A DNA stretch of 64,000 nt from Caulobacteraceae bacterium. Lineage in GTDB: Bacteria > Pseudomonadota > Alphaproteobacteria > Caulobacterales > Caulobacteraceae. A model generated the notes under the pieces. The model was not told where the DNA came from. It searched no databases and saw nothing but the letters and a program-made list of their open reading frames with translations. Shown here piece by piece: positions 1-64,000 of this stretch. The position numbers and the translations under genes are program-made. The stretch is taken from NCBI GenBank assembly GCA_035493215.1, contig DATJIO010000007.1, forward strand, positions 15,578-79,577, in the 5' to 3' direction. Position 1 is the stretch's first letter. Each line of letters begins with the position of its first letter.

Positions 1-839
1 TCGCCGGGCCAGCGGTAGAAGATGTGGGCGCCGATCTGGCTCAGCTTCACCAGCGCCGGGGCCCAGTAGGGGGCCACATAGTCGGCGTGGTAGTGGGTGG
101 CGGTCCCGACCTTGGCCATGACGAAGCCGTTCAGGGCGGCTTCGGCGACCTTGCGGTCGTCGTTCCACAGCACCGCGATGGGGCTGCGCACCAGGGCGCC
201 GTCGCAGGTGAAGGAGAACTGGCAGCCGGTCAGCCGCTCCCAGCCCTGGTAGACCACGCCGCAGACCGACTTGGGGAAGTTGGGGTCTCGCACCCGGTTC
301 AGCACCACCTGGGCCACCGCCCGGCGGCCGTCCAGGGGCTCCAGCGCGGCCTCGTAGTAGATGGCGTTGGTCAGGCACCGCACCGCTCGCTCGCGCTCGG
401 CCGCGTTGGCCGCCTTCAGCACGAAAGGGGCGGCCGGCGGGACCTGGCCCGCCTCGAAGGGGATGGCCCCGTTGATCTGGCGGGCCTGCGCCCCCTCGAT
501 CGGCTTGAAGTCGAACAGGCTGCGGGTGTCGGGCGGCAGGAAGCCGAACAGGGGAACGTCGTCGACCTGTTCGGCCGGGTCGTAGCGCTTGGCCAGGGCC
601 GCCGCGGCCGGGTCCATGTCGGCGATCATCGCCTGGAGCGCGGCTTCGCGCAGGTCGCCGTGGGTCGCCGCCGCCACCCGCCGCGCGCCCTCGTCCGAGC
701 CCACCGGGCTGGAGCGCGCCGCCGACAGGCCCAGGGTGAGCGCCAGCACCGCCGCCACCGACACGCCTGCGGCGGCCGGCGCGCGCCATTCCACGGCGGT
801 CGCCCGTTGGGTCAGCTGCGAGAGGAGGCGAAAGTGCAT
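1..839 (-). CDS. Cell wall hydrolase, SleB/Hydrolase_2-like (3' end runs off the window)
   Basis: Absent from the ORF track because it is open to the window edge. My translation from ATG (complement of 837-839) gives MHFRLLSQLTQRATAVEW... followed by AVRCLTNAIYYEAALEPLDGRRAVAQVVLNRVRDPNFPKSVCGVVYQGWERLTGCQFSFTCDG, the conserved core of SleB-type hydrolases. Codons are GC3-rich. Confidence 0.75.
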   Translation of the reverse strand, partial: MHFRLLSQLTQRATAVEWRAPAAAGVSVAAVLALTLGLSAARSSPVGSDEGARRVAAATHGDLREAALQAMIADMDPAAAALAKRYDPAEQVDDVPLFGFLPPDTRSLFDFKPIEGAQARQINGAIPFEAGQVPPAAPFVLKAANAAERERAVRCLTNAIYYEAALEPLDGRRAVAQVVLNRVRDPNFPKSVCGVVYQGWERLTGCQFSFTCDGALVRSPIAVLWNDDRKVAEAALNGFVMAKVGTATHYHADYVAPYWAPALVKLSQIGAHIFYRWPG

Positions 840-1048
840 CGGCTCGGCGGTCTGCGAGCCGGCGGACGCGAGCGGTGCGTCGGGCCAGGCCCCGGGGAAG
901 GTCGTCGAGAGCAGGGGGGCCTTATGGTCCCCCTATATGGCGATTTGGCGCCCGCGATTGTTTCCAGGTGGGCGCACCGAGGCGGCGATGCAATGGGGCG
1001 CTGCCGTCGCGGCGGGGCGATACGACAGTTCCGGACGCCAGAAAACCA

Positions 1049-1080
1049 GAACAGATTGCCAACGGGAACAGATCGTGTAC
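1049..1080 (+). promoter_or_regulatory. Two tandem imperfect alphaproteobacterial LexA (SOS) boxes upstream of recA
   Basis: GAAC-N7-CAAC (1049-1063) and GAAC-N7-GTAC (1066-1080) lie 76-107 nt upstream of the recA start. The alphaproteobacterial SOS box is a GAAC-N7-GAAC / GTTC-N7-GTTC direct repeat. The second half-site of each box is imperfect. Confidence 0.4.
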
Positions 1081-1155
1081 GTTGAGTCCTGTCGGCGGGC
1101 GCGCTTCAAGGCGCTTCCTGCCAGGGGTCGGAATCGGTCATAGCAGGAGGGTGAA

Positions 1156-2223
1156 GTGAGCCAATCGGTGTTGCGCCTAGTGGGACGGGACGAACCAGAC
1201 AAGCAGCGCGCCCTCGAAGCCGCGCTCGCCCAGATCGACCGGGCCTTCGGCAAGGGCTCGGTGATGAAGCTTGGGCTCAAGGGCGCGGTGGTGCCGATCG
1301 AATCGGTCCCGACCGGCTCGCTGGGCCTCGACCTGGCGCTCGGCATCGGCGGCCTGCCCCGCGGGCGGGTGGTCGAGATCTTCGGCCCCGAATCCTCCGG
1401 CAAGACCACCCTGGCCCTGCACGTGGTGGCCGAGGTGCAGAAGTCCGGCGGCACCGCCGCCTTCGTCGACGCCGAGCACGCGCTGGACCCCACCTACGCC
1501 CAGAAGCTGGGGGTGAACCTCGACGATCTGCTGGTGTCGCAGCCGGACACCGGCGAACAGGCGCTGGAGATCACCGACACCCTGGTCCGCTCCAACGCCG
1601 TGGACATCATCGTCATCGACTCGGTGGCCGCCCTGACCCCTCGGGCCGAGATCGAGGGCGAGATGGGCGACAGCCTGCCGGGCTTGCAGGCGCGCCTGAT
1701 GAGCCAGGCCCTGCGCAAGCTCACCGCCTCGATCTCCAAGTCCAAGTGCATCGTCATCTTCATCAACCAGATCCGCATGAAGATCGGGGTGATGTACGGC
1801 AGCCCGGAGACCACCACCGGCGGCAATGCGCTCAAGTTCTACGCCTCGGTGCGCCTGGACATCCGCCGCACCGGCTCGGTCAAGAACCGCGACGAGATCG
1901 TCGGCAACAACGTCCGGGTCAAGGTGGTCAAGAACAAGGTCGCCCCGCCGTTCCGCGAGGTCGAGTTCGACATCATGTACGGCGAGGGTATCTCCAAGCT
2001 GGGCGAGATCATCGACCTGGGCGTCAAGGCCGGGGTGGTCGAGAAGTCCGGTTCCTGGTTCTCCTACAACTCCACCCGCATCGGCCAGGGCCGCGACAAC
2101 GCCCGCGAATTCCTCAAGGCCAATCCGGCCATGGCCCAGGAGATCGAGGTGGCGGTGCGCAAGAACGCCGCGCCGATCGTCGAGGACATGCTGGGCGCCC
2201 CCGAACCCGACGGCGAGGACTAG
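1156..2223 (+). CDS. recA: Recombinase RecA
   Basis: 355-aa ORF with a GTG start. It has the [26 protein letters not shown]-terminus, Walker [10 protein letters not shown] and IVIDSVAAL, with full-length RecA-like sequence throughout. Confidence 0.98.
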
Positions 2224-2323
2224 CGCCGTCACAGAATCGCTGCGGCGCGGGCGTTCCTGGGTGCGACCCGCCGACCTTGCCGCGCCGGCTCGTCGCCCGC
2301 GCCGCAGCGAAACCACCGAAGAG

Positions 2324-2350
2324 GGGTCGGCCGAAAGGCTGGCCCTTTTT
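2324..2350 (+). terminator. Intrinsic terminator after recA
   Basis: GGGTCGGCC-GAAA-GGCTGGCCC hairpin (9 pairs including 2 G-U) followed by TTTTT. Confidence 0.6.
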
Positions 2351-2475
2351 GCGTAAGGAGGCGGAGACCGGGGTCGTCGCCGGGGCGCCCGTAAATGCGC
2401 CGCAGCATCGCCGCTGGCCCCCAAGGCCGCGCTTTTCTATATGAACGGCCGATCAGTCCCTTTACCGGAGCGGCC

Positions 2476-5115
<2,640 letters not shown>

Positions 5116-5139
5116 CGCCGCAAAGCTTCGCCGGACCCG

Positions 5140-5727
5140 CTACGCCGGCGGCAGCTCGATCCGCACCAGTTTCCAGCCCAGCCCGCGCCGCTCCAGCACC
5201 CAGGTCAGCGGGGCGTGGGCGCTGTCGCTGCTGACGGTGGTGGCCCGCACATGGTTCAGGTCGGCGTAGGCGAACCGGGCGCCCGGGGGCTTCGCCCGCG
5301 CCGGTGGGGCGCCGGGCGGCGGGGGCGGGGCGGTGTCGGGCGGCGGGGGTAGGGCGGTCTTGCCCCCGGTCACGTCCGACAGCGGCGCCCGGCCGCTGCG
5401 GATGATGGCGGCCACGCCGTCGGGGGTCACCGCGGCGTCCACCACCTGGTCGACCACCGTGGGGCCGAGCAGGGCGCCCAGGGCCCCGAACGGCCCATCG
5501 GACAGGGCCCGGTCGCTTGAGAGCGCCGTCGACAGCCGGGTGTTGAGCTGGGTCTTCAGCCCGTCGCGAACGGCCGGGAAGTCCACCAGGGCCTCCAGCC
5601 TGCCGCGGTCGCCGGTGCGGCCCGCCTCGGCCAGGTCGGCGAAGGCCTGGAACGGCGAAAGGACGTACCAGGCGACCGCCGCCAGCACCGCGAAGACGGC
5701 CAGGCCGGCCCAGAACCTTGATTTCAT
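5140..5727 (-). CDS. DUF2939-like single-pass membrane protein
   Basis: 195-aa ORF with an N-terminal TM helix (WAGLAVFAVLAAVAWYVL) followed by FADLAEAGRTGDRGRLEALVDFPAVRDGLKTQL. As I recall this matches DUF2939. It is a paralogue of the upstream gene. Confidence 0.7.
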   Translation of the reverse strand: MKSRFWAGLAVFAVLAAVAWYVLSPFQAFADLAEAGRTGDRGRLEALVDFPAVRDGLKTQLNTRLSTALSSDRALSDGPFGALGALLGPTVVDQVVDAAVTPDGVAAIIRSGRAPLSDVTGGKTALPPPPDTAPPPPPGAPPARAKPPGARFAYADLNHVRATTVSSDSAHAPLTWVLERRGLGWKLVRIELPPA

Positions 5728-6440
5728 CTTGCACTCGTCGGAGGCGCGGCCTGCGGCAGGCCCACGCCCACCAGCCGCCAGGAGAACGCCTTGCGGCGCT
5801 CGAAGGTGAGGATGGTCTCGCGCGCCGGCCGGGTAGGATCGGTCACGCCCAGGCGCACGCGGTCGGCGCTCCAGAACCGCATCGCCGGGACCGGCCCGCC
5901 GAACAGGCCGCCGCCGGGGACCGTCTTGGTTGCGGCCGGGGCGGCGCGGCCATGGGCCAGGGCCGCCAGGGAATCCGGGGTCAGGTAGGGATCGACGTCC
6001 GCCTGGGGGCTGGCCGGCTCCCAGGCCCGGCGCAGGGCGCCTAGGGGATCGTGCAGCAGGTCGGCGGGCGGGCCGCGCTCGGCCGAGGCCGGGCGGAGCT
6101 GGGTGCGCAGGCTCTGGCGTACGGCGTTGTAGTCCACGAGCTGGCTCAGGGCCTGGACGTCGCCGTACTCGGCCGCGGCCCGCAGCGACCGGAAGGCGAA
6201 CAGGGGCGCCGTGACGAAGGCGGCTCCCGCCAGCGCCAGGCCGACCAGGAACAGCGTCAGCAACGGGTGCGGGCGGCGCTCCAACCGCGCCCCGCCCCCG
6301 GCATAGGGGTCGTAACGGGCGTCATGGGCGGCGGCGTCGAGGCGGGACTCGATCGTCGCCCAGCGTCGGCGGCCCCCGCCGGGGGAGCCGCCGTCCTTTT
6401 CGGGCGGGAACGTTGGCGGGTCGTCGTCCATCTCGTCCAT
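5724..6440 (-). CDS. DUF2939-like membrane protein (paralogue)
   Basis: Track ORF 5724..6497 trimmed to ATG at 6440 (MDEMDDDPP...). It has a TM helix followed by AAEYGDVQALSQLVDYNAVRQSLRTQL, parallel to the downstream gene. Its stop overlaps the next start (ATGA at 5724-5727). Confidence 0.65.
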   Translation of the reverse strand: MDEMDDDPPTFPPEKDGGSPGGGRRRWATIESRLDAAAHDARYDPYAGGGARLERRPHPLLTLFLVGLALAGAAFVTAPLFAFRSLRAAAEYGDVQALSQLVDYNAVRQSLRTQLRPASAERGPPADLLHDPLGALRRAWEPASPQADVDPYLTPDSLAALAHGRAAPAATKTVPGGGLFGGPVPAMRFWSADRVRLGVTDPTRPARETILTFERRKAFSWRLVGVGLPQAAPPTSAR

Positions 6441-6516
6441 GCTAGCCGAAGCGGACGCCGGCGGAAAACGTTGCGCTCGCGGCCTCCCTCCCCACAAGGG
6501 GTAGGGAGGCGCAAAC

Positions 6517-7728
6517 CTACGCCATCGCCTTTACGAGGTTCTCCGAAATCTTGTCGAGGAAGCCTTCGGTGGTCAGCCACTTCTGGTTCTCGCCGACCAG
6601 CAGGGCCAGGTCCTTGGTCATGAAGCCCTGCTCGACGGTGTCGACGCAGACCTTCTCCAGGGTGGTGGCGAACTTCGCCAGCTCCGCGTTGCCGTCGAGC
6701 TTGGCCCGGTGGGCCAGGCCGCGGGTCCAGGCGAAGATCGAGGCCATCGAGTTGGTCGAGGTCGATTCTCCCTTCTGGTGCTGGCGGTAGTGGCGGGTGA
6801 CGGTGCCGTGGGCCGCCTCGGCCTCGACGGTCTTGCCGTCGGGGGTCATCAGCACCGAGGTCATCAGGCCGAGCGAGCCGTAGCCCTGCGCCACCGTGTC
6901 GGACTGCACGTCGCCGTCGTAGTTCTTGCAGGCCCAGACATAGCCGCCCGACCACTTCAGGGACGCGGCCACCATGTCGTCGATCAGCCGGTGCTCATAG
7001 GTGATGCCGGCTGCCTTGAACTTGTCGGCGTATTCGGCGTCGAAGACCTGCTGGAAGATGTCCTTGAAGCGCCCGTCGTAGTACTTGAGGATGGTGTTCT
7101 TGGTCGACAGATAGACCGGATAGTTGCGCATCAGCCCGTAGGCGAAGCTGGCGTGCGCGAAGTCGCGGATCGACTCGTCCAGGTTGTACATGGCCATGGC
7201 AACGCCGCCGCCGGGGAAGTCGAACACGTCGTGCTCGATCGTCTTGCCGTCCTCGCCGACGAACTTGATGGTCAGCTTGCCGGGGCCCGGCACCACGAAG
7301 TCGGTGGCCTTGTATTGGTCGCCGTAGGCGTGGCGGCCGACGACGATGGGCTGGGTCCAGCCCGGCACCAGCCGCGGCACGTTCTTGCAGATGATCGGCT
7401 CGCGGAAGATCACCCCGCCCAGGATGTTGCGGATGGTGCCGTTGGGCGACTTCCACATCTTCTTCAGGTTGAATTCCTTCACCCGCGCTTCGTCGGGGGT
7501 GATGGTGGCGCACTTGACCGCCACGCCGTACTGCTTGGTCGCGTTGGCCGCATCGATGGTGATCTGGTCGTCGGTGGCGTCCCGGTTCTCGACCGACAGG
7601 TCGTAGTACTTCAGGTCGATGTCGAGATAGGGGTGGATCAGCTTGTCCTTGATCCATTTCCAGATGATGCGGGTCATCTCGTCGCCGTCCATTTCGACGA
7701 CGGGATTGGCGACTTTGATCTTCTGCAT
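6517..7728 (-). CDS. icd: NADP-dependent isocitrate dehydrogenase (403-aa, eukaryote-like type)
   Basis: Track ORF trimmed to ATG at 7728 ([31 protein letters not shown]...). The IDH-like sequence is full length. Confidence 0.95.
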
Positions 7729-7834
7729 AGGCGGCCTTCGGCGGATGTGAAAACGGGGCGCCGGCTGGTGCGACGGCGCGGCGGCGCCCGTATAGCCGGT
7801 TGCGGGCGGGCTCGAAAGCCTCCACACCGCCGCT

Positions 7835-8614
7835 ATGGATTCAGCCTCCGGTCCCCCCCCGCCCTGCGTGATCCTCGACCACCCTCAGTTGGCCGAGAAC
7901 ATCGGCTCGGTCGCCCGCGCCATGGCCAACTTCGGCCTCGCCGACCTGCGCCTGGTGGCGCCGCGGGACGGCTGGCCCCAGGACCGCGCCTGGGCTTCGG
8001 CCTCGGGCGCCGATTGGCCCTTGGACCAGGCACGGGTGTTCGCTTCGGTGGAGGAGGCCGTCGCCGACCTGCGTCTGGTCTACGCCGCCACCGCCCGGCC
8101 CCGCGAGACCATGCTGCCGGTCCACACCCCGCACGAGGCGGCCAAGGCCCTGAGCGCGGCCGTCGGCGGCGGCCTGGGCGCCGGCGTCCTGTTCGGAGCC
8201 GAGCGGGCGGGGCTCGAGACCCGCGACATCGCCCTGTGCAACGCGATACTGACGATACCCGTCGATCCCAGGTTCCATTCGCTCAACCTCAGCCATGCGG
8301 TGAGCATCGTCGCCTATGAATGGCGCCGCACCGTGCTGGACGCGCCGACCCGGACCTTCAAGGACATGGTCCCCGCGGACCAGGCGACCATGCTGGGGCT
8401 CTACGGCCAGCTCGAGGACGAGCTGGAGGCTTCGGGCTTCTTCCATCCGCCGGAGAAGAAGCCGGCCATGGTGCGCAACCTGCGCGTGGCCCTTAACCGG
8501 GCGCGCTTCACCGACCAGGAGGCCCGCACCTTCCGCGGCGTCGTCACCGCCTTGGTCAAGGGCCGCGGTCGCCATCTGGCCAAGCTGGCAGGCGCAAAGG
8601 GCAAGGACGAGTAG
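7835..8614 (+). CDS. SpoU/TrmH-family RNA 2'-O-methyltransferase (TrmJ-like)
   Basis: 259-aa ORF with [15 protein letters not shown] near the N-terminus, then LFGAERAGL and [23 protein letters not shown], the SPOUT motifs. Confidence 0.85.
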
Positions 8615-8694
8615 GGCGCCGACGCCGCGACGCAAGCGCCCACCGGACGCTTTGCCGCGCCGGCCGGGGGCAAAGCTGAGCTAGACGTTGATGG

Positions 8695-9852
8695 ATGTCC
8701 GACATCCTCCAACGGCTGTTCCGATCCGTCCGCCGCGATCCCGATGGGATGAGGGCGCTGCAGGCCGCCAACGCCCGTCTGCAGGCAGAGATCGACGCCC
8801 ACCAGGCGACGGTGGCCGCCCTGGCCGCGGCGCACGCCACTCTCGAGCTCCAGGTGGCCGAACGGGTCGAGGACATCCGCATCCTCAACGAGCGGTTCGC
8901 CGCCGGCCTGCGCAACTCGCCGGTGACCCTGGTCGAACAGGACGAGGCCCTTCGCTACACCTGGGTGTTCAACCCCCCGGCCGGCCTGGACCCCCAGCAG
9001 ATGGTCGGCCACCAGGCCTACGACTTCACCGAGCCCCACACCGCCGACCTGGCGGTATCGCTGCGCCGCGAAGCCATGGCCAGCGGCGAGCCGCGTCAGG
9101 CCGAGATGCGGGTGGAGCGCGGCGGCGAGGTGTTCTGGTACATGGTCCGGGTCCAGCCTACCCGGCTGCGGGACGGCTGCCCGGGGGTTATCGCCAGCTC
9201 TGTGGACATTACCGCCCAGAAGCACCAGCAGGAGCACCTGGAACTCGTCACCCGCGAGCTGAACCACCGCTCCAAGAACCTGCTCACCATCGTCCTATCC
9301 ATCGCCCGCCAGACCGCCGCGGGCCTGGACGTGCCGCCGGCGTTTCTGGGGCGTCTTAGCGAGCGGCTCGGTTCCCTGGCCGCCGCCCACGACGTGCTGG
9401 TGGAGGGGGACTGGCGCGGGGCAGACCTGCACGCGGTGATCGAGAGCCAGCTCAGGCACCTGATCCAATCCGTGGCGGGCCGCATCCGGATCGTCGGCGA
9501 AGGCTTCGAGCTGTCGCCGGAAATGGCCCACTACGTGGGCTTGGCGATACACGAGCTCGGCGCCAACGCCGCCAAGTACGGGGCGCTCTCCACCGACCGA
9601 GGCCAGGTGGTGGTGGAATGGGCGGTGGCGCCCGGAGCCGGCGGCGAATCCAGCCTGCGCATCGACTGGCGCGAGACCGGCGGTCCCCGGGCGGAGCCCC
9701 CCTCCGCCAAGGGCTTCGGCTGCACCATCCTCGAGGTGCTGGCCCCGCGGGCCCTGGGCGGGACGGCCAGTCTCCGCTTCGCCGAGGAGGGCGTGGCCTG
9801 GAGCCTGGAGGCGCCCCTGGCGGGCCTCGTGGCCCGGTCGCCCCAGACCTAG
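8695..9852 (+). CDS. PAS-containing HWE/HisKA_2-type sensor histidine kinase
   Basis: 385-aa ORF with an N-terminal coiled coil, a PAS-like segment, the H-box ELNHRSKNLLTIVLSIARQT and an HWE-type ATPase region (HELGANAAKYGAL). Confidence 0.85.
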   Translation: MSDILQRLFRSVRRDPDGMRALQAANARLQAEIDAHQATVAALAAAHATLELQVAERVEDIRILNERFAAGLRNSPVTLVEQDEALRYTWVFNPPAGLDPQQMVGHQAYDFTEPHTADLAVSLRREAMASGEPRQAEMRVERGGEVFWYMVRVQPTRLRDGCPGVIASSVDITAQKHQQEHLELVTRELNHRSKNLLTIVLSIARQTAAGLDVPPAFLGRLSERLGSLAAAHDVLVEGDWRGADLHAVIESQLRHLIQSVAGRIRIVGEGFELSPEMAHYVGLAIHELGANAAKYGALSTDRGQVVVEWAVAPGAGGESSLRIDWRETGGPRAEPPSAKGFGCTILEVLAPRALGGTASLRFAEEGVAWSLEAPLAGLVARSPQT

Positions 9853-9965
9853 AGCGTTTTCGAACGAAGCGGGCGCCGGTCCGCGTGAAGAAAACGCATT
9901 AAATCAAAGCGGCTGGGGCGGGATCGATTCTATCTGACGCTGCCCTGCTCCAGGGCGACGGGCCT

Positions 9966-10370
9966 TTAGCGCGCGACCCGGGCGTAGCGCGGCGCGCCGA
10001 CGCGGGCGGGCCCGCCGCCGTGGGCGGTCTGCAGGATGTCCAGGATCTCCTCGACCCCGGCCTGGGTGAAGGGCTTTTCCAGCACGGCCAGGGCGCCGGC
10101 GAAGTCGGGGGGGATCTGCTCGGCGTTGCCGGTGACGAACCCGACCGCGACCTGCCCGCGGCCGGTCAGGGCGCGGGCGATCCGGACCCCGCTGAAGCCG
10201 TCGCGCAGGTTGATGTCGACCAGCACCGCGTCGGGCTCGGCCGAGGCGGCCAGGGCCAGGGCGCTGTCGAAACAGTCGGCGACGCCGACCACCTCGTGCC
10301 CGGCGGCGGTGGAAAGCAATTGCAGATCGAGCGCGATGAACGGCTCGTCCTCAACCAGCAGCAGGCGCAA
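9966..10370 (-). CDS. Single-domain response regulator (CheY-like receiver)
   Basis: 134-aa ORF with MRLLLVEDEP and a phospho-acceptor context (PDAVLVDINL), ending in EKPF. It is convergent with the HWE kinase. Confidence 0.85.
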   Translation of the reverse strand: MRLLLVEDEPFIALDLQLLSTAAGHEVVGVADCFDSALALAASAEPDAVLVDINLRDGFSGVRIARALTGRGQVAVGFVTGNAEQIPPDFAGALAVLEKPFTQAGVEEILDILQTAHGGGPARVGAPRYARVAR

Positions 10371-10611
10371 GGCGCTCCCCCGAAAGACACCCGACTTGGT
10401 TGTGGCGACGCCCCGGGCTCACTGTCGACCTTCTGTCATTGGCGTCAAGAAGCCGTTGACGCGGAAGCTGTGGATCGTCATACAGCCCCCTTTCCCGCGG
10501 ACCGGGTATCCTGGCCGCGCGAAATCATATGACGGGTGATGCGGACGCCGCCGTTGCAATCGCCTTCCCACTCTCGGGGAGGCCGGCCCGTGTCGATGCG
10601 AAAGAGTCTAC

Positions 10612-11229
10612 ATGTCCAAGCGCCACTCGGCGAAATACAAGATCGACCGCCGTATGGGCGAGAACATTTGGGGCCGTCCCAAATCGCCCGTCAACCAACG
10701 CTCCTACGGCCCCGGCCAGCACGGCCAGCGTCGCAAGTCCAAGGTTTCCGACTTCGGCCTGCAGCTCAAGGCCAAGCAGAAGCTGAAGGGCTACTACGGC
10801 AACCTCACCGAAAAACAGTTCCGCCGGACCTACGACGAGGCGTCGCGCCGCAAGGGCAACACCTCCGAGAACCTGATCGGCCTCTTGGAAAGCCGGCTGG
10901 ACGCGGTGGTCTACCGCTCCAAGTTCGTGCCGACCCCGTTCGCCGCGCGCCAGTTCGTCAACCACGGCCACGTGCAGGTCAACGGCAAGCGGGTCAACAT
11001 CGCCTCCTACCGGGTCAAGCCGGGCGACGTGGTCTCGGTGCGCGAGCGCTCGCGCAACATGGCCCTGGTGCTGGAAGCCATCCAGTCGCCCGAGCGTGAC
11101 ACCCCAGACTACATCGAGGTCGACACCAAGGGCCTGTCGGTGAAGTTCATCCGCGCCCCGGACCTGGCCGAAGTGCCCTATCCGGTGAAGATGGAACCCA
11201 ACCTCGTGGTCGAGTTCTACGCGTCCTAA
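10612..11229 (+). CDS. rpsD: 30S ribosomal protein S4
   Basis: 205-aa ORF beginning [26 protein letters not shown], with an S4 RNA-binding domain. Confidence 0.97.
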
Positions 11230-11256
11230 GACGCCGACGACGACGGGAATGCGAAA

Positions 11257-11286
11257 GGGCCGCGGATCGCTCCGCGGCCCTTTTTT
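11257..11286. terminator. Intrinsic terminator between convergent rpsD and grxD
   Basis: GGGCCGCGGA-TCGC-TCCGCGGCCC, a perfect 10-bp stem followed by TTTTTT. AAA precedes the stem. Confidence 0.75.
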
Positions 11287-11316
11287 CTATCCGGCGTACG
11301 CCGACGACCGGATGGG

Positions 11317-11679
11317 TCAGGCCGCCAGCACGCCCTTTTCGGTCAGGAACGGCTTCAGTTCGCCGGTCGAGAACATCTCGCGTACGATGTCGGAGCCGCC
11401 GACGAACTCGCCCTTGACGTAGAGCTGCGGGATGGTCGGCCAGTCGGAGTAGGTCTTGACGCCCTGGCGCAGGGTCTCGTCCTGCAGGATGTTCACCCCG
11501 ACGAAATCGACCCCAAGGTGGTCGAGGATCTGCACCACCACCGCGGAGAAGCCGCACTGGGGCTTGTCGGGCACGCCCTTCATGAACAGCACCACCGGGT
11601 GCTCGGCCAGGGTCTTGTCGATGAAGGCGTGGACGGCCGTTTCGGTGTCAGGGGCGGATTCGGCGGCGGCTTCGGTCAC
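11317..11679 (-). CDS. grxD: Grx4-family monothiol glutaredoxin
   Basis: CGFS active site (KPQCGFSAVV) and WPTIPQLYVKGEFVGG. The track start is a TTG at 11697. I prefer the GTG at 11679, which is preceded by GGAGG at a 5-nt spacing. Confidence 0.9.
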   Translation of the reverse strand: MTEAAAESAPDTETAVHAFIDKTLAEHPVVLFMKGVPDKPQCGFSAVVVQILDHLGVDFVGVNILQDETLRQGVKTYSDWPTIPQLYVKGEFVGGSDIVREMFSTGELKPFLTEKGVLAA

Positions 11680-11736
11680 GGCGACCTCCGTAAGCAAAAG
11701 GGTTCCGCCCGGAGCTAGGCGCTGCGGCGGCTTATA

Positions 11737-12636
11737 TCAAGCCGCGCCGGACTTCTCGTGGGTGGAAAACCGCGCCATCTCGATCTGGGCCGACAGGCCG
11801 TTGGGCAGGTCGCGCTCCACGGCGGCGGCCAGTTTCTGCAGGGCCGTGGCCTCGAACGACCGGGTCTGGACGGTGGTCAGCGACGGCTCGGTGAGCGCGA
11901 ACGCCAGGCAGGCCTCCTCGGCGGTCCAGCCGGGGGTGCGCTCCAGGAAGGTGTAGGGCCCGTCGAAGGTGGACTTGTCGCCGCCCAGCAGCCGCCTCAG
12001 CCCCAGGGGGCCGGCCGCGGGCTTGTCGGCGGCGCGCCGGTTGAACGGATGGAAGTCGGTGCCGACGACGGCCATGTCGGCCTCGACGGCGCGCTTCAGC
12101 CGGTTGCGCTCGATCCAGCCGGAATGGACGTTGAACGGGGTCTCCAGCACCTCGAAGACTCCGCTGCCGATATGGGGGTCGGCCCCTTCCGCCCCGGCGA
12201 TGCCCAACATCCGCACCCGCCCGGCCTGTTGGGCCGACTGCAGGGACGGGACCACGTGGGGCGGCAAGACCTCGCTTTCGAGGGTGTCGAAGATGGCCAC
12301 GTCCAGGCGGTCAAGGCGGGTGCTGGCCAACGCCGCCTCGATGGCGCCGGTTAGGCCGTCGGTGGTGAGGTCGCGCACGCGCTTGCCGTTGCGGTCGCGG
12401 CTCCAGCCGATCCGTAGGGCCACGAACACCATCCGCCGCTCGATCGCCGAAAGGGCTTCGCCGAGCGCGGCGCCGACCTCGGGGTCGCGCGATTGCAGCT
12501 CGAAGGTGTTGATGCCCGCTTCCAGCGCCGCATAGATCAGCTTAACCCGCTCCTCGGGCCGCATCGGCCGGTCGGTGAGCGCCAAGGACAGGGCGGAGAC
12601 GGCGCCGCCGGAGCGCGCGAAGGGGCGGTATCTCAT
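11737..12636 (-). CDS. Aldo/keto reductase family oxidoreductase
   Basis: Track ORF 11737..12882 is a read-through into bolA. I trimmed it to ATG 12636 (MRYRPFARSGGAVSALSLAL...). It has an AKR-like TIM-barrel pattern, and its start overlaps the bolA stop (ATGA). Confidence 0.7.
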   Translation of the reverse strand: MRYRPFARSGGAVSALSLALTDRPMRPEERVKLIYAALEAGINTFELQSRDPEVGAALGEALSAIERRMVFVALRIGWSRDRNGKRVRDLTTDGLTGAIEAALASTRLDRLDVAIFDTLESEVLPPHVVPSLQSAQQAGRVRMLGIAGAEGADPHIGSGVFEVLETPFNVHSGWIERNRLKRAVEADMAVVGTDFHPFNRRAADKPAAGPLGLRRLLGGDKSTFDGPYTFLERTPGWTAEEACLAFALTEPSLTTVQTRSFEATALQKLAAAVERDLPNGLSAQIEMARFSTHEKSGAA

Positions 12637-12875
12637 GGTCCATCCGTGGATGCGGCGGTCTCGAGGGCCAGGGCGTGCAGCTCGCCGCCTACCCGCCCCT
12701 TCAGGGCGGCGTAGACCAGCTGATGCTGGCGCACCCGCGTCAGGCCGCGGAAGGCGGCGGCCGTGATCTTCGCCTTGTAGTGGTCGCCGTCGCCGGCCAG
12801 GTCGTCGATGACGATCTCCGCGTCGGGGAAGGCTTCCCGCAGCGTAGATTCGAGGTCTTCGGCGGACATCGGCAT
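12633..12875 (-). CDS. bolA: BolA-family protein
   Basis: 80-aa ORF with GDGDHYKAKITAAAFRGLTRVRQHQLVYAAL, the BolA signature. Confidence 0.85.
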   Translation of the reverse strand: MPMSAEDLESTLREAFPDAEIVIDDLAGDGDHYKAKITAAAFRGLTRVRQHQLVYAALKGRVGGELHALALETAASTDGP

Positions 12876-12928
12876 GAAGCACTCATGCAGCCGGTTCGGT
12901 TAAAAACCGGCGAATATTTGGGGCCTAT

Positions 12929-14212
12929 TTAAGGGGCGGCCCCGTCGGCTCTGAGGGTGATCGGCCGGACGTCGCCGATCAGGAAAATCCAGGCGAAGGC
13001 GCCCACCGCCGCCACGGCGCCGACGAAGGCCAGCGCCCCGACGAAGGAGCCGGTGGCCTGGACGATGAATCCGATCGCCAGCGGGGTGACGATGCCCGAC
13101 AGGTTCGCCGCGGCGCTGAAAAGGCCGCCGACCAGTCCCAGGGTCCCCTTGGGGGCCATCTCCGACAGCACCGCCCAGCCCGAGGACGACATGGCCTGGG
13201 CGAAGAAGGCGACCGACAGGATGGCCACCACGGCGGCGGTCGACTGCACGTAGTTGGCCAGGACGATGGTGGACGCCACCAGCAGGCCCATGATCACCGG
13301 CAGCTTGCGCGCCAGGTTCAGCGAGGCGCCGCGCCGCAGCAGGGTGTCCGACAGCCACCCGGCGAACAGGATGCCGAAGAAGCCGGCCAGGTAGGGCAGG
13401 GAGGCCAGCACGCCCGTCTTGATCCAGCCCATGTGCCGCTCCGTGGCCAGGTAGGTCGGGAACCAGGTGAGGAAGAAGACGAAGGTCGAGTAGACCGAGA
13501 ATTGGCCCAGGCACAGGCCCATGACCTGGCGGTTCGTCGCCAGCTCGCGCAACAGGGACCAGCTGAACGGCCGCGTCTCGGCCGCCGTGCGCCCGCCGCC
13601 GTCGGCGATGAACGCCAGCTCGGCCTTCGAGGCGCGGCTGGCTTCGGGGTCGCGATAGCCGAGCCGCCACACCGCGGTGAAGGCCAGGCCCAGGCCGCCC
13701 GAGAGGAAGAACAGGCTGCGCCAGCCGTGCTGGGCGACGATCCAGAACAGCAGCGGGCTCATGAAGCCCAGGGCGACGTACTCGGCGGCCGTGTAGACGC
13801 CGATGGCCATGCCCCGTTCGCGCCGGGGAAACCAGGCGGCGACGATGTTGCTGTTGGCCGGAAAACAGGGGGCCTCGAACAAGCCCAACCCCAGGCGCAG
13901 CCCGATCAGCGAATAGAGGCCGCGGGTGAAGGCGTGCAGCAGGGTCGCGGCCGACCAGCCGGCGATGGCGACCAGATAGATCGTGCGCGCGCCGAAGCGG
14001 TCCAGCAGCACCCCCGCCGGCACCTGGGCGGCGAAATAGCTCCAGGAGAAGGCGGAGAACACCACCCCCATCAGGGCCGGACTGAGGTGGAACTCGCCCT
14101 GGATGCCCGGCGTCGCCACCCCCAGGATCGCCCGGTCGAGATAGTTGATCGCCACTGCGCCGCTGATCAGCGCCAGCATCACGAACCGGGTCCGCGTCCT
14201 GGCGGCGGCCAT
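12929..14212 (-). CDS. MFS transporter (anion:cation symporter / hexuronate-like)
   Basis: The C-terminal 427 aa of track ORF 12929..15418, starting at ATG 14212 (MAAARTRTRFVMLALISGAVAINYLDRAIL...). It has about 12 hydrophobic segments and LLDRFGAR. Confidence 0.85.
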   Translation of the reverse strand: MAAARTRTRFVMLALISGAVAINYLDRAILGVATPGIQGEFHLSPALMGVVFSAFSWSYFAAQVPAGVLLDRFGARTIYLVAIAGWSAATLLHAFTRGLYSLIGLRLGLGLFEAPCFPANSNIVAAWFPRRERGMAIGVYTAAEYVALGFMSPLLFWIVAQHGWRSLFFLSGGLGLAFTAVWRLGYRDPEASRASKAELAFIADGGGRTAAETRPFSWSLLRELATNRQVMGLCLGQFSVYSTFVFFLTWFPTYLATERHMGWIKTGVLASLPYLAGFFGILFAGWLSDTLLRRGASLNLARKLPVIMGLLVASTIVLANYVQSTAAVVAILSVAFFAQAMSSSGWAVLSEMAPKGTLGLVGGLFSAAANLSGIVTPLAIGFIVQATGSFVGALAFVGAVAAVGAFAWIFLIGDVRPITLRADGAAP

Positions 14213-14214
14213 GC

Positions 14215-16425
<2,211 letters not shown>

Positions 16426-16564
16426 GCCCGGCGCATTAGCCTATTCGCGCGCGCCTGTCAGGGCTCGCAAAGGCGCCGGTTCCTTATCTCGGTCCCTTGC
16501 GGGGAACGGCGGCCGGTCCTGGCCGCTTTACCGTCAGACCCATCGCGCACCGAAAGGAGCCGCC

Positions 16565-16753
16565 ATGCCCGCCGACCCGTCCATCCAGGTGCCCCAGCCG
16601 GTCGTCGCCCCCCCGCCGTCGGAGGGCGACCCCGCCGCGGCGGAGAAGCGCCGCGAGATCGAGCGCAAGGTCTACGAGAACCGCACCAGGACCGACAAGG
16701 AGGCCGAGGAGGAGATCGCGCCTCCGCCGCCCAGTCCGTTGCGGAGGGCCTGA
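16565..16753 (+). CDS. Small hypothetical protein (62 aa, Pro/Glu-rich)
   Basis: ATG at 16565 is preceded by AAAGGAG. GC3-rich codons are typical of this genome. The ORF is in frame within track ORF 16319..16753. Confidence 0.45.
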   Translation: MPADPSIQVPQPVVAPPPSEGDPAAAEKRREIERKVYENRTRTDKEAEEEIAPPPPSPLRRA

Positions 16754-16797
16754 ACCGTCGCCGAATAGGGCCAAGCCCTGAACCAGGGAGACGAGAT

Positions 16798-17121
16798 ATG
16801 CCGCACCGGACCCCTCGCGCCCCGAACGCCGCGACCGGGCGCCAGACGCCCAACGACCAGGCCCGCGGCCAGCAGCGCACCGTCCGTCCCGAGCCCCGCA
16901 GCTACGCCGCCCCCGACGTGGCGGATTCCACCCTGGCCGGCCCTGCCGCCGGCGAGGTCGGCGACTACGCCGACGAGGGCGCCCCATCCGGCGGTATGCA
17001 GCAGGGCGGCGACCGCACCCGCATCCCCGAGAAGAACGCCGCCCGGCCGCAGGGTCGCAAGACCCGGGAGGCCAACCTCGAGCGGTTCAACCGGATTTCC
17101 GCCGAGTGGAGCAAGCCGTGA
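16798..17121 (+). CDS. Small hypothetical protein (107 aa, low complexity)
   Basis: ATG at 16798 is preceded by GGGAGACGAGAT. Codons are GC3-rich. This is the terminal part of the shadow ORF 14434..17121. Confidence 0.45.
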   Translation: MPHRTPRAPNAATGRQTPNDQARGQQRTVRPEPRSYAAPDVADSTLAGPAAGEVGDYADEGAPSGGMQQGGDRTRIPEKNAARPQGRKTREANLERFNRISAEWSKP

Positions 17122-17330
17122 TGGGCCGCGTCGGCATTTCCAACGGCCCTAACAGCCGGCCTCTCGACGAGACCGTCGCCGAGACCGGGCCGGGGCTTCC
17201 GGACGACGCGGTGCTGGACGGCGAACTGGGGCCCGGCGACCTGGACGCCGGCGCCGACGAGAAGGCCGAGGCGCTGCGCAAGAAGGGCTGGGTCCGGGAT
17301 GGGACGAAGCCCCGTCATCCTCGGACGTAG
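17121..17330 (+). CDS. Small hypothetical acidic protein (69 aa)
   Basis: The ATG overlaps the previous stop (GTGATGG, sharing A17121). Codons are GC3-rich. Confidence 0.4.
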   Translation: MGRVGISNGPNSRPLDETVAETGPGLPDDAVLDGELGPGDLDAGADEKAEALRKKGWVRDGTKPRHPRT

Positions 17331-17340
17331 ACGGCGGGGA

Positions 17341-18006
17341 TTAAGCGCTGCCCGCCACGCTGCGAAACAGGATCGCGCCGTCGGCCGAGCCGAGTTCCGG
17401 CTCGAACGCCCGGTCGGGGTGAGGCATCAGCCCCAGGACGTTGCCCGCCTCGTTGACGATGCCGGCGATGGCCCGTGCCGAGCCGTTGGGATTGTCCAGG
17501 TAGCGGAACACCACCCGGCCTTCGCCCTCCAGCCGGTCCAGGGTCTCCTCGTCGGCGAAGAAGTTGCCCTCGCCGTTGCCCACCGTCATGGTCGCCGTCC
17601 GTTGCTGGCCATAGCCGGCGGTGAAGCGGGTCTGGGCGTTGGTCACCTCCAGCGCCACGGCCTTGCAGACGTACTTGAGGCCGGCGTTGCGCAGCAGCGA
17701 GCCCGGCAGCAGGCCCGCCTCGCACAGGATCTGGAAGCCGTTGCAGATGCCCACCACCGCCACCCCGCGGCCGGCGGCCTGGGCCACCGCCCGCATCACC
17801 GGCGACTGCGCCGCCATGGCCCCGCAGCGCAGGTAGTCGCCGTACGAGAAGCCCCCCGGCAACACGATCAGGTCGGTCCCGGCGGGCAGCTCGCTGTCGC
17901 CGTGCCAGACCATCTCCGGCTTCGATCCGGTCGAGCGCTCGATCGCGACGGCGCAATCCCGGTCGCAGTTGGAGCCGGGGAAGACGACGACCGCTGATTT
18001 CATCAC
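17341..18006 (-). CDS. purQ: Phosphoribosylformylglycinamidine synthase subunit PurQ (glutaminase)
   Basis: 221-aa ORF with [16 protein letters not shown], a GFSYGDYL motif and the catalytic GICNGFQ. Confidence 0.96.
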
Positions 18007-18013
18007 AGCGCCC

Positions 18014-18337
18014 CTATTTCCCGGCCTTGAGGTCGGCCCTGGCCTGGGTGAGCAGTTCGTCCATCCGCGCGCGCAGCTCGTGGGGCAGGCACTCGACGTT
18101 TTTTCCGGCCAGGTCGGCCAGCACCTTCTGTAACACGTCGTCGTCGCCGGGTTCCTTCAGGTCGGCGCGCATCACCGACAGGGCGTAGTCCTGCAGCGCG
18201 TCCCCGGCCAGCCCCATGCGCTCGCCTGCCCAAAGGCCCAGGAGACGGTCCCGGCGCGCCTGCGCCTTGAACTCGATCTCTTCGCCGTGGGCGAAATTGG
18301 CTTCGAACGCCTGCTCGCGTTCGTCGAAGGTGGTCAT
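18014..18337 (-). CDS. DUF1476 / F1Fo-ATPase inhibitor zeta-subunit homologue
   Basis: 107-aa ORF beginning [43 protein letters not shown]. This closely parallels the Paracoccus zeta subunit N-terminus as I recall it. Confidence 0.8.
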
Positions 18338-18657
18338 GCGCTCGCTCCGGAATCGCGGGGTTTGGGCGTCATATAGGACAGCCGAGGCGGATCAGGAATT
18401 GCGGCGACCACCATTTCGTGGCCCGCGGGCGAAGCGGCGGCGTTTTGGCCCTTCTCTGGCCTGGCTGAACGCCGGATGAACCGCCCGGTCAGGAATGGTC
18501 ACATTTGCAAATATTCGCACCGGCTATTGGCCGCATGTCTTGCTGATTGAAGTATATGGCCAAACTATTTGAATAGTTAAGCCGCCGTTTTCGGCGTTTC
18601 TTAGGCCGGCGTTTACGGCCCGGGTGTGGACTGGGCGCGGGATTTCGGGGGGGCGAT

Positions 18658-20136
18658 ATGCGGACGATCGCGAGAAGTTTGGCGGCGGTGGCCGTGGCCG
18701 GCATGGTCGGCGGCCAGGCCTTCGGGCAGGGCGCGCCCGTGGTGGTGCGGGATTCGCCGGTGCACGGGGTTCCGGCCGACGCGGAGCCCTTGGCGCCGCC
18801 CGAGACCCTGAACGCCCAGTACGCCGCCCTGTCGGCGGCCCAGGGCCGGGCGGCGGTCCCGCAGAGCCGGGGGCCGGACGGGCCGACCGTGGCCATCGCG
18901 CCGATGATCGTCGACGCGGCGGGCGCCTTTGCGGCCTACATGCGCAAGGGCGCGGCGATCGACCCCAACTTCGCCGACGGCGCGGCCGTCGCCCGGGCGG
19001 TCTCCACCGGCTCGGGCTACGAGATCGAACAGTTCCAGGAGGGGATCGTCGCCTACGCCGCCCTGGCGGCCCTGCAGGAGCCGGACTTCGTCCAGGCGGT
19101 GTACGACGCCGGCCGCGACGCCCGCGACCGCGACGAGATCGCAGGCGGGCTGCTGGCGGACCCGAAGACGGTGCTTGAGATCGAGGGGGCGGACAAGGCG
19201 GCCGCGACCGTGAGCGGCGTCCTGGCCCAGATGGGGATCGAACTGCTGCGCACCGGGCAGGGCGTCAGGAAGGCGGCCTACGACGTGCAGCACCAGGCCT
19301 GGTCGAAGGAGGCCGCGCCCAACCCGCAGGAGCGGCTGGCCCAGGCCAAGAAGATTTCGGCGACCAGGACGGCGATGAGCGCCGACGACACCACCGCCCT
19401 GATGCAGAGCCTGGTGGCGATGCGCAAGGCCGGCGCTTCGGTGGGCGGACGCGCGCCAGCCCCTACGCCGGTGGTTCTGCGCGGCCTGGCGGTCGCCGCC
19501 CTGGCGGTCCTGGGCCGGGCCGGCGACGAGGATGTCGATAAGCTGACGCCGCTGCTGAGCGACGCCAAGAGCGCCGATTGCATGAAGATGGCCAAGCTGA
19601 ACCTCTACCAGTGCCTGGCCGTGGCCGGCCCCCACTACGAGCACGCCTTTTGCCTCGGCCAGCACGCCCTGATGGACACCGGCCAGTGCGTCATCGCCGC
19701 CGCCGGCCAGAGCCAGATCCCGGCCGTCACGCCGGTTTCCGCGCCGGTCAAGCCGTCCCGCTCGGTCTCGGTGCCTGTCGCCCTCGGTTCTCCCGCCGGG
19801 CCGGAGCGGGCCGGGGCCTACGCCCGGCCTCCGGCGCCGGACCGCGCCCCGCCCCGCGACGAGGCCGCCGCCGCGCCGTTTCCGGCCGCCCGTGACGAGC
19901 GTGCCGACCGCGACGAGGCCCCGCCGCCGCGGCAGAGCGCCCGCGACGAGGCCTACGACCGGAACCGGGCCTACGACCGCGACCAGGACTACGCCGGCTA
20001 CGGCCGGCAGGACCCGCGTTACGACGGCTATTACGACGACGGCCCTCAGGCCTCGCCGCGGGACCTGCGCCAGGACTACGACCCCTACGACGACAGGTAC
20101 GGCCCCCCCGTCTACGCCTACCGCTTCGGGCGCTAG
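18658..20136 (+). CDS. Secreted hypothetical protein with Asp/Arg/Tyr-rich C-terminal tail
   Basis: 492-aa ORF with a signal peptide ([24 protein letters not shown]) and a Cys-containing helical core. The last 100 aa or so are low complexity ([33 protein letters not shown]). Confidence 0.7.
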
Positions 20137-20150
20137 ACGCGACCCGGCAG

Positions 20151-20177
20151 CCGGCGTGCGGTCGCCCCGCACGCCGG
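20151..20177 (+). terminator. Perfect 11-bp hairpin after the 492-aa gene
   Basis: CCGGCGTGCGG-TCGCC-CCGCACGCCGG lies 15 nt after the stop. The U-tract is weak (TGGTCCCGGTTTG). Confidence 0.45.
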
Positions 20178-20253
20178 TGGTCCCGGTTTGCGCCAGGGGG
20201 GGGATTCCGCTAGGTTGGACGGGTCCTACATCGATGGAAGGTCTGAGTCGGGC

Positions 20254-20288
20254 CGCGCGCGAAACATCCCGCGCGCGCTTTTCATTTT
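20254..20288 (+). terminator. GC hairpin plus T-tract immediately upstream of purC (terminator or leader attenuator)
   Basis: A (GC)n stem of 7 bp (about 20254-20278) is followed by TTTTCATTTT. It ends 38 nt before the purC ATG. Confidence 0.5.
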
Positions 20289-20325
20289 CCGACCGAGCCA
20301 TCCAACCCGCCCCGGAGCGAGCGAC

Positions 20326-21081
20326 ATGACCCGCCGCAAGAAGATCTACGAAGGCAAGGCCAAGATTCTGTACGAGGGGCCCGAACCCGGGACGCTCATC
20401 CAGTACTTCAAGGACGACGCCACCGCCTTCAACGCCCAGAAGAAGGCGGTGCTCGACGGCAAGGGCGTCATCAACAACCGGATCTCCGAATATGTGATGA
20501 CCCGGCTGAACACGATCGGCGTCCAGAACCACTTCATCAAGCGGCTGAACCTGCGCGAGCAGCTGATCAAGGAGGTGGAGATCATCCCGCTGGAGGTGGT
20601 GTGCCGCAACATCGCCGCCGGTTCACTGTCGCAGCGCCTGGGCATCCCCGAGGGCCAGCCCCTGCCTCGGTCGATCATCGAGTTCTACTACAAGAAGGAC
20701 GAGCTCAACGACCCGATGGTCACCGAGGAGCACATCACCGCCTTCAACTGGGCCTCGACCCAGGAGATCGACGACATGCTGGCAATGACCCTCCGGGTGA
20801 ACGACTTCCTGTCGGGCATGTTCGGGGCCGTCGGCATCACCCTGGTGGACTTCAAGATCGAGTACGGCCGCATCTGGGAAGGCGAGTTCAGCCGCGTCAT
20901 CCTGGCCGACGAGATCAGCCCGGACTCGTGCCGGCTGTGGGACACCATCACCAACGAGAAGATGGACAAGGACCGCTTCCGCCGCGACCTCGGCAACATC
21001 ATCGAGAGCTATACCGAGGTGGCCCGCCGCCTGGGGATCATGAAGGAGATGCCCCGGGTGATCGAAGGCGGCGTGGCGTAG
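20326..21081 (+). CDS. purC: Phosphoribosylaminoimidazole-succinocarboxamide (SAICAR) synthase
   Basis: Track ORF trimmed to ATG 20326 ([36 protein letters not shown]...). Confidence 0.96.
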
Positions 21082-21092
21082 AGGTGCGATTG

Positions 21093-21332
21093 ATGAAGGC
21101 CAAGGTCGAAGTGTTCCTCAAGCCCGGCGTGCTCGACGTCCAGGGCAAGGCCATAGAGGGCGCCCTGCACGGGCTGGGCTTTCCCGGTGTGGATCACGTC
21201 CGGGTCGGCAAGACCATCAGCTTCGACCTGCCCGAGGGCGACCGGTCGCAGGCCGAAGCCCAGGTCAAGGCCATGTGCGACCGCCTCCTCGCCAACGCCG
21301 TGATCGAGAACTACCGGGTCGAGATCGCCTAG
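21093..21332 (+). CDS. purS: Phosphoribosylformylglycinamidine synthase subunit PurS
   Basis: 79 aa reading MKAKVEVFLKPGVLDVQGKAIEGALHGLGF...ENYRVEIA. This is the terminal part of the shadow ORF 20601..21332. Confidence 0.9.
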   Translation: MKAKVEVFLKPGVLDVQGKAIEGALHGLGFPGVDHVRVGKTISFDLPEGDRSQAEAQVKAMCDRLLANAVIENYRVEIA

Positions 21333-21725
21333 ATGGCTGGCGATCCGGGGCCGCGGCTTTTCCGGATCAATATCGAGGTCGGCGACATCGCGCGCGCCAC
21401 CGCCTTCTATTCCGAGCTGCTGGGCCAGGCCGGGCGCCCGGATCGCGGCGCCCGCTGCTATTTCAGCGCCGGCGCGGTGACGCTTCAGGTGGTGCAGGTC
21501 GAAACCCCGTCGCTGGCGGCCAAGACGCTCTATTTCTCGGTCGGCGACCTGATGGCCGTCCACGCCCGCGCGGCGGCGCTGGAATGCCTGTCGCAGGACT
21601 TGGTGCACGGCGCGCCCGCCGGCGATCCCGCTGTCCGGCCCTGGGGCGAGAAGTCGTTCTACGCCGACGACCCGTGGGGCAATCCGCTGTGCTTCGTCGA
21701 GGCCGGCACGATCTACGCCGCCTAG
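21333..21725 (+). CDS. VOC (glyoxalase/bleomycin-resistance) family protein
   Basis: 130-aa ORF whose ATG directly abuts the purS stop. It ends in ...SFYADDPWGNPLCFVE, a typical VOC C-terminal strand. Confidence 0.7.
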   Translation: MAGDPGPRLFRINIEVGDIARATAFYSELLGQAGRPDRGARCYFSAGAVTLQVVQVETPSLAAKTLYFSVGDLMAVHARAAALECLSQDLVHGAPAGDPAVRPWGEKSFYADDPWGNPLCFVEAGTIYAA

Positions 21726-22264
21726 ACCGCGCCCGTCGGCAGCCGCTCGGCGCCGCCGACGGGCACGCCGGCCTCGCGGCAGACCTGCGCGATCAGCGAG
21801 CCGGGCCCCACGCCCTCCTGGAACGACTGCGACCAGCGTTCCATCGAGGTGTCGAGGCGGACCGGGGGGCCCTGCAGGTTGCTCTGGGCGAAGATCTCGC
21901 TTTCCACCAGCATGAACCGCCGCCCCGCGCAGTCGAACCGCCAGACGTCGCGGAACGAGCGGATGGGCCCGGCGCCGATCAGCTGGGTGACGAACTGCTC
22001 GCCGTGCACCACCGACTGCACGCCCCGATCGGTGACCTCGATGCTGGGGGGCGCGTAGAACAGCACCATGTTGTCCGTCGTGGCGGCTTCGACCTCGCCG
22101 CCCTTGCGGATATAGGCGGCGATCCACTGCTCGATGTCGTCCGGGTCGAGGCTCCGCGGCGGCGGCGGATTGGCCGCCGGGTCCGCTGCGGCCAGGGCGA
22201 GGTCGGCCATGCCGGCGGTGATCAGGGCGACCGCCCCGGCGAGGGCTGCAGAAAGCCGCCTCAT
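21722..22264 (-). CDS. Secreted hypothetical protein
   Basis: 180-aa ORF with a signal peptide (MRRLSAALAGAVALITAGMADLALA). I recognise no family. Confidence 0.55.
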   Translation of the reverse strand: MRRLSAALAGAVALITAGMADLALAAADPAANPPPPRSLDPDDIEQWIAAYIRKGGEVEAATTDNMVLFYAPPSIEVTDRGVQSVVHGEQFVTQLIGAGPIRSFRDVWRFDCAGRRFMLVESEIFAQSNLQGPPVRLDTSMERWSQSFQEGVGPGSLIAQVCREAGVPVGGAERLPTGAV

Positions 22265-22283
22265 GCTCCCTCCTGTCCGGGCC

Positions 22284-22793
22284 TCAGCGCTTGGCGGTGA
22301 AGTCCTGGTCCGAATACATGGCCGCGACCGGCGGCCGGATGACGATATAGGTCCGCTCCTGCGCTTCGTGACACATATTGCAGGTGTTGGTCACCTCGCC
22401 GTAAGCCCGGTCGGCCGTGCCGGGGTCGCGCGCCTTGATCGCCGCCTGCAGGGTGTCGATCGGCTTGGCGATCATGGTCATCAGGTCGGCGCTGTCCTTG
22501 CCCTCGTAGGTCGGGATCGAGCGGGTGATGCGGGTGAACGCCCCGCGCAGCTCCCCCACCTCATAGGCGGCGTAGACCCAGTTGCGGGCCCGGATCGCCA
22601 GGCCCAGCTTGGTGTGCCGCGGCTGCACGGCCATGGTCATCATGTCGCTGAGGCTGGGGTGGTAGTCGGCGTAGACCGACGGCTTCGGGGCGGGCCGGGG
22701 CGGGGCGGGCTGCTGGGCCGGAGCCGCGGCGGGGACGGCGGCGAGACAGGCGACCGCGGCTGCGGCGGCGATCTTCCGGTGCGATGCCGTCAT
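22284..22793 (-). CDS. Class II (cytochrome c'-like) c-type cytochrome candidate
   Basis: 169-aa ORF with a signal peptide and a helical body. A single CxxCH (CNMCH) lies near the C-terminus, the hallmark position for class II cytochromes c. Confidence 0.55.
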   Translation of the reverse strand: MTASHRKIAAAAAVACLAAVPAAAPAQQPAPPRPAPKPSVYADYHPSLSDMMTMAVQPRHTKLGLAIRARNWVYAAYEVGELRGAFTRITRSIPTYEGKDSADLMTMIAKPIDTLQAAIKARDPGTADRAYGEVTNTCNMCHEAQERTYIVIRPPVAAMYSDQDFTAKR

Positions 22794-22954
22794 GGCGACC
22801 CTCTCGCGGACCTGCGCGCCGCGGACCGGGCGCCGGCCGAAGTGATCGCCAGTTTCCGGGTGGCGTCAATGCCGGCCGATCCTCCGCAATGGGCTTGCCC
22901 GCTCGGTCTGCGCGTGGCGAACTCCCGGCCCCAGGCCGACGGAGGCGGAAGACC

Positions 22955-23260
22955 ATGTACAAGCTGCTCGCGCTGTATCTCCCGCCGGCCGATCCGGACC
23001 ATTTCCGCCGCTACTACGAGAACCACCACATGCCCCTGGCCCGGGCCCTGCCGGGGTTGCTGGCCCACAGTTACAGCTTCTCGCCGGAAGGGATGGGCGC
23101 GCCGTCGCCCTACTTCTGCGTGTTCGAGGGCGCCTTCGCCAACCGGGCCGCCTTCGAGGCGGCGGTGGCGTCCGACATCGGCCGCAAGACCGCCGCCGAC
23201 GTGGCCAACTACGCCACCGGCGGGGTGACGCTGTTGCACTACGAGGTCACGACCGGCTGA
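22955..23260 (+). CDS. EthD-family protein
   Basis: 101 aa from ATG 22955 (MYKLLALYLPPADPDHFRRYYENHHMPLARALPGL...), matching the EthD pattern. Confidence 0.75.
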   Translation: MYKLLALYLPPADPDHFRRYYENHHMPLARALPGLLAHSYSFSPEGMGAPSPYFCVFEGAFANRAAFEAAVASDIGRKTAADVANYATGGVTLLHYEVTTG

Positions 23261-23334
23261 GGCCCTGGCAGCCGCGGCGCAACTTTCCGCGGCGCTGGCG
23301 GGTTGGATGAGGGTTACAGGTCAGGAGCTTCCAG

Positions 23335-23739
23335 ATGATTTTGCCCAAGCACGCCACGGTCGCCGTGGCCGACGGGGAGAAGCTGCGCCTCTTCCGCAAC
23401 ACCGGCGACGCGATCAACCCCAGCCTCACCGCAGTAGACCACCCCGCGATCGACGGCGGGAACGGCGGATCGGGCGGGCGTCACCACAGCAGTTCGGCCA
23501 ATCCCGACGACAGCCGGCAGCAGGAGGACGGATACGCCGCCGGCTCGGCCGCCTGGCTCAATCGCCAGGTGCTGGAAAAGACCATCGAGGCGCTGGTGAT
23601 CATCGCTTCGCCCAAGACCCTGGGCGAGCTGCGCCGGCACTACCACAAGGCGCTGCAGGCGGTGCTGCTGGGCGAGATCGGCAAGGACCTCACTGGCCGG
23701 CCGGTGGGCGAGATCGCCGCCGCCGTCGCCGCCGCCTAG
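23335..23739 (+). CDS. Host-attachment-protein family protein (Host_attach-like)
   Basis: 134-aa ORF with ATVAVADGEKLRLFRNTGD near the N-terminus and IIASPKTLGELRRHYH. As I recall this matches that family. Confidence 0.65.
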   Translation: MILPKHATVAVADGEKLRLFRNTGDAINPSLTAVDHPAIDGGNGGSGGRHHSSSANPDDSRQQEDGYAAGSAAWLNRQVLEKTIEALVIIASPKTLGELRRHYHKALQAVLLGEIGKDLTGRPVGEIAAAVAAA

Positions 23740-23748
23740 GCTTCGGGG

Positions 23749-25059
23749 CTACCCCTGCGCCCCGAACACGCGGGCGAAGATCGTGTCCACGTGCTTGAAG
23801 TGGTAGGCGAGATCGAACAGGGATTCCAGTTCTGAATCAGTCATATGCGCCTTAACCTCAGGGTCCGCCTTGAGGAAATCGAGGAAGTTCCCCTCGCCGC
23901 GCCACACCTTCATCGCGTGACCCTGCACCGCCGCATAGGCGGCCTCGCGGCTCATGCCCTTCTGCGTCAGCGCCAGCATCACCCGTTGCGAGTGGACCAG
24001 TCCGCCCAGGCGGTCGAGGTTCTTCTGCATGTTCTGCGGGTAGACCAGCAGCCGGTCGATCACGCTGGCCAGCCGGCGCAGGGCGAAGTCGAGGTGGACG
24101 GTGGCGTCCGGTCCGATGCCGCGCTCGACCGAGGAATGGCTGATGTCGCGCTCGTGCCAGAGGGTGACGTTCTCCAGCGCCGGGACCACGGCCGAACGGA
24201 CCAGGCGGGCCAAGCCGGTGAGGTTCTCGGTCAGGACGGGATTGCGCTTGTGCGGCATGGCCGACGAGCCCTTCTGGCCGACGCTGAACGCCTCCTCGAC
24301 CTCCAGCACCTCGGTGCGCTGCAGGTGGCGAATCTCGGTGGCGAGGTTCTCGACCGACGAGGCGACCACGGCCAGGGCGGCGAAATACGCGGCGTGGCGG
24401 TCGCGGGGGATCACCTGGGTCGAGACCGGCTCGACCGTCAGTCCCATCTTTTCGGCGACGTAGCTTTCGACGTAGGGGTCGACGTTGGCGAAGGTGCCCA
24501 CGGCGCCGGAGATGGCGCAGGTGGCGACCTCGAATCGGGCCATGGCCAGCCGCTCCTTGGCCCGCTGGAAGGCGGCGTAGTGGCCGGCCAGCTTCAGGCC
24601 GAAGGTGGTCGGCTCGGCGTGGATGCCGTGGCTGCGCCCGACCGTGGCGGTCAGCTTGTGCTCGTAGGCCCGCTTCTTCAGCGCCGCCATGACCAGGTCG
24701 ACGTCCTCCATCAGCATGTCGGCGGCCCGCGCCAGTTGCACGGCCAGGCAGGTGTCGAGCACGTCCGAGGACGTCATGCCCTGGTGCAGGAACCGCGCCT
24801 CGGGGCCGACGATCTCGGAGACATGGGTGAGGAAGGCGATGACGTCGTGCTTGGTGACGGCCTCGATCTCGTCGATCCGCTCGGGGTCGAACTTGGCGTC
24901 GCGGCCCTTTTCCCAGATGGCGGCGGCCGCCGCCTTGGGGATCACGCCCAGCTCGGCCATGGCGTCGGCGGCGTGGGCCTCGATCTCGAACCAGATGCGG
25001 TAGCGGGTCTCGGGGGACCACAGGGCGGCGGCTTCGGGGCGGGCGTAACGGGAGATCAT
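23749..25059 (-). CDS. purB: Adenylosuccinate lyase
   Basis: 436-aa ORF beginning MISRYARPEAAALWSPETRYRIWFEIEAHA, with the GSSAMPHKRNP signature. Confidence 0.96.
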   Translation of the reverse strand: MISRYARPEAAALWSPETRYRIWFEIEAHAADAMAELGVIPKAAAAAIWEKGRDAKFDPERIDEIEAVTKHDVIAFLTHVSEIVGPEARFLHQGMTSSDVLDTCLAVQLARAADMLMEDVDLVMAALKKRAYEHKLTATVGRSHGIHAEPTTFGLKLAGHYAAFQRAKERLAMARFEVATCAISGAVGTFANVDPYVESYVAEKMGLTVEPVSTQVIPRDRHAAYFAALAVVASSVENLATEIRHLQRTEVLEVEEAFSVGQKGSSAMPHKRNPVLTENLTGLARLVRSAVVPALENVTLWHERDISHSSVERGIGPDATVHLDFALRRLASVIDRLLVYPQNMQKNLDRLGGLVHSQRVMLALTQKGMSREAAYAAVQGHAMKVWRGEGNFLDFLKADPEVKAHMTDSELESLFDLAYHFKHVDTIFARVFGAQG

Positions 25060-25264
25060 GCGGCAGGCTGATGCGCGGGGTAGGGCGGCGCTGTCAAGGC
25101 GCGGCCCGCCGCTTGCAGCACAGGTCCGCCCGGTCCCGTTCCGGGCCGTTCAGGCTCGCGCCTGGGGAGAAGCCGCTCCCCGACTCGAACCAACGCGGTT
25201 ATCGGCTTATGAATCCGCGAGTTGAGCGATGGTTTGGACGGATAGGTCGCAAGGATTGATCGCC

Positions 25265-26233
25265 ATGTCGCGTCTTGGTTTGGGTCTGGCCGTTGTGGCC
25301 GCCGCCGGTCTGGCCTGCGTCGTCACGCCCCTGGGCGCGGTGCAGGCGCACGACGGTCCGCCGCCGAACGCGCGGCCGGGGGAATGTTTCGGCCGGGTGA
25401 TCCTGCCCCCCGTCTACGGCGACGCCGCCCAGCGGGTGCTCGAACAGCCGGCCTGGACCGAGACCGTCCGCGGCCGGCCCATCGTCGACAAGGTCGTGCG
25501 CAAGGTCCTGGTCCGCCCGGCGCAGACGGTGCGGGTGCGCACCCGCCCCGTCTACCGCAACGAGGTGAGTTGGGTCGAACGGCCGGGCCGTCTGCGCACC
25601 GTGCGCGAGCCCGACCGCTACCGGATCGTCAGGGACAAGGTGCTGGTCGAGCCCGGCCACGCCGAGTGGCGGCCGTCGTCGGCGCCCCTGGCCTACGGCG
25701 AAAGCGCCGGCCAGACCGTGCTGCAGCCCACCGGCGAGGTGATGTGCCGGGTCTGGGTGCCGGCCCGCTACGCCTATTCCAGCCGCAAGGTGCTGGTGGA
25801 GCGCGGACGCGCCTACCAGGTCCGGGGCCCCGCCAGCCGCAAGAAGGTCGTGCGTCGGGTGCTGGTCCGCGACGGCGGCTGGACCGAACGGACCGTCGCG
25901 GCGGTCTACCGCAACGAGATAGTGCGCCGGGAGGTCCGCGAGGGGCGCTCCCAGGTGATCTCGCACCCGGCGGTCTATTCGTCGGTGCACCGGCAGGTGC
26001 TGGTCCGCGCCGAAAGCCCGGGCTGGGCGCGGGTGGTCTGCGGCGGGGCGATCGCCCCGGCGTGGATGGCGGCGCTGCAACAGCGGCTGATCGCCCAGGG
26101 CTTCGATCCCGGTCCCCCCGACGGCGTGGGCCGGCCCCAGACCTACGCGGCGCTGCGCCTCTACCAGCGCGCGCACAAGCTGGCCCAGGGTCAGATCACG
26201 GTGGAGACCGCCCAGGCGCTGGGGCTGCTGTAG
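25265..26233 (+). CDS. Secreted protein with C-terminal peptidoglycan-binding (PG_binding_1-like) domain
   Basis: Trimmed to ATG 25265 (MSRLGLGLAVVAAAGLACVV...). The C-terminus reads LQQRLIAQGFDPGPPDGVGRPQTYAALRLYQRAHKLAQGQIT. Confidence 0.7.
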   Translation: MSRLGLGLAVVAAAGLACVVTPLGAVQAHDGPPPNARPGECFGRVILPPVYGDAAQRVLEQPAWTETVRGRPIVDKVVRKVLVRPAQTVRVRTRPVYRNEVSWVERPGRLRTVREPDRYRIVRDKVLVEPGHAEWRPSSAPLAYGESAGQTVLQPTGEVMCRVWVPARYAYSSRKVLVERGRAYQVRGPASRKKVVRRVLVRDGGWTERTVAAVYRNEIVRREVREGRSQVISHPAVYSSVHRQVLVRAESPGWARVVCGGAIAPAWMAALQQRLIAQGFDPGPPDGVGRPQTYAALRLYQRAHKLAQGQITVETAQALGLL

Positions 26234-26242
26234 CGCAGCCCC

Positions 26243-27628
26243 CTAGCTCCCCAGGTCCTTGCGCAGGCTCCGCGCGGCCAGCACGAAATGCAGGCCGGCC
26301 CAGATGTAGATCGCCGCCGCGGCGATCAGCGCCTGCTGCAGGCCGGCGAACGAGGCCGCGTGGCAGGCCTCGGCGGCGAAGCCCTGCGCGCCTGGCGGCG
26401 CCACGCCCCCGGGGCAGGCCTTCACGAACGGCATCAGGCCGGGGTAACTGCGGCCGGCGAAGAGGTCGCTCAGCGCGCCGATGGTCATCGGCCCCAGCCC
26501 CAGGCCGATCAGGGTGATCGAGACGTTGACCACCGCCGTGGCGGTGGCGCGGCTGCGGGCGTCGACCAGGTTCTGGACCAGGGCGAACACCGGGCCGAGG
26601 TAGAGGTACTGCAGGATCAGCGGCACGATCACCAGCGCCCCCAGCCGGGCGACGGTGGGCTGGGTCAGGGCCAGCATGAACAGGGGTGCGGCGGCCATCA
26701 GCGCGAACCCCGGAATCCAGGCGCGCCAGCGGGGATCCTTGCGGCCGGCGGCGTCGGCCAGATAGCCCCCGCATCCGACGCCGATCGCCGCCGAGAGGGC
26801 GCCGAACACCCCGTAGGCGAGGGCGGCGGTGCGCAGGTCGAGGGGAAACCCCCGCAGCAGGAACGGGATGGCGAACTGGGCGAAGGCGTAGCCCGAGAAC
26901 GATGTCAGGCTGGCGCCCAGGGTGAGGTGCACCAGGGCCCGCTTGCGCAGCATCATGGCCAGGACGGCCCCGAACGACGGCGGCGGGCCTTCGGCGGGCG
27001 CAGCGGCGTCCATGCCCCCGCGGACCGGCTCGCGGACGGTCAGCTTGAACAGCAGCGCCACGGCGAGGCCAGGCAGGCCCAGGGCCAGGAAGGCGACGCG
27101 CCAGCCGAACGCCTGGGCCAGGGCTCCGCCAAGGGTGGCGCCCAGGAAGGCGCCGAACGGCACCCCCAGGGTGAAGATGCCCAGCGCCGAGGCCCGCTTC
27201 TGCGGCGGATAGTAGTCGGCGATCAGCGAATAGGCCGGCGGGATGTAGCCGGCCTCGCCCAGACCCACCCCGACCCGCGCCAGGGCCAGGGTCCAAAAGC
27301 CGGTGGCCGCGCCGCACAGGGCGGTCATGGCCGACCAGATGGCCAGGGCCGTCGAGATGATGGTCGCCCGGGGCTTGTGCTCGGCCAGCCGCGCCACGCC
27401 CAGGCCGGCGAAGGAATAGAGCAGGGCGAAAGCCAGCCCCCCCAGCATCCCGAGCTGCCAGTCCTGCAGCTTGAGGTCGGCCTTGATCGGCTGGCCCAGC
27501 ACGCCCAAGAGGCTGCGGTCGATGAAGTTGGAGGTGTAGACGACCACCATCACCGTCAGCATGTAGGTCCGGTACGCCCGTGAAACGGGCGCGGGCGCGG
27601 CCGTAGCGGGCGCGGCGGTGTCGGTCAT
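26243..27628 (-). CDS. MFS transporter (spinster-like)
   Basis: Trimmed to ATG 27628 (MTDTAAPATAAP...YRTYMLTVMVVVYTSNFIDRSLLGVL). It has many TM segments. Confidence 0.85.
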   Translation of the reverse strand: MTDTAAPATAAPAPVSRAYRTYMLTVMVVVYTSNFIDRSLLGVLGQPIKADLKLQDWQLGMLGGLAFALLYSFAGLGVARLAEHKPRATIISTALAIWSAMTALCGAATGFWTLALARVGVGLGEAGYIPPAYSLIADYYPPQKRASALGIFTLGVPFGAFLGATLGGALAQAFGWRVAFLALGLPGLAVALLFKLTVREPVRGGMDAAAPAEGPPPSFGAVLAMMLRKRALVHLTLGASLTSFSGYAFAQFAIPFLLRGFPLDLRTAALAYGVFGALSAAIGVGCGGYLADAAGRKDPRWRAWIPGFALMAAAPLFMLALTQPTVARLGALVIVPLILQYLYLGPVFALVQNLVDARSRATATAVVNVSITLIGLGLGPMTIGALSDLFAGRSYPGLMPFVKACPGGVAPPGAQGFAAEACHAASFAGLQQALIAAAAIYIWAGLHFVLAARSLRKDLGS

Positions 27629-27716
27629 GGAGCTCCCCCGGTCGAACGCGCGCAAGGCTTGGGCGTTGAACCGTTGCAGGCTAAGTCGGGCCGGGGCGGA
27701 AGCAAAGGAGCTCAGC

Positions 27717-28358
27717 ATGGAACTGGTGATCGGCGACAAGAACTTTTCGAGCTGGTCCCTGCGTCCCTGGCTGGTGCTCAAGCGCGCCGGCGCGACGTTC
27801 GGCGAGACCCTGGTGCGCCTGCGCCAGCCCGGCACGGCGGCCGAGGTCGCCCGTCACTCCCCGAGCGGCAAGGTCCCCCTGCTGCGCGACGGCGAGGTGA
27901 TGGTGTGGGATTCGCTGGCGATCTGCGAATACCTGGCCGAACGCTTCCCGGCCGCCGGGCTGTGGCCCGCGGACGTCCAGGCCCGGGCGCTGGGCCGCTC
28001 GGCCGTGGCCGAGATGCATTCGGGCTTCGCCAGCCTGCGCGGCGAACTTCCCATGGACCTGGCCCTGCACCGGGTGGCGGAGATCTCCGAGGCGACCCAG
28101 ACCGACATCCGCCGCATCGTCCAGCTGTGGGCGTCCCTGTGCGAGCGGTTCGGCAAGGACGGGCCGTGGCTGCTGGGGCCGTGGTCGATCGCCGACGCCT
28201 TCTACACTCCCGTCGCCACCCGCTTCCGCAGCTACGGGGTGCGGCTGTCGGACTACGGCGACCTGGGGGCGGGCGGCGCCTATTGCGAGATGCTGCTGGA
28301 GCAGCCCGACTATCTGGAATGGGAAGCCGCCGCCAAGGCCGAGGCGGCCGCGGCGTAG
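27717..28358 (+). CDS. Glutathione S-transferase family protein
   Basis: ATG 27717 follows AAAGGAG. The sequence reads MELVIGDKNFSSWSLRPWLVLKRAGATF...GKVPLL...WDSLAICEYL. Confidence 0.85.
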   Translation: MELVIGDKNFSSWSLRPWLVLKRAGATFGETLVRLRQPGTAAEVARHSPSGKVPLLRDGEVMVWDSLAICEYLAERFPAAGLWPADVQARALGRSAVAEMHSGFASLRGELPMDLALHRVAEISEATQTDIRRIVQLWASLCERFGKDGPWLLGPWSIADAFYTPVATRFRSYGVRLSDYGDLGAGGAYCEMLLEQPDYLEWEAAAKAEAAAA

Positions 28359-28382
28359 GTGCGGCGTGGAGGTTGAGCGGCC

Positions 28383-28841
28383 ATGTCCGATCCTTCGAGC
28401 CTGGTGATCGCCTGCCCCGTCGACGGGACCCTGAACCGGGTGCCCGCCGACAAGCTGGCCGCCGCCCCCAAATGCGGGCGCTGCCACAATCCGCTCTTCC
28501 AGATGAAGCCGGTCGAGCTGACCTCGGCCAATTTCGACGCCCATACGCTCAGGGGCGACCTGCCGGTGGTGGTCGATTTCTGGGCCGGGTGGTGCGGGCC
28601 CTGCCGGACCATGGCGCCGAGCTTCCAGGCCGCGGCGGCCCAGCTCGAGCCGCGGGTGCGGCTGGCCAAGCTGGACACCGAAGCGGAAGGCGCCGTCGCC
28701 GCCCGCTTCGGCATCCGCAGCATTCCCAGCCTGGTCATGATCCGCAAGGGTCGGGAGGTGGCGCGCACCTCCGGCGTCCTGCCGACCCCGGCCATCGTCC
28801 AGTGGGTCGAACAGGCGCTCAGGTCGGCCCCGGGCCCCTGA
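28383..28841 (+). CDS. trxC: Thioredoxin 2 (Zn-finger N-terminal extension)
   Basis: The 152-aa ORF has a CxxC-type pair in the N-terminal extension (CPVDG...CGRCH) and the WCGPC active site. Confidence 0.9.
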   Translation: MSDPSSLVIACPVDGTLNRVPADKLAAAPKCGRCHNPLFQMKPVELTSANFDAHTLRGDLPVVVDFWAGWCGPCRTMAPSFQAAAAQLEPRVRLAKLDTEAEGAVAARFGIRSIPSLVMIRKGREVARTSGVLPTPAIVQWVEQALRSAPGP

Positions 28842-28848
28842 AGCTAGC

Positions 28849-29220
28849 TCACCACGGCCGCTGGAAGACGCCTTCGCGCAGCCAGTGGATCTGCGCCGCC
28901 ACGGCGTTAAGGCGCGTCTCGTGCGCGGCTTTCTCGGCGGGGGTGGTCGGGTGGCGAGTGGCGATCAGGGCCAGGTGGTCGCGGTTGGCGGCGACGTCCT
29001 GCAACACCCGCGCGGCCTCGTCGTCGGCGATCTCGTGGTCCGCCTGCGCCTTCTTGATCCGGGCGATCAGCCAGTCCTCGCGCGCCGCCAGGGGCCAGGC
29101 GTCGCCCGCCGCCGGGGCCGCCGCCGGGGCGGCCGGGGGCATGGCAGGCTGACTCCAGGCGACCGCCGGCAGCGCCAGGAGGGATGCGGCCGCGGCCGCC
29201 AGCAGGGTCGATTTCGTCAT
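28849..29220 (-). CDS. Periplasmic hypothetical protein
   Basis: Trimmed to ATG 29220 (MTKSTLLAAAAASLLALPAVAWS...). The body is helical. Confidence 0.5.
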   Translation of the reverse strand: MTKSTLLAAAAASLLALPAVAWSQPAMPPAAPAAAPAAGDAWPLAAREDWLIARIKKAQADHEIADDEAARVLQDVAANRDHLALIATRHPTTPAEKAAHETRLNAVAAQIHWLREGVFQRPW

Positions 29221-29350
29221 TGGGGGGCCTTGTCGATCGCGCACGTTCGGCGGCAGCCTCGCGCGCGCTTCAGGTTGAGCGATGGGGTCGTGGGCGGATG
29301 CGACCGCCACGGGGCGCACGGCCCGGTGACGGTCGCGGGCCGGGCGCCGG

Positions 29351-30172
29351 CTACTGGGCGCCGAGGTACTTGAAGCTCTTGTCGACGAAGATGTGGTGCG
29401 GCCAGGCGACGCCCACGTTGTGGACCTCGTATTCGCCGGTGCTCAGCTTCACGACGCGGTTGACGACGCCCCCGGTCCAGTTGGCCAGGGCGACTTCGAT
29501 CGCCTTGTTCGCTTCTGCTCCCTGGATGATCGTGCCTTCGCCCTGGACGTAGTTGGCGGGGATCTTGCCGACCGAGCGCTCCACGGGCGCGACGCCGGCC
29601 TGGAAGGGGACCGCCCCTGCCGCGCCTGGAGGTCCCGCCGGCCTTGCGCCGTTCCCTTCGGAGACGTTGGCCTTGGCCACGGTGGCGGGATGGGCGATGA
29701 CCAGGTCGGCCTTCACGGTCGTTCCCGCGTCGCGCATCCCGACGGTGGCCAGGCCGATCACGACGACGCGCTCGCCCTTCTTGACGATGTTCGCCTTGGC
29801 CGTCTTTGGCCCGTTCCGATAGACCGTGGCGGCCGACTGTTCGACGGTGGCCACGCGACCCGGCGAAAGGGCGACGACGAAGCTCGTCGGCGTCAGGCTC
29901 TCGACCGTGCCGACGATCCCTCCGATGGACGGCGGAGCGCGCTGCGCGCCCTGCTGCGCGCCCGGAGGACCGCCGGGACGGCCCAGGGGACCGCCCCCGG
30001 GACCTCCAGGCCCGCCGCGGGGGCCTTGCGGACCGCCCGGAGGACCGCCGGCGGCGGGACCTTGCGGACCGGCCTGCGCTTGCCCGAGCGGTCGCGCCGT
30101 CTCCTGGGCCATGGCGCCGGCTGCGGCGAACGCCACCGCGCCGCTGCAGAGGATGGTGGACAGCAATTTCAT
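29351..30172 (-). CDS. Secreted protein with Gly/Pro-rich linker
   Basis: 273-aa ORF with a signal peptide and about 60 aa of GPxG-type low complexity (GPQGPAAGGPPGGPQGPRGGPGGPGGGP). Two beta-rich segments follow. Confidence 0.6.
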   Translation of the reverse strand: MKLLSTILCSGAVAFAAAGAMAQETARPLGQAQAGPQGPAAGGPPGGPQGPRGGPGGPGGGPLGRPGGPPGAQQGAQRAPPSIGGIVGTVESLTPTSFVVALSPGRVATVEQSAATVYRNGPKTAKANIVKKGERVVVIGLATVGMRDAGTTVKADLVIAHPATVAKANVSEGNGARPAGPPGAAGAVPFQAGVAPVERSVGKIPANYVQGEGTIIQGAEANKAIEVALANWTGGVVNRVVKLSTGEYEVHNVGVAWPHHIFVDKSFKYLGAQ

Positions 30173-30404
30173 GCGAGAGCCTCCCTTATGATGGGCAGCC
30201 CCTTTCCGAGGCTGACGATTGCATCAAACCCCTAGACGTTTGAGGCCGGGAAAAAGGAATCCGGCGGCCGTGCGGCCGCGGCTTTGCTCGGGCCGGACTG
30301 GCCGGCGAAGGCCGGCGCCGACCGCTCGCCGCAGTCCGGCCGACTTGACGTTTGCGTCCCCGGCGCGTTTGCGGCCCGCCCGCCGGCTTCAGCCGGCGCG
30401 CGCC

Positions 30405-30893
30405 CTACATGTGAAACCCGACTTGCCGGGCGCAGACCACGACCGAAGCCCAGAACAGCAGGGACAGACCGCCGGCGATGCGGGCGGCGGTGGCGGGGGG
30501 GCCGCGGTCCCACGCGGCCACGGTGGGCTCTATGAAGAAGTGGAAATAGGCCATGTTGAGCGCGGCCAGGGCCATATAGCCGAGCTTCATGTAGAACACC
30601 GGCAGGTCGGTGTAGGCGCCCGCCCGCGAGACGAACAGCAGGCCGCCGGAGATCGCGGCGCCGAGGAAGGCCCACCAGGTGAAGGGCGTGTAGCGGCGCA
30701 GCACCACGCTGGCCGGTTCGCCGCCCCCGGCCAAGCCCAGCAGCCGCAGGTCGACGATGGCGATGGAGCCCAGCACCGTGGTCAGGCAGAACAAATGGAT
30801 CGTCTCGAGGGTCGGGAAGAGCCACGCCGAGCCGCCGATGGTCTGGCCCAGGGCGCTGTCTTGCAGGGCGACGGACAGGTCATGCAACGCCAT
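30405..30893 (-). CDS. Four-TM membrane protein (DUF6644-like)
   Basis: 162-aa ORF with ...SAWLFPTLETIHLFCLTTVLGSIAIVDLRLLG... It is a paralogue of the upstream gene. Confidence 0.6.
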   Translation of the reverse strand: MALHDLSVALQDSALGQTIGGSAWLFPTLETIHLFCLTTVLGSIAIVDLRLLGLAGGGEPASVVLRRYTPFTWWAFLGAAISGGLLFVSRAGAYTDLPVFYMKLGYMALAALNMAYFHFFIEPTVAAWDRGPPATAARIAGGLSLLFWASVVVCARQVGFHM

Positions 30894-30950
30894 GGGAAAT
30901 CCTCGCGCCGGAAGTTGTGGGGATGGTGACGATGGGGGGGCGCGCGGCGC

Positions 30951-31424
30951 TCATGTGTAGGCGATCCAGCGGCCGGCGGTGACGATGAAGGCCCACAGGG
31001 CCAGCGACAGGATGGCCAGAACCTTGGCCTGGAGCGGCGCCCGGTCCCAGGCCCCCGGCCGGGTCTTGATCTGCGCGGCCAGCCCCCAGGTGAGGGCGCA
31101 GACGATCGCCAGGGCCAGCATCTTCAGTTGGAACCAGTGGTTGAGCAGGGCCCTCGTGGGCTCGGCGACCATGTTGAGCAGGCCGGTGACGGCCAGGAGC
31201 AGTACGCCCCACCCGATCCAGGGGGCGAACCGGTGCACCAGGGCCGGCAGGCGGGCCTGGGCGTTCAGCACGCCCAGCAAGCGCAGGTCCAGCACTGCCG
31301 CCGAGGTGAACACCAGAGCTACGGCCAAGATGTGAATCGACTGGATGGTGGGGATCATCCAGGCCTGCGTCTGCAGCATCAGGCTGAACGGCGTATGGCC
31401 GACCCAGTTCAAAAATCCGTCCAT
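30951..31424 (-). CDS. Four-TM membrane protein (DUF6644-like paralogue)
   Basis: Trimmed to ATG 31424 (MDGFLNWVGHTPFSLMLQTQAWMIPTIQSIHILAVALVFTSAAVLDLRLLG...). Confidence 0.6.
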   Translation of the reverse strand: MDGFLNWVGHTPFSLMLQTQAWMIPTIQSIHILAVALVFTSAAVLDLRLLGVLNAQARLPALVHRFAPWIGWGVLLLAVTGLLNMVAEPTRALLNHWFQLKMLALAIVCALTWGLAAQIKTRPGAWDRAPLQAKVLAILSLALWAFIVTAGRWIAYT

Positions 31425-31593
31425 GCGCTCCTCGGTTGGCTTCGATGACGAGCAAGCTTGGCGCGAGGGCGCAGACCGGTCTTTGATCCGGGTCATATTC
31501 GGGCGGGCATTTGGCGCCGGCGCCGCAAGGCGCAGCCTGCGCGCCCCGGAGGACCGCCGGGCGCCTATCGATTTGCGGGGCGACGCGGTTCCG

Positions 31594-32460
31594 TCAGCTC
31601 ATGAGCAAGTCGGCGAGACGGGCCCCGGCCCGGCCCAGGGGTTGGCTGGTCCTGTGCACCAATTGAGGGGTGAACCAATAGCGGGACCCCCCGTCGAAGG
31701 GCAGTTCCAGCAAGGCGCCCGAGGCCAGGTCCTCCGTCACCAGATAGGCTGGCATCCAGCCGAAACCGAGCCCCATCTGCAGGGCCCGCTTCTTGGCGAC
31801 GAAACCGGACATGTAGAAGACCCGCTCGCCGCCGAACATGTGGCGGTCGTCCCCCTGGTCGCTGGAGTCCTGGATCGACAGTTCGACGTGCTCGTGCAGG
31901 TCGGCGAGCGTGACGGCGCTCTGCGCCGCCAGCGGATGGGACGGGGCGACACACAGGATGCACTCGATCTCCGCCAGGGCCTCGGCCTGCAGATGCGGAT
32001 GGGCCTCGTAGTCCTTCACCAGCATCAGGTCCGCGTGGTCCTTCTCGAAGCGGAACTGCACCCCGCGCAGAAACTCGACCTTGACCTGGATGCGGGTCGG
32101 CGCGCGCTCGTCCGCCAGGGTCTTCAGAGCCGACAGGGTCCGGTCCAGCGGCAGGATGCCGTCGACGATCAGCAAGAGGCGAGGCTCCCAGCCGGTGGTG
32201 AACTGGGCCGCCATGGATTCAATGTGCTCGGCCATGGCCAGCAGCCGGCGGCCTTCCGACAGGATCGCTTCGCCGGCCGGCGTCAGGCGAACCCGATAGC
32301 CGTCCCGGTCCAGCAGCCGCAGACCCAGCTGATTTTCAAGCTTGCCGACCTGGTAGCTGACCGCCGATTGCACCTTGTGCAGGTGCTCGGCGGCGCGGGC
32401 GAACCCGCCGTGGCGGACGACGGCGTCCAGGGCGGCGAGGGCGTCCAGGTCCGGTTTCAT
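31594..32460 (-). CDS. LysR-family transcriptional regulator
   Basis: HTH motif FARAAEHLHKVQSAVSYQVGKLENQLG. ATG 32460 is preferred over the TTG at 32469. It is divergent from hppD. Confidence 0.9.
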   Translation of the reverse strand: MKPDLDALAALDAVVRHGGFARAAEHLHKVQSAVSYQVGKLENQLGLRLLDRDGYRVRLTPAGEAILSEGRRLLAMAEHIESMAAQFTTGWEPRLLLIVDGILPLDRTLSALKTLADERAPTRIQVKVEFLRGVQFRFEKDHADLMLVKDYEAHPHLQAEALAEIECILCVAPSHPLAAQSAVTLADLHEHVELSIQDSSDQGDDRHMFGGERVFYMSGFVAKKRALQMGLGFGWMPAYLVTEDLASGALLELPFDGGSRYWFTPQLVHRTSQPLGRAGARLADLLMS

Positions 32461-32580
32461 GACTGCCAAATTTTTCGATCAATATGGATAAATATATCCG
32501 ATATTTTAGATGCTCGGCAAGGCCTAGCCTGACTTCGGATCAGCGGCGGACAGCGCCGCGCCAGTCGCTGGGAGCGGATC

Positions 32581-33615
32581 GTGGAACGGGACAATCCTCT
32601 GGGTATGCGCGGAATCGAGTTCATCGAATTCTGCGGGGAAGGACTGCAGTCGCTGGAGCAGTTGTTTCTCAATTTCGGTTTCTCGAAATTGCGTCACCAT
32701 CCCGTCAGGGCGATCACCTATTTTCGGCAGAACGACATCCATTTCCTGCTGAACGCCGAGCGGAAGGGCTTTTCCGCCGCCTTCGCCAAGGCCCACGGCC
32801 CGTCGGTCTGCTCCATGGGCTGGCGTTTCGACGACGCCCAGGCCGCCCGCGACGAAGCGGTCCGTCGCGGCGCCCGCCCGGTGGAGGACGGGGTCGCCGA
32901 TCTGCCCTATCCCGCAGTGTACGGCATCGGCGACAGCCTGATCTATTTCATCGATCGCTTCGGCGAGCGGGGAACCGTCTACGACGCCGACTTCGTCGCG
33001 CTCGACAACCCCGACGTCCGCCCGGACAAGGGCTTCGTCCGGATCGACCATCTGACCAACAACGTTCCCGCCGGCGCCATGGCCCTGTGGGCGGACTTCT
33101 ACAAGACCGTGTTCGGCTTTACCGAGGTCCGCTATTTCGACATCCAGGGCGCCAAGACGGGACTGCTGTCCTACGCGTTGCGCTCGCCCGACGGCGGCTT
33201 CTGCATTCCGATCAACCAGCCCAAGTCGGATCGCGACCAGATCAGCGAATATCTGCGCGACTACAACGGCCCCGGCGTCCAGCATCTCGCTTTTCTGACC
33301 GACGACATCCTGGCCTCCCTGGACGCCTTGGAAGGCAGCCGGATCGAGACCCTGGAGATCGACCCCGACTACTACCGCCATGTCTTCGACCGTGTGCCGG
33401 GCGTGGTCGAGGACCATGCGCGCCTCCAGGCGCGCCAGGTGCTCGTCGACGGCGACGCGGATGGCTACCTGCTGCAGATCTTCACCAAGTGCCTGATCGG
33501 TCCGATCTTCATCGAGATCATCCAGCGCAAGCATAACGACAGCTTCGGCGAAGGCAATTTCGGCGCGCTGTTCCGCTCGATGGAAAAAGACCAGGAAATC
33601 AGAGGCGTCCTGTGA
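32581..33615 (+). CDS. hppD: 4-hydroxyphenylpyruvate dioxygenase
   Basis: 344-aa ORF with a GTG start. It has IDHLTNNV, GVQHLAF and the C-terminal FIEIIQRK...GFGEGNF-like FGEGNFGALF. Confidence 0.93.
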   Translation: MERDNPLGMRGIEFIEFCGEGLQSLEQLFLNFGFSKLRHHPVRAITYFRQNDIHFLLNAERKGFSAAFAKAHGPSVCSMGWRFDDAQAARDEAVRRGARPVEDGVADLPYPAVYGIGDSLIYFIDRFGERGTVYDADFVALDNPDVRPDKGFVRIDHLTNNVPAGAMALWADFYKTVFGFTEVRYFDIQGAKTGLLSYALRSPDGGFCIPINQPKSDRDQISEYLRDYNGPGVQHLAFLTDDILASLDALEGSRIETLEIDPDYYRHVFDRVPGVVEDHARLQARQVLVDGDADGYLLQIFTKCLIGPIFIEIIQRKHNDSFGEGNFGALFRSMEKDQEIRGVL

Positions 33616-33641
33616 CGCCGGCCAGCACGGAGGAGCCCGCC

Positions 33642-34187
33642 ATGCTTATCAAGAGAATCCATCACGTGGCTTATCGCTGCCGGGACGCCAAGGAGACGGT
33701 GGAATTCTACCGCGACAACCTCGGCATGGATTTCCTGCTGGCGATTTCGGAAGACCACGTGCCGTCCACCAAGGAACCGGACCCCTATATGCACGTGTTC
33801 CTGGACGCCGGCGCCGGCAACGTGCTCGCCTTCTTCGAGATTCCCAATTCGCCGCCCATGGGAAGGGACGGCAATACGCCGGAGTGGGTGCAGCACATCG
33901 CTTTCAAGGTCGAGGACATGCCGTCGCTGCTGGACGCCAAGGCGCGCCTGGAGGCCAACGGCGTCGAAGTGCTCGGGCCGACCAACCACGAGCTGTTCCA
34001 GTCGATCTATTTCTTCGACCCCAATGGGCACCGCATCGAACTGGCCGCCGACACGGCGACGCCGGACATGCTGGCCCGCCTGCGGGCGGTGGCGCCGGAG
34101 ATGCTGGCGGAATGGAGCCGTACCCACAGCACGGTGAAACAGGCGGCCTGGCTGCACAGCAAGGAGTTCGCCGCCGAGGGGGTGTGA
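33642..34187 (+). CDS. VOC-family (glyoxalase/extradiol dioxygenase-like) protein
   Basis: ATG 33642 follows GGAGG. The sequence reads MLIKRIHHVAYRCRDAKETVEFYRDNLGM...VQHIAFKV...YFFDPNGHRIEL. Confidence 0.8.
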   Translation: MLIKRIHHVAYRCRDAKETVEFYRDNLGMDFLLAISEDHVPSTKEPDPYMHVFLDAGAGNVLAFFEIPNSPPMGRDGNTPEWVQHIAFKVEDMPSLLDAKARLEANGVEVLGPTNHELFQSIYFFDPNGHRIELAADTATPDMLARLRAVAPEMLAEWSRTHSTVKQAAWLHSKEFAAEGV

Positions 34188-34203
34188 TTGCGCGGGGCGG
34201 CCG

Positions 34204-34947
34204 CTAGATCAGGCCGAGCGCCTTGAAGCTGGCCACCCCGTCGCGGCCGACCACCAGGTGGTCGTGCACCGTCACGTTGAGCGCCCGGCCGGCCTCCGCC
34301 ACCAACCGCGTCATCTCCACGTCGGCCGCCGACGGCGTCGGGTCGCCGGACGGGTGGTTGTGCACCAGGATCACTGCGCTGGACGACAGCTCCAGCGCCC
34401 GGCGGACGATCTCGCGGGGATAGACCGGGGCGTGGTCGACGGTGCCGCGGTTCATGGTCTCGTCGGCGATGAGCTGATTCTTGCGGTCCAGGAACAGCAC
34501 CCGGAACTGCTCGCGCGGCTCGTGGGCCAGGGCCACCCGGACATAGGCGAGCAGGGCGTTCCACGACGAGATGACGGTGCGCCGGGCCACCGGGTCGCGG
34601 GCCAGCCGGGTGGCCGCCTCGTGAACCAGCTTGAGGTCCAGGGCTGTGGCCTCCTTCACGCCCTTGACGGTGCACAGCTCCTCGACGCTGGCGCACCAGA
34701 CCGCCGAGAGGGAGCCGAACCGGGCGATCAGGGCCTTGGCCAAGGCCTTGGTGTCCTGCTGCGGGATGGAGCGGAACAGGTACAGCTCGAGCAGCTCGTA
34801 GCCGGGCAGGGCGGTCAGGCCGCCGGCCCTGGCCCGCTCGCGCAGGCGTCCGCGGTGGCCGGCGTGATGCGGCTTGGGCGCGGGCCGGGCGGCCAGCCAG
34901 AGGTCGGCCTGGCCCGCGGCGTCGGCAACGGCGGTCGCTCGGTCCAT
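34204..34947 (-). CDS. radC: RadC-family (JAB/MPN) protein
   Basis: Trimmed to ATG 34947. It has the HNHPSGDPTPSAAD JAMM motif and an HhH region (ELLELYL...). Confidence 0.85.
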   Translation of the reverse strand: MDRATAVADAAGQADLWLAARPAPKPHHAGHRGRLRERARAGGLTALPGYELLELYLFRSIPQQDTKALAKALIARFGSLSAVWCASVEELCTVKGVKEATALDLKLVHEAATRLARDPVARRTVISSWNALLAYVRVALAHEPREQFRVLFLDRKNQLIADETMNRGTVDHAPVYPREIVRRALELSSSAVILVHNHPSGDPTPSAADVEMTRLVAEAGRALNVTVHDHLVVGRDGVASFKALGLI

Positions 34948-35114
34948 GGGGCGACAATGTTCCCCATGCGTTCCAATTTGGCAAGGGGGCTGAAGCGATG
35001 CCGCCGCCGGCATGAGCGGATGGCGAGCTTGACCGTTGCCGACCGGGGGCTCTCATCCGTCTTAGGAAATGCCGGGCAGGGCGATAGGGCCGCTGGCCGA
35101 TATCGGGGAAACAC

Positions 35115-35750
35115 ATGCGCCCACTGGCCTGCCTCGCCGCCGCCTTCACCCTCGCCGCCGTCCCGGCCGTGGCCCAGCAACAGGTCACGGGGCGACCCAC
35201 CACCCCGTTCAAGGCGACCATGGACCCGGCGGCCTCTCCGGCCGGGACCTATGCCCTGACCGGCTACCACGTCGGTGTGATCGTCCGGGTCCTCCACGCC
35301 GGCTTCTCGTACAGCGTCTTCCGCATGGACAAGGTGACTGGCTCGCTGACCTGGGACCCGGCCAGGATCGAGGCCTCCAAGGTGACGGCGACCATCGCCG
35401 CCAATTCGCTGAGCACCAACGTCCCCGGTTTCGCCGCGACCCTGACCGGCCCGACCTGGCTGGACGCGGCCAAGTACCCGGCCATCACCTTCACCTCGAC
35501 TTCCATCCGGCGCACGGGCCCGACCACCGGCCTGATCGCCGGCGACCTGACCCTGCACGGCGTCACCCGGCCGGTCACCCTGGACGCCACGCTGACGGGC
35601 GCCGGCCAGGGCCCGAACGCGGCGACCCTGGGCTTCACCGCCAACACCGTGGTCCGCCGCTCGGACTTCGGCGCCGGTCCGGCCCTCGATGTGGTCGGCG
35701 ACGAGATGAAGGTCGAAATCGACCTGGAGTTCGTGAAGACCCCGACCTAG
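35115..35750 (+). CDS. YceI-family periplasmic protein
   Basis: 211-aa ORF with a signal peptide and AAKYPAITFTSTSI...GDLTLHGVTRPVTL, the YceI signature. Confidence 0.85.
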   Translation: MRPLACLAAAFTLAAVPAVAQQQVTGRPTTPFKATMDPAASPAGTYALTGYHVGVIVRVLHAGFSYSVFRMDKVTGSLTWDPARIEASKVTATIAANSLSTNVPGFAATLTGPTWLDAAKYPAITFTSTSIRRTGPTTGLIAGDLTLHGVTRPVTLDATLTGAGQGPNAATLGFTANTVVRRSDFGAGPALDVVGDEMKVEIDLEFVKTPT

Positions 35751-35807
35751 GGGGCTTAAAGGGGGCCGGGTCCCGAAGGGCGGGGCCGCCGCGATCGTCT
35801 TGAGGCC

Positions 35808-36632
35808 TTAAGCCCCCAGGATTTCCGGCTTGAACAGGCCGGCGGGCGAGCCGGTGAAGACCTCGACGCCGGTCTCGGTGATCCCCACCGAGTGCTCGAA
35901 CTGGGCCGACAGGGACTTGTCGCGGGTGACCGCGGTCCAGCCGTCGGAGAGCAGCTTCACCTGCGGACGGCCCAGGTTCACCATCGGCTCGATGGTGAAG
36001 AACATGCCGGGGCGCAGCTCGCGCCCTTCGCCCGGGCGGCCCAGGTGCAGGACGTTGGGGCTGTCGTGGAACACCTGGCCGACCCCGTGGCCGCAGAAGT
36101 CCCGCACCACCGAGCAGCGCTGGGCCTCGACGTAGGACTGGATGGCGTAGCCGACGTCGCCCAGGGTAGCGCCCGGCTTGGCCGCGGCGATGCCGCGCAT
36201 CAGCGATTCGTAGGTGACGTCCACCAGCCGGCGGGCCCGGGCCGAGACCTCGCCCACCCCGTACATGCGACTGGTGTCGCCGTGCCAGCCGTCGACGATG
36301 ACGGTGACGTCGATGTTGGCGATGTCGCCCTCGCGAAGGGGCCGCGGCCCGGGGATGCCGTGGCAGACCACGTGGTTGGGCGAGATGCACACGGTCTTGG
36401 GATAGCCGCGGTAGAGCAGGCAGGCGGGGATGGCGCCGTGGTCCAGCACGAACTCGCGGGCCAGCCGGTCGAGCTCGTCGGTGATCACGCCGGGCCGGAC
36501 GTGGGGGACCAGCATGTCCAGGCACTCGGCCGCCAGCTTGCCGGCGCGGCGCATGCCCTCAAAGCCTTCCGGCCCGTGGATCTTGATCCCCTGGGTGCGG
36601 ACGGGGGGCGTGGCCGTTTCGACGAGGCTCAT
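35808..36632 (-). CDS. map: Type I methionine aminopeptidase
   Basis: Trimmed to ATG 36632 (MSLVETATPPVRTQGIKIHGPEGFEGMRRAG...), with HGIP, DIANIDVTV and FCGHGVG. Confidence 0.95.
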   Translation of the reverse strand: MSLVETATPPVRTQGIKIHGPEGFEGMRRAGKLAAECLDMLVPHVRPGVITDELDRLAREFVLDHGAIPACLLYRGYPKTVCISPNHVVCHGIPGPRPLREGDIANIDVTVIVDGWHGDTSRMYGVGEVSARARRLVDVTYESLMRGIAAAKPGATLGDVGYAIQSYVEAQRCSVVRDFCGHGVGQVFHDSPNVLHLGRPGEGRELRPGMFFTIEPMVNLGRPQVKLLSDGWTAVTRDKSLSAQFEHSVGITETGVEVFTGSPAGLFKPEILGA

Positions 36633-36871
36633 CGGTGGTGGTCTCCGGTCGGGCCGTCGCGCGTGGGCGCGCCAGGCAGGCGTGTCGGTTTGAACTAGCA
36701 TTCTAACATAGACCTTCGCCCCCGTTGCGCCAGTCCCGCGGCGCGGGCGACGGGCCGGCCGAACCGCGGTGGCCGGACGGAATCTTCGTGCTCCCGCTGG
36801 AACCTTCGCCCTACTAAGGGTTTAGTCCGGGTTGGGGCGTAGGTCCGTGCGGGCTGGGTCGGGGACGTTTT

Positions 36872-38812
36872 ATGGACAGGTCGGCGGGGTTGGACGGCGC
36901 TCGAGAAGATGAGGGCCAATACCGCCTGCTCCTCGACGCGATCACCGACTACGCCATCTACATGCTCGACCCCCAAGGACGGGTGACGAGCTGGAACGCG
37001 GGCGCCCGGAAATTCAAGGGCTACGAGCCGGCCGAGATCCTCGGCGAGCACTTTTCCCGTTTCTACACGGACGAGGATCGCGCGGCGGGCAAGCCCGCCC
37101 ACGCCCTGCGCACCGCCTCCAGCGAGGGGCGGTTCGAGACCGAAGGCTGGCGGGTGCGTAAGGACGGCGGCCTGTTCTGGGCCCACGTGGTGATCGACCC
37201 GATCCTGCGGCCGGACGGGGAACTGGTCGGATACGCCAAGATCACCAGGGACCTCACCGAACGTAAGGCCGCCGAGGACGCCCTGCGCCGCAGCGAGCAG
37301 GAGTTCCGGCTGCTGGTCCAGGGCGTCACCGATTACGCCATCTACATGCTCGACCCGGATGGGCGGGTCACCACCTGGAACGCCGGCGCCCAGCGCATCA
37401 AGGGCTACCGGCCCGAGGAGATCATCGGCGACCACTTCTCCCGGTTCTACACCGAGGAGGACCGGGCGTCGGGCCTGCCCGCCAGGGGCCTTGCGACCGC
37501 CATGACCGTGGGCCGGTTCGAAAAGGAGGGTTGGCGGGTCCGCAAGGACGGCACCCGCTTCTGGGCCCACGTGATCATCGACGCGATCCGAGGCGAGGGG
37601 GGCGAGGTGGTCGGGTTCGCCAAGATCACCCGCGACGTCACCGAGCGGATGGAGGCGCAAAGGGCGCTGGAGGTGGCGCGCGAGGCCCTGTTCCAGTCGC
37701 AGAAGATGGACGCCATCGGCCAGCTCACCGGCGGCGTGGCCCACGACTTCAACAACCTGCTGATGGCCATCCTCGGCAGCCTGGAGATGCTGCGCAAGCG
37801 GATGGAGCCCGATCCCAGGCTGACGCCCCTGATCGACAACGCCGTGCTGGGCGCCGAGCGGGGCGCGGCCCTGACGCAGCGGATGCTGGCCTTCGCCCGC
37901 AAGCAGGAGCTGACGCTGGAGCCGGTGGAGCTGCCGTCCCTGGTGCGCGGCATGACCCGGCTGCTGCAGCCGTCCCTGGGGCCGGGCATCGACATACAGA
38001 TGAATTTCCCGTCCGGGCTGCCGCCGGTGATGGCGGACGCCAACCAGCTGGAAGTGGCGCTGCTCAACCTGGCGGTCAACGCGCGCGACGCCATGGGCGA
38101 TACGGGGGTCATCACCATCTCCGCCGACGCCCGGACCGTCGAAGCCGCATCGCCCACGAGCTTGGCGCCGGGTGACTATGTCTGCCTTTGCGTCGCGGAC
38201 ACCGGCGAGGGCATGGACGAGGAGACCCTGGCGCGGGCGACCGAGCCGTTCTTCACCACCAAGGGCGTCGGCAAGGGGACCGGCCTGGGCCTGCCGATGG
38301 TCCACGGCGTGGCGGTTCAGTCGGGGGGGCAGCTGGTGTTGAAGAGCCGCAAGGGGGAGGGCGTCGTCGCCGAGCTGTGGCTGCCGGTCGCTTCGTCCGG
38401 AGAGCTCTCCGTTCGGTCCCCCGACCCCGTCGCCGCGATTGAGACGCCGCGGCTGGTGGTCCTCGCCGTGGACGACGACGCCCTGGTGCTGATGAACACC
38501 GTCTGCATGTTGGAGGACCTGGGCCACGACGTGCTGCAGGCGACTTCGGGCCGGGAGGCTCTGGCCCTCCTGCAGACCGGGCGGCGCCTGGACCTGGTGA
38601 TCACCGACCAGGCCATGCCGCAGATGACCGGCGTCCAGTTGGCGGAAGCGATCAAGGCCGAATGGCCCGACCTGCCCGTGGTGCTGGCGACCGGCTACGC
38701 GGAGCTGCCGCCCGGTCTGGACCCCGGCCTGCCGCGGCTGTCCAAGCCTTTCCTGCAGAGGGACCTGGCGCGGGCGGTGGCCGGCGCCGCCGCGCCGGCC
38801 CTGGTCGGCTGA
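36872..38812 (+). CDS. Hybrid sensor histidine kinase / response regulator with two PAS domains
   Basis: 646-aa ORF. It has a duplicated PAS unit ([28 protein letters not shown]), the H-box [11 protein letters not shown], an HATPase region (DTGEGM, GTGLGL) and a C-terminal receiver (LAVDDD...DQAMPQMTG). Confidence 0.9.
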
Positions 38813-38839
38813 ACCTCCGGCGGCTGGACCGGGCCGCGC

Positions 38840-39361
38840 TCACGCCTTCAGGCGCAGGGCCCCGACGTAGTCGAGCTTGCCCACCGGCGCCCCTTTGCCG
38901 CGCAGGATGGCGTAGGCCATGGACGCGTGGAAATAGAAGTTGGGCAGGGAGAACGACAGCAGGAACCCTTCGGCCGTGAACACCCGGTCCATGCCGCGGG
39001 CGGTGAACACCACCTCGGCGCCGGAGCGCGCATTGACCGCCTCGGGCGACAGGGCCCGCAAGGCCGTGCGCGCCTCGCCGACCAGGGCCTGCAGCCCCGC
39101 ATAGTCGTGGGCCGGCCGCTCGCCGGAAATGGTCAGGACGCCGCTGCGGATCGCCTCGACCGCGCCGACCGAGTGGAAGACCACCGACTGCACCTGGAAA
39201 CGGAAGGGGTGCATGTCGGCTGCGATGCGGGTCTCGACGATCGATTCCGGGTCGATGGCGTTGTCCCGGGCCCAGGCGAGGCCCTTGCCCAGGAAGCCGT
39301 CGACGGCGTCCAGGGTCTGCAGGTAGGTCGGCACACTCGCGTCGTAGAGCGATAGGGGCAT
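38840..39361 (-). CDS. DUF1993-family protein
   Basis: 173-aa ORF reading MPLSLYDASVPTYLQTLDAVDGFL...NFYFHASMAYAILR. Confidence 0.8.
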   Translation of the reverse strand: MPLSLYDASVPTYLQTLDAVDGFLGKGLAWARDNAIDPESIVETRIAADMHPFRFQVQSVVFHSVGAVEAIRSGVLTISGERPAHDYAGLQALVGEARTALRALSPEAVNARSGAEVVFTARGMDRVFTAEGFLLSFSLPNFYFHASMAYAILRGKGAPVGKLDYVGALRLKA

Positions 39362-39564
39362 GGGCGTCCTTGGGTCTGGTCCGGTGCGGAGCGCGCCACG
39401 CTAGCCTGCTCCGCGCCGGCTATCCACCCGCCGCCCGTTCCCGCCCGGGGCGGATTGTTTCCGCAGCCCCGTCATTTGAGCGTAGGGTGGCTTATCGCTG
39501 GCCGAGGTTTCGGGCGTCAGCGGATGAGAGATGCGCGTGCTCCCGCCTGCCGAGGAGCCTGGCC

Positions 39565-39831
39565 ATGCCCCAATACTTCTTCGACGTCACCGGCGGGGAC
39601 TTCAGCCCCGACCTTGTGGGCCTGGACTTCCCCGACATGGACGCGGCCCGCGTCCACGCCGTGGGCCTTTGCGGGGCCCTGCTCAACTCCAACGCCGCAA
39701 AGTTCTGGCAGGGCGAGGAGTGGCTGATCGAGGCCAAGGACGACTGCGGCCTGGTGCTGTTCACCCTTGTCTTCATGTGCAGGGACACGCCGATCACGCG
39801 GGGGACCCGGCCCCTGAAGGCCGTGGTCTAG
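39565..39831 (+). CDS. DUF6894-like small protein
   Basis: ATG 39565. The MPQYFFDV N-terminus with ...DMDAARVHAV... resembles that family as I recall. Confidence 0.5.
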   Translation: MPQYFFDVTGGDFSPDLVGLDFPDMDAARVHAVGLCGALLNSNAAKFWQGEEWLIEAKDDCGLVLFTLVFMCRDTPITRGTRPLKAVV

Positions 39832-39902
39832 GGCGCGTCGCGCGCGGCCATTCTCTTCCGCGGCTGTTCCGACGCGAAGTAAAACGTGGGAAGGTCGATG
39901 GC

Positions 39903-40370
39903 ATGAGCGGACTGAAACTGCCCCAGGAAGGCGGATGCCGTTGCGGACAGGTGCGCCTGAGGGTCGGCGCCCCGCCGCTGCTGACCATGGCCTGCCACTG
40001 CACCGGCTGTCAGCGGATGAGCTCCAGCGCCTTCTCCCTGAGCGCGGCCATCCCCAGCGAGGGGTTCGCGGTCACCCAAGGCGAGCCGGTGATCGGCGGC
40101 CTGCACGGGGCGGCGCGCCACTATTTCTGCCCCAACTGCATGAGCTGGATGTTCACCCGGCCCGAGGGCCTGGACTGGTTCGTCAACCTGCGCCCGACCA
40201 TGCTCGACGACCCGAGCTGGTTTTCGCCCTTCGTCGAGACCTGGACCGCCGAGAAGCTGCCTTGGGCGACGACCCCGGCGGTGCACAGCTTCGCGGCGTT
40301 TCCGCCGATGGACGCCTACCCGGGGCTGATCGGGGAATATGCGGCCAGGGCCGGTGCGCCGGCGCCCTGA
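39903..40370 (+). CDS. GFA-family (glutathione-dependent formaldehyde-activating / CENP-V-like) protein
   Basis: ATG 39903. It has the Cys ligand pattern GGCRCG...CHCTGCQ...CPNC. Confidence 0.8.
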   Translation: MSGLKLPQEGGCRCGQVRLRVGAPPLLTMACHCTGCQRMSSSAFSLSAAIPSEGFAVTQGEPVIGGLHGAARHYFCPNCMSWMFTRPEGLDWFVNLRPTMLDDPSWFSPFVETWTAEKLPWATTPAVHSFAAFPPMDAYPGLIGEYAARAGAPAP

Positions 40371-40453
40371 CGTGGCGTTCGAGGCGGCGGGCGGCGGCCA
40401 TGGCGATCGCGGACGTGACCTTGCGCATCGGCGCCGCCGACCCGGCCGTCATG

Positions 40454-40909
40454 TCACAGCGGCAGGTGGAGGAAGCGGTTGAAGGCGCTGCGCCGGTAGT
40501 CGGCGAAGGGGTCTCCGTGGACGAAGCCGCGCTTGCGGTAGAGCGCCAGCGCCGCCTCGAACGGCTCCCCCGTCCCGGTCTCGAGGCTTAGCCTGGCGAA
40601 CCCCCGCGCCCGCGCCTCGCCGATGATGTGTTCGAGCAGCGCCGCGGCCACCCCCTTGCGCAGGTGGTCCGGGTGGGTCCGCATCGATTTCACCTCGCCG
40701 GCGCCGCCCAGGTCCTTCAGCGCGCCGAGGCCGGCCAGGGCGCCGCCGTCCCAGGCGGTCCAGACCGTCACCTCCGGCGCGGTCAGGCCGGACAGGTCCA
40801 GGGCGAACGAATGGCCCGGCGGCGAACTGGCGTGCATCCCGTCCAGATGCAGCGCCAGCAGCGCCCGCACGGCCTCGCCGCAAAGGTCGTCCTTCCGGAT
40901 GGTCAGCAT
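40454..40909 (-). CDS. GNAT-family N-acetyltransferase
   Basis: The C-terminal 151 aa of track ORF 40454..41548, from ATG 40909 preceded by AGGAGA. It has the acetyl-CoA motif LRKGVAAALLEHIIGEARARG and ALALYRKRGF. Confidence 0.8.
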   Translation of the reverse strand: MLTIRKDDLCGEAVRALLALHLDGMHASSPPGHSFALDLSGLTAPEVTVWTAWDGGALAGLGALKDLGGAGEVKSMRTHPDHLRKGVAAALLEHIIGEARARGFARLSLETGTGEPFEAALALYRKRGFVHGDPFADYRRSAFNRFLHLPL

Positions 40910-41044
40910 TTGGTCTCCTGGCGCAGTGGCGTGAAGCTTCGCCTCTGACCCACAGCGGACCCCAGCTTCCATCGCTCGGAGCGATGTTGCAAACCGCGCC
41001 GACATGGCGGAGGGTTTCGCAACACAGCGTTGGGGGGAACGCAC

Positions 41045-41497
41045 ATGACAAGAACGGTCGGTTCGACGGCGCCGTACGGGATCCTGCTGCTGCGGGTGGT
41101 GCTCGGGGCGCTCTTCATCGCTCACCTGTACTTGAAGTTCGTCGTCATGCCGGCCGGGATACACGGCTGGTGGATGGGGTTGCTGAAGAACGGCTATCCG
41201 GCCTTCGTCCCCGCCTACGTCCTGTCGGCGGAATTCGCCGCGGCCCTGCTGCTGATCCCCGGCGTCCTGACCCGCTATGTCGCCCTCTACGCCATGCCGA
41301 TGATGCTCGGCGCGGCGCAGTTCTGGCTGGTGCGCAAAGGTTTCTACTTCACCGTCGCCGGGGCCGAGCTGCCCCTGGTCTGGCTGGCGCTGCTGGGCGC
41401 ACAGGTGCTGTTGGGCGACGGCGCCTGCGCCCTGGTCCCGTCCCCCGACCCGCGCAGGCTGTTCGGCCGCGGCGCGGCCCAGGCCGCGGGCGTCTAA
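41045..41497 (+). CDS. DoxX-family membrane protein
   Basis: ATG 41045 (MTRTVGSTAPYGILLLRVVLGALFIAHLYLKF...) with four hydrophobic helices. Confidence 0.7.
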   Translation: MTRTVGSTAPYGILLLRVVLGALFIAHLYLKFVVMPAGIHGWWMGLLKNGYPAFVPAYVLSAEFAAALLLIPGVLTRYVALYAMPMMLGAAQFWLVRKGFYFTVAGAELPLVWLALLGAQVLLGDGACALVPSPDPRRLFGRGAAQAAGV

Positions 41498-41548
41498 GCC
41501 GGGTCGCCGCCGCGCGGCGACCGTCTTCCACCCGGCCTTGGCGTTCAC

Positions 41549-42106
41549 TCAGTCGGCGATCGACCGGATGATCCTCGCCGGGTTTCCGCCGACGAGCGTG
41601 TTCGCAGGCACGTCCCGGGTGACGACGGAACCGGCCGCGACGACGGCGTTCTCACCCACGGTCACGCCGCCGATGACCGTCGCGCCGGCGGCGATCCAGA
41701 CGTTTCTCTCGATGACGATGGGCCTTGCGGTGACGAAGGCGCGTCGCCGCGACGGCTCGAGGGGATGGCCGGAAGTGATGAGGCTGACGTTGGGCCCGAT
41801 CATCACGTCGTCGGCGATGTCGAGCCCGCCGAGATCGTAGAAAGTGCAGTTCTGGTTCACGAAGACGTTGCGCCCGACGCGGGTGTCGAGGCCGCCCGTC
41901 GCATAGAATGGCGGTATCAGCACAAAGCTGTCGTCCACCGCCTTGCCGATGAGCTCGCCGAACAAGGCCCGGACCTCGTCTGCGTCGTCGAACGTCAGGC
42001 GGTTGAGGGCGGCGGTGATCGCCATCGCCCGTTTGACGCTTGCCAGCATGGCCGCCGATTCCGGCGTTCTCCGGGGGATCGACCTGGTGCGATCGTGATT
42101 CGCCAT
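41549..42106 (-). CDS. Sugar O-acetyltransferase (maltose/galactoside acetyltransferase-like, left-handed beta-helix)
   Basis: Trimmed to ATG 42106. It has hexapeptide repeats ...IGPNVSLITSGHP...VWIAAGATVIGGVTVGENAVVAAGSVV. Confidence 0.85.
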   Translation of the reverse strand: MANHDRTRSIPRRTPESAAMLASVKRAMAITAALNRLTFDDADEVRALFGELIGKAVDDSFVLIPPFYATGGLDTRVGRNVFVNQNCTFYDLGGLDIADDVMIGPNVSLITSGHPLEPSRRRAFVTARPIVIERNVWIAAGATVIGGVTVGENAVVAAGSVVTRDVPANTLVGGNPARIIRSIAD

Positions 42107-42166
42107 TGGCGATTTTCCTCCGGACGGCTCCACCCGTCGACCGCGGCGCCATGGCGCGCCCGGGCG

Positions 42167-42496
42167 TCAGCCGCCGGTCGCATCCACGACGAAGGCGACC
42201 GTCTTGCCCCGGGACAGCGGCTCCCATCCGGCCGCGACGGCGGAGGCGATGGCTGTCGCCACGAGCTCCGGAGCGATTTGCGACGGCTGCAGCAGCGGCG
42301 CCCCGAATCTGGGGCCCGGCGTGGCGGGAAACTCCAGCACGGCTTCGCGCTGGCCCTCCTTGTGCCGCGCGGCGATCGCCATGCCCTGCCATCCCGCGGC
42401 GTCGCTGGACCACTGGGGCTGCCGCTGGAGCCGCCAGACATAGGGCTCCCCGTCGACATCGATCTCGAACTCTGGGCTTCGCTTGGTTCGTGCCAT
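42167..42496 (-). CDS. Hypothetical protein (109 aa)
   Basis: An ORF with host-like GC3. I recognise no family. Confidence 0.45.
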   Translation of the reverse strand: MARTKRSPEFEIDVDGEPYVWRLQRQPQWSSDAAGWQGMAIAARHKEGQREAVLEFPATPGPRFGAPLLQPSQIAPELVATAIASAVAAGWEPLSRGKTVAFVVDATGG

Positions 42497-42519
42497 GGGA
42501 TGGAGTTAGCCCGGCGTGG

Positions 42520-43254
42520 TCACCGGCGCCACGGAATCCGGTGGGACAGACGGATCGCGCCCTGGCCCATCTCGCAGCGATAGGCCAGCACCTCCACCCC
42601 TGCGCCTGCCGCATGGTCCAGGGCGGCGGCGAACACCGGATCGAGGTCGTGGCAGGCGGAGAAGGCGTCGCAATCCTCCCGCTGGACCGTGAACAGCACC
42701 ACCGCCCGGTCGCCGGCGGCGACCACCGTCTCCAGCTCGCGCAGGTGCTTGGCCGAGCGCGCCGCCACGCAGTCGGGGAACTCCGCCAGCGTCCCGCCGC
42801 GGCGCAGGTGGCAGTTCTTGATCTCCAGCCAGCAGGCCGGGCGGCCCTCGCCGGTCAGCAGGAAGTCGACACGGCTGTTGGTCCCGTACTTCACCTCGGC
42901 GCGCACGGTCTCGTAGCCGGCCAGCTCGGAGATCAGCCCTTCGCGCAGGGCCTCGGCGGCCAAGCGGTTCGGATGCATGGTGTTCAAGCCGACGGTTACG
43001 AACTCGCCGGAAATCTCGTTCGGAACGTCCACCAGTTCCCATGTGAAGGGCAGCTTCCGCTTCGGGCTGGGGTCGTGGGAGAGCCAGCACGTCAGGCCCG
43101 GCGTGTTCAGGCCGATCATCGCTCCGGGGTTCGGGCAATGGGCGGTGATGACTGACCCGTCCTCCAACTCGATGTCGGCGAGGAACCGCTTGTAGCGTTG
43201 GATCAGTCGGCCTCGGACGAGCGGAGTGGCGAACTGCATGGTAGCAGACATCAC
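42520..43254 (-). CDS. sfsA: Sugar fermentation stimulation protein SfsA (chimeric: native 3' part plus island-borne 5' part)
   Basis: 244-aa ORF with ...[30 protein letters not shown]... and an SfsA C-terminal nuclease-like domain. The likely true start is the ATG at 43239 (MQFATPL). Sequence 5' of about 42984 belongs to the island (see the mobile element). Confidence 0.88.
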
Positions 43255-43307
43255 GACCGGAGATGGCTCGGCAATGGCAGATTGGCGGCGTCCCCAGCGG
43301 GCGGGGC

Positions 43308-43607
43308 CTAATTGCCCGGTCGAGTCAGGAGCAATTCTAAGGCGTCCATATCGCGGAGCGGCTTCTCCGCGAACTCTCGTGGCGTCAGGATCGTGAGATC
43401 AAAGGCGACGCCGAGTCTCTCTCCAAGGTTGACGAAGGACCTTCGGATTTCATGTCCTTTCGCCAGTAGATCGGCGCGAGCGCAATCTACGACAATCACC
43501 AAGTCGATGTCCCGATAGCTCGCCTCCCCACGGAAGTAAGACCCCATACCGTAGAGGGCGGCGATTCCCTCAAGGCCCTCGGCCTCGCGTAGAATTTCCG
43601 TCCGCAT
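43308..43607 (-). CDS. Minimal nucleotidyltransferase (MNT, Pol-beta superfamily)
   Basis: 99 aa from ATG 43607. It has the GS-x9-DxD core ([22 protein letters not shown]) and a third acidic residue in AFDLTIL. The track ORF extends to 43742, but upstream of M46 it has no NTase-like sequence. Confidence 0.7.
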
Positions 43608-43980
43608 CGAGCTTGTCGTAATTCCAAAAATCGTCGGTGAACAGCGCGGGTATGATCTCGGCTCCGCGAAAAATCCCGATATGCCGATATTTGCAGAACT
43701 CAAGAGCTTCTTCGGTATATCCGTTCCAATTTCCCCCGACATATATGACGTTTACGCTCGGGAACGCGTCCAAGACCTTCATAACGAATTCAACGCCTGC
43801 CGAATATTCGTCCATACACGCGATAGTGAGGTGGTCGCCTTGCCTCGTGCGGTCCGCCTCAAAAATGAAGTCGTCGTGCCGTCGCACGCCGGTCAAGTTC
43901 CGGTGGCTTCCCAGAACCGATATGAGGTGACTGATCCGCGAGAAGGCGATCCCCCAAGAGTTGCTGCCGTTATCGTTCAC
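43570..43980 (-). CDS. Orphan 136-aa protein (alternating alpha/beta pattern, no recognised family)
   Basis: The GTG start at 43980 overlaps the HNH gene's TGA stop (GTGA). The 3' end overlaps the MNT start by 38 nt. A notable motif is VNVIYVGGNWNGYTEEALEF. Confidence 0.5.
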   Translation of the reverse strand: MNDNGSNSWGIAFSRISHLISVLGSHRNLTGVRRHDDFIFEADRTRQGDHLTIACMDEYSAGVEFVMKVLDAFPSVNVIYVGGNWNGYTEEALEFCKYRHIGIFRGAEIIPALFTDDFWNYDKLDADGNSTRGRGP

Positions 43981-44645
43981 TGGAACGCCTTCTCGAACTC
44001 GGCGGGAAACAAGGGGTAGCGATCTAAGCGGCTGTGAACGTGCCGCTCATAGGCGTCAGCGTGTGCCACGAACTTCCCATATGCTTCCACCTGTTCAGCG
44101 GTCAGAAGCCGCTGATTCGCCTGCACGATGTTCATGATCCTGCGGTTATTGGGAACGATACGATCTGCTCGCCGGAGTTCCCAAAGGCCGTGCAGATTTG
44201 ACCCCGGATCGCTCATGGCGGCCTCGGATTTCGGGCCATAGTTGGCCCATATGCTGCGGTTCTCGGTTAGTAGGAAGCGGACTCGGCCTGCGAGTTCCTC
44301 GTTCGATGAAAACAGTTCTTCTGACCCCAAATTTCGTGTGCGGTCTTCGTGTAGGAGTTTCCAGTGTCGGAGTTCCTCGGCGGGAAACGTGCCCGCTGGG
44401 GCCTTGTCCACATCCCGATGGCAGGTCGGGCATAGCAGGATGAGGTTGTCATAGCTGTCGCTTCCGCCGCCCGTGACGCCGCGCGGTCCTCCTTCAGCTT
44501 TGGCAATGACGTGTGCCATCTCGCCCACGATGTAGTGCTTCCCGCCTTCGATTAGCCGGGTGAGATCGGTGCCGCAGCCGGGGCGGGAACACGTGCCAGC
44601 CGCCCGACCCCAGAGGAGTTTTATGTCTGGGTCGGGGATAGCCAC
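43977..44645 (-). CDS. HNH endonuclease with about 130-aa C-terminal helical domain of unknown function
   Basis: 222-aa ORF with a GTG start preceded by GAGG at a 6-nt spacing. The zinc/HNH pattern is C19-x4-C24 ... EMAH45 ... YDN67LILLC72PTC75H76. Confidence 0.85.
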   Translation of the reverse strand: MAIPDPDIKLLWGRAAGTCSRPGCGTDLTRLIEGGKHYIVGEMAHVIAKAEGGPRGVTGGGSDSYDNLILLCPTCHRDVDKAPAGTFPAEELRHWKLLHEDRTRNLGSEELFSSNEELAGRVRFLLTENRSIWANYGPKSEAAMSDPGSNLHGLWELRRADRIVPNNRRIMNIVQANQRLLTAEQVEAYGKFVAHADAYERHVHSRLDRYPLFPAEFEKAFQ

Positions 44646-44841
44646 AATTCGCCTCGAACGTCTTCTGCCTGTGCTCGGACGGGCTTTAGCAGCATTTCCC
44701 GGTCATCATCTTCTCTCGGGATTGTCACGGAGTATCACCGATCATGGCCCCGCCAATGCGGGGTCGGAACCCGCCGGGGCGTATGACTGTCTGATGTGCT
44801 CGTTTCCCAATGCTGGTGCAGCGGAGAGGGAGGCGGTCGCA

Positions 44842-45372
44842 TCACCCCTCGGTCGGGAAGAAATCTTCCAGAAAGAGCATCGTCTCAGGGGCGGACGACG
44901 CATGTTGTTCCTTGGCGATGTAGAAGGCGAACCCGGCAGGATTGGCCGCGTCCGTTGTCCACTGCGAGCCACCAGCCCACACGTCAGACCACAAGCCGCG
45001 CTGGGTTGGCGGGAACATCTCACTGAACCGTTCGAGCCGCGCATGCTGAACCCGCAGCAAGCCGTGCGCGTGAAGGTTGGACTTCAGGTGCTCGAACATG
45101 AACACGCCCGTCGTGCGGTCATTTCGCCGCCGCGTGAACCGCCTTCCGAGCAGCTTGCGGTCCACCTTGCCGAAGCACTCGCCGATGGCCGACCGCGCGT
45201 TCGCCAGTGAGACCGGCCTGTTGAAGTTCAGCGTCATGGCGATGTTCAGCGTGGGATCGCTGAGCCAACGGCTGTAGGCTGAGCGGCGCGTCATGTTGAA
45301 GCGCGCCTTGAAATCGTCGTTCGGGAGCATGTTCTTTCCAAGTTGTTGGGTTTCTTGAGTGTAGTGAAGCAT
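44842..45372 (-). CDS. HUH-motif protein (rolling-circle Rep / Inovirus Gp2 (YagK/YfjJ)-like candidate)
   Basis: 176-aa ORF. Three motifs occur in canonical order: MTLNF (motif 1-like), NLHAHGLL (HUH) and FAFYIAKEQ (YxxK). The RBS is weak, so the start is uncertain. Confidence 0.45.
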   Translation of the reverse strand: MLHYTQETQQLGKNMLPNDDFKARFNMTRRSAYSRWLSDPTLNIAMTLNFNRPVSLANARSAIGECFGKVDRKLLGRRFTRRRNDRTTGVFMFEHLKSNLHAHGLLRVQHARLERFSEMFPPTQRGLWSDVWAGGSQWTTDAANPAGFAFYIAKEQHASSAPETMLFLEDFFPTEG

Positions 45373-45477
45373 GGTTAACCTATTTAGTCTAAGGGTTCAC
45401 GTTAGCGGTATGAATTCCTACCGGTCAAAATCATTCTGAGACGGTCTGGATAAATACCATCAGCAACGGAGGTAAGA

Positions 45478-45714
45478 ATGGTTGTCGGTGAGATTTACAA
45501 TGAGATGTTCGAGCGTGACCTGACGGACTCGATGCGAAGTTGGAGTGAGCAGTGGGCTGGGCGTTCTCACAACTTCGCCACGACTCACTGGGCGAAACCG
45601 CTACCTGCGGAGACCGCGATCCATCTGCGGAAGCGGCTGATCGCGGAAGGCCACCCGGACTTGGCGGCCAAGGTTCTGCTGGCCCTACTGGACGAGGTGC
45701 TTTATGCCGCATGA
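45478..45714 (+). CDS. Small hypothetical protein (78 aa)
   Basis: ATG is preceded by GGAGG at a 5-nt spacing. It is the first gene of the plus-strand cargo module. Confidence 0.5.
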   Translation: MVVGEIYNEMFERDLTDSMRSWSEQWAGRSHNFATTHWAKPLPAETAIHLRKRLIAEGHPDLAAKVLLALLDEVLYAA

Positions 45715-45919
45715 ACACGATCCGGCGCCAACGCCATTCAGCACTGAAGACTTGATGCTGAAAGGTCGGAACGGCGCGTTTCCAGACGGCTATCTGAATG
45801 CCTATCTGGCTCACCTGCGTCGTTCGCACGCCGCCGCCCAAGCGGAGATCGACCGCCTATTCGCCGAGGCGGCTGACGATCCCGCCGAGTTGGCGCGGCT
45901 CAGTGATCTCCGGTTCTGA
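45704..45919 (+). CDS. Small hypothetical protein (71 aa)
   Basis: The ATG overlaps the previous gene's end by 11 nt and is preceded by GAGG. The C-terminal half is helical. Confidence 0.4.
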   Translation: MPHEHDPAPTPFSTEDLMLKGRNGAFPDGYLNAYLAHLRRSHAAAQAEIDRLFAEAADDPAELARLSDLRF

Positions 45920-45930
45920 CGTGCGATCCG

Positions 45931-46200
45931 ATGCGCTACCGGGAGATCGTTGAGACGGGCGCCGGCGCCCAGATATGGAAGCAGACCGAGCGGGCTATGG
46001 ATGCCCTTCGGACGCTGCGCTCCAAACAGGCGAAGGTATCGGATGCGCGCGCTTCCGCTCGCGCACTGCCTACTGGTCAGGAACGGGCACGCCGTCTCCA
46101 CGCTGCGGATCGGAATGATGCCGATGCTCGCCGAGTCTACGGCGATGCGGTGAGCCGGGCGAATGATCGGGCGCGCGAAGCGATGGCGAAGCGTCGCTGA
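45931..46200 (+). CDS. Small basic helical hypothetical protein (89 aa)
   Basis: The ORF starts 12 nt after the previous stop. There is no clear RBS. Confidence 0.35.
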   Translation: MRYREIVETGAGAQIWKQTERAMDALRTLRSKQAKVSDARASARALPTGQERARRLHAADRNDADARRVYGDAVSRANDRAREAMAKRR

Positions 46201-46241
46201 CTTGTCGCCGCAACCGCGAGCTTAGGCTAAACGCGGTATCC

Positions 46242-47945
46242 GTGTTGGGGCATCGCAGAATGACCATGATTTCCGATCCTGCGATTTGCGGCAGCGGAGT
46301 GATAACCGGCGCCTTTCCAAGCCCGGACGGCAACGTGCTCGCAATAGCGAGCCGGTTTTCGCTTCTCGTAAATCCGCGTTCGAGGGCCTGCTACGCGGGC
46401 CAAACGCTCCACTACAGGCTTGCCCTCTATCGGCGCGGCGAGATCGTGCCTTTCGCCGCTTTTGATCGGCTCCGGTTCCACATCAACGACGTGGCCTTTC
46501 ACCCAACTGAACCGGTCGTTGCGATTGCGACCGGCAGCTACGACGGGGGGTATTGCTTCGAGGGCGATCTCGTTCTGTGGAACTGGATTGACGACCTGCA
46601 CGGTCGGCCAGTCGCGCAGATTCCCGAGGTGGTGCGCTGTCGCTTTGACGACTCAGGCGGGGCCGTCGAGTCCCTTGTCCGACCCTGGGACGAGGAATGG
46701 GAAGGGCTACCGGAGCCTCGTGAGGATACGGCGTTCGATAGCCTGTTCCCGGTTCGGATTCCCTACACAGGAGCAGCCTTCGCCGGAACGGATTCCGTCG
46801 AGATCGAGCTAACGCCGTGCAGCCGGCTCGAACGTGCTCAAGCAGTTGCCCATGGGTTCGCCGAGATCGCCACCGCCAACGCTGACGAGGCGGAATCGCG
46901 CGCATTGTCGTGGCTGAGCCTCCCTCATCAAAAGTTGAGGCACGCCATTCGGGACGTGGGCTGGCTGGACGACCAACATCTCGCCGTCGTCCATGACGGA
47001 TGCCTACTGGAAATCTTCGACATGACGGGAGATCGGACGGGCGCGTTCTACGGCGAGGGCTACGGCGCGGAGATTCTAAAATCGACTCCCCCGTGCGTTC
47101 ACATCGTTGAGCCGCCTTCGCTGGCAGACCGCTATTCGCCGCAGCGAGGTGTCGCCAAACTGTGCGCGATCTCCAATGGGGAGCTAACGGAGGTCGGCTC
47201 ATTTGAGGGGGAGTATACCTTCTCATCTTCCCCGAGCGGCCTTGTCCTTGGGCGGTTGAACCGCATCCCGACTGGCAACTCGACCAAGGATGTGTTGCTC
47301 GACTTGGTCGAAAGCGGAGAGGCCAAGAAGATTGATCTTGGGCACTACGATTGCTTCAACCACTACATCGGGATCGACGGGGCGCCCTACCTCTTCTTCC
47401 TCCAAGGAACTCCGCCATCCTCGCACAAGGACAAGCGGTTGTGCGTGGTTCAGCCGACCGGCGACGTGCGGACGCTGTGGCCGCTGTTGGCCGCTGACGG
47501 GACGAATGCAAGCCATGCCATGGAGTGCTGCGGCTGCTTTGTGGGCGACGGAGCGGGCGAGGGCGTTGTCGTCAGCGGCAGGCACTATGAGCCCAACCCT
47601 TCAAGGCCAGTCGCAGCGTTCATCTATCGCAAGGCGTTGGGCGCGGATCGGGAGTTATGGCGCCACGAGACCGATGCGTGCGCGAGTGCCGTCGCGTTTG
47701 TGGCCGACGAAGGATTGATCGCGGCGGCGTTCCTTGATGGAACGCTCATGCTGTTGCGCGCCTCTGACGGCCACATCTTGTTCGCGGGCAAGGCCCGGAT
47801 TGATGGTGTCCGCACGATCATCTTCTGCATGGATGCCAGCGGGGATCGTCTCGCGCTCGGCACGGTCGATGGCCGGATCGCAGTCGTCAGTGTGAAGGAC
47901 TTGCTGAACGATCCCCCACACGCGGGATGGTTCGAGCTTCGTTAG
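46242..47945 (+). CDS. WD40-like beta-propeller repeat protein (about 560 aa)
   Basis: WD-type blades sit at both ends: DVAFHPTEPVVAIATGSYDG...GDLVLWNW at the N-terminus, and AVAFVADEGLIAAAFLDGTLMLLRASDG and LALGTVDGRIAVVSVKDL at the C-terminus. The track start is a GTG at 46242; alternative ATGs lie at 46260 and 46266. Confidence 0.65.
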   Translation: MLGHRRMTMISDPAICGSGVITGAFPSPDGNVLAIASRFSLLVNPRSRACYAGQTLHYRLALYRRGEIVPFAAFDRLRFHINDVAFHPTEPVVAIATGSYDGGYCFEGDLVLWNWIDDLHGRPVAQIPEVVRCRFDDSGGAVESLVRPWDEEWEGLPEPREDTAFDSLFPVRIPYTGAAFAGTDSVEIELTPCSRLERAQAVAHGFAEIATANADEAESRALSWLSLPHQKLRHAIRDVGWLDDQHLAVVHDGCLLEIFDMTGDRTGAFYGEGYGAEILKSTPPCVHIVEPPSLADRYSPQRGVAKLCAISNGELTEVGSFEGEYTFSSSPSGLVLGRLNRIPTGNSTKDVLLDLVESGEAKKIDLGHYDCFNHYIGIDGAPYLFFLQGTPPSSHKDKRLCVVQPTGDVRTLWPLLAADGTNASHAMECCGCFVGDGAGEGVVVSGRHYEPNPSRPVAAFIYRKALGADRELWRHETDACASAVAFVADEGLIAAAFLDGTLMLLRASDGHILFAGKARIDGVRTIIFCMDASGDRLALGTVDGRIAVVSVKDLLNDPPHAGWFELR

Positions 47946-47970
47946 GCGACGGTATCACAGGCCATGGCCT

Positions 47971-48035
47971 TACGAGACCTTCGCACTGTGTCTCATTGAG
48001 GTGGATGCTTGACTTTTGAGACAATTAGTCTCACA
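47971..48035. promoter_or_regulatory. res-like cluster of GAGAC/GTCTC half-sites upstream of the resolvase gene
   Basis: The half-sites are CGAGACC (47973-47979), TGTCTCA (47989-47995), and TGAGACA (48017-48023) with AGTCTCA (48027-48033). The last two form the inverted repeat TGAGAC-AATTA-GTCTCA. The half-site resembles the Tn3/gamma-delta resolvase TGTCYNNTA consensus as I recall it. Confidence 0.35.
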
Positions 48036-48043
48036 AGGTCCCT

Positions 48044-48622
48044 ATGTCCAGTGAGAATATCAAAGCCGGTGCGGTCGTCGGATACGCCCGCACCTCGACC
48101 GGCGACCAAGATGCGGGTCTCGAAAGCCAGATCGCCGAACTGACGGCGGCGGGCTGCACGCGCGTCTTTTCGGAGAAGGTGTCGAGCGTCGATGCCGCGC
48201 GGCCCCAGCTTCATGCCGCGCTTCAGTTCCTGCGCGACGGCGACGAGTTCGTCTGCACCAAGCCGGATCGGCTTGCGCGCAGCACGACGGAACTGCTCCG
48301 TATCGTGGAAGACCTGACGGCGCGTGGGGTGCGCGTCCGCCTGCTGTCGATGAACATCGACACCAGCACCGCCACGGGCAAGCTGCTGCTGACGCTCATG
48401 GGCGCCGTGGCCGCGTTCGAGCGCGAGATCATGCTGGAACGCCAGCGCGCCGGGATCGCCAAGGCCAAGGCCGAAGGGAAGTTCAAGGGCCGGGCACCCA
48501 CGGCGCGCGCCAAGACCGCCGAGGTTCACCGGTTGATCTCAGCGGGCTGCAAGCCAGCGGAAATCATGAAGCTCACTAACATCAGCCGAGCGAGCTTCTA
48601 CCGGATCGCCAAGGCGGCGTGA
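48044..48622 (+). CDS. Small serine recombinase (resolvase/invertase family)
   Basis: 192-aa ORF with the catalytic-Ser context VGYARTSTGDQ, DRLARS, and a C-terminal HTH (AEIMKLTNISRASFYRI). Confidence 0.9.
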   Translation: MSSENIKAGAVVGYARTSTGDQDAGLESQIAELTAAGCTRVFSEKVSSVDAARPQLHAALQFLRDGDEFVCTKPDRLARSTTELLRIVEDLTARGVRVRLLSMNIDTSTATGKLLLTLMGAVAAFEREIMLERQRAGIAKAKAEGKFKGRAPTARAKTAEVHRLISAGCKPAEIMKLTNISRASFYRIAKAA

Positions 48623-48644
48623 TGGTGGGGCGCCGGCGCCCGTC

Positions 48645-50352
48645 CTACGCGGCCCTGAGCCGCCGGAAATAGGCTTCCATGCGGCTCCGGTTGCGGGGGC
48701 TGTCGATACCCTCAAGCATTTCGTCTGCGGTCGCGCCGGTGTTCGGATGGACTTCCCAAAGGGTCTGGCCATCGCGGTCGAAGGCGATCCGGTGAACGCC
48801 GCCCACCAGCACCATGACCGCGCTCATATCGCCCCATCCGTTGAAGCCGAACTCGACGGCCTCGACCACGCTGCGAACCGCGTCCGCCACCTTCGCCGGG
48901 CGGCGACGCGGGTCTCGTAGTCCTCGGCATATAAGGCGGTGCGGACTTCCAAGACGCGCTTGGCGTGCTCCTTAGGGCTGACCGCACCGCGAGCCACTTG
49001 CAGGGCCTTCTCATCCTTGCTGGCCTGCTCCTTGAGCGCGCGGATGGCAGCTTCGATCTCGGCCAACTCTTCCTGAAGAAGCTCGGATTCTTCCCGCGCG
49101 GCCAACGCCTTCATCAACCGCTTTGCCCCGGCTGTCTGATTTTCGATGGCGCGGTTCGTTTCGGCCAACCTGATCGCCAACGCCTGCGTCTGGTCGGGCT
49201 GCTGAAAGAACCTGTCGTCGAGCGCAAGGTGCAGCATCGCGTCGAGCGCAGCCGTCTCGAATGGCCTGTAGGGGAAGAGCTTGCGCTGTCCGCAGCCCCG
49301 GCGCCCGTAGGCGTTCAGGCATTGCAGATAGCGGGCGGGTTTCGCGGCGTTGCCGACCAATCCCATGCGTCCGCCACATGCCCGGCAGACAACGAGGCCG
49401 GTGAACAGGTTCGAGAACTGGTCGCGCTTGCGACCGCCAGTGCCCTTGCGGGCGGCGACGGCGGCGCGGGCGCGGCCACGAGATCAGCATAAACGATCCG
49501 GGGGAAGTAGCCGACGATCCGCTCGCCGGTCTTCTCGCGGTTTCGGCGGCGGCCAATCCCCGGTTCGAGGTCGCCCTCGACCGCCGAGGATTTCAGGATG
49601 TCGCCGATGTAGCTGTGCTCCCAGCCGACGCGGATGGACTTCCGATGATGGAAGGTGCGTCCCCACGGCTTCACCTTGCGGTCGTTGAGGGCCTGCATGA
49701 TGGCCCGCGCTCCCGCGCCCGCAGCGGCCAGTTCGTAAATCTGCACCACGACGGCGGCACGTTCGGTGATCGGGCGGAACTTGCGAACGCCGCCATCGTC
49801 GAAGACTTCCAGCCAGCCGGGCGCGTGGGCGGAAATCAGGTAATTGGACTCGGCAGCCTTCTTGCGGTTGCCGACCCAAGCCGATTTCACCCTGATGCTG
49901 ATCGTCTCGGAAAGTTGGTTGGCGACGATGCCCTGCATGAACAGATTCATGATGGCCTGCATCTGGGCCGGATTGGCCGAAGAAAGGGCCTTCTCGTCGT
50001 AGAATCCGCCATCCATCGACGTTGCAATGGTTAGGCCGTGGCGGGTCATTTCGCGCAGCCAATCGACCGCAGCCCAAACGTCCTGACGGCTCAGCCTGTC
50101 GAGCTTCTCGACGCAAAGGATCGAACCGGCTTCGATCTCACCGGCGCGCACGCGATTGGCGAAGTCGCCAAGCTCTCCGCTCGTGAGATTGTCGCCCTTC
50201 CACGCGCTGACTCCCGTGTCGGCGAACTCGTCGGCGACTTCCCAGCCTTGCCGTTCACAGTAGGCGAGGTTGTCGCGCTGCTGTCGTTCGAGGCTGTCGC
50301 CCTTCTCCTGCTTCGCGGAAGAGAACCGGCAGTAGATGTAGGCTTTCGTCAT
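48645..50352 (-). pseudogene. Large serine recombinase (integrase) interrupted by two frameshifts
   Basis: The gene spans three consecutive minus-strand frames. (1) 49315-50352 encodes the resolvase domain (YIYCRFSSAKQ..., DRLSRQ) and a recombinase domain. (2) A frame open from about 49483 encodes ...RKGTGGRKRDQFSNLFTGLVVCRACGGRMGLVGN...YLQCLNAYGRRGCG (zinc ribbon) and a coiled coil. (3) 48645-48890 encodes the C-terminal tail. The frame changes fall near 49450-49483 and 48880-48910, both in GCC-rich runs. Confidence 0.8.
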
Positions 50353-50482
50353 TTCGCGCCCGCTGTGACCGGGCGCATCCAACGCGCCCATATATGTCGT
50401 CTCACGGAATCCGAATCCGTCAACCAAATAGGGTGGTTAACGAGTTTGGCCCCTGTGGGTCGGGCGTGTTCGTAACAGGCGA

Positions 50483-50734
50483 CTAAAGGGTGTTGACCCC
50501 GACCAGCCCGCCGTCGACCTCGACCAGCTCCAGGGTGTGGGCGAGCTTGCGCTTCGGGTCGGCCGACTTCGACAGCCAGACGTCCAGGCCCGGCCTGTTC
50601 AGCCCCAGCATGGCGCCGGGGTTGGGCACGTGGGCGGTCACGGTCTCGCCGGACTCTTCCAGCACCACGTCGGCGAGGAACCGCTTGTAGCGCTGGATCA
50701 GGCGGCCGCGCACGAGCGGTTGCGGGAAGTCCAT
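50483..50734 (-). pseudogene. sfsA: Displaced native 5' fragment of sfsA (83 codons, then stop at the island junction)
   Basis: [43 protein letters not shown]...LVGVNTL* is about 60-65% identical to the N-terminus of the intact copy at 42520-43254. The reading frame ends 2 codons past the GGTGTT junction. Confidence 0.85.
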
Positions 50735-50788
50735 GGGCCGCCTACTCACAGGGCTTGGGGCGATGAGCCGGGATAGGGAAATCGCGCG

Positions 50789-51559
50789 ATGAGCGCCACC
50801 GTCGATAAGCGCAGGGTCACCGCCGCCGCCCTGGTGATCGGCGACGAGATCCTGTCGGGCCGCACCCAGGACGTGAACCTGAGCGCCATCGCCAAGTACC
50901 TCGCCCTGCACGGGGTGGACTTGGTGGAGGCCCGCGTCGTGGCCGACGACCGCGCCGACATCGTCGCAGCCGTCAACGCCCTGCGCTCGCGCTACGACTA
51001 TGTCGTCACCACCGGCGGCATCGGCCCGACCCATGACGACATCACCGCCGACTGCGTGGCCGAGGCCTTCGGCGTGGCCCTGGTCGAGGACCCGCAGATC
51101 GTCGCCGAGATGACCGTCCGTTACGGCGGGGAGGAGCCCAACGCCGCGCGCCGGCGCATGGCGCGCATCCCTGAGGGCGGCTCGAAGGTCAAGAACCCGG
51201 TGTCGGGGCCGCCGGGGTTCCAGATCGGCAACGTCTTCGTCCTGGCCGGGGTGCCGCGGGTGGCCCAGGGCATGCTGGAGGACATCGGCTGGCGGCTGAA
51301 GGGCGGGGCGGTGGTGCTGTCGCGCACCGTGCGGGTCGTGGGCGTGCCGGAGGGGATGATCGCCGCGCCCCTGGAACAGGTGGCCCGGGCCCATCCCGAC
51401 CTGTCGCTGGGCAGCTATCCCTTCTATGGCCCGGCGGGATTCGGGGCCAATCTGGTGGTGCGCGGTCGCGACGCCGCCGCGGTCGAGGCCGCGGTGGGCG
51501 TGCTGGTCGAGACCCTGGCCGCGGCGGGCATAGCCGCCGTGCGGCAGGAGGAGGGGTGA
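50789..51559 (+). CDS. CinA-like molybdopterin-binding (MoCF_BD) domain protein
   Basis: 256-aa ORF with [19 protein letters not shown] and [15 protein letters not shown]. Confidence 0.85.
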
Positions 51560-52116
51560 TGGGCGCCGAATTCCAGCCTCAGGTGCAGGGCTCGGGGACT
51601 TGGTACGTCCAGGCCGGCGGCAAGGTCTGGGGGCCCTATCCCGAGGCGCGGATCGGGGCCTTCGTGGCCGAAGGCCGAGTGGCGCCGGAGACCCTGATGG
51701 CGCCGCAGGCAGAGGGACCGTTCCGTCCGGCCGCGCGCCAGGCCCGGCTGCACCGGCTGTTCGGCGACGTGGAGCTGGCCGGACCCGACGGGCCGGCCCG
51801 GCCGCAGGCGCCGGAGGCGGCGTCCACCCTGCCGGTGCGCCCTCTGCTGGTCTGGGCGGCGCTGAAGAGCCAGCGGCCGGATCGGTTCGAGGCGCTGCTC
51901 GGGGCCTACGGGCCCTATGTGCGCGTCGGTCCGGGGCTGTGGCTGGTGCGCGCCCGCGTCGGCCCTGCCGGCCTGCGCAACGCCATGACCCGGCGCCTGG
52001 ACGGCGGAGACGCCCTGATGGTGCTGGACGCGCCCCTGGACCAGGCCGCCTGGTTCAACCTCGACGGCGCGGTGGACCGCACCCTGCGCCAGCTGTGGGC
52101 GACGGCCGAAGGCTAG
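51556..52116 (+). CDS. GYF_2-domain hypothetical protein
   Basis: 186-aa ORF whose start overlaps the cinA-like stop (GTGATG). The N-terminus [35 protein letters not shown] is GYF_2-like. Confidence 0.55.
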
Positions 52117-52154
52117 GTTCTGGCGGCTGTGGCGGATGGTCGCGTGGATCGCCC

Positions 52155-52183
52155 CCGGGCCGGGCCTGTGCCCGGCCGGTTTG
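52155..52183 (+). terminator. Hairpin after the GYF-domain gene
   Basis: GCCGGGC-CTGT-GCCCGGC is a 7-bp stem, extendable with a bulge, followed by a weak T-tract (GGTTTGCT). Confidence 0.4.
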
Positions 52184-52284
52184 CTGCTGATCTTCCGGGC
52201 GGTTTTCGGTTTCTTGCCTGATACGGTCGCAAAACTGTCTTTTGTTCGTCGTGAACTTTAGGCGCAAGACCATCGCCGACCCGC

Positions 52285-52311
52285 TTAACGGTTCGGAAAC
52301 CACGCTACACT
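52285..52311 (+). promoter_or_regulatory. Candidate housekeeping-sigma promoter (Caulobacter-type)
   Basis: TTAACG-N13-GCTACACT compared with the Caulobacter sigma-73 consensus TTGACGS-N10-14-GCTANAWC as I recall it. Confidence 0.35.
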
Positions 52312-52317
52312 GAAACT

Positions 52318-52489
52318 GTTCAGGCGATTCGGGGGCATGGCGCCGCTCGGGTCGCGCTTCGATGGAGTTCGGGGTTGAGGCGTAGGTCGCCCCCAGATCG
52401 GTTCGCAAGCTCTCCGCCCGGACGGCGGCTCTCGACATCGACTCCATCCATTCCAAGGGCGCGGCCAGATGGCCTCGCCCTTTTTTCTT
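52318..52489 (+). ncRNA. Candidate about 170-nt sRNA or terminator-containing phoH leader
   Basis: Bounded by the promoter candidate and a strong intrinsic terminator. It has no plausible ORF in the sense direction. An internal long-range pair exists: CGGGGGC with GCCCCCAG. Confidence 0.3.
52457..52489 (+). terminator. Strong intrinsic terminator 30 nt upstream of the phoH start
   Basis: GGGCGCGGCC-AGAT-GGCCTCGCCC (9 of 10 pairs) followed by TTTTTTCTT. Confidence 0.65.
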
Positions 52490-52519
52490 GTCCTCTTTTC
52501 CAGTCCATTGGAGGCTCCC

Positions 52520-53293
52520 ATGACCAAGCGTGCCCTGAAGCGTCTGGTGCGTGAAGGCGAGTTCGACGCGACCCAGTTCTCCGACGAAGCCAAGATCCGG
52601 CGGCTTCCGGTGGAACGGGGCTGGTCGCCGCTGCGCCAGGGGATTCACGGGGTCGACGATCGGGAGCAGGGCTATCTCAAGACGATAAAACCCAAATCGC
52701 CGGGGCAGGAGGCGCTGCTCAAGGCGATGGGCGAGAAGAACCTGGTCCTGGCCCTGGGCCCGGCCGGCACCGGCAAGACCTATCTGGCCATCGCCAAGGC
52801 CGTGGAGGAGCTGGAGGCTGGAAACGTCGGCCGCATCGTGCTGTCGCGCCCCGCCGTCGAGGCCGGGGAATCGATCGGCTTCCTGCCCGGCGAGATGGAG
52901 GACAAGCTCGCGCCCTACCTGCGGCCGCTCTACGACGCCCTGTCGGACCGGCTGTCGATGAAGCGGGTGCGGGCCCTGATGGCCGAGGGCGCCATCGAGA
53001 TCGCCCCGGTGGGCTTCATGCGCGGGCGCACCCTGAACAACGCCTTCGTGGTGATCGACGAGGCGCAGAACTGCACCTACGGCCAGATGAAGATGATGCT
53101 GACGCGGCTGGGCTGGCACTCGACCATGGTGGTGACCGGCGACCCCAACCAGTCCGACCTCTTGCCGGGGATCTCCGGCCTGGCCGACGTGGCCGACCGG
53201 CTGGAAACCCTGGCCGACGTGGCGGTGGTGCGGCTGGCCGACGTGGACATCGTCCGCCACCCGCTGGTCGCCTGCATGTTGAGCGTGCTGTAG
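52520..53293 (+). CDS. phoH: PhoH-family ATPase
   Basis: ATG 52520 follows GGAGG. It has Walker A GPAGTGKTYLA, then LSRPAVEAGESIGFLPG and VIDEAQN. Confidence 0.9.
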   Translation: MTKRALKRLVREGEFDATQFSDEAKIRRLPVERGWSPLRQGIHGVDDREQGYLKTIKPKSPGQEALLKAMGEKNLVLALGPAGTGKTYLAIAKAVEELEAGNVGRIVLSRPAVEAGESIGFLPGEMEDKLAPYLRPLYDALSDRLSMKRVRALMAEGAIEIAPVGFMRGRTLNNAFVVIDEAQNCTYGQMKMMLTRLGWHSTMVVTGDPNQSDLLPGISGLADVADRLETLADVAVVRLADVDIVRHPLVACMLSVL

Positions 53294-53300
53294 CCGACGG

Positions 53301-53328
53301 CCCCCTCTCCCCGGCCGGGAAGAGGGGG
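53301..53328 (+). terminator. GC-rich hairpin after phoH
   Basis: CCCCCTCT-C-CCCGG/CCGGG-A-AGAGGGGG is a near-perfect palindrome starting 8 nt after the stop. There is no T-tract. Confidence 0.4.
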
Positions 53329-53402
53329 CGCGGTTCCCATCTCCGTTCACGACTGGTACAGGGCTCGCCGCGCGGACTGGCGAGTTCCGGTCGGCGAAAG
53401 GG

Positions 53403-53948
53403 ATGGACATGAGGCTGAAACCGCTCGCCTTCGGGCCCCTGGCCGCGCTCGCGCTGTTCGCCGTCCCGGCCCTGGCGGCCGACGCCGCCCCCGGAGAGGT
53501 CGCGCGGGCCTACGACTCCGAGTACCGCACCGACACCGCGACCCTCCAACTCGCCGCGTCGGGCGAGGAGGGAAACGAGCTCGAGTACCACGTGCGGATG
53601 AAGGCCGGCTCCACCCTGGTCTACGCCTGGAGCGTCACGGACGTCCCCGCCGAGCTGTTCTACACCGACTTCCACGGCGAGGCCGACGCCCGGCCGCCGG
53701 CGCCCGAGGTCTCCTACAGGGAGGGGTTGGGCACGGCCGCGCAAGGGTCGCTGGTCGCCCCGTTCGACGGCCTCCACGGCTGGCTGTTCAAGAACGATTC
53801 GCTGAAGCCCGTGACGGTCAAGCTGACGGTGGCGGGGTTCTACGACCAGCTGTCCCTGCGCGAGGCCATGGGGATCGCCGGCCCGGAATACCTGCCGTTC
53901 GGCCCCGCCGACTGGCCCGACCGCTATGGGCCGGTGCAGAAGAGGTAA
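53403..53948 (+). CDS. Secreted hypothetical protein
   Basis: 181-aa ORF with a signal peptide (LKPLAFGPLAALALFAVPALA) and a beta-rich body. Confidence 0.55.
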   Translation: MDMRLKPLAFGPLAALALFAVPALAADAAPGEVARAYDSEYRTDTATLQLAASGEEGNELEYHVRMKAGSTLVYAWSVTDVPAELFYTDFHGEADARPPAPEVSYREGLGTAAQGSLVAPFDGLHGWLFKNDSLKPVTVKLTVAGFYDQLSLREAMGIAGPEYLPFGPADWPDRYGPVQKR

Positions 53949-53969
53949 GGGCCTCCAGCAGAACGAGGG

Positions 53970-54182
53970 CTAGTCCAGGTCTTCGCCCAGGATGGCCATC
54001 TCGAACATGAAGGAGCCGTCCTCGTCCTCGTCCTGGTAGACGACGCCGACGAACTCCTCGCCGATGTAGACCTCGGACGAATCCTTCTGCTTGGGGCGCG
54101 CCTTGAGCACGATCTCTGCGTTGCCGAAGGTCCGCCGCAGGTGGCCTTCGATGCGCTTGATGTCCTTCTCGTTCACGTCCAC
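53970..54182 (-). CDS. DUF3126-family small protein
   Basis: 70-aa ORF reading ...IKRIEGHLRRTFGNAEIVLKARPKQKDSSEVYIGEEFVGVVYQDEDEDGSFMFEMAIL. As in other alphaproteobacteria, it sits next to cysE. Confidence 0.75.
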   Translation of the reverse strand: MDVNEKDIKRIEGHLRRTFGNAEIVLKARPKQKDSSEVYIGEEFVGVVYQDEDEDGSFMFEMAILGEDLD

Positions 54183-54238
54183 GCCCTTGCAACCACTGTT
54201 GGGGGGACCCTAGGCGGGTTCGCCGCCGAGGAAAACCC

Positions 54239-55069
54239 TCAGATCACGTAGTCGTAGATCGCGTCGGCCAGGGTGTGGTCCATGCTGCGGGCGGGCTCGG
54301 GGCAGGTGGGGCAGTTGACCAGCCGGGCGGGCACGCCCGCGGCGGTGCAGTTGGCGGGGACGGGCTTGAGCACCACCGATCCCGACGCGATCTTGGCGTA
54401 CTCGCCGATCTCGATATTGCCGAGCACTTTGGCGCCGGCGCCCAGCAGCACGCCGCGGCCGATCTTGGGGTGGCGGTCGCCGCGCTCGGCCCCGGTGCCG
54501 CCCAGGGTCACCCCGTGCAGCATCGACACGTCGTCGGCGACCACGGCGGTCTCGCCGATGACGATGCCGGTGCCGTGGTCGAGGAACAGGCCCGAACCCA
54601 GGCGGGCGGCGGGGTGGATATCGACCTGGAACAGCTCCGAGGCGCGGCTCTGCAGGTACAGGGCCAGGGTCTCGCGGCCGGCCTTCCACAGGACGTGGGC
54701 GACCCGGTGGGTCTGGACCGCCAGATAGCCCTTGAAGAACAGGAACGGCTGCAGGTAGCCCTTGCAGGCCGGGTCGCGCTCGAACACCGCCCGCAGGTCG
54801 GCCTCGGCGGCGGCGACGATCTTCGGGTCGGCGTGGTAGGCGTCCTCGCAGATCTCGCGCACGCTCATGGCGCGCAGCTCCTGGTCCCCGAGCTTGCGGG
54901 CCATCTGGTAGGACAGGGCCGCGGCCAGGCCGTCGTGCTTGAGCACCACCGCATTGAGCAGCGAAGCCAGGTCGGGCTCGACCTGGGCGGCGTGGGCCGC
55001 CTCGTTTCGCAGGGCGGCCCATACCGGAGGGGCCGATTGGGGGGAGACGACTTCCAGGTGCTTAGCCAT
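54239..55069 (-). CDS. cysE: Serine O-acetyltransferase
   Basis: 276-aa ORF with an N-terminal SATase helical domain and hexapeptide repeats (GTGIVIGETAVV...GVTLGGTG...HPKIG). Confidence 0.93.
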   Translation of the reverse strand: MAKHLEVVSPQSAPPVWAALRNEAAHAAQVEPDLASLLNAVVLKHDGLAAALSYQMARKLGDQELRAMSVREICEDAYHADPKIVAAAEADLRAVFERDPACKGYLQPFLFFKGYLAVQTHRVAHVLWKAGRETLALYLQSRASELFQVDIHPAARLGSGLFLDHGTGIVIGETAVVADDVSMLHGVTLGGTGAERGDRHPKIGRGVLLGAGAKVLGNIEIGEYAKIASGSVVLKPVPANCTAAGVPARLVNCPTCPEPARSMDHTLADAIYDYVI

Positions 55070-55703
55070 GCACTTCTCCTGGGCGAACGCGCGACCCTAG
55101 CACAGCGCGGGTCATGGCGTCCGAAAGTTCGCCCTCACAGGCCATATGGTGGACGCGCAACAGCATCGCCACCGTAATCGCATCCTGTATCCATCCGCTT
55201 ACCGCCGCATTGAGGGCCTCGCCGAACGGCACGCGCACCACGGTAAGGGCTTCGGTGGCGTCGGGTTCCTCCGACGCGGGGCTCAGGCCGGTGGCGAGGT
55301 AGCCCAGGCACAGCTCGTCGGAAGTGGAGTTCGACAGCTGCATCGTCAGGATGTGGCGCCAGTCGGCGGCCTGCAAGGACGCCTCCTCGCGCAGCTCGCG
55401 GCGGGCGCTGTCCAGGGGCGGTTCGGCCGTGGGCGCGCCGCCTTCGGGGATTTCCCAGCTGTAGGCGGCGAAGGGGAAACGCCACTGGCCGACCAGTGTG
55501 ACCGTGCCGTCTTCGTGCAGGGGGAGCATGCCCACGGCCAGGTTCTTGTAGCTCTGCAGATAGTAGTCGGCCGGGGCGCCGGTCGGGGCGATCGCCTTGT
55601 AGTGGTCCACGGCGAACCACGGGTTGTCGTGCACGGGCCGGCTGCCCGTCACGCGCCAGCCCTCGCCGTGGGGCTTCAGCCAATCGGGCCGGTCCTCGTC
55701 CAT
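55062..55703 (-). CDS. NUDIX hydrolase (ADP-ribose pyrophosphatase-like)
   Basis: Trimmed to ATG 55703. The Nudix box is GGAPTAEPPLDSARRELREEASL. Confidence 0.85.
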   Translation of the reverse strand: MDEDRPDWLKPHGEGWRVTGSRPVHDNPWFAVDHYKAIAPTGAPADYYLQSYKNLAVGMLPLHEDGTVTLVGQWRFPFAAYSWEIPEGGAPTAEPPLDSARRELREEASLQAADWRHILTMQLSNSTSDELCLGYLATGLSPASEEPDATEALTVVRVPFGEALNAAVSGWIQDAITVAMLLRVHHMACEGELSDAMTRAVLGSRVRPGEVHG

Positions 55704-55787
55704 CGTCGTCCGTCCGCCGTTGCGCGGCCGCCTCATAGCCGATAGCGGGAGGTGCGCCTAAGGGCTTTGTCGATCGGAGCACGACGA

Positions 55788-56405
55788 ATGACCGTCCCCC
55801 CCGCCCCGGAGTTCGGCGCGCCGTGTCCGGTCACGCCGTCGGACGAGACCCTGGCGCTCCTGGCCACGCGGCGCTCGGCCTCGGCCATGGCCCTCACCGC
55901 CCCGGCGCCCGACGAGGCGCAGCTTCGCGCCCTGCTGCGGCTGGCGACGCGGGTCCCCGACCACGGCAAGTTGGCGCCGTGGCGGTTCGTGGTCCTGGAG
56001 GGGCCGGCCAAGGCCGAGTTCGTGCGCCGCCTGCACCTCCTGACCGACGCCCAGGAAAATCCCGACAAGGCCAGGGCCATGCTGGGCAAGATCGCCCTGC
56101 CGCCCCTGACCTTGGCGGTGGTCTCCAGCCCGAAGACGGCGACGATCCCCGAGTGGGAGCAGCAACTGTCGGCCGGGGCGGTGTGCATGGCCCTCCTGGT
56201 CGCCGCCCAGGCCATGGGCTTCGCCGCCAACTGGATCACCGACTGGTACGCCGTCGATCCCCGGGCCCTGGCGCTGCTGGGCGTGAAGCCCCACGAGCGG
56301 GTCGCCGGCTTCGTCCATCTCGGGACCCTGGCGGAGCCTCCGCTGGAACGGGTGCGGCCCGAGCTGGCCGAGATCGTGGAGCGGTGGGTTCCCGTAGCCC
56401 GCTGA
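55788..56405 (+). CDS. Nitroreductase-family protein
   Basis: ATG 55788. The sequence ...LLATRRSASAMAL...VPDHGKLAPWRF... is nitroreductase-like. Confidence 0.85.
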   Translation: MTVPPAPEFGAPCPVTPSDETLALLATRRSASAMALTAPAPDEAQLRALLRLATRVPDHGKLAPWRFVVLEGPAKAEFVRRLHLLTDAQENPDKARAMLGKIALPPLTLAVVSSPKTATIPEWEQQLSAGAVCMALLVAAQAMGFAANWITDWYAVDPRALALLGVKPHERVAGFVHLGTLAEPPLERVRPELAEIVERWVPVAR

Positions 56406-56445
56406 GGGGTTCTCCCTCACATCGAGGGGAGGGAAGGGGTTCTAG

Positions 56446-56904
56446 CTAGCGTCCCCGGTACGCGGGCACGCCCTGGTCGGGGAGCCACAGGCCCTCGGGC
56501 GCTGGGCCTGTCTGGTAGAAGACGTCGATCGGCATTCCGCCGCGCGGGTACCAATAGCCGCCGATCCGCAGCCACGCGGGCTCGATCGTGTCGACGATCC
56601 GCCGCGCCACGGCGATGGTGCAGTCCTCGTGGAAGGCGCCGTGGTTGCGGAACGAGGCCAGGTAGAGCTTCAGCGACTTGGATTCGACGAGCCACTCGCC
56701 GGGGGCGTAGTCGATCACCAGGTGGGCGAAGTCCGGCTGGCCGGTGACCGGGCACAGGGAGGTGAACTCCGGCGCGGCGAAGCGGGCCAGGTACAGCACG
56801 CCCTTCTGCGGATTGGGTACGCGCTCCAGCACCGCGGCGTCCGGATTGTCCGGGATGCGGCTGGCGTGGCCGAGCTGGGTCAGGGGGGAGGGGTCGACGC
56901 TCAT
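56446..56904 (-). CDS. queF: NADPH-dependent 7-cyano-7-deazaguanine reductase
   Basis: 152-aa ORF with [15 protein letters not shown] and [10 protein letters not shown], the QueF type I motifs. Confidence 0.93.
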
Positions 56905-56945
56905 CGGCTAGCAGGTAAAGCCGCGAGGACGCCGGCGCAATGCGC

Positions 56946-57782
56946 CTATCGGAACAGCTGCAGCAGGTAGCTGGTCGTCTGGTTGGCGATGGCCATGGCC
57001 TTGATGGCCAACTGCTGCTTGACCTGGAGCGCCTGCAGCTTGGCGCTTTCCTTGGCGATGTCGGCGTCCACCAGGTTGCCGACCCCGGCGGCCATAGTGT
57101 CCTGCAGCTTGCCGATGAAGTTGAGGTGGGTGTCGAAGGCCTTGGAGCCGGTGCCCAGCCGCGCCACCGCGGAATTGACGTTGGTGATCGAGGTGGTCAG
57201 GGCGGCCACCAGGGCCGAGGCCGTGGCCGCGGTGTTGAACGAAGCGGTCGCGCCGATGGTGATCGCCGATCCCGCCGCGCCCAGGCCCATGATCTGCGCC
57301 CCCACGGTCAGTTTCGACCCGCCCGAGGCGTCGGCCAGGGCGTAGAGGGCGCCGGCCGCCGTCTTCAGTAGGTTGGCGCCGTTGAAGGTGGCGCCTGCGA
57401 TGGTCTTGGCGATCTGGTTGCGCAGGGCCACGAAGTCGTTGTTCATCGCCGTGCGGGCGTTGGTGTCCAGCGAGGCGTCCGCCCCGGCCAGCGCCTTGGC
57501 CTTCATCTGGTTGAGCAGGTCGGAGATGGTCTCCCCTGCGGAAATGGCGACGTCGAGGGTGGACTGCCCGCGCTGGATCGAGTCCTTGACCGAATCCAGG
57601 GCCATGATGTCGCCGCGCTGGTTCTGGGCGATGGCCCAGATGGCGGGATTGTCCTTGGCGCTGGAAACCTTGAGGCCGGTGGAGATCCGCTGCTGGGTGG
57701 TCGCCAGCTCGGTATTGATGGCGTTGAGGTTCTGCAGGGCGACCATCGCCCCGTAGTTGGTGTTGATGCTGTTCAACGCCAT
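56946..57782 (-). CDS. Flagellin
   Basis: Trimmed to ATG 57782 (MALNSINTNYGAMVALQNLN...). The conserved C-terminus reads ...LQALQVKQQLAIKAMAIANQTTSYLLQLFR. At 278 aa it matches the short Caulobacter-type flagellins. Confidence 0.92.
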   Translation of the reverse strand: MALNSINTNYGAMVALQNLNAINTELATTQQRISTGLKVSSAKDNPAIWAIAQNQRGDIMALDSVKDSIQRGQSTLDVAISAGETISDLLNQMKAKALAGADASLDTNARTAMNNDFVALRNQIAKTIAGATFNGANLLKTAAGALYALADASGGSKLTVGAQIMGLGAAGSAITIGATASFNTAATASALVAALTTSITNVNSAVARLGTGSKAFDTHLNFIGKLQDTMAAGVGNLVDADIAKESAKLQALQVKQQLAIKAMAIANQTTSYLLQLFR

Positions 57783-57958
57783 GGCGCGCCGGCCCCGTTC
57801 GAGGGTTCCGGCGCGGACGCCGGCAGGCGTTTTGCCTGGAGAGCCGAGGCTCCCGCCCGCACCTCGCCCGAACAGGGTGAAGAAACCCCGAACCAATAGG
57901 GTTAACGCCGCGCCGCCTTGATGTACCGTCGGGAAAAATCAGGTGGGAGGACGACGAC

Positions 57959-58984
57959 ATGGCGCGATCCGGCGAGGGTCCTTCGGGCACGCGGCGGGCG
58001 GTCCTGGCCGGCGCGGCGGGCGCGGCCGCGGCGGCGGGCTCGCCTCTGGCCGCGGCGCCCCGGTCGGCGGCGGGGTTCTGGCGCGGCGAGTACTCGGCCG
58101 CCAAGCGCCGCGGCGACCAGGCCATCGAGCTGGCGGTCTACCGCAAACGGCTGGAGCCGCCGGGCCGGGGCGCGCCGGCGCGGCCGGTGCTGTTCCTGGT
58201 GCACGGTTCCTCGACCTCGGCCCTGTCGAGCTTCGACCTGCCGCTGGCCGGCGGGGCCTATTCGTCGATGAACGCCTTCGCCAAGGCCGGTTTCGACGTC
58301 TGGACCATGGACCACGAAGGCTACGGCCGCTCGTCGCGCACCAGCGCCAACTCCGACGTCGCCAGCGGGGCGGAGGACCTGAAGGCCGCCGCCGAGGTGG
58401 TCCTGCGCGAGACGGGCCAGCGCCGCGTCAGCTTCCTGGGCGAATCGTCCGGGGCGTTGCGGGCGGGGGTGTTTGCGATGAAGCACCCCGACCGCATCGA
58501 CCGGCTGGGGCTGGGCGCCTTCACCTATACCGGCAAGGGCTCGCCGACCCTGACCGAGCGGGCCAAGCAGCTCGACTTCTACCGCGCCAACAACCGGCGG
58601 CCGCGGGACCGCGCCATGATCCTCTCGATCTTCACCCGCGACCGGCCGGGCACGACGGACGCGATCGTCGGCCCCGCCCTGGCCGACGCCGAGCTGCCCT
58701 TCGGCGACAGCGTGCCCACCGGCACCTACCTCGACATGACCACCAACCTGCCGGTGGTCGATCCGCTCAGGGTGACGTGCCCGGTGCTGCTGGTGCGCGG
58801 CGAATACGACGGCATCGCCACCGACGCCGACCTGCTGGATTTCTACGGAAAGCTGCCGCACGGGGACAAGCAGTTCGCCGTCATCCCCGGCGCAGCCCAT
58901 TCCCTGGCCACCTGCAAGAACCGGGCGCTGTTCGAGCACACGGTGGCGGCCTTCATGACCATGCCCAAGCCGGTCCCGGTGTGA
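57959..58984 (+). CDS. Alpha/beta hydrolase with Tat-like signal
   Basis: 341-aa ORF with an RR-type signal (GTRRAVLAGAAGAAAAAG), the nucleophile elbow GESSG and a late His (GAAHS). Confidence 0.8.
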   Translation: MARSGEGPSGTRRAVLAGAAGAAAAAGSPLAAAPRSAAGFWRGEYSAAKRRGDQAIELAVYRKRLEPPGRGAPARPVLFLVHGSSTSALSSFDLPLAGGAYSSMNAFAKAGFDVWTMDHEGYGRSSRTSANSDVASGAEDLKAAAEVVLRETGQRRVSFLGESSGALRAGVFAMKHPDRIDRLGLGAFTYTGKGSPTLTERAKQLDFYRANNRRPRDRAMILSIFTRDRPGTTDAIVGPALADAELPFGDSVPTGTYLDMTTNLPVVDPLRVTCPVLLVRGEYDGIATDADLLDFYGKLPHGDKQFAVIPGAAHSLATCKNRALFEHTVAAFMTMPKPVPV

Positions 58985-58995
58985 GCTGGCCCGTC

Positions 58996-59033
58996 CGTCC
59001 GCTCATCCCCGCCGACGCGGGAATGAGCGGACG
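58996..59033. repeat. REP-like palindromic element between convergent genes
   Basis: CGTCCGCTCAT (58996-59006) pairs perfectly with ATGAGCGGACG (59023-59033). An inner CCCGC/GCGGG stem is also present. It resembles the widespread TCATTCCCGC...GCGGGAATGA-type palindromes of high-GC proteobacteria. Confidence 0.5.
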
Positions 59034-59041
59034 TCTTGGGA

Positions 59042-60799
59042 TCAGGCCCGCTTCACCGTCGCCCCCACGGCCTCGTGGCCGGCGATGAAGCCCTGGCAGG
59101 TCGCCCGCGCCAGGCCGTGCTGGCTGAAGCCGCCGGCCGTCTCGCCGCCGCAGTAGAGGCCGGGGATGACCTTGCCGCCCATGTCCACCACCTGGCAGCG
59201 GCCGTTGATGCGCAGGCCCGCGCGGGTGTCGTGCACCACCGGGGTGGCCCAGGCGGCGTAGAACGGCCCCCTGGCGATCTTGTACTTCGGCGCGGCCTTG
59301 TCGAAGTCCGTGTCCTTGCCGGCGTCGACGAAGCCGTTGTAGCGGGCCACCGTCCGTTCCAGGGCCGCCGGCGGCATCGGCACGCGCTGGTGCTTCATGA
59401 CGATCTTGCTGGCCAGTTCGCCTATGGTCGGGGCGCTGAAGAAGAAGCCTTCGGCGTAGTCCACGTACGGCGGTTCGCAGGTCCACTTCTCCCGCGCCGC
59501 GCCGTCGGCGTCGAAGATGGCCCAGATCGGGCCGCCGCCGTTGTGGCCGTCGCCGATCCCGGCCAAGGCCGCATTGAGGAAGTTGTTGGGTTTGTAGGGT
59601 TTCTCGTTGGCGTTGCGCCAGCTGTTCTGGACGTAGTTCTTCTGCGAATCGGAATTGTTGGCGGCGAACTGCGGCCCGGCCTCGTCGTAGAAGCGGTTGC
59701 CGATCATGTTGACCATGATCAGGTTCTGCCAGTCCGCCACCCTCAGGCCCGAGGCGCGGGCCCTGTCGAAGACCGGGCTGCCGGGTTCCCAGGTCGTGTT
59801 GGTGTAGCCGTACTGGCAGCCGATCCGGCCGGCCTTGGTGATGGTCCAGCCGAATTCGCCGGTGTGGTTGGCCAGGCCCCACAGGGCCGCGCCCACGGCC
59901 ATGCCGGCCAGCTCGCCGCTGGCGTCCTGGTTCGACCAGGGCATCCCGGCCAGGCCGCAATATTCCTCGGTCAGCCGCGGGTCGAACATGCGGCGGAACT
60001 CGACGTTGCCGGTCGATCCCCCCGTCGCCACGATCACCGCCTTGCGGGCGCCGATGTCGAGGTGGACGCCCTTGTTGGTCGCCGCCACCCCGGTCACCCG
60101 CCCGCCGCCGGGGCGGTGCAGGGCGGTCATCCGGTGCTCGAGCAGGATCTGCACCCCGGCCTTGCGGGCCGCCGCGATCAGGGGCTGCATCAGCCCGTTG
60201 CCGCTGGACGTGGTCAGGCGCTGGGCCGGCGGGGCCGGCGCGCCGGTCTGGATCAGGGGCCAGTCCACCGGCGCGCAGTGCATCTCGCGCGGGATCGAGG
60301 CGCCCACCGACAGGCCGCCAAGGTTGTCGGGGGCCTTGTCGACGAACACCACCCCGTGGGCGAGGAGGAACTCGAAGGTCGGCGCGCTGTGGTCGGCGAA
60401 GGCGCGGATGATCTCGTGGTCGTTGTAGCGGTAGTTGGCCGCGCCGTTGCTCTCGACCACCGACCAGTCGGTGAGGTCGCGGAACAGCAGGTCGGGGCTG
60501 TCGACGATGCCGTACTTCTTCTGGATGCTGGTGCCGCCGCCGTGGGGGACGTTGCCGCCGCTGCACATGGCGTGGCCGCCGGCGTGGGGCTCGGCCTCCA
60601 GCACGATCACCGAGGCCCCGGCCTCGCGGGCGACGATGGCGGCGGTGATGCCCGCGGCCCCGGCGCCGACGATCACCACGTCGGCCTCGTGGGCGAAGCG
60701 CAGGGGCGTGGCGGCGTCGGCCGTTTCAGGCGAAACAACCGCGGCGGCGGCGGCGGCCGCGCCGCTGGTGCGGAGCAGGTCGCGTCGGTTCAGACTCAT
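59042..60799 (-). CDS. FAD-dependent oxidoreductase (fumarate reductase / KstD-like flavoprotein) with Tat signal
   Basis: 585-aa ORF with the signal MSLNRRDLLRTSGAAAAAAAVV and the dinucleotide fold DVVIVGAGAAGITAAI. Confidence 0.85.
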   Translation of the reverse strand: MSLNRRDLLRTSGAAAAAAAVVSPETADAATPLRFAHEADVVIVGAGAAGITAAIVAREAGASVIVLEAEPHAGGHAMCSGGNVPHGGGTSIQKKYGIVDSPDLLFRDLTDWSVVESNGAANYRYNDHEIIRAFADHSAPTFEFLLAHGVVFVDKAPDNLGGLSVGASIPREMHCAPVDWPLIQTGAPAPPAQRLTTSSGNGLMQPLIAAARKAGVQILLEHRMTALHRPGGGRVTGVAATNKGVHLDIGARKAVIVATGGSTGNVEFRRMFDPRLTEEYCGLAGMPWSNQDASGELAGMAVGAALWGLANHTGEFGWTITKAGRIGCQYGYTNTTWEPGSPVFDRARASGLRVADWQNLIMVNMIGNRFYDEAGPQFAANNSDSQKNYVQNSWRNANEKPYKPNNFLNAALAGIGDGHNGGGPIWAIFDADGAAREKWTCEPPYVDYAEGFFFSAPTIGELASKIVMKHQRVPMPPAALERTVARYNGFVDAGKDTDFDKAAPKYKIARGPFYAAWATPVVHDTRAGLRINGRCQVVDMGGKVIPGLYCGGETAGGFSQHGLARATCQGFIAGHEAVGATVKRA

Positions 60800-60955
60800 G
60801 GTGTTTTCTCCCCCAAGGCTTTGGACGGAGCTTTGCAGCCTCCGGGCCGGGCCGTCCAGAGGCGCCGCCCGTTTGGACTGGAGGTCCGCCGGGGCTAGAA
60901 AAGGGTGGCGGCCATTTTGCCTGTGCCGGCGCCCGCAACGGAACAGGGAGGCTCA

Positions 60956-61861
60956 ATGCTCCGCTCGAACGTGATCGGCTCCGGCCGCCGGCGATCCCGC
61001 CTCGCCGATTGCGCCGCGGCGGCCCTGTCGATGTTCCTCCTCGGCGGCGGGACGGCCCACGCGCAATGGTCCATCGGCCCGCCCGGGCCCCGTGAGGCTG
61101 CGCCGGGGCTGAACCGTTACCTGTATCTGGTGGCCTCCACGCCGCTTCCCGGCCTCGAGCAGGCCTTCAACGAGGCCTACCAGAACCAGCACATGGGGGA
61201 CCTCCTCCAGCTCGACGGCTGGGTGGGCGCCCAGCGCTTCCGCCTGGCGACCGACGGCCAGCCCCGCTCGATCCCGGGCTCCCGCTACGGCTATCTGATC
61301 GTCTGGGAGCAGGAAGGCGCCAGCCCGCCGCCCGTCCCCATCGGCGGCAAGAACCGGCGGATTCCGGGCTACGACTTCACCACGCCGGACGCCAACTGGC
61401 AGGCTACCTACAAGGTGGTCGGACCCAGGAAGCGGCGGCCGGACGGGCGGGGACCGTTCATGCCCGCGGCCTCCGACACCGAGACGCCGCGCCCGAACCG
61501 CTACGTCCTGATGGAGTTCGACGACCCGCCGCCGGGGGTCGGGGAGGCCGACTTCGAGGCGACGCTGGACCGACGGATCGACCAGGTCCTGGCTGTGCCG
61601 GGCTGGATGGCGGCCCAGAGGCTGCGTCTGGAGCCGACCCCGCAACCCGTGGGCCGGCCGGCCCGTCCGCCGTCGCCGGCGGATCGGTACCTGATCGTCT
61701 GGGAGACTGAGGGGCGTTCCGCCCAGGCGCTGCAGGACGCCCTCCTGGCGGCGGTCAAGGCCGGCAAGGTCGAGCCCTTCGTGCGGGACCCGGCCACGGC
61801 TCAATCGACCTACTGGCAGCCGATCAGCCCTTACGTCACCAAGGACGACATCGAGCGCTGA
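60956..61861 (+). CDS. Secreted hypothetical protein with an internal duplication
   Basis: ATG 60956. The two halves share RYxYLIVWEQEG / RYLIVWETEG and ...GWVGAQRFRL / GWMAAQRLRL. Confidence 0.55.
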   Translation: MLRSNVIGSGRRRSRLADCAAAALSMFLLGGGTAHAQWSIGPPGPREAAPGLNRYLYLVASTPLPGLEQAFNEAYQNQHMGDLLQLDGWVGAQRFRLATDGQPRSIPGSRYGYLIVWEQEGASPPPVPIGGKNRRIPGYDFTTPDANWQATYKVVGPRKRRPDGRGPFMPAASDTETPRPNRYVLMEFDDPPPGVGEADFEATLDRRIDQVLAVPGWMAAQRLRLEPTPQPVGRPARPPSPADRYLIVWETEGRSAQALQDALLAAVKAGKVEPFVRDPATAQSTYWQPISPYVTKDDIER

Positions 61862-61885
61862 GTGGAAACCCTCGCCCCTCTTGCG

Positions 61886-61967
61886 TAGGCGCGGCGAGAC
61901 TCGAACTCGCATGACCGAAGTCGGGGGATTTTAAGTCCCATGTGTCTACCAGTTCCACCACGCGCCC
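61886..61967 (-). tRNA. tRNA-Leu (anticodon UAA)
   Basis: The reverse complement reads GGGCGCG-TG-GTGGAACTGGTAGACAC...GGGA-CTTAAAA-TCCC...long variable arm...GCGAG-TTCGAGT-CTCGC-CGCGCCT-A. The acceptor stem has 7 pairs (G1-U72 wobble) and a T-loop TTCGAGT. CCA is not encoded. Confidence 0.9.
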
Positions 61968-62111
61968 AACGCAGCCGTTCCCGTTTAGAGGCGCGTCCGG
62001 TCGCCCGCAATGAGGGAGGCTTTCCAGTGCTCCGGGAGGGCGGCCTTATGGCTCGGCTTCGTGACATTCGCCCTATGGACATGTCCACCGCCGGTCCACC
62101 GCCCTCGCGCC

Positions 62112-62699
62112 TCAGTCCAGGCGCTGCCCGTCGAGCGCCGCCAGGCGCAGGTGGGCGCGCGGCCGCACCGGGGCGATGGGCGGCTGCACCGGGACGGGGA
62201 TGTGGAAGTCGTCGTCGGCGACCTTGGTCCCGTTGAGGGTCAGGGCCACCAGGGCCTGGCCGTGCAGGCGGCGCAGCGAGGTCGTGGGCTGGTACAGGCC
62301 CAGCACCCGGTCCAGCTCGCCGGTCGGGCCCACCAGCGGGGCCAGGACGATCTCGAATTGGGCTTCGTCGCCCTTGCCGGTCCAGCCGGAGGCCGACAGC
62401 ACCACCGGAACTCCGCCCTCGCGGGCCAGGGCCAGGGCGTCGTGGACCGCCTGGCGGTCCGAGGCCATCCACAGGGAGAAGAAGCACACGCCGCGCAGGT
62501 CGCGGGCGTGCAGGTCGGCCAGCAGGCCGCCGGCCAGGCGGAACGGCTCGCTGAGGTCCGGCTCGGTGCCGAGCAGGAAGACCTGGGGCAGCAGCTCGCG
62601 GTAGGCGGCCGGCGAGATGTCGGCCCGGGCCGGCGCCGCACGGTCGCCGCGCCGCGCATTCCAGTCCTCGATCACGCGCTGTGTATTGCTGTGGAACAT
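62112..62699 (-). CDS. PAS_5-like small PAS-domain protein
   Basis: Trimmed to ATG 62699 (MFHSNTQRVIEDWNARRGDRAAPARADISPAAYRELLPQVFLL...), typical of about 190-aa alphaproteobacterial PAS_5 proteins as I recall. Confidence 0.6.
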   Translation of the reverse strand: MFHSNTQRVIEDWNARRGDRAAPARADISPAAYRELLPQVFLLGTEPDLSEPFRLAGGLLADLHARDLRGVCFFSLWMASDRQAVHDALALAREGGVPVVLSASGWTGKGDEAQFEIVLAPLVGPTGELDRVLGLYQPTTSLRRLHGQALVALTLNGTKVADDDFHIPVPVQPPIAPVRPRAHLRLAALDGQRLD

Positions 62700-62739
62700 G
62701 TCGTTCTCCTGGAAGGATCGGGGCCGAGGGACGGGCTGG

Positions 62740-63555
62740 CTAGTGACGCCGGCCCGAGCCGCCGCCCCAGCCGCCGCCTTGCTTGCCGCCGCCCTGCTTG
62801 CCGCCGCAGGATCCGCAGGTCGGGGGAGGCGGGGGCGCGTTGCAGCTGTTGCAGCCTTGGCCGCCCGGCTTGCCGCCATGGCCGCCCTTGCCGCCGCCGT
62901 TGAAGCTGGCGTTGAAGGTCACCGAGGCGTTGGCGCTCGCACTGGCGCTCGACTGGCTGCTGGCGCTGGCCCAGGCGGACGAGGCGCTCTGGGCCCGGGC
63001 GAAGCCGCTGCCGAAATCGGAGAAGCCGCCGCCGCCGGCGCCGCCGCTGATGAAGCCGGGACCGACCCCGCCGCCGAAGCCGCTGTCACGCAGGATGACG
63101 GTCTCGGGCGGCGCCGCCGGAACGCAGACGTAGGCGCACGGGGGCGGAGGCGGCGGGGGAGGGGGCGCGCAGACCGGGCAGGGCATGGCGTAGCCGGTCG
63201 GGTAGGGATAGGGCGCGGGCGCCGGATAGGGGTAGGCCTGGGCGGGATAGGCGTAGCCCTGCTGATACTGCCCGTACTGCTGGTAGCCGCCCGCCCACTG
63301 GCCCTGGCCCGCCGAGGACCATTCCTGCACCGCGTAGGCCGGGGCCGGCAGGTAGGCCTGGGCCGGGGCGTAGGCCGGAGCGTAGGTGGGGGCGTAGGCC
63401 GGATAGGCCGCGGGGGCGTAGGCCTGGGCCGGCGGCGCGAAGGCGTAGCCGGGAGAAGCCGGGGCATAGGCGCAGTCGGCGCCCGAGCAGGCCAGGGCCG
63501 CCGAGGCGGTGACGGATGCGAGCGTGGCGGCCAGTCCGAAGACGATGGTGTTCAC
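62740..63555 (-). CDS. Secreted extreme low-complexity protein (Ala/Pro/Tyr repeats, Pro9 run, Gly-, Ser- and Cys-rich blocks)
   Basis: GTG 63555 is preceded by GGGAGG at a 5-nt spacing. The signal peptide is VNTIVFGLAATLASVTASAALA. The body has YAPA/AYAP repeats, then CPVCAPPPPPPPPPCAYVC, and ends in CNSCNAPPPPPTCGSCGGKQGGGKQGGGWGGG. Confidence 0.6.
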   Translation of the reverse strand: MNTIVFGLAATLASVTASAALACSGADCAYAPASPGYAFAPPAQAYAPAAYPAYAPTYAPAYAPAQAYLPAPAYAVQEWSSAGQGQWAGGYQQYGQYQQGYAYPAQAYPYPAPAPYPYPTGYAMPCPVCAPPPPPPPPPCAYVCVPAAPPETVILRDSGFGGGVGPGFISGGAGGGGFSDFGSGFARAQSASSAWASASSQSSASASANASVTFNASFNGGGKGGHGGKPGGQGCNSCNAPPPPPTCGSCGGKQGGGKQGGGWGGGSGRRH

Positions 63556-63724
63556 GAGGCCCTCCCAAAATGGAACAGCGGAGACGCGTTTGCGCGCCGG
63601 ATGCCCCATCCTTTCAAGAGCCGCGCCGTCCGCCGTGGGACGCCTGCGAGGAGGTCGATCTTAACCCTGCTTAAGGAGCTTTGACGCCAAGGTGCCTGCG
63701 ACTGCGCCTAGTGGAGACGGGCCG

Positions 63725-64000
63725 ATGATCAAGGGATTCAAGGCTTGGGCCGCGTTCGCGGCGGCCTTGGCGCTGACGGCGCTGGCCGGCGGCGCCTATG
63801 CCGCCACCTGCTGCAACGTCCCCACCACGCACCAGGTGCGGGTCCCCGGCGTGGTGGTGGGCCGGCCGACGGTGTCGCAAGGTTGCAGCTCGAACTGCCA
63901 GCCCAGCTGCCCCACCGACTGCAACTCGACCCCGCCGCCCTGCGACACCTGTTCGCCGCCCCCGTCCTGCAACGAGAACTGCGGCCGCCGCAACAAGGGC
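63725..64000 (+). CDS. Secreted Cys/Pro-rich protein (5' part; runs off the window)
   Basis: Absent from the track because it is open at the window edge. My translation gives MIKGFKAWAAFAAALALTALAGGAYA-ATCCNVPTTHQVRVPGVVVGRPTVSQGCSSNCQPSCPTDCNSTPPPCDTCSPPPSCNENCGRRNKG. Confidence 0.5.
   Translation, partial: MIKGFKAWAAFAAALALTALAGGAYAATCCNVPTTHQVRVPGVVVGRPTVSQGCSSNCQPSCPTDCNSTPPPCDTCSPPPSCNENCGRRNKG

Follow-up and report, generated by a model that had tools for sequence, protein, structure and literature searches.

The 64,000-nt window analysed here, from a Caulobacteraceae bacterium, contains an sfsA gene whose native parts are separated by an island and whose 5' coding region is present twice.

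42520 to 43239, minus strand: hybrid full-length sfsA, 239 aa, with the start at ATG 43239 by alignment to relatives (the frame also stays open to an upstream GTG at 43254)
42985 to 43239, minus strand: surrogate sfsA 5' end carried by the island, 85 codons that span the entire OB domain (GC 63.5%, GC3 86%)
42520 to 42978, minus strand: 3' part of native sfsA, encoding the nuclease domain and joined in frame to the surrogate (GC 72%, GC3 93%)
50483 to 50734, minus strand: displaced native sfsA 5' stump, with ATG at 50734 and 82 native codons (50495 to 50734), then Leu and TAG
42980 to 50491, minus strand: integrated island, spanning 7,510 bp from one predicted crossover dinucleotide to the other

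The first-pass annotation had described one 5' copy as fused in frame and the other as a soon-stopped stump, and both the reading frames and the Pfam and NCBIfam matches agree with this. The full reading frame (42520 to 43254, minus strand) matches Pfam SfsA_N and SfsA, the hybrid protein scores 218.9 bits against a cutoff of 126.45 for the NCBIfam sfsA equivalog TIGR00230, and its residues 1-236 align end to end with E. coli SfsA (PDB 4DAP, E 1e-58). The TAG of the stump (50483 to 50485) lies one sense codon past the short core sequence found at both junctions, and the stump retains the native upstream region, which it has in common with a divergent cinA-like gene. The N-terminal copies are identical at 52 of 86 aligned residues (60%, or 66% without gap columns), in line with the 60-65% estimated earlier, and since tblastn matches them at E ∼1e-29 their likeness is not due to chance. 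The locus has the makeup of a replacement island: an insertion in the 5' part of the gene, the original 5' end as outer boundary, an in-frame substitute and a full-length product. Both GC and GC3 step exactly at the core junction within sfsA, where the surrogate (GC3 86%) meets native parts of 93-98%. The island as a whole has 61.7% GC as compared to 70% in the flanks, with 400-nt windows ranging from 52% to 68%; the 47-55% given for spots in the cargo by the first-pass annotation was too low.

Related surrogates were found elsewhere. Five element-type SfsA N-terminal sequences (the fused surrogates of the window, L005 and L111, the attP-form reading frame of L003, and an unassigned L110 reading frame) share 74-87% identity with one another and 59-74% with native stumps, and dN/dS among them is 0.12-0.29. 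Judged from these alignments, the surrogate is a conserved module of the island family that is under purifying selection, rather than a one-off. The surrogates have a loop that is 4-6 residues longer than in the native protein, and this was considered as an element-specific insertion and rejected. Because the loop of E. coli SfsA is of similar length, the native SfsA of Caulobacterales is more likely a shortened form.

Attachment sites, empty sites and relatives

The two junctions and the sequences around them define the following sites.

42979 to 42984, minus strand: attR core AACACC (GGTGTT on the plus strand), predicted crossover AC at 42981-42980
50489 to 50494, minus strand: attL core AACACC, predicted crossover AC at 50491-50490
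42987 to 43011, no strand assigned: attP P arm, within the last surrogate codons, forming an inverted repeat with 50460 to 50484
50460 to 50484, no strand assigned: attP P' arm, between the core and the integrase gene

GGTGTT is indeed present at both junctions, as first noted, and the homology of both sfsA 5' copies stops exactly at this core. The P and P' arms (25 nt, 80% complementary) were the top-ranked inverted repeat in an independent repeat search. When the island halves of attL and attR were joined, the reconstructed attP gave 17 of 26 dyad matches, with its centre between the A and C of AACA|CC, against a background across the window of 7.6±2.5 (P of at least 16, ∼0.001) and only 8-9 for attL and attR themselves. 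The contiguous attP of L003 (17/26, with perfect 13-bp arms) and the reconstructed attP of L010 (16/26) have their dyads centred at the same point. An attP of ∼50 bp with inverted arms and a central dinucleotide shared with attB is what a large serine recombinase uses, and the suggestion that the short identity marks a serine-integrase crossover was upheld in that the shared core is the centre of such an attP. The crossover dinucleotide is predicted to be the AC in AACACC, a placement that the 6-bp identity leaves some latitude.

Of 80 related Caulobacterales species genomes, 79 have the empty site predicted from the island, reading LVG(V/I)NT(M/L)HPNRL across a single AACACC, and the same cinA-like gene usually lies 50-200 bp away. 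The proposed search for serine integrases beside sfsA was also productive, with P0001, P0002, P0003, P0004, P0005, P0007, P0010, P0012 and P0013 all at this core; these nine are all the relatives of the integrase at 48-93% identity with readable context. Every placeable relative of at least 48% identity thus adjoins sfsA at the same core, which ties the second sfsA fragment to the recombinase and not to a paralogue remnant, while those at or below 44% identity (P0039, L087, L088) lie away from sfsA. By comparison of sequences, we established the anatomy of the att sites, the empty sites and the link between integrase and sfsA across the family.

Individual relatives fill in this picture. Both ends of an 11-kb island are visible in L005, with the same layout as in the window. 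L003 has its attP in contiguous form, with no terminal overlap indicative of a circle. The SfsA_N-integrase junction of L110 has 8/26 dyad matches and no dyad, and may be an attL in a host with a long-loop native sfsA, or something else. The L001 stump and integrase differ from those of the window by about the same amount, a pattern that may reflect either repeated insertion or old vertical inheritance, which equal divergence does not separate. A second serine-recombinase lineage enters sfsA at a different motif and brings a substitute for the 3' end of the gene.

JGI metagenome contigs, scanned twice with exact patterns for the excised circle or attP junction of the window lineage, gave 0 matches. 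The integrase relatives in IMG/VR, at 38-44% identity or less, are not accompanied by sfsA, a scan of IMG/VR with the surrogate turned up nothing but an ordinary complete sfsA, and GenBank phages contain nothing closer than 34% identity to the integrase. A phage origin of the window island is not supported, because neither collection yielded sfsA-linked or close relatives. Among the relatives of the integrase, L004 is a prophage with tail genes, and L003 carries VapE and gp32 genes.

Recombinase genes and cargo

Ten features lie between the surrogate and the right junction.

43308 to 43607, minus strand: cargo, small nucleotidyltransferase-like protein (weak Pfam match), directly upstream of and co-directional with the surrogate sfsA
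43570 to 43980, minus strand: cargo reading frame, 136 aa, without family match
43977 to 44645, minus strand: cargo HNH nuclease, whose N-terminal domain resembles both PADLOC PDC-M68A and the HNH domain of CBASS effectors
44842 to 45372, minus strand: 176-aa protein of the conserved backbone, in which HxH and YxxK motifs are invariant
45478 to 45714, plus strand: small conserved backbone reading frame, 78 aa, 62% identical in the L005 island
45931 to 46200, plus strand: small conserved backbone reading frame, 89 aa, 61% identical in the L005 island
46242 to 47945, plus strand: cargo, 567-aa protein with weak, sub-threshold WD40/beta-propeller matches
48044 to 48622, plus strand: small serine recombinase of resolvase/invertase type, 192 aa, 88-90% identical in other sfsA islands
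48645 to 50391, minus strand: large serine recombinase (LSR) pseudogene, conserved start at 50352, 1-nt deletions near 49477 and 48895
50371 to 50423, minus strand: conserved region upstream of the integrase, with TTGACG (50423-50418), GTGAGA (50405-50400) and a hairpin GGGCGC-N7-GCGCCC (50389-50371)

The presence of an LSR gene against the right junction was borne out by Pfam Resolvase and Recombinase matches; what had been overlooked is that two −1 frameshifts break this gene into three frames, leaving no intact frame. Both 1-nt gaps are seen against the intact L001 gene, at 90% nucleotide identity (a homologue 93% identical). The catalytic domain matches Pfam PF00239 (E 7e-20), and S11 of its YCRFSS motif is invariant in 11 aligned homologues. 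The catalytic domain is followed by the expected Recombinase domain, zinc ribbon and coiled coil: PF07508 was matched directly in the window LSR, the homologues carry PF13408, and after frame correction the zinc-ribbon residues C323, C326, C345 and C354 prove to be invariant. With a single base missing at two positions of its integrase gene, the island copy in the window is probably stuck, would no longer be able to excise on its own, and appears to be decaying in place. Decay is also seen in relatives; the L010 LSR is truncated, and L111, which has no LSR, represents a later stage of the same decay.

As first reported, Pfam, PHROGs, NCBIfam and PADLOC revealed no capsid, terminase or conjugation genes in the island, and the reading frames scanned include no conjugative pore genes, as is expected of an integrative and mobilizable element (IME). 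No recombination directionality factor was identified. Of the two labels originally proposed, "cargo island" fits, but "satellite" was not borne out for a window island without primase/replicase or packaging/capsid-redirection genes; VapE/DUF5906 genes are confined to relatives (both VapE-like and DUF5906 in L003, DUF5906 in L109 and L110). The 176-aa protein has no Pfam, PHROG or NCBIfam match and no PDB sequence match. Its AF2 model (pLDDT 83) has Rep nuclease domains as its best, weak PDB fold matches (E 0.03-0.3, TM 0.25-0.40), and together with the two invariant motifs these suggest that it may be an HUH Rep or relaxase.

Proposed mode of integration and relation to known elements

The reading we favour, at a probability of roughly 0.88, is that the locus holds an integrative island of a previously undescribed family, whose LSR targets sfsA, whose surrogate rebuilds the gene, and whose copy in the window is probably stuck. 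The recognition site of the LSR would be a conserved part of sfsA that encodes G-(V/I)-N-T-(M/L)-x-P-N. In the circular form, attP would lie between the 3' end of the element-borne sfsA 5' third and the integrase gene, and the LSR would cut attP and attB at the central AC within AACACC and swap the half-sites. The resulting attL would strand the native promoter and first 82 codons, soon stopped, beside the integrase gene, and attR would join the 85-codon surrogate in frame to the native nuclease domain, so that the host retains a complete hybrid SfsA. From the known serine integrase mechanism we infer the chemistry of cleavage and strand exchange, and also that the hybrid gene is transcribed from within the island, which could be by read-through from the co-directional HNH, 136-aa and nucleotidyltransferase-like genes. 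A sigma-70 consensus scan, which suits this organism poorly and is uninformative here, found no promoter for the hybrid gene. It is conceivable, though improbable, that the surrogate OB (nucleic-acid-binding) domain re-tunes the host nuclease to the benefit of the element, for example by altering its binding or by blunting an activity harmful to the element; if true, this would explain why two unrelated serine-recombinase lineages enter and rebuild sfsA instead of breaking it.

The same element could still be active if the LSR frameshifts were assembly or consensus errors. The window sequence probably comes from a metagenome-assembled genome (MAG), as P0212, a 100% match, is annotated as a Caulobacteraceae MAG, and both frameshifts could therefore be of this kind. 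The second deletion leaves a GG run one base shorter, both att sites are undamaged, and close LSR homologues are intact as well. However, the first deletion is not in a homopolymer, two independent 1-nt deletions fall within 1.7 kb while 19 kb of flanking host genes show no frameshift with consistent support, and the losses in L010 and L111 indicate decay elsewhere in the family, all of which make an active copy unlikely.

That the two sfsA 5' ends arose by tandem paralogy or through homologous recombination, with a recombinase nearby by coincidence, has nothing in its favour but the bare presence of two copies, and is almost certainly wrong: the homology stops at a single point, which coincides with the centre of a palindromic attP, sfsA is single and intact in relatives, and the same junction recurs with nine related recombinases. 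There is very little chance, although slightly more, that the small serine recombinase (48044 to 48622) and not the LSR inserted the island. Its gene is intact and is present at 88-90% identity in the window, L005, the P0002 contig and L061, but it is of the resolvase/invertase type with HTH_7 as its only DNA-binding domain, is absent at the L006 locus, and does not appear in the 10 kb read beyond the L004 LSR. Islands at two different sfsA sites carry almost the same small recombinase, so that it does not follow the choice of site; the LSR lineage does, and always abuts a junction.

Insertion by the LSR, with repair of sfsA by the surrogate, has its closest published analogue in architecture in the dusA-specific genomic islands with DAI integrases (Farrugia et al. 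2015, PMC4482086). Both use the 5' part of a conserved housekeeping gene, one integrase clade per gene and mosaic cargo. Unlike the dusA islands, which encode DAI tyrosine recombinases and are reported at 30-60 kb, the sfsA islands use an LSR and another target gene, span ∼5-11 kb, and swap an entire domain of 85 codons with only 60% identity to its native counterpart. In the way it works the sfsA island resembles a dusA island, but with a serine recombinase as its integrase it falls outside that family. Tyrosine-integrase elements that bring a substitute gene end similarly keep gene function, but in other genes and as much larger elements. The LSR shares its domain set of Resolvase, Recombinase and zinc ribbon with integrases such as phiC31, Bxb1, A118, TndX and CcrAB, which likewise have an attP dyad around a non-palindromic central dinucleotide and very short attP-attB identity. 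In its small size, own integrase, lack of conjugation and virion genes and defence-like cargo, the island resembles an IME, and its 176-aa protein, if of the HUH type, could act as a relaxase or Rep. According to a review of IMEs (PMC5704250), those with a site-specific serine recombinase integrate inside genes and disrupt them, while gene-sparing targeting of gene ends is described for tyrosine recombinases. The sfsA island, in contrast, brings a long, separately conserved repair module, and a serine-integrase family in which such a module is kept by selection departs from that pattern. The att sites have no more than a few bases in common, and identity between them cannot have produced the module as a side effect. 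Among the papers searched, none links sfsA to an integration site or to a serine recombinase, and those that mention both sfsA and an integrase do not, by the titles listed, treat sfsA as an integration target.

Several diverged integrases of this family use one host attB with clearly different attP arms (TTCGTAAC, GGTTTCTAACTGT, TACAGCCGCAGG), which bears on how serine integrases distinguish attP from attB. The site is present in nearly every genome examined, and the intact LSR homologues could be put to use for single-copy integration in Caulobacter and Phenylobacterium. The island remnants show a route by which a host gene can permanently gain a foreign 5' third.

The two sfsA 5' ends and their shared core

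As the first-pass annotation had proposed, sfsA is present with two diverged N-terminal copies, one supplied by the island as a surrogate 5' end and one left behind as a stump, the displaced native 5' end. In the stump the first 82 codons occur a second time, starting at 50734 and ending in a TAG one sense codon past the shared core. The two copies have 52 of 86 aligned residues in common, and their similarity ends exactly at this core, AACACC on the gene strand, which appears as GGTGTT at both junctions (42979-84 and 50489-94). The gene and its parts are as follows.

42520-43254, minus strand: complete sfsA with both SfsA domains; start placed at ATG 43239 by alignment to relatives
Surrogate 5' end: GC 63.5%, GC3 86%
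Native sfsA 3' part: GC 72%, GC3 93%
Native stump: GC 71%, GC3 98%

The step in GC and GC3 is located within sfsA itself. Between the cores GC is 61.7%, as compared to 70% on either side; the 47-55% previously quoted for the cargo was too low, and the remainder of the first-pass observation holds. The gene against the right junction does encode a large serine recombinase (LSR), with Resolvase and Recombinase domains, and the proposal that a serine-integrase island repaired sfsA with a surrogate 5' end is supported. We assign a probability of roughly 0.88 to a model in which an LSR island enters sfsA at AACACC and the gene is rebuilt.

The element site (attP) was rebuilt from the island halves of the two junctions, attR and attL, and reads …GAGTTCGTAACCGTCGGCTTGAACACCCTTTAGTCGCCTGTTACGAAC…, and an empty Caulobacterales site (attB) reads …CTGGTCGGGGTCAACACCATGCATCCGAACCGC…. 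The rebuilt arms, TTCGTAAC…GTTACGAA, are complementary at 17 of 26 positions about a dyad centred between A and C of AACA|CC, and were the top-ranked inverted repeat of the region in an independent repeat search. Dyad scores of attL and attR are 8-9; 5,000 random window positions gave a mean of 7.6±2.5, with scores of at least 16 arising about once per thousand. The P arm of attP falls within the final codons of the surrogate. From its sequence, the crossover dinucleotide is predicted to be AC, which is non-palindromic. Serine-integrase polarity requires a non-palindromic crossover dinucleotide.

To look for the empty-site allele that the first-pass annotation expected in relatives, the reconstructed native protein was compared with one genome per species, yielding 80 Caulobacterales loci. 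Such alleles were found: 79 of the 80 read through an uninterrupted ...GGLVG(V/I)NT(M/L)HPNRL... with a single AACACC, and at most of these loci the same cinA-like gene is found within 50-200 bp. The sole occupied locus (L010) contains a stump, a degraded LSR and an island of ∼7.7 kb, followed by an sfsA fused to a surrogate; the arms of its attP (TACAGCCGCAGG / CCTGCGGCTGTA) differ from those of the window, with the same central dinucleotide.

Related islands and the surrogate module

All nine LSR relatives with readable context (48-93% identity) lie against sfsA at the AACACC core, and relatives of 44% identity or less are located elsewhere. The contexts of these genes are listed below by locus.

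P0002 contig and L105 (LSRs P0002, P0005): cinA-like gene, then stump, then LSR
L001/L002 and L103 (P0001, P0003): contig begins within the stump, and the LSR follows directly
L005 (P0010): 11-kb island, complete to both termini
L003 (P0004): surrogate, core, perfect 13-bp arms and LSR, with VapE and gp32 genes upstream; attP form
L006 and L106 (P0013, P0007): surrogate-fused gene and LSR divergent
L004 (P0012): prophage with tail genes and without a surrogate; sfsA truncated

Five element-type N-terminal sequences were compared: the fused surrogates of the window, L005 and a third locus (L111), the attP-form ORF of L003 and an ORF of L110. They are 74-87% identical to each other but only 59-74% identical to native stumps, although the integrases that belong with them are ∼48-55% identical to each other. 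The dN/dS among these sequences is 0.12-0.29, close to the 0.18 of a native pair. The hybrid SfsA scores above the cutoff of the NCBIfam sfsA equivalog and aligns over its whole length with E. coli SfsA (PDB 4DAP). L111 (2692-4241) is a deletion remnant consisting of a native stump, ∼590 bp and a surrogate-fused sfsA that is also frameshifted; it retains the surrogate without recombinase or cargo, and a foreign sfsA 5' third can therefore outlive its element.

On the 468-kb contig L110 (10001-11997), the surrogate-type SfsA_N ORF is 77% identical to the window surrogate and precedes a 49%-identical integrase by 6 bp; no dyad spans the core at their junction. One possibility is that this junction is an attL and that the native sfsA of the host has the long loop; if so, it would indicate the source lineage of the surrogate.

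State of the integrase gene and island contents

The LSR gene (48645-50391, minus strand) runs on past its two domains in two further frames, through a zinc ribbon, a coiled coil and a tail, as seen by three-frame translation. The frame-corrected protein has 569 residues and matches the intact relatives P0001 (93% identity) and P0002 (89%) over its full length. At 90% nucleotide identity to the P0001 locus, the gene carries two single-base deletions, near 49477 and 48895. Because no frameshift was consistently supported in 19 kb of flanking host genes, compared with homologues from 80 related genomes, we read it as a pseudogene, with the caveat that a metagenome-assembled Caulobacteraceae genome is the probable source of the window. 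This island copy is quite likely immobile. The LSR leader (50371-50423, minus strand) is kept in all six type-A loci aligned. It comprises TTGACG, ∼12 nt, GTGAGA and a hairpin, GGGCGC-N7-GCGCCC, with a compensating change in L005 (GGGAGCG…CGCTCCC), and resembles a promoter with a regulatory hairpin downstream of it.

The remaining island features are as follows.

48044-48622, plus strand: small resolvase/invertase; backbone, 90% identical in L005
44842-45372, minus strand: 176-aa protein; backbone, common to L005
Two small ORFs: backbone, common to L005
HNH nuclease: cargo, resembling a PADLOC defence candidate
Small NTase-like protein: cargo
567-aa protein: cargo, with weak, sub-threshold WD40/beta-propeller matches

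The small resolvase/invertase is 88-90% identical across islands that have only 43-48% identity between their large recombinases and occupy two different sites in sfsA; it could serve in multimer resolution or segment inversion, or be a separately moving module. The 176-aa family (∼42 clusters, all labelled hypothetical) is seemingly confined to Caulobacter-type samples and has invariant HxH and YxxK motifs. Its AlphaFold (AF2) model is confident (pLDDT 83), and the best PDB fold matches are weak ones to (viral) Rep nuclease domains (E 0.03-0.3), making an HUH Rep or relaxase a possible identity. Together with a divergent 78-aa ORF, this gene occupies 44842-45714 in the window and 17189-18043 in L005, in opposite orientation relative to the integrase, which may reflect an inversion. 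The cargo of relatives includes a reverse transcriptase, a cytosine methylase accompanied by Vsr, and a cytosine methylase next to a 355-aa ORF that lacks annotation.

Profile searches (Pfam, PHROGs, NCBIfam) found no virion or conjugation genes in the window island. This agrees with the earlier description of a cargo island; the satellite label was not borne out, and the contents fit a small, possibly mobilizable island of the cargo or defence type. A perfect 17-nt, GC-rich and largely palindromic repeat, GACGGGCGCCGGCGCCC, occurs at 45954-45970 and 48628-48644, on either side of the segment with the small recombinase and the 567-aa gene; the two recombinase genes converge on the second copy, which may serve as a terminator. 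Rfam and ARAGORN gave a single hit for the whole window, a tRNA-Leu (anticodon taa; 61885-61967, minus strand), unrelated to the island.

Published precedents and a second entry site

Among published systems the dusA islands come closest: there, the 5' end of dusA is replaced by the island, whose boundary is then formed by the original 5' end (PMC4482086). Both kinds of island replace the 5' end of their target gene, but dusA islands use tyrosine integrases, whereas the sfsA island uses a serine integrase. Serine-recombinase elements are described in a review of IMEs as inserting within genes and disrupting them (PMC5704250). We found no paper tying sfsA to integration, in line with the earlier statement that no description of it as a target was known; TIGER/Islander target tables lie outside that scope. 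The architecture of a gene-repairing island is therefore already known, and the mechanism is not new; the novelty lies in the combination with a serine integrase, in sfsA as the target, and in the long, conserved and diverged repair module. The element family is new, is well supported and has some practical value.

A second type of serine-recombinase island was observed at another position within sfsA, in L061 (∼10,440-15,210) and L070 (∼10,440-13,340). Its insertion point is the WLE(I/V)|KN catalytic motif, and the island brings a surrogate 3' end (…CWLEI-NNVQPFYNARLKPDHKV-WLEVKNCHL…), with the displaced native 3' fragment adjoining a truncated recombinase of 198 aa. The L061 cargo is a C5 methylase and a 355-aa protein. 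Elements have therefore entered sfsA at two sites, and the gene is rebuilt by both kinds. Short ORFs of 64-115 aa that are limited to SfsA_N occur by the dozens on long contigs from many samples, and split sfsA genes may be much commoner than the handful examined here.

Follow-up and report, generated by a model that had tools for sequence, protein, structure and literature searches.

A conserved gene trio of HNH nuclease, alpha/beta protein and minimal nucleotidyltransferase is a candidate new toxin or anti-phage module

Introduction

Few genes on mobile elements are as abundant as those of minimal nucleotidyltransferases (MNTs). To our knowledge, HEPN is the only MNT partner that has been mechanistically characterised. 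In HEPN-MNT pairs (HepT/MntA, type VII toxin-antitoxin (TA) systems) the MNT gene comes first, and the toxin is a HEPN RNase. As set out in one account of these systems, the MNT neutralises the toxin by transfer of NMP onto it (PMC11586414). Two other described systems use an HNH nuclease. Cap5 of CBASS is an HNH-SAVED protein, while SPARHA consists of a short pAgo and an HNH-APAZ protein. The HNH effector of SPARHA (PDB 9om4) is activated by oligomerisation (tetramerisation) and cleaves dsDNA collaterally (PMC12738770).

We analyzed a stretch of 64,000 nucleotides (the window) from a Caulobacteraceae bacterium (GenBank assembly GCA_035493215.1, contig DATJIO010000007.1). An earlier note on this DNA, made from the sequence alone, had described an operon of an HNH nuclease, an orphan protein and an MNT as a candidate defence or addiction module, and had assigned it to no named system. 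We found no system with this three-gene architecture in PADLOC-DB v2, Pfam, NCBIfam or the literature, and full-text literature searches returned no description of it. Within the libraries searched, which comprised PADLOC up to 2023, the trio therefore appears to be an unnamed system.

The cassette resembles HEPN-MNT type VII systems in its MNT of about 100 aa with GS...DxD (motif hG[GS]...[DE]x[DE]). In both, the MNT gene is tightly coupled to that of a nuclease toxin, within an operon on mobile DNA. By analogy, the two may also share their logic, an enzyme antitoxin that modifies its partner. They differ in the toxin, which here would be an HNH DNase with a putatively novel helical domain instead of a HEPN RNase, and in an extra obligatory protein, which we call MID. 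The gene order, toxin first and MNT last, is also the reverse of that in HEPN-MNT pairs. With Cap5 the cassette shares a homologous HNH domain, including the N-terminal helix and the zinc and catalytic residues, but it has no SAVED domain and its C-terminal domain is helical and unrelated. SPARHA contains the closest solved relative of the HNH domain, and the E-x-x-H bridge and catalytic motif is kept. However, an APAZ domain is absent, and the cassette operon and its neighbourhood contain no Argonaute. The PADLOC candidate PDC-M68 is similar only in the N-terminal HNH domain, which matches PDC-M68A at 3.4e-23; of the 253 positions in this model only 5-115 are aligned, and neither MID (0/37 members) nor MNT matches any PDC-M68 model.

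Results

Organisation of the cassette

The whole cassette spans 1.34 kb. Its features are as follows.

43977-44645, minus strand: gene 1, HNH, 222 aa; open reading frame with GTG start and TGA stop, Pfam HNH E=1.3e-6
44331-44645, minus strand: HNH nuclease domain, residues 1-105; PADLOC and PDB profile matches
43980-44330, minus strand: predicted all-helical C-terminal domain of the HNH protein, residues 106-222; AF2 model
43570-43980, minus strand: gene 2, MID, 136 aa, alpha/beta protein of no annotated family; open reading frame
43308-43607, minus strand: gene 3, MNT, 99-aa minimal nucleotidyltransferase; Pfam NTP_transf_2
43503-43544, minus strand: MNT catalytic motif G22-S23-x9-D33-x-D35; four residues invariant in an alignment of 42 orthologues
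43977-43980, minus strand: GTGA overlap of HNH stop and MID start, 4 nt; direct sequence reading
43570-43607, minus strand: overlap of MID 3' end and MNT 5' end, 38 nt, out of frame; direct sequence reading

The earlier note had placed three co-directional genes here with both overlaps, and its coordinates held when we re-read them from the sequence; all three genes are on the minus strand. At 43977-43980 the plus-strand letters TCAC give GTGA on the coding strand, and this GTGA contains the TGA of HNH and the GTG of MID. The ATG of MNT lies at 43605-43607 and the stop of MID at 43570-43572, which gives the overlap of 38 nt. MID and MNT overlapped in the same relative frame in 70/71 loci. Promoter, terminator and Rfam scans of the cassette region gave nothing informative.

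The deposited MAG annotation of the HNH protein is 180 aa long and N-terminally truncated. The GTG start that gives 222 aa is backed by homologues, because these begin with MAIS-D-KLLWGRAAG. In most orthologues MNT starts about 9 codons further upstream; the window has no canonical start codon there, and 99 aa is the best available, provisional length for this MNT. We also considered a programmed frameshift from MID to MNT, as a few loci are without a canonical MNT start and MID-MNT fusions occur. Frameshifts of the kind needed here (+1) are rare, however, and in most loci an ATG stands about 30 codons ahead of the GS motif.

Conservation of the three genes across genomes

We examined whether the three genes occur together elsewhere and observed that homologues of all three were present together in essentially every genome that carried any one of them. 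MID lay directly 3' of HNH in 77/82 related loci, and the third open reading frame was an MNT with invariant GS/DxD in 72/82. The deviating loci lay at contig ends or held decayed or frameshifted copies, apart from one with an unrelated architecture. The MNT HMM matched the third open reading frame in 71/73 loci. The hosts belonged to Proteobacteria, Firmicutes, Acidobacteriota, Planctomycetota and others, and the distribution was patchy, with 139 matches scattered across phyla among approximately 185,000 species genomes. The trio was kept as well in a subfamily from Photorhabdus, Rhizobium, Pikeienuella and Vogesella whose MID identity is about 25%. No conserved fourth gene was detected among 140 neighbouring open reading frames of 35 loci in Pfam and PADLOC scans.

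The three proteins co-diverge (pairwise distance matrices, r=0.72-0.78, Mantel p<=0.001). MNT was the fastest-evolving of them, with a mean pairwise identity of 28%, and HNH the slowest (48%). We counted this toward antitoxin and toxin roles, respectively, since the pattern is usual for such pairs. Natural fusions were found as well, of HNH with MID (P0161) and of MID with MNT (P0135, P0171, P0240). In one further protein (P0242) an HTH replaces the HNH domain and is joined to the helical domain and MID, followed by an MNT gene. The helical domain, MID and MNT look like the conserved core.

Homologues were absent from 50,697 phage genomes, which we treated as neutral evidence. The copy from Klebsiella had no DNA-level match in complete genomes of E. 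coli. Culturable carriers include Pseudomonas fluorescens, Photorhabdus luminescens, Stutzerimonas stutzeri and Paenibacillus. Native copies of the operon are carried by the Klebsiella plasmid pS141.1 and by P. fluorescens PS655.

Mobile island and genomic neighbourhood

The cassette had been assigned to the lowest-GC part of a mobile island. The island was borne out by a GC dip, two serine recombinases and a duplicated 5' end of sfsA, the gene in which the island is inserted. GC content was 58-60% at 43-46 kb and approximately 70% in the flanks. The features of the island are as follows.

43005-50495, strand not applicable: integrative island of about 7.5 kb with the cassette; GC dip, Pfam Resolvase, Recombinase and SfsA_N
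42520-43254, minus strand: intact sfsA; Pfam SfsA_N
about 50495-50735, minus strand: remnant of the sfsA 5' end; about 240 bp duplicated, 73% identity
48044-48622, plus strand: resolvase; Pfam
49315-50427, minus strand: serine recombinase; Pfam

Copies of the cassette were also carried on a conjugative Klebsiella plasmid and a mobilisable Acinetobacter plasmid. Defence genes adjoined some loci, namely GmrSD, SIR2-HerA, a Septu-like pair, R-M genes and Panacea-domain genes, and in one locus (L091) a Dam-type methyltransferase was adjacent to the cassette. Association with defence islands was seen in several loci. Many loci had housekeeping neighbours, for example EPSP synthase, ThiC and LepA.

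HNH nuclease domain

The HNH protein had more than 666 full-length homologues with 40-84% identity. Pfam PF01844 (HNH/His-Me finger) matched gene 1 with 28.8 bits, compared with a cut-off of 21.4. The seven residues that had been proposed as the HNH core (C19, C24, H45, N67, C72, C75 and H76) were all at the positions given. In 43 homologues H45, N67, H76, C19, C24 and C72 were invariant, and C75 was sometimes H or D. Besides zinc ligands C19/C24/C72/C75 and catalytic residues H45/N67/H76, the domain has E42 and an N-terminal helix, LWGRAAG. All catalytic and zinc residues are conserved in the homologues, and so is the N-terminal dimerisation helix.

The best PADLOC matches of the HNH protein were SAVED-HNH (Cap5) models, at 2e-23 and over residues 3-110 only. 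In the PDB, the SPARHA effector 9om4 matched at 1e-28 over residues 1-129, and Cap5 structures matched the HNH domain at 1e-14 to 1e-18 overall (7rwk and 8fm1 at 1e-17 to 1e-18). These were the only PDB matches of the protein, and the similarity ended at about residue 110-130. The E-x-x-H 'bridge' glutamate motif was kept, as GEMAH aligned with GEIAH in the PDB profile alignment. Judged from these profile matches, the domain belongs to the clade of Cap5 (CBASS) and SPARHA effectors. The AF2 model was poor within the HNH domain, with pLDDT below 50 at residues 30-67.

Helical C-terminal domain

The C-terminal part of the HNH protein, described before as about 130 aa of helical sequence, was indeed helical in the AF2 model, with pLDDT above 90 for residues 110-222 and helices at 115-136, 151-176 and 183-204. 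Its invariant residues were L126, N129, G137, P138, S140, A143, W155, P165, N166, N167, F192, H195, P214 and F217. The domain had no Pfam family (search at E<=5), no NCBIfam or PADLOC entry and no PDB sequence match (profile search, E<=10). A Foldseek search of the HNH-protein model against the PDB gave no match to it either (best E=2.8). No SAVED or APAZ domain was present at the C-terminus, and the helical bundle is unrelated to SAVED. We suggest that this is a novel all-helical domain, on the basis of these searches and the predicted model.

We considered whether the domain could be HEPN or KNTase_C. This was rejected at the sequence level, as nothing was found in Pfam at E<=5 or in the PDB at E<=10, and there was no invariant R...H pair (HEPN Rx4-6H). 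None of the three proteins had a Pfam HEPN match, in agreement with the earlier note, which had reported the absence of HEPN.

Minimal nucleotidyltransferase

The third protein was confirmed as an MNT, of probably 99 aa, with GS-x9-DxD. G22, S23, D33 and D35 were found, and they were invariant in 42 orthologues. The third metal-binding carboxylate position was Asp or His and not strictly conserved. The Pfam match to NTP_transf_2 (PF01909) reached 21 bits, exactly at the gathering cut-off. We compared a profile of the 42 orthologues with the PDB and obtained matches to 2rff (3e-6), MntA (5yep/6m6v, 1e-4), and also AF0614 and HI0073. The nearest solved relatives in this profile search are thus MNT/MntA antitoxins. 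Catalytic residues are intact in both HNH and MNT.

In PADLOC-DB v2 the MNT matched only generic single-gene MNT candidates (PDC-S09). For the trio as a whole, PADLOC-DB v2 recognised the HNH domain and this generic MNT only, and not MID. A cyclase model in PADLOC matched 1/42 MNT orthologues, weakly (4e-5). No CBASS CD-NTase (about 300 aa) was found beside the effector; the window proteins had no cyclase match, and the partner enzyme is 99 aa long.

MID

The middle protein had been called an orphan alpha/beta protein. The alpha/beta part of this description stood, as the AF2 model reached pLDDT 87 and pTM 0.82 with topology a-bbb-a-b-a-b-a, but the protein is not an orphan. An exhaustive HMMER search placed its relatives in at least 118 clusters at 50% identity. 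A word-indexed search had given only 6 proteins; we regard this as a sensitivity artefact, because exhaustive HMMER and tblastn on the loci recovered far more. MID had no Pfam, NCBIfam, PHROG or PDB match, and 37 diverse members had no match in PADLOC-DB v2. RefSeq labels both MID and MNT as 'hypothetical protein'.

The best Foldseek matches of the MID model (PDB, BFVD) were the Rpb5 N-terminal domain and Mrr-type restriction endonuclease (REase), with E=1e-3 to 3e-2. The TM-scores against these were weak (0.35-0.49), and the core topology a-bbb-a-b fits. No Foldseek match of the MID model or of the HNH-protein model passed a threshold of E<=1e-3. The predicted MID fold thus weakly resembles the restriction-endonuclease fold, and the likeness to Mrr/PD-(D/E)xK REases and the Rpb5 N-terminal domain concerns the predicted a-bbb-a-b core. 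In contrast to Mrr/PD-(D/E)xK enzymes, MID lacks the catalytic D/(D/E)xK and has an invariant Tyr after strand 3. This residue, Y59 (43804-43806), was the sole invariant position of alignment A2. In alignment A3, M1, H26, G62, G102 and W119 were invariant besides Y59, and none of them is acidic or Lys. The alignments contained no conserved D...(D/E)xK, as acidic positions varied and a conserved Lys was absent. The invariance of Y59 is suggestive, yet it could be structural.

Discussion

The trio is a good candidate for a new toxin or anti-phage module. The data refute the idea that unrelated genes lie side by side here by chance, or that the open reading frames are mis-called, as the order, overlaps and co-divergence are kept across at least 70 loci and many phyla. 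The position of MID after HNH in 77/82 loci, the MNT in 72, the co-divergence and the fusions all argue against it.

We tentatively propose, with a probability of roughly 40%, that the trio is a self-contained toxin or defence cassette, horizontally mobile, whose products act as one complex, by analogy with type VII systems. It would be a tripartite immune or addiction system, in which the MNT controls a Cap5/SPARHA-type HNH DNase by covalent nucleotidylylation via MID and the helical domain. We infer how the parts would act, from the formation of a complex and the direction of its regulation to the target of the modification and the resulting phenotype, as follows. Gene 1 would be the effector, a non-specific dsDNA nuclease that is inactive until oligomerised, as in Cap5 and SPARHA, and that is joined to the putative new helical domain in place of SAVED or APAZ. 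MID may serve as a non-catalytic adaptor with an REase-like fold that bridges the helical domain and the MNT. The MNT, the product of gene 3 and probably catalytically intact, would nucleotidylylate a partner, by analogy with HEPN-MNT; candidate targets lie in MID, at Tyr59, or in the HNH protein. This nucleotidylylation would keep the HNH nuclease inactive. Phage infection, NTP collapse or the loss of the plasmid or island could each lead to loss of the modification or of the MNT itself. HNH domains set free in this way would oligomerise and degrade DNA, leading to abortive infection or post-segregational killing. We infer a defence or addiction function of the cassette. Points against the proposal are the absence of HEPN, the toxin-first gene order, the third MNT carboxylate position that can be His, the housekeeping neighbours of many loci and the poor AF2 model of the HNH domain.

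The same three proteins could instead signal in the manner of CBASS or OAS, with MID or the helical domain sensing infection, the MNT making a nucleotide signal and the HNH protein oligomerising. The (oligo)nucleotide would bind the helical domain or MID. We consider this unlikely, although the HNH type is that of Cap5, an effector activated by cyclic nucleotides, the MNT shares the Pol-beta superfamily with CD-NTases and has invariant catalytic residues, and the sensor on this HNH type is exchangeable (SAVED, APAZ, helical domain). An MNT of 95-110 aa is without the additional domains by which CD-NTases and OAS hold their two substrates, and the cyclase match was limited to a single orthologue. 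Also, the helical domain and MID are unlike SAVED, CARF or other known nucleotide sensors. The fusions in both directions and the fixed gene overlaps speak for a stoichiometric complex and against a diffusible signal.

Type IV-like restriction, in which the helical domain and/or MID recognise modified or foreign DNA and guide the HNH domain while the MNT tunes or protects, seems to us improbable. Among dimeric HNH nucleases, many are restriction enzymes that depend on DNA modification (PMC12738770), and MID weakly resembles Mrr-type REase folds. GmrSD or R-M genes adjoin some loci, with the Dam-type methyltransferase in L091, and one variant has an HTH in place of the HNH domain. However, the HNH domain is nearest to the collateral-damage effectors Cap5 and SPARHA and not to McrA, SRA or EVE enzymes, Pfam detected no known reader domain of DNA modification, and MID has no conserved D...(D/E)xK. 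Restriction of this kind would also leave no role for an invariant and catalytically intact MNT. We see only a slim chance that the function lies outside conflict, either in DNA processing or repair (nick or cut plus nucleotide addition) or in a selfish HNH of the homing type accompanied by two accessory genes. Homing elements often carry HNH genes, and in several loci all neighbours are housekeeping genes, such as those for EPSP synthase, ThiC and LepA. Against this stand the patchy distribution shaped by horizontal transfer, the carriage on plasmids and islands, an HNH clade made up of immune effectors, and structurally solved relatives in the MNT family that are TA antitoxins. Phage copies and intein or intron contexts were likewise not found.

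Nucleotidylylation of a partner by the MNT is the reading that we prefer. An obligatory, phylum-spanning pairing of an MNT with a DNase, if true, would make MNT control a more general regulatory principle. The enzyme-antitoxin principle of type VII systems would then be extended from HEPN RNases to DNases. For the Cap5/SPARHA HNH effector, the cassette adds a third control platform, after SAVED and APAZ/Argonaute. Two domain families missing from Pfam and the PDB are also defined here, namely the helical domain and MID. If the proposal is true, helical domain, MID and MNT together would be an exchangeable regulatory core. The compact size of the cassette, its culturable hosts and the copy on a Klebsiella plasmid make this hypothesis directly testable.

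Organization of the three-gene cassette

We found three co-directional open reading frames in the window, and their coordinates match exactly those claimed in the earlier note:

43977-44645, minus strand: HNH, nuclease protein, 222 aa, GTG start
43570-43980, minus strand: MID, product of the middle gene, 136 aa, GTG start
43308-43607, minus strand: MNT, minimal nucleotidyltransferase, 99 aa, ATG start

Both overlaps that had been described were read in the sequence, namely the GTGA on the coding strand at 43980-43977, where the MID start overlaps the HNH stop, and the 38-nt overlap of MID and MNT (43570-43607). The GC content of the cassette region was 58-60% versus approximately 70% in the flanks, so the low-GC location was also correctly described. 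The deposited MAG annotation omits the first 42 codons of the HNH gene. It starts at Met43 (180 aa; missing part 44520-44645, minus strand), and this form is devoid of the N-terminal helix and of the Zn ligands C19 and C24. The 222-aa form with the GTG start at 44645 is backed by homologues.

The MID/MNT overlap is unusually long, not only in the window but also in most loci (approximately 40-70 nt, L003-L081), with an unchanged relative frame in 70 of 71 loci. Therefore, the same DNA encodes the N-terminal helix of MNT and the C-terminal tail of MID. In approximately five loci (L008, L012, L044, L056, L074) the 36 codons that precede the GS motif contain no ATG, GTG or TTG, and the usual upstream MNT start is missing in the window copy too. 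In such copies MNT might be initiated from a non-canonical start or through a +1 frameshift.

The cassette is cargo of an approximately 7.5 kb element, which agrees with the proposed location in a mobile island. The element interrupts sfsA and supplies a replacement for its first ~80 codons. Its recombinase genes and the two parts of sfsA are as follows:

42520-43254, minus strand: intact sfsA
48044-48622, plus strand: small resolvase
49315-50427, minus strand: serine recombinase, 370 aa
about 50495-50735, minus strand: sfsA 5' remnant

The first ~80 sfsA codons (SfsA_N OB domain) are present twice, with 73% DNA identity; one copy is joined to the intact gene and the other is the remnant beside the upstream CinA-like gene. 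The island also encodes a 567-aa protein (46242-47945, plus strand) with only sub-threshold WD40/beta-propeller matches and no family, and a 176-aa orphan (44842-45372, minus strand) directly upstream of HNH. Neither gene was conserved beside the trio in other loci.

Conservation of the cassette

A scan of one genome per GTDB species with HNH-family patterns gave 139 confirmed relatives. We analyzed 82 loci, consisting of 80 from these relatives and two close metagenomic ones. MID directly followed HNH in 77 loci (75 detected by tblastn, two more by HMMs). Of the five others, two lie at contig ends, two contain truncated HNH remnants and one has an unrelated architecture. Wherever the available sequence was long enough, we found a third ORF that overlaps the MID 3' end and has its stop codon approximately 240-290 nt further on; the MNT HMM matched it in 71 of 73 loci, and one more positive locus brings the total to 72. 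Co-localization of the trio in other genomes, on which the earlier note depended, was thus observed.

The hosts include Alpha-, Beta- and Gammaproteobacteria, Acidobacteriota, Bacillota, Planctomycetota, Verrucomicrobiota, Ignavibacteria, Spirochaetia and Desulfobacterota. The same three genes accompany a MID subfamily of only ~25% identity from Photorhabdus, Rhizobium, Pikeienuella, Vogesella and one metagenomic contig. Matrices of pairwise distances, computed for each of HNH, MID and MNT, are correlated with one another (r = 0.72-0.78, Mantel p ≤ 0.001); HNH is the most and MNT the least conserved. The three genes are inherited together, and no further conserved gene was found among 140 neighbours from 35 loci.

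We observed fusions of HNH with MID (P0161) and of MID with MNT (P0135, P0171, P0240), which point to a probable physical complex. Another protein, P0242, fuses an HTH, the helical domain of HNH (residues 106-222) and MID without the nuclease, with MNT downstream. This single metagenomic contig suggests that the conserved core is the helical domain, MID and MNT. At this locus (L091:1278-2742) a weak XRE-type HTH replaces the nuclease, the MNT gene encodes 89 aa, and a Dam-type methyltransferase gene is adjacent.

The trio was present on a conjugative Klebsiella plasmid amid ICE-type transfer genes and on a mobilisable Acinetobacter plasmid amid IS elements. It adjoins GmrSD in one setting and SIR2-HerA in another, and elsewhere a Septu-like AAA_15/HNH pair, a PLD-SNF2 R-M gene and Panacea-domain genes. 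Many loci have housekeeping genes around it, and no phage copy was found. Locus L094:1-12148 is a typical defence island, with an Eco57I-like gene, PLD-SNF2 helicase, DUF3800 and a SocA_Panacea gene upstream and a Septu-like AAA_15/AAA_21 ATPase and HNH pair downstream.

Predicted properties of the three proteins

The HNH protein matches Pfam HNH. In PADLOC, models of Cap5-type SAVED-HNH CBASS effectors and of PDC-M68A, a candidate system component, align to its first 110 residues at ~1e-23. A PDB search with a 43-homologue profile returned six sequences only, 9om4 (1e-28) and five Cap5-type chains (1e-14 to 1e-18). The first belongs to the short-Argonaute system SPARHA, where it serves as the HNH effector, and its HNH domain superimposes on that of Cap5; in both, the N-terminal helix is the dimerisation surface, a "bridge" glutamate lies three residues ahead of the catalytic His, and the dsDNA nuclease is active only upon tetramerisation or filament formation (PMC12738770). 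In the window protein the invariant LWGRAAG helix is retained, as are E42-x-x-H45 and every Zn ligand and catalytic residue. The residues proposed for HNH and the GS-x9-DxD motif of MNT were correctly placed. The nuclease is an immune-effector type of HNH, and its catalytic residues are intact.

The C-terminal helical sequence of ~130 aa, for which the earlier note could offer no family, is confidently predicted as a helical bundle (residues 106-222, pLDDT above 90), and searches by Foldseek, against PDB sequences and in Pfam gave no match. No HEPN signature was found in the cassette, again as claimed.

MID had no match in Pfam, NCBIfam, PADLOC, PHROG or PDB. Its AF2 model (pLDDT 87, pTM 0.82) has the topology a-bbb-a-b-a-b-a, consistent with the alpha/beta protein anticipated. 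The best fold matches, all sub-significant, were the Rpb5 N-terminal domain, an Mrr-type restriction-endonuclease domain and phage endonuclease I; they suggest a restriction-endonuclease-like fold, but one that lacks the catalytic D...(D/E)xK. Tyr59 is the sole invariant residue. The helical domain and MID are two new, unclassified domains.

MNT scores at the Pfam NTP_transf_2 threshold, a 42-orthologue profile matches structures of the MNT family, among them the MntA antitoxin, and G22, S23, D33 and D35 are invariant. By these sequence features the nucleotidyltransferase is intact. RefSeq labels MID and MNT "hypothetical protein". On Klebsiella pneumoniae plasmid pS141.1 (L089:8020-8304) the RefSeq third gene, a 61-aa hypothetical protein, is too short; translation gave an intact MNT of ~100 aa overlapping MID (HMM E = 9e-32).

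Comparison with known systems and possible mechanism

As the earlier note supposed, the architecture corresponds to no named system in PADLOC-DB v2, Pfam, NCBIfam, RefSeq annotation or the searchable literature. The cassette shares the effector HNH type with Cap5 and SPARHA, but it has neither SAVED nor CD-NTase, and neither APAZ nor Argonaute. PDC-M68 was rejected as its identity, since the match covers only the first 110 residues of HNH. By analogy it would work most like HEPN-MNT, yet the defining HEPN is missing.

We consider a self-contained conflict module, with HNH as effector and MID and MNT as its regulators, the best reading (probability about 0.7). In HEPN-MNT, the toxin is neutralised when MNT transfers an NMP to it (PMC11586414). 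By this analogy, MNT would modify a partner and hold the DNase off, with the invariant Tyr59 of MID as the most obvious candidate acceptor. Loss of control would then release oligomerisation-dependent DNA cleavage. Such a type VII-like direction of control is tentative, and we would put it somewhat below even odds.

The main alternative is signalling by a small nucleotide that MNT would produce. Two features speak against it, namely the minimal enzyme size and the fixed stoichiometry suggested by the fusions and overlaps, and we regard it as unlikely. Type IV restriction appears less probable still, and a function outside conflict the least probable.

In summary, we classify the cassette as a probable nuclease toxin/defence module partnered with MNT and carrying two unclassified domains. 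Although not categorically unprecedented, it makes a clean candidate system that lends itself to testing.
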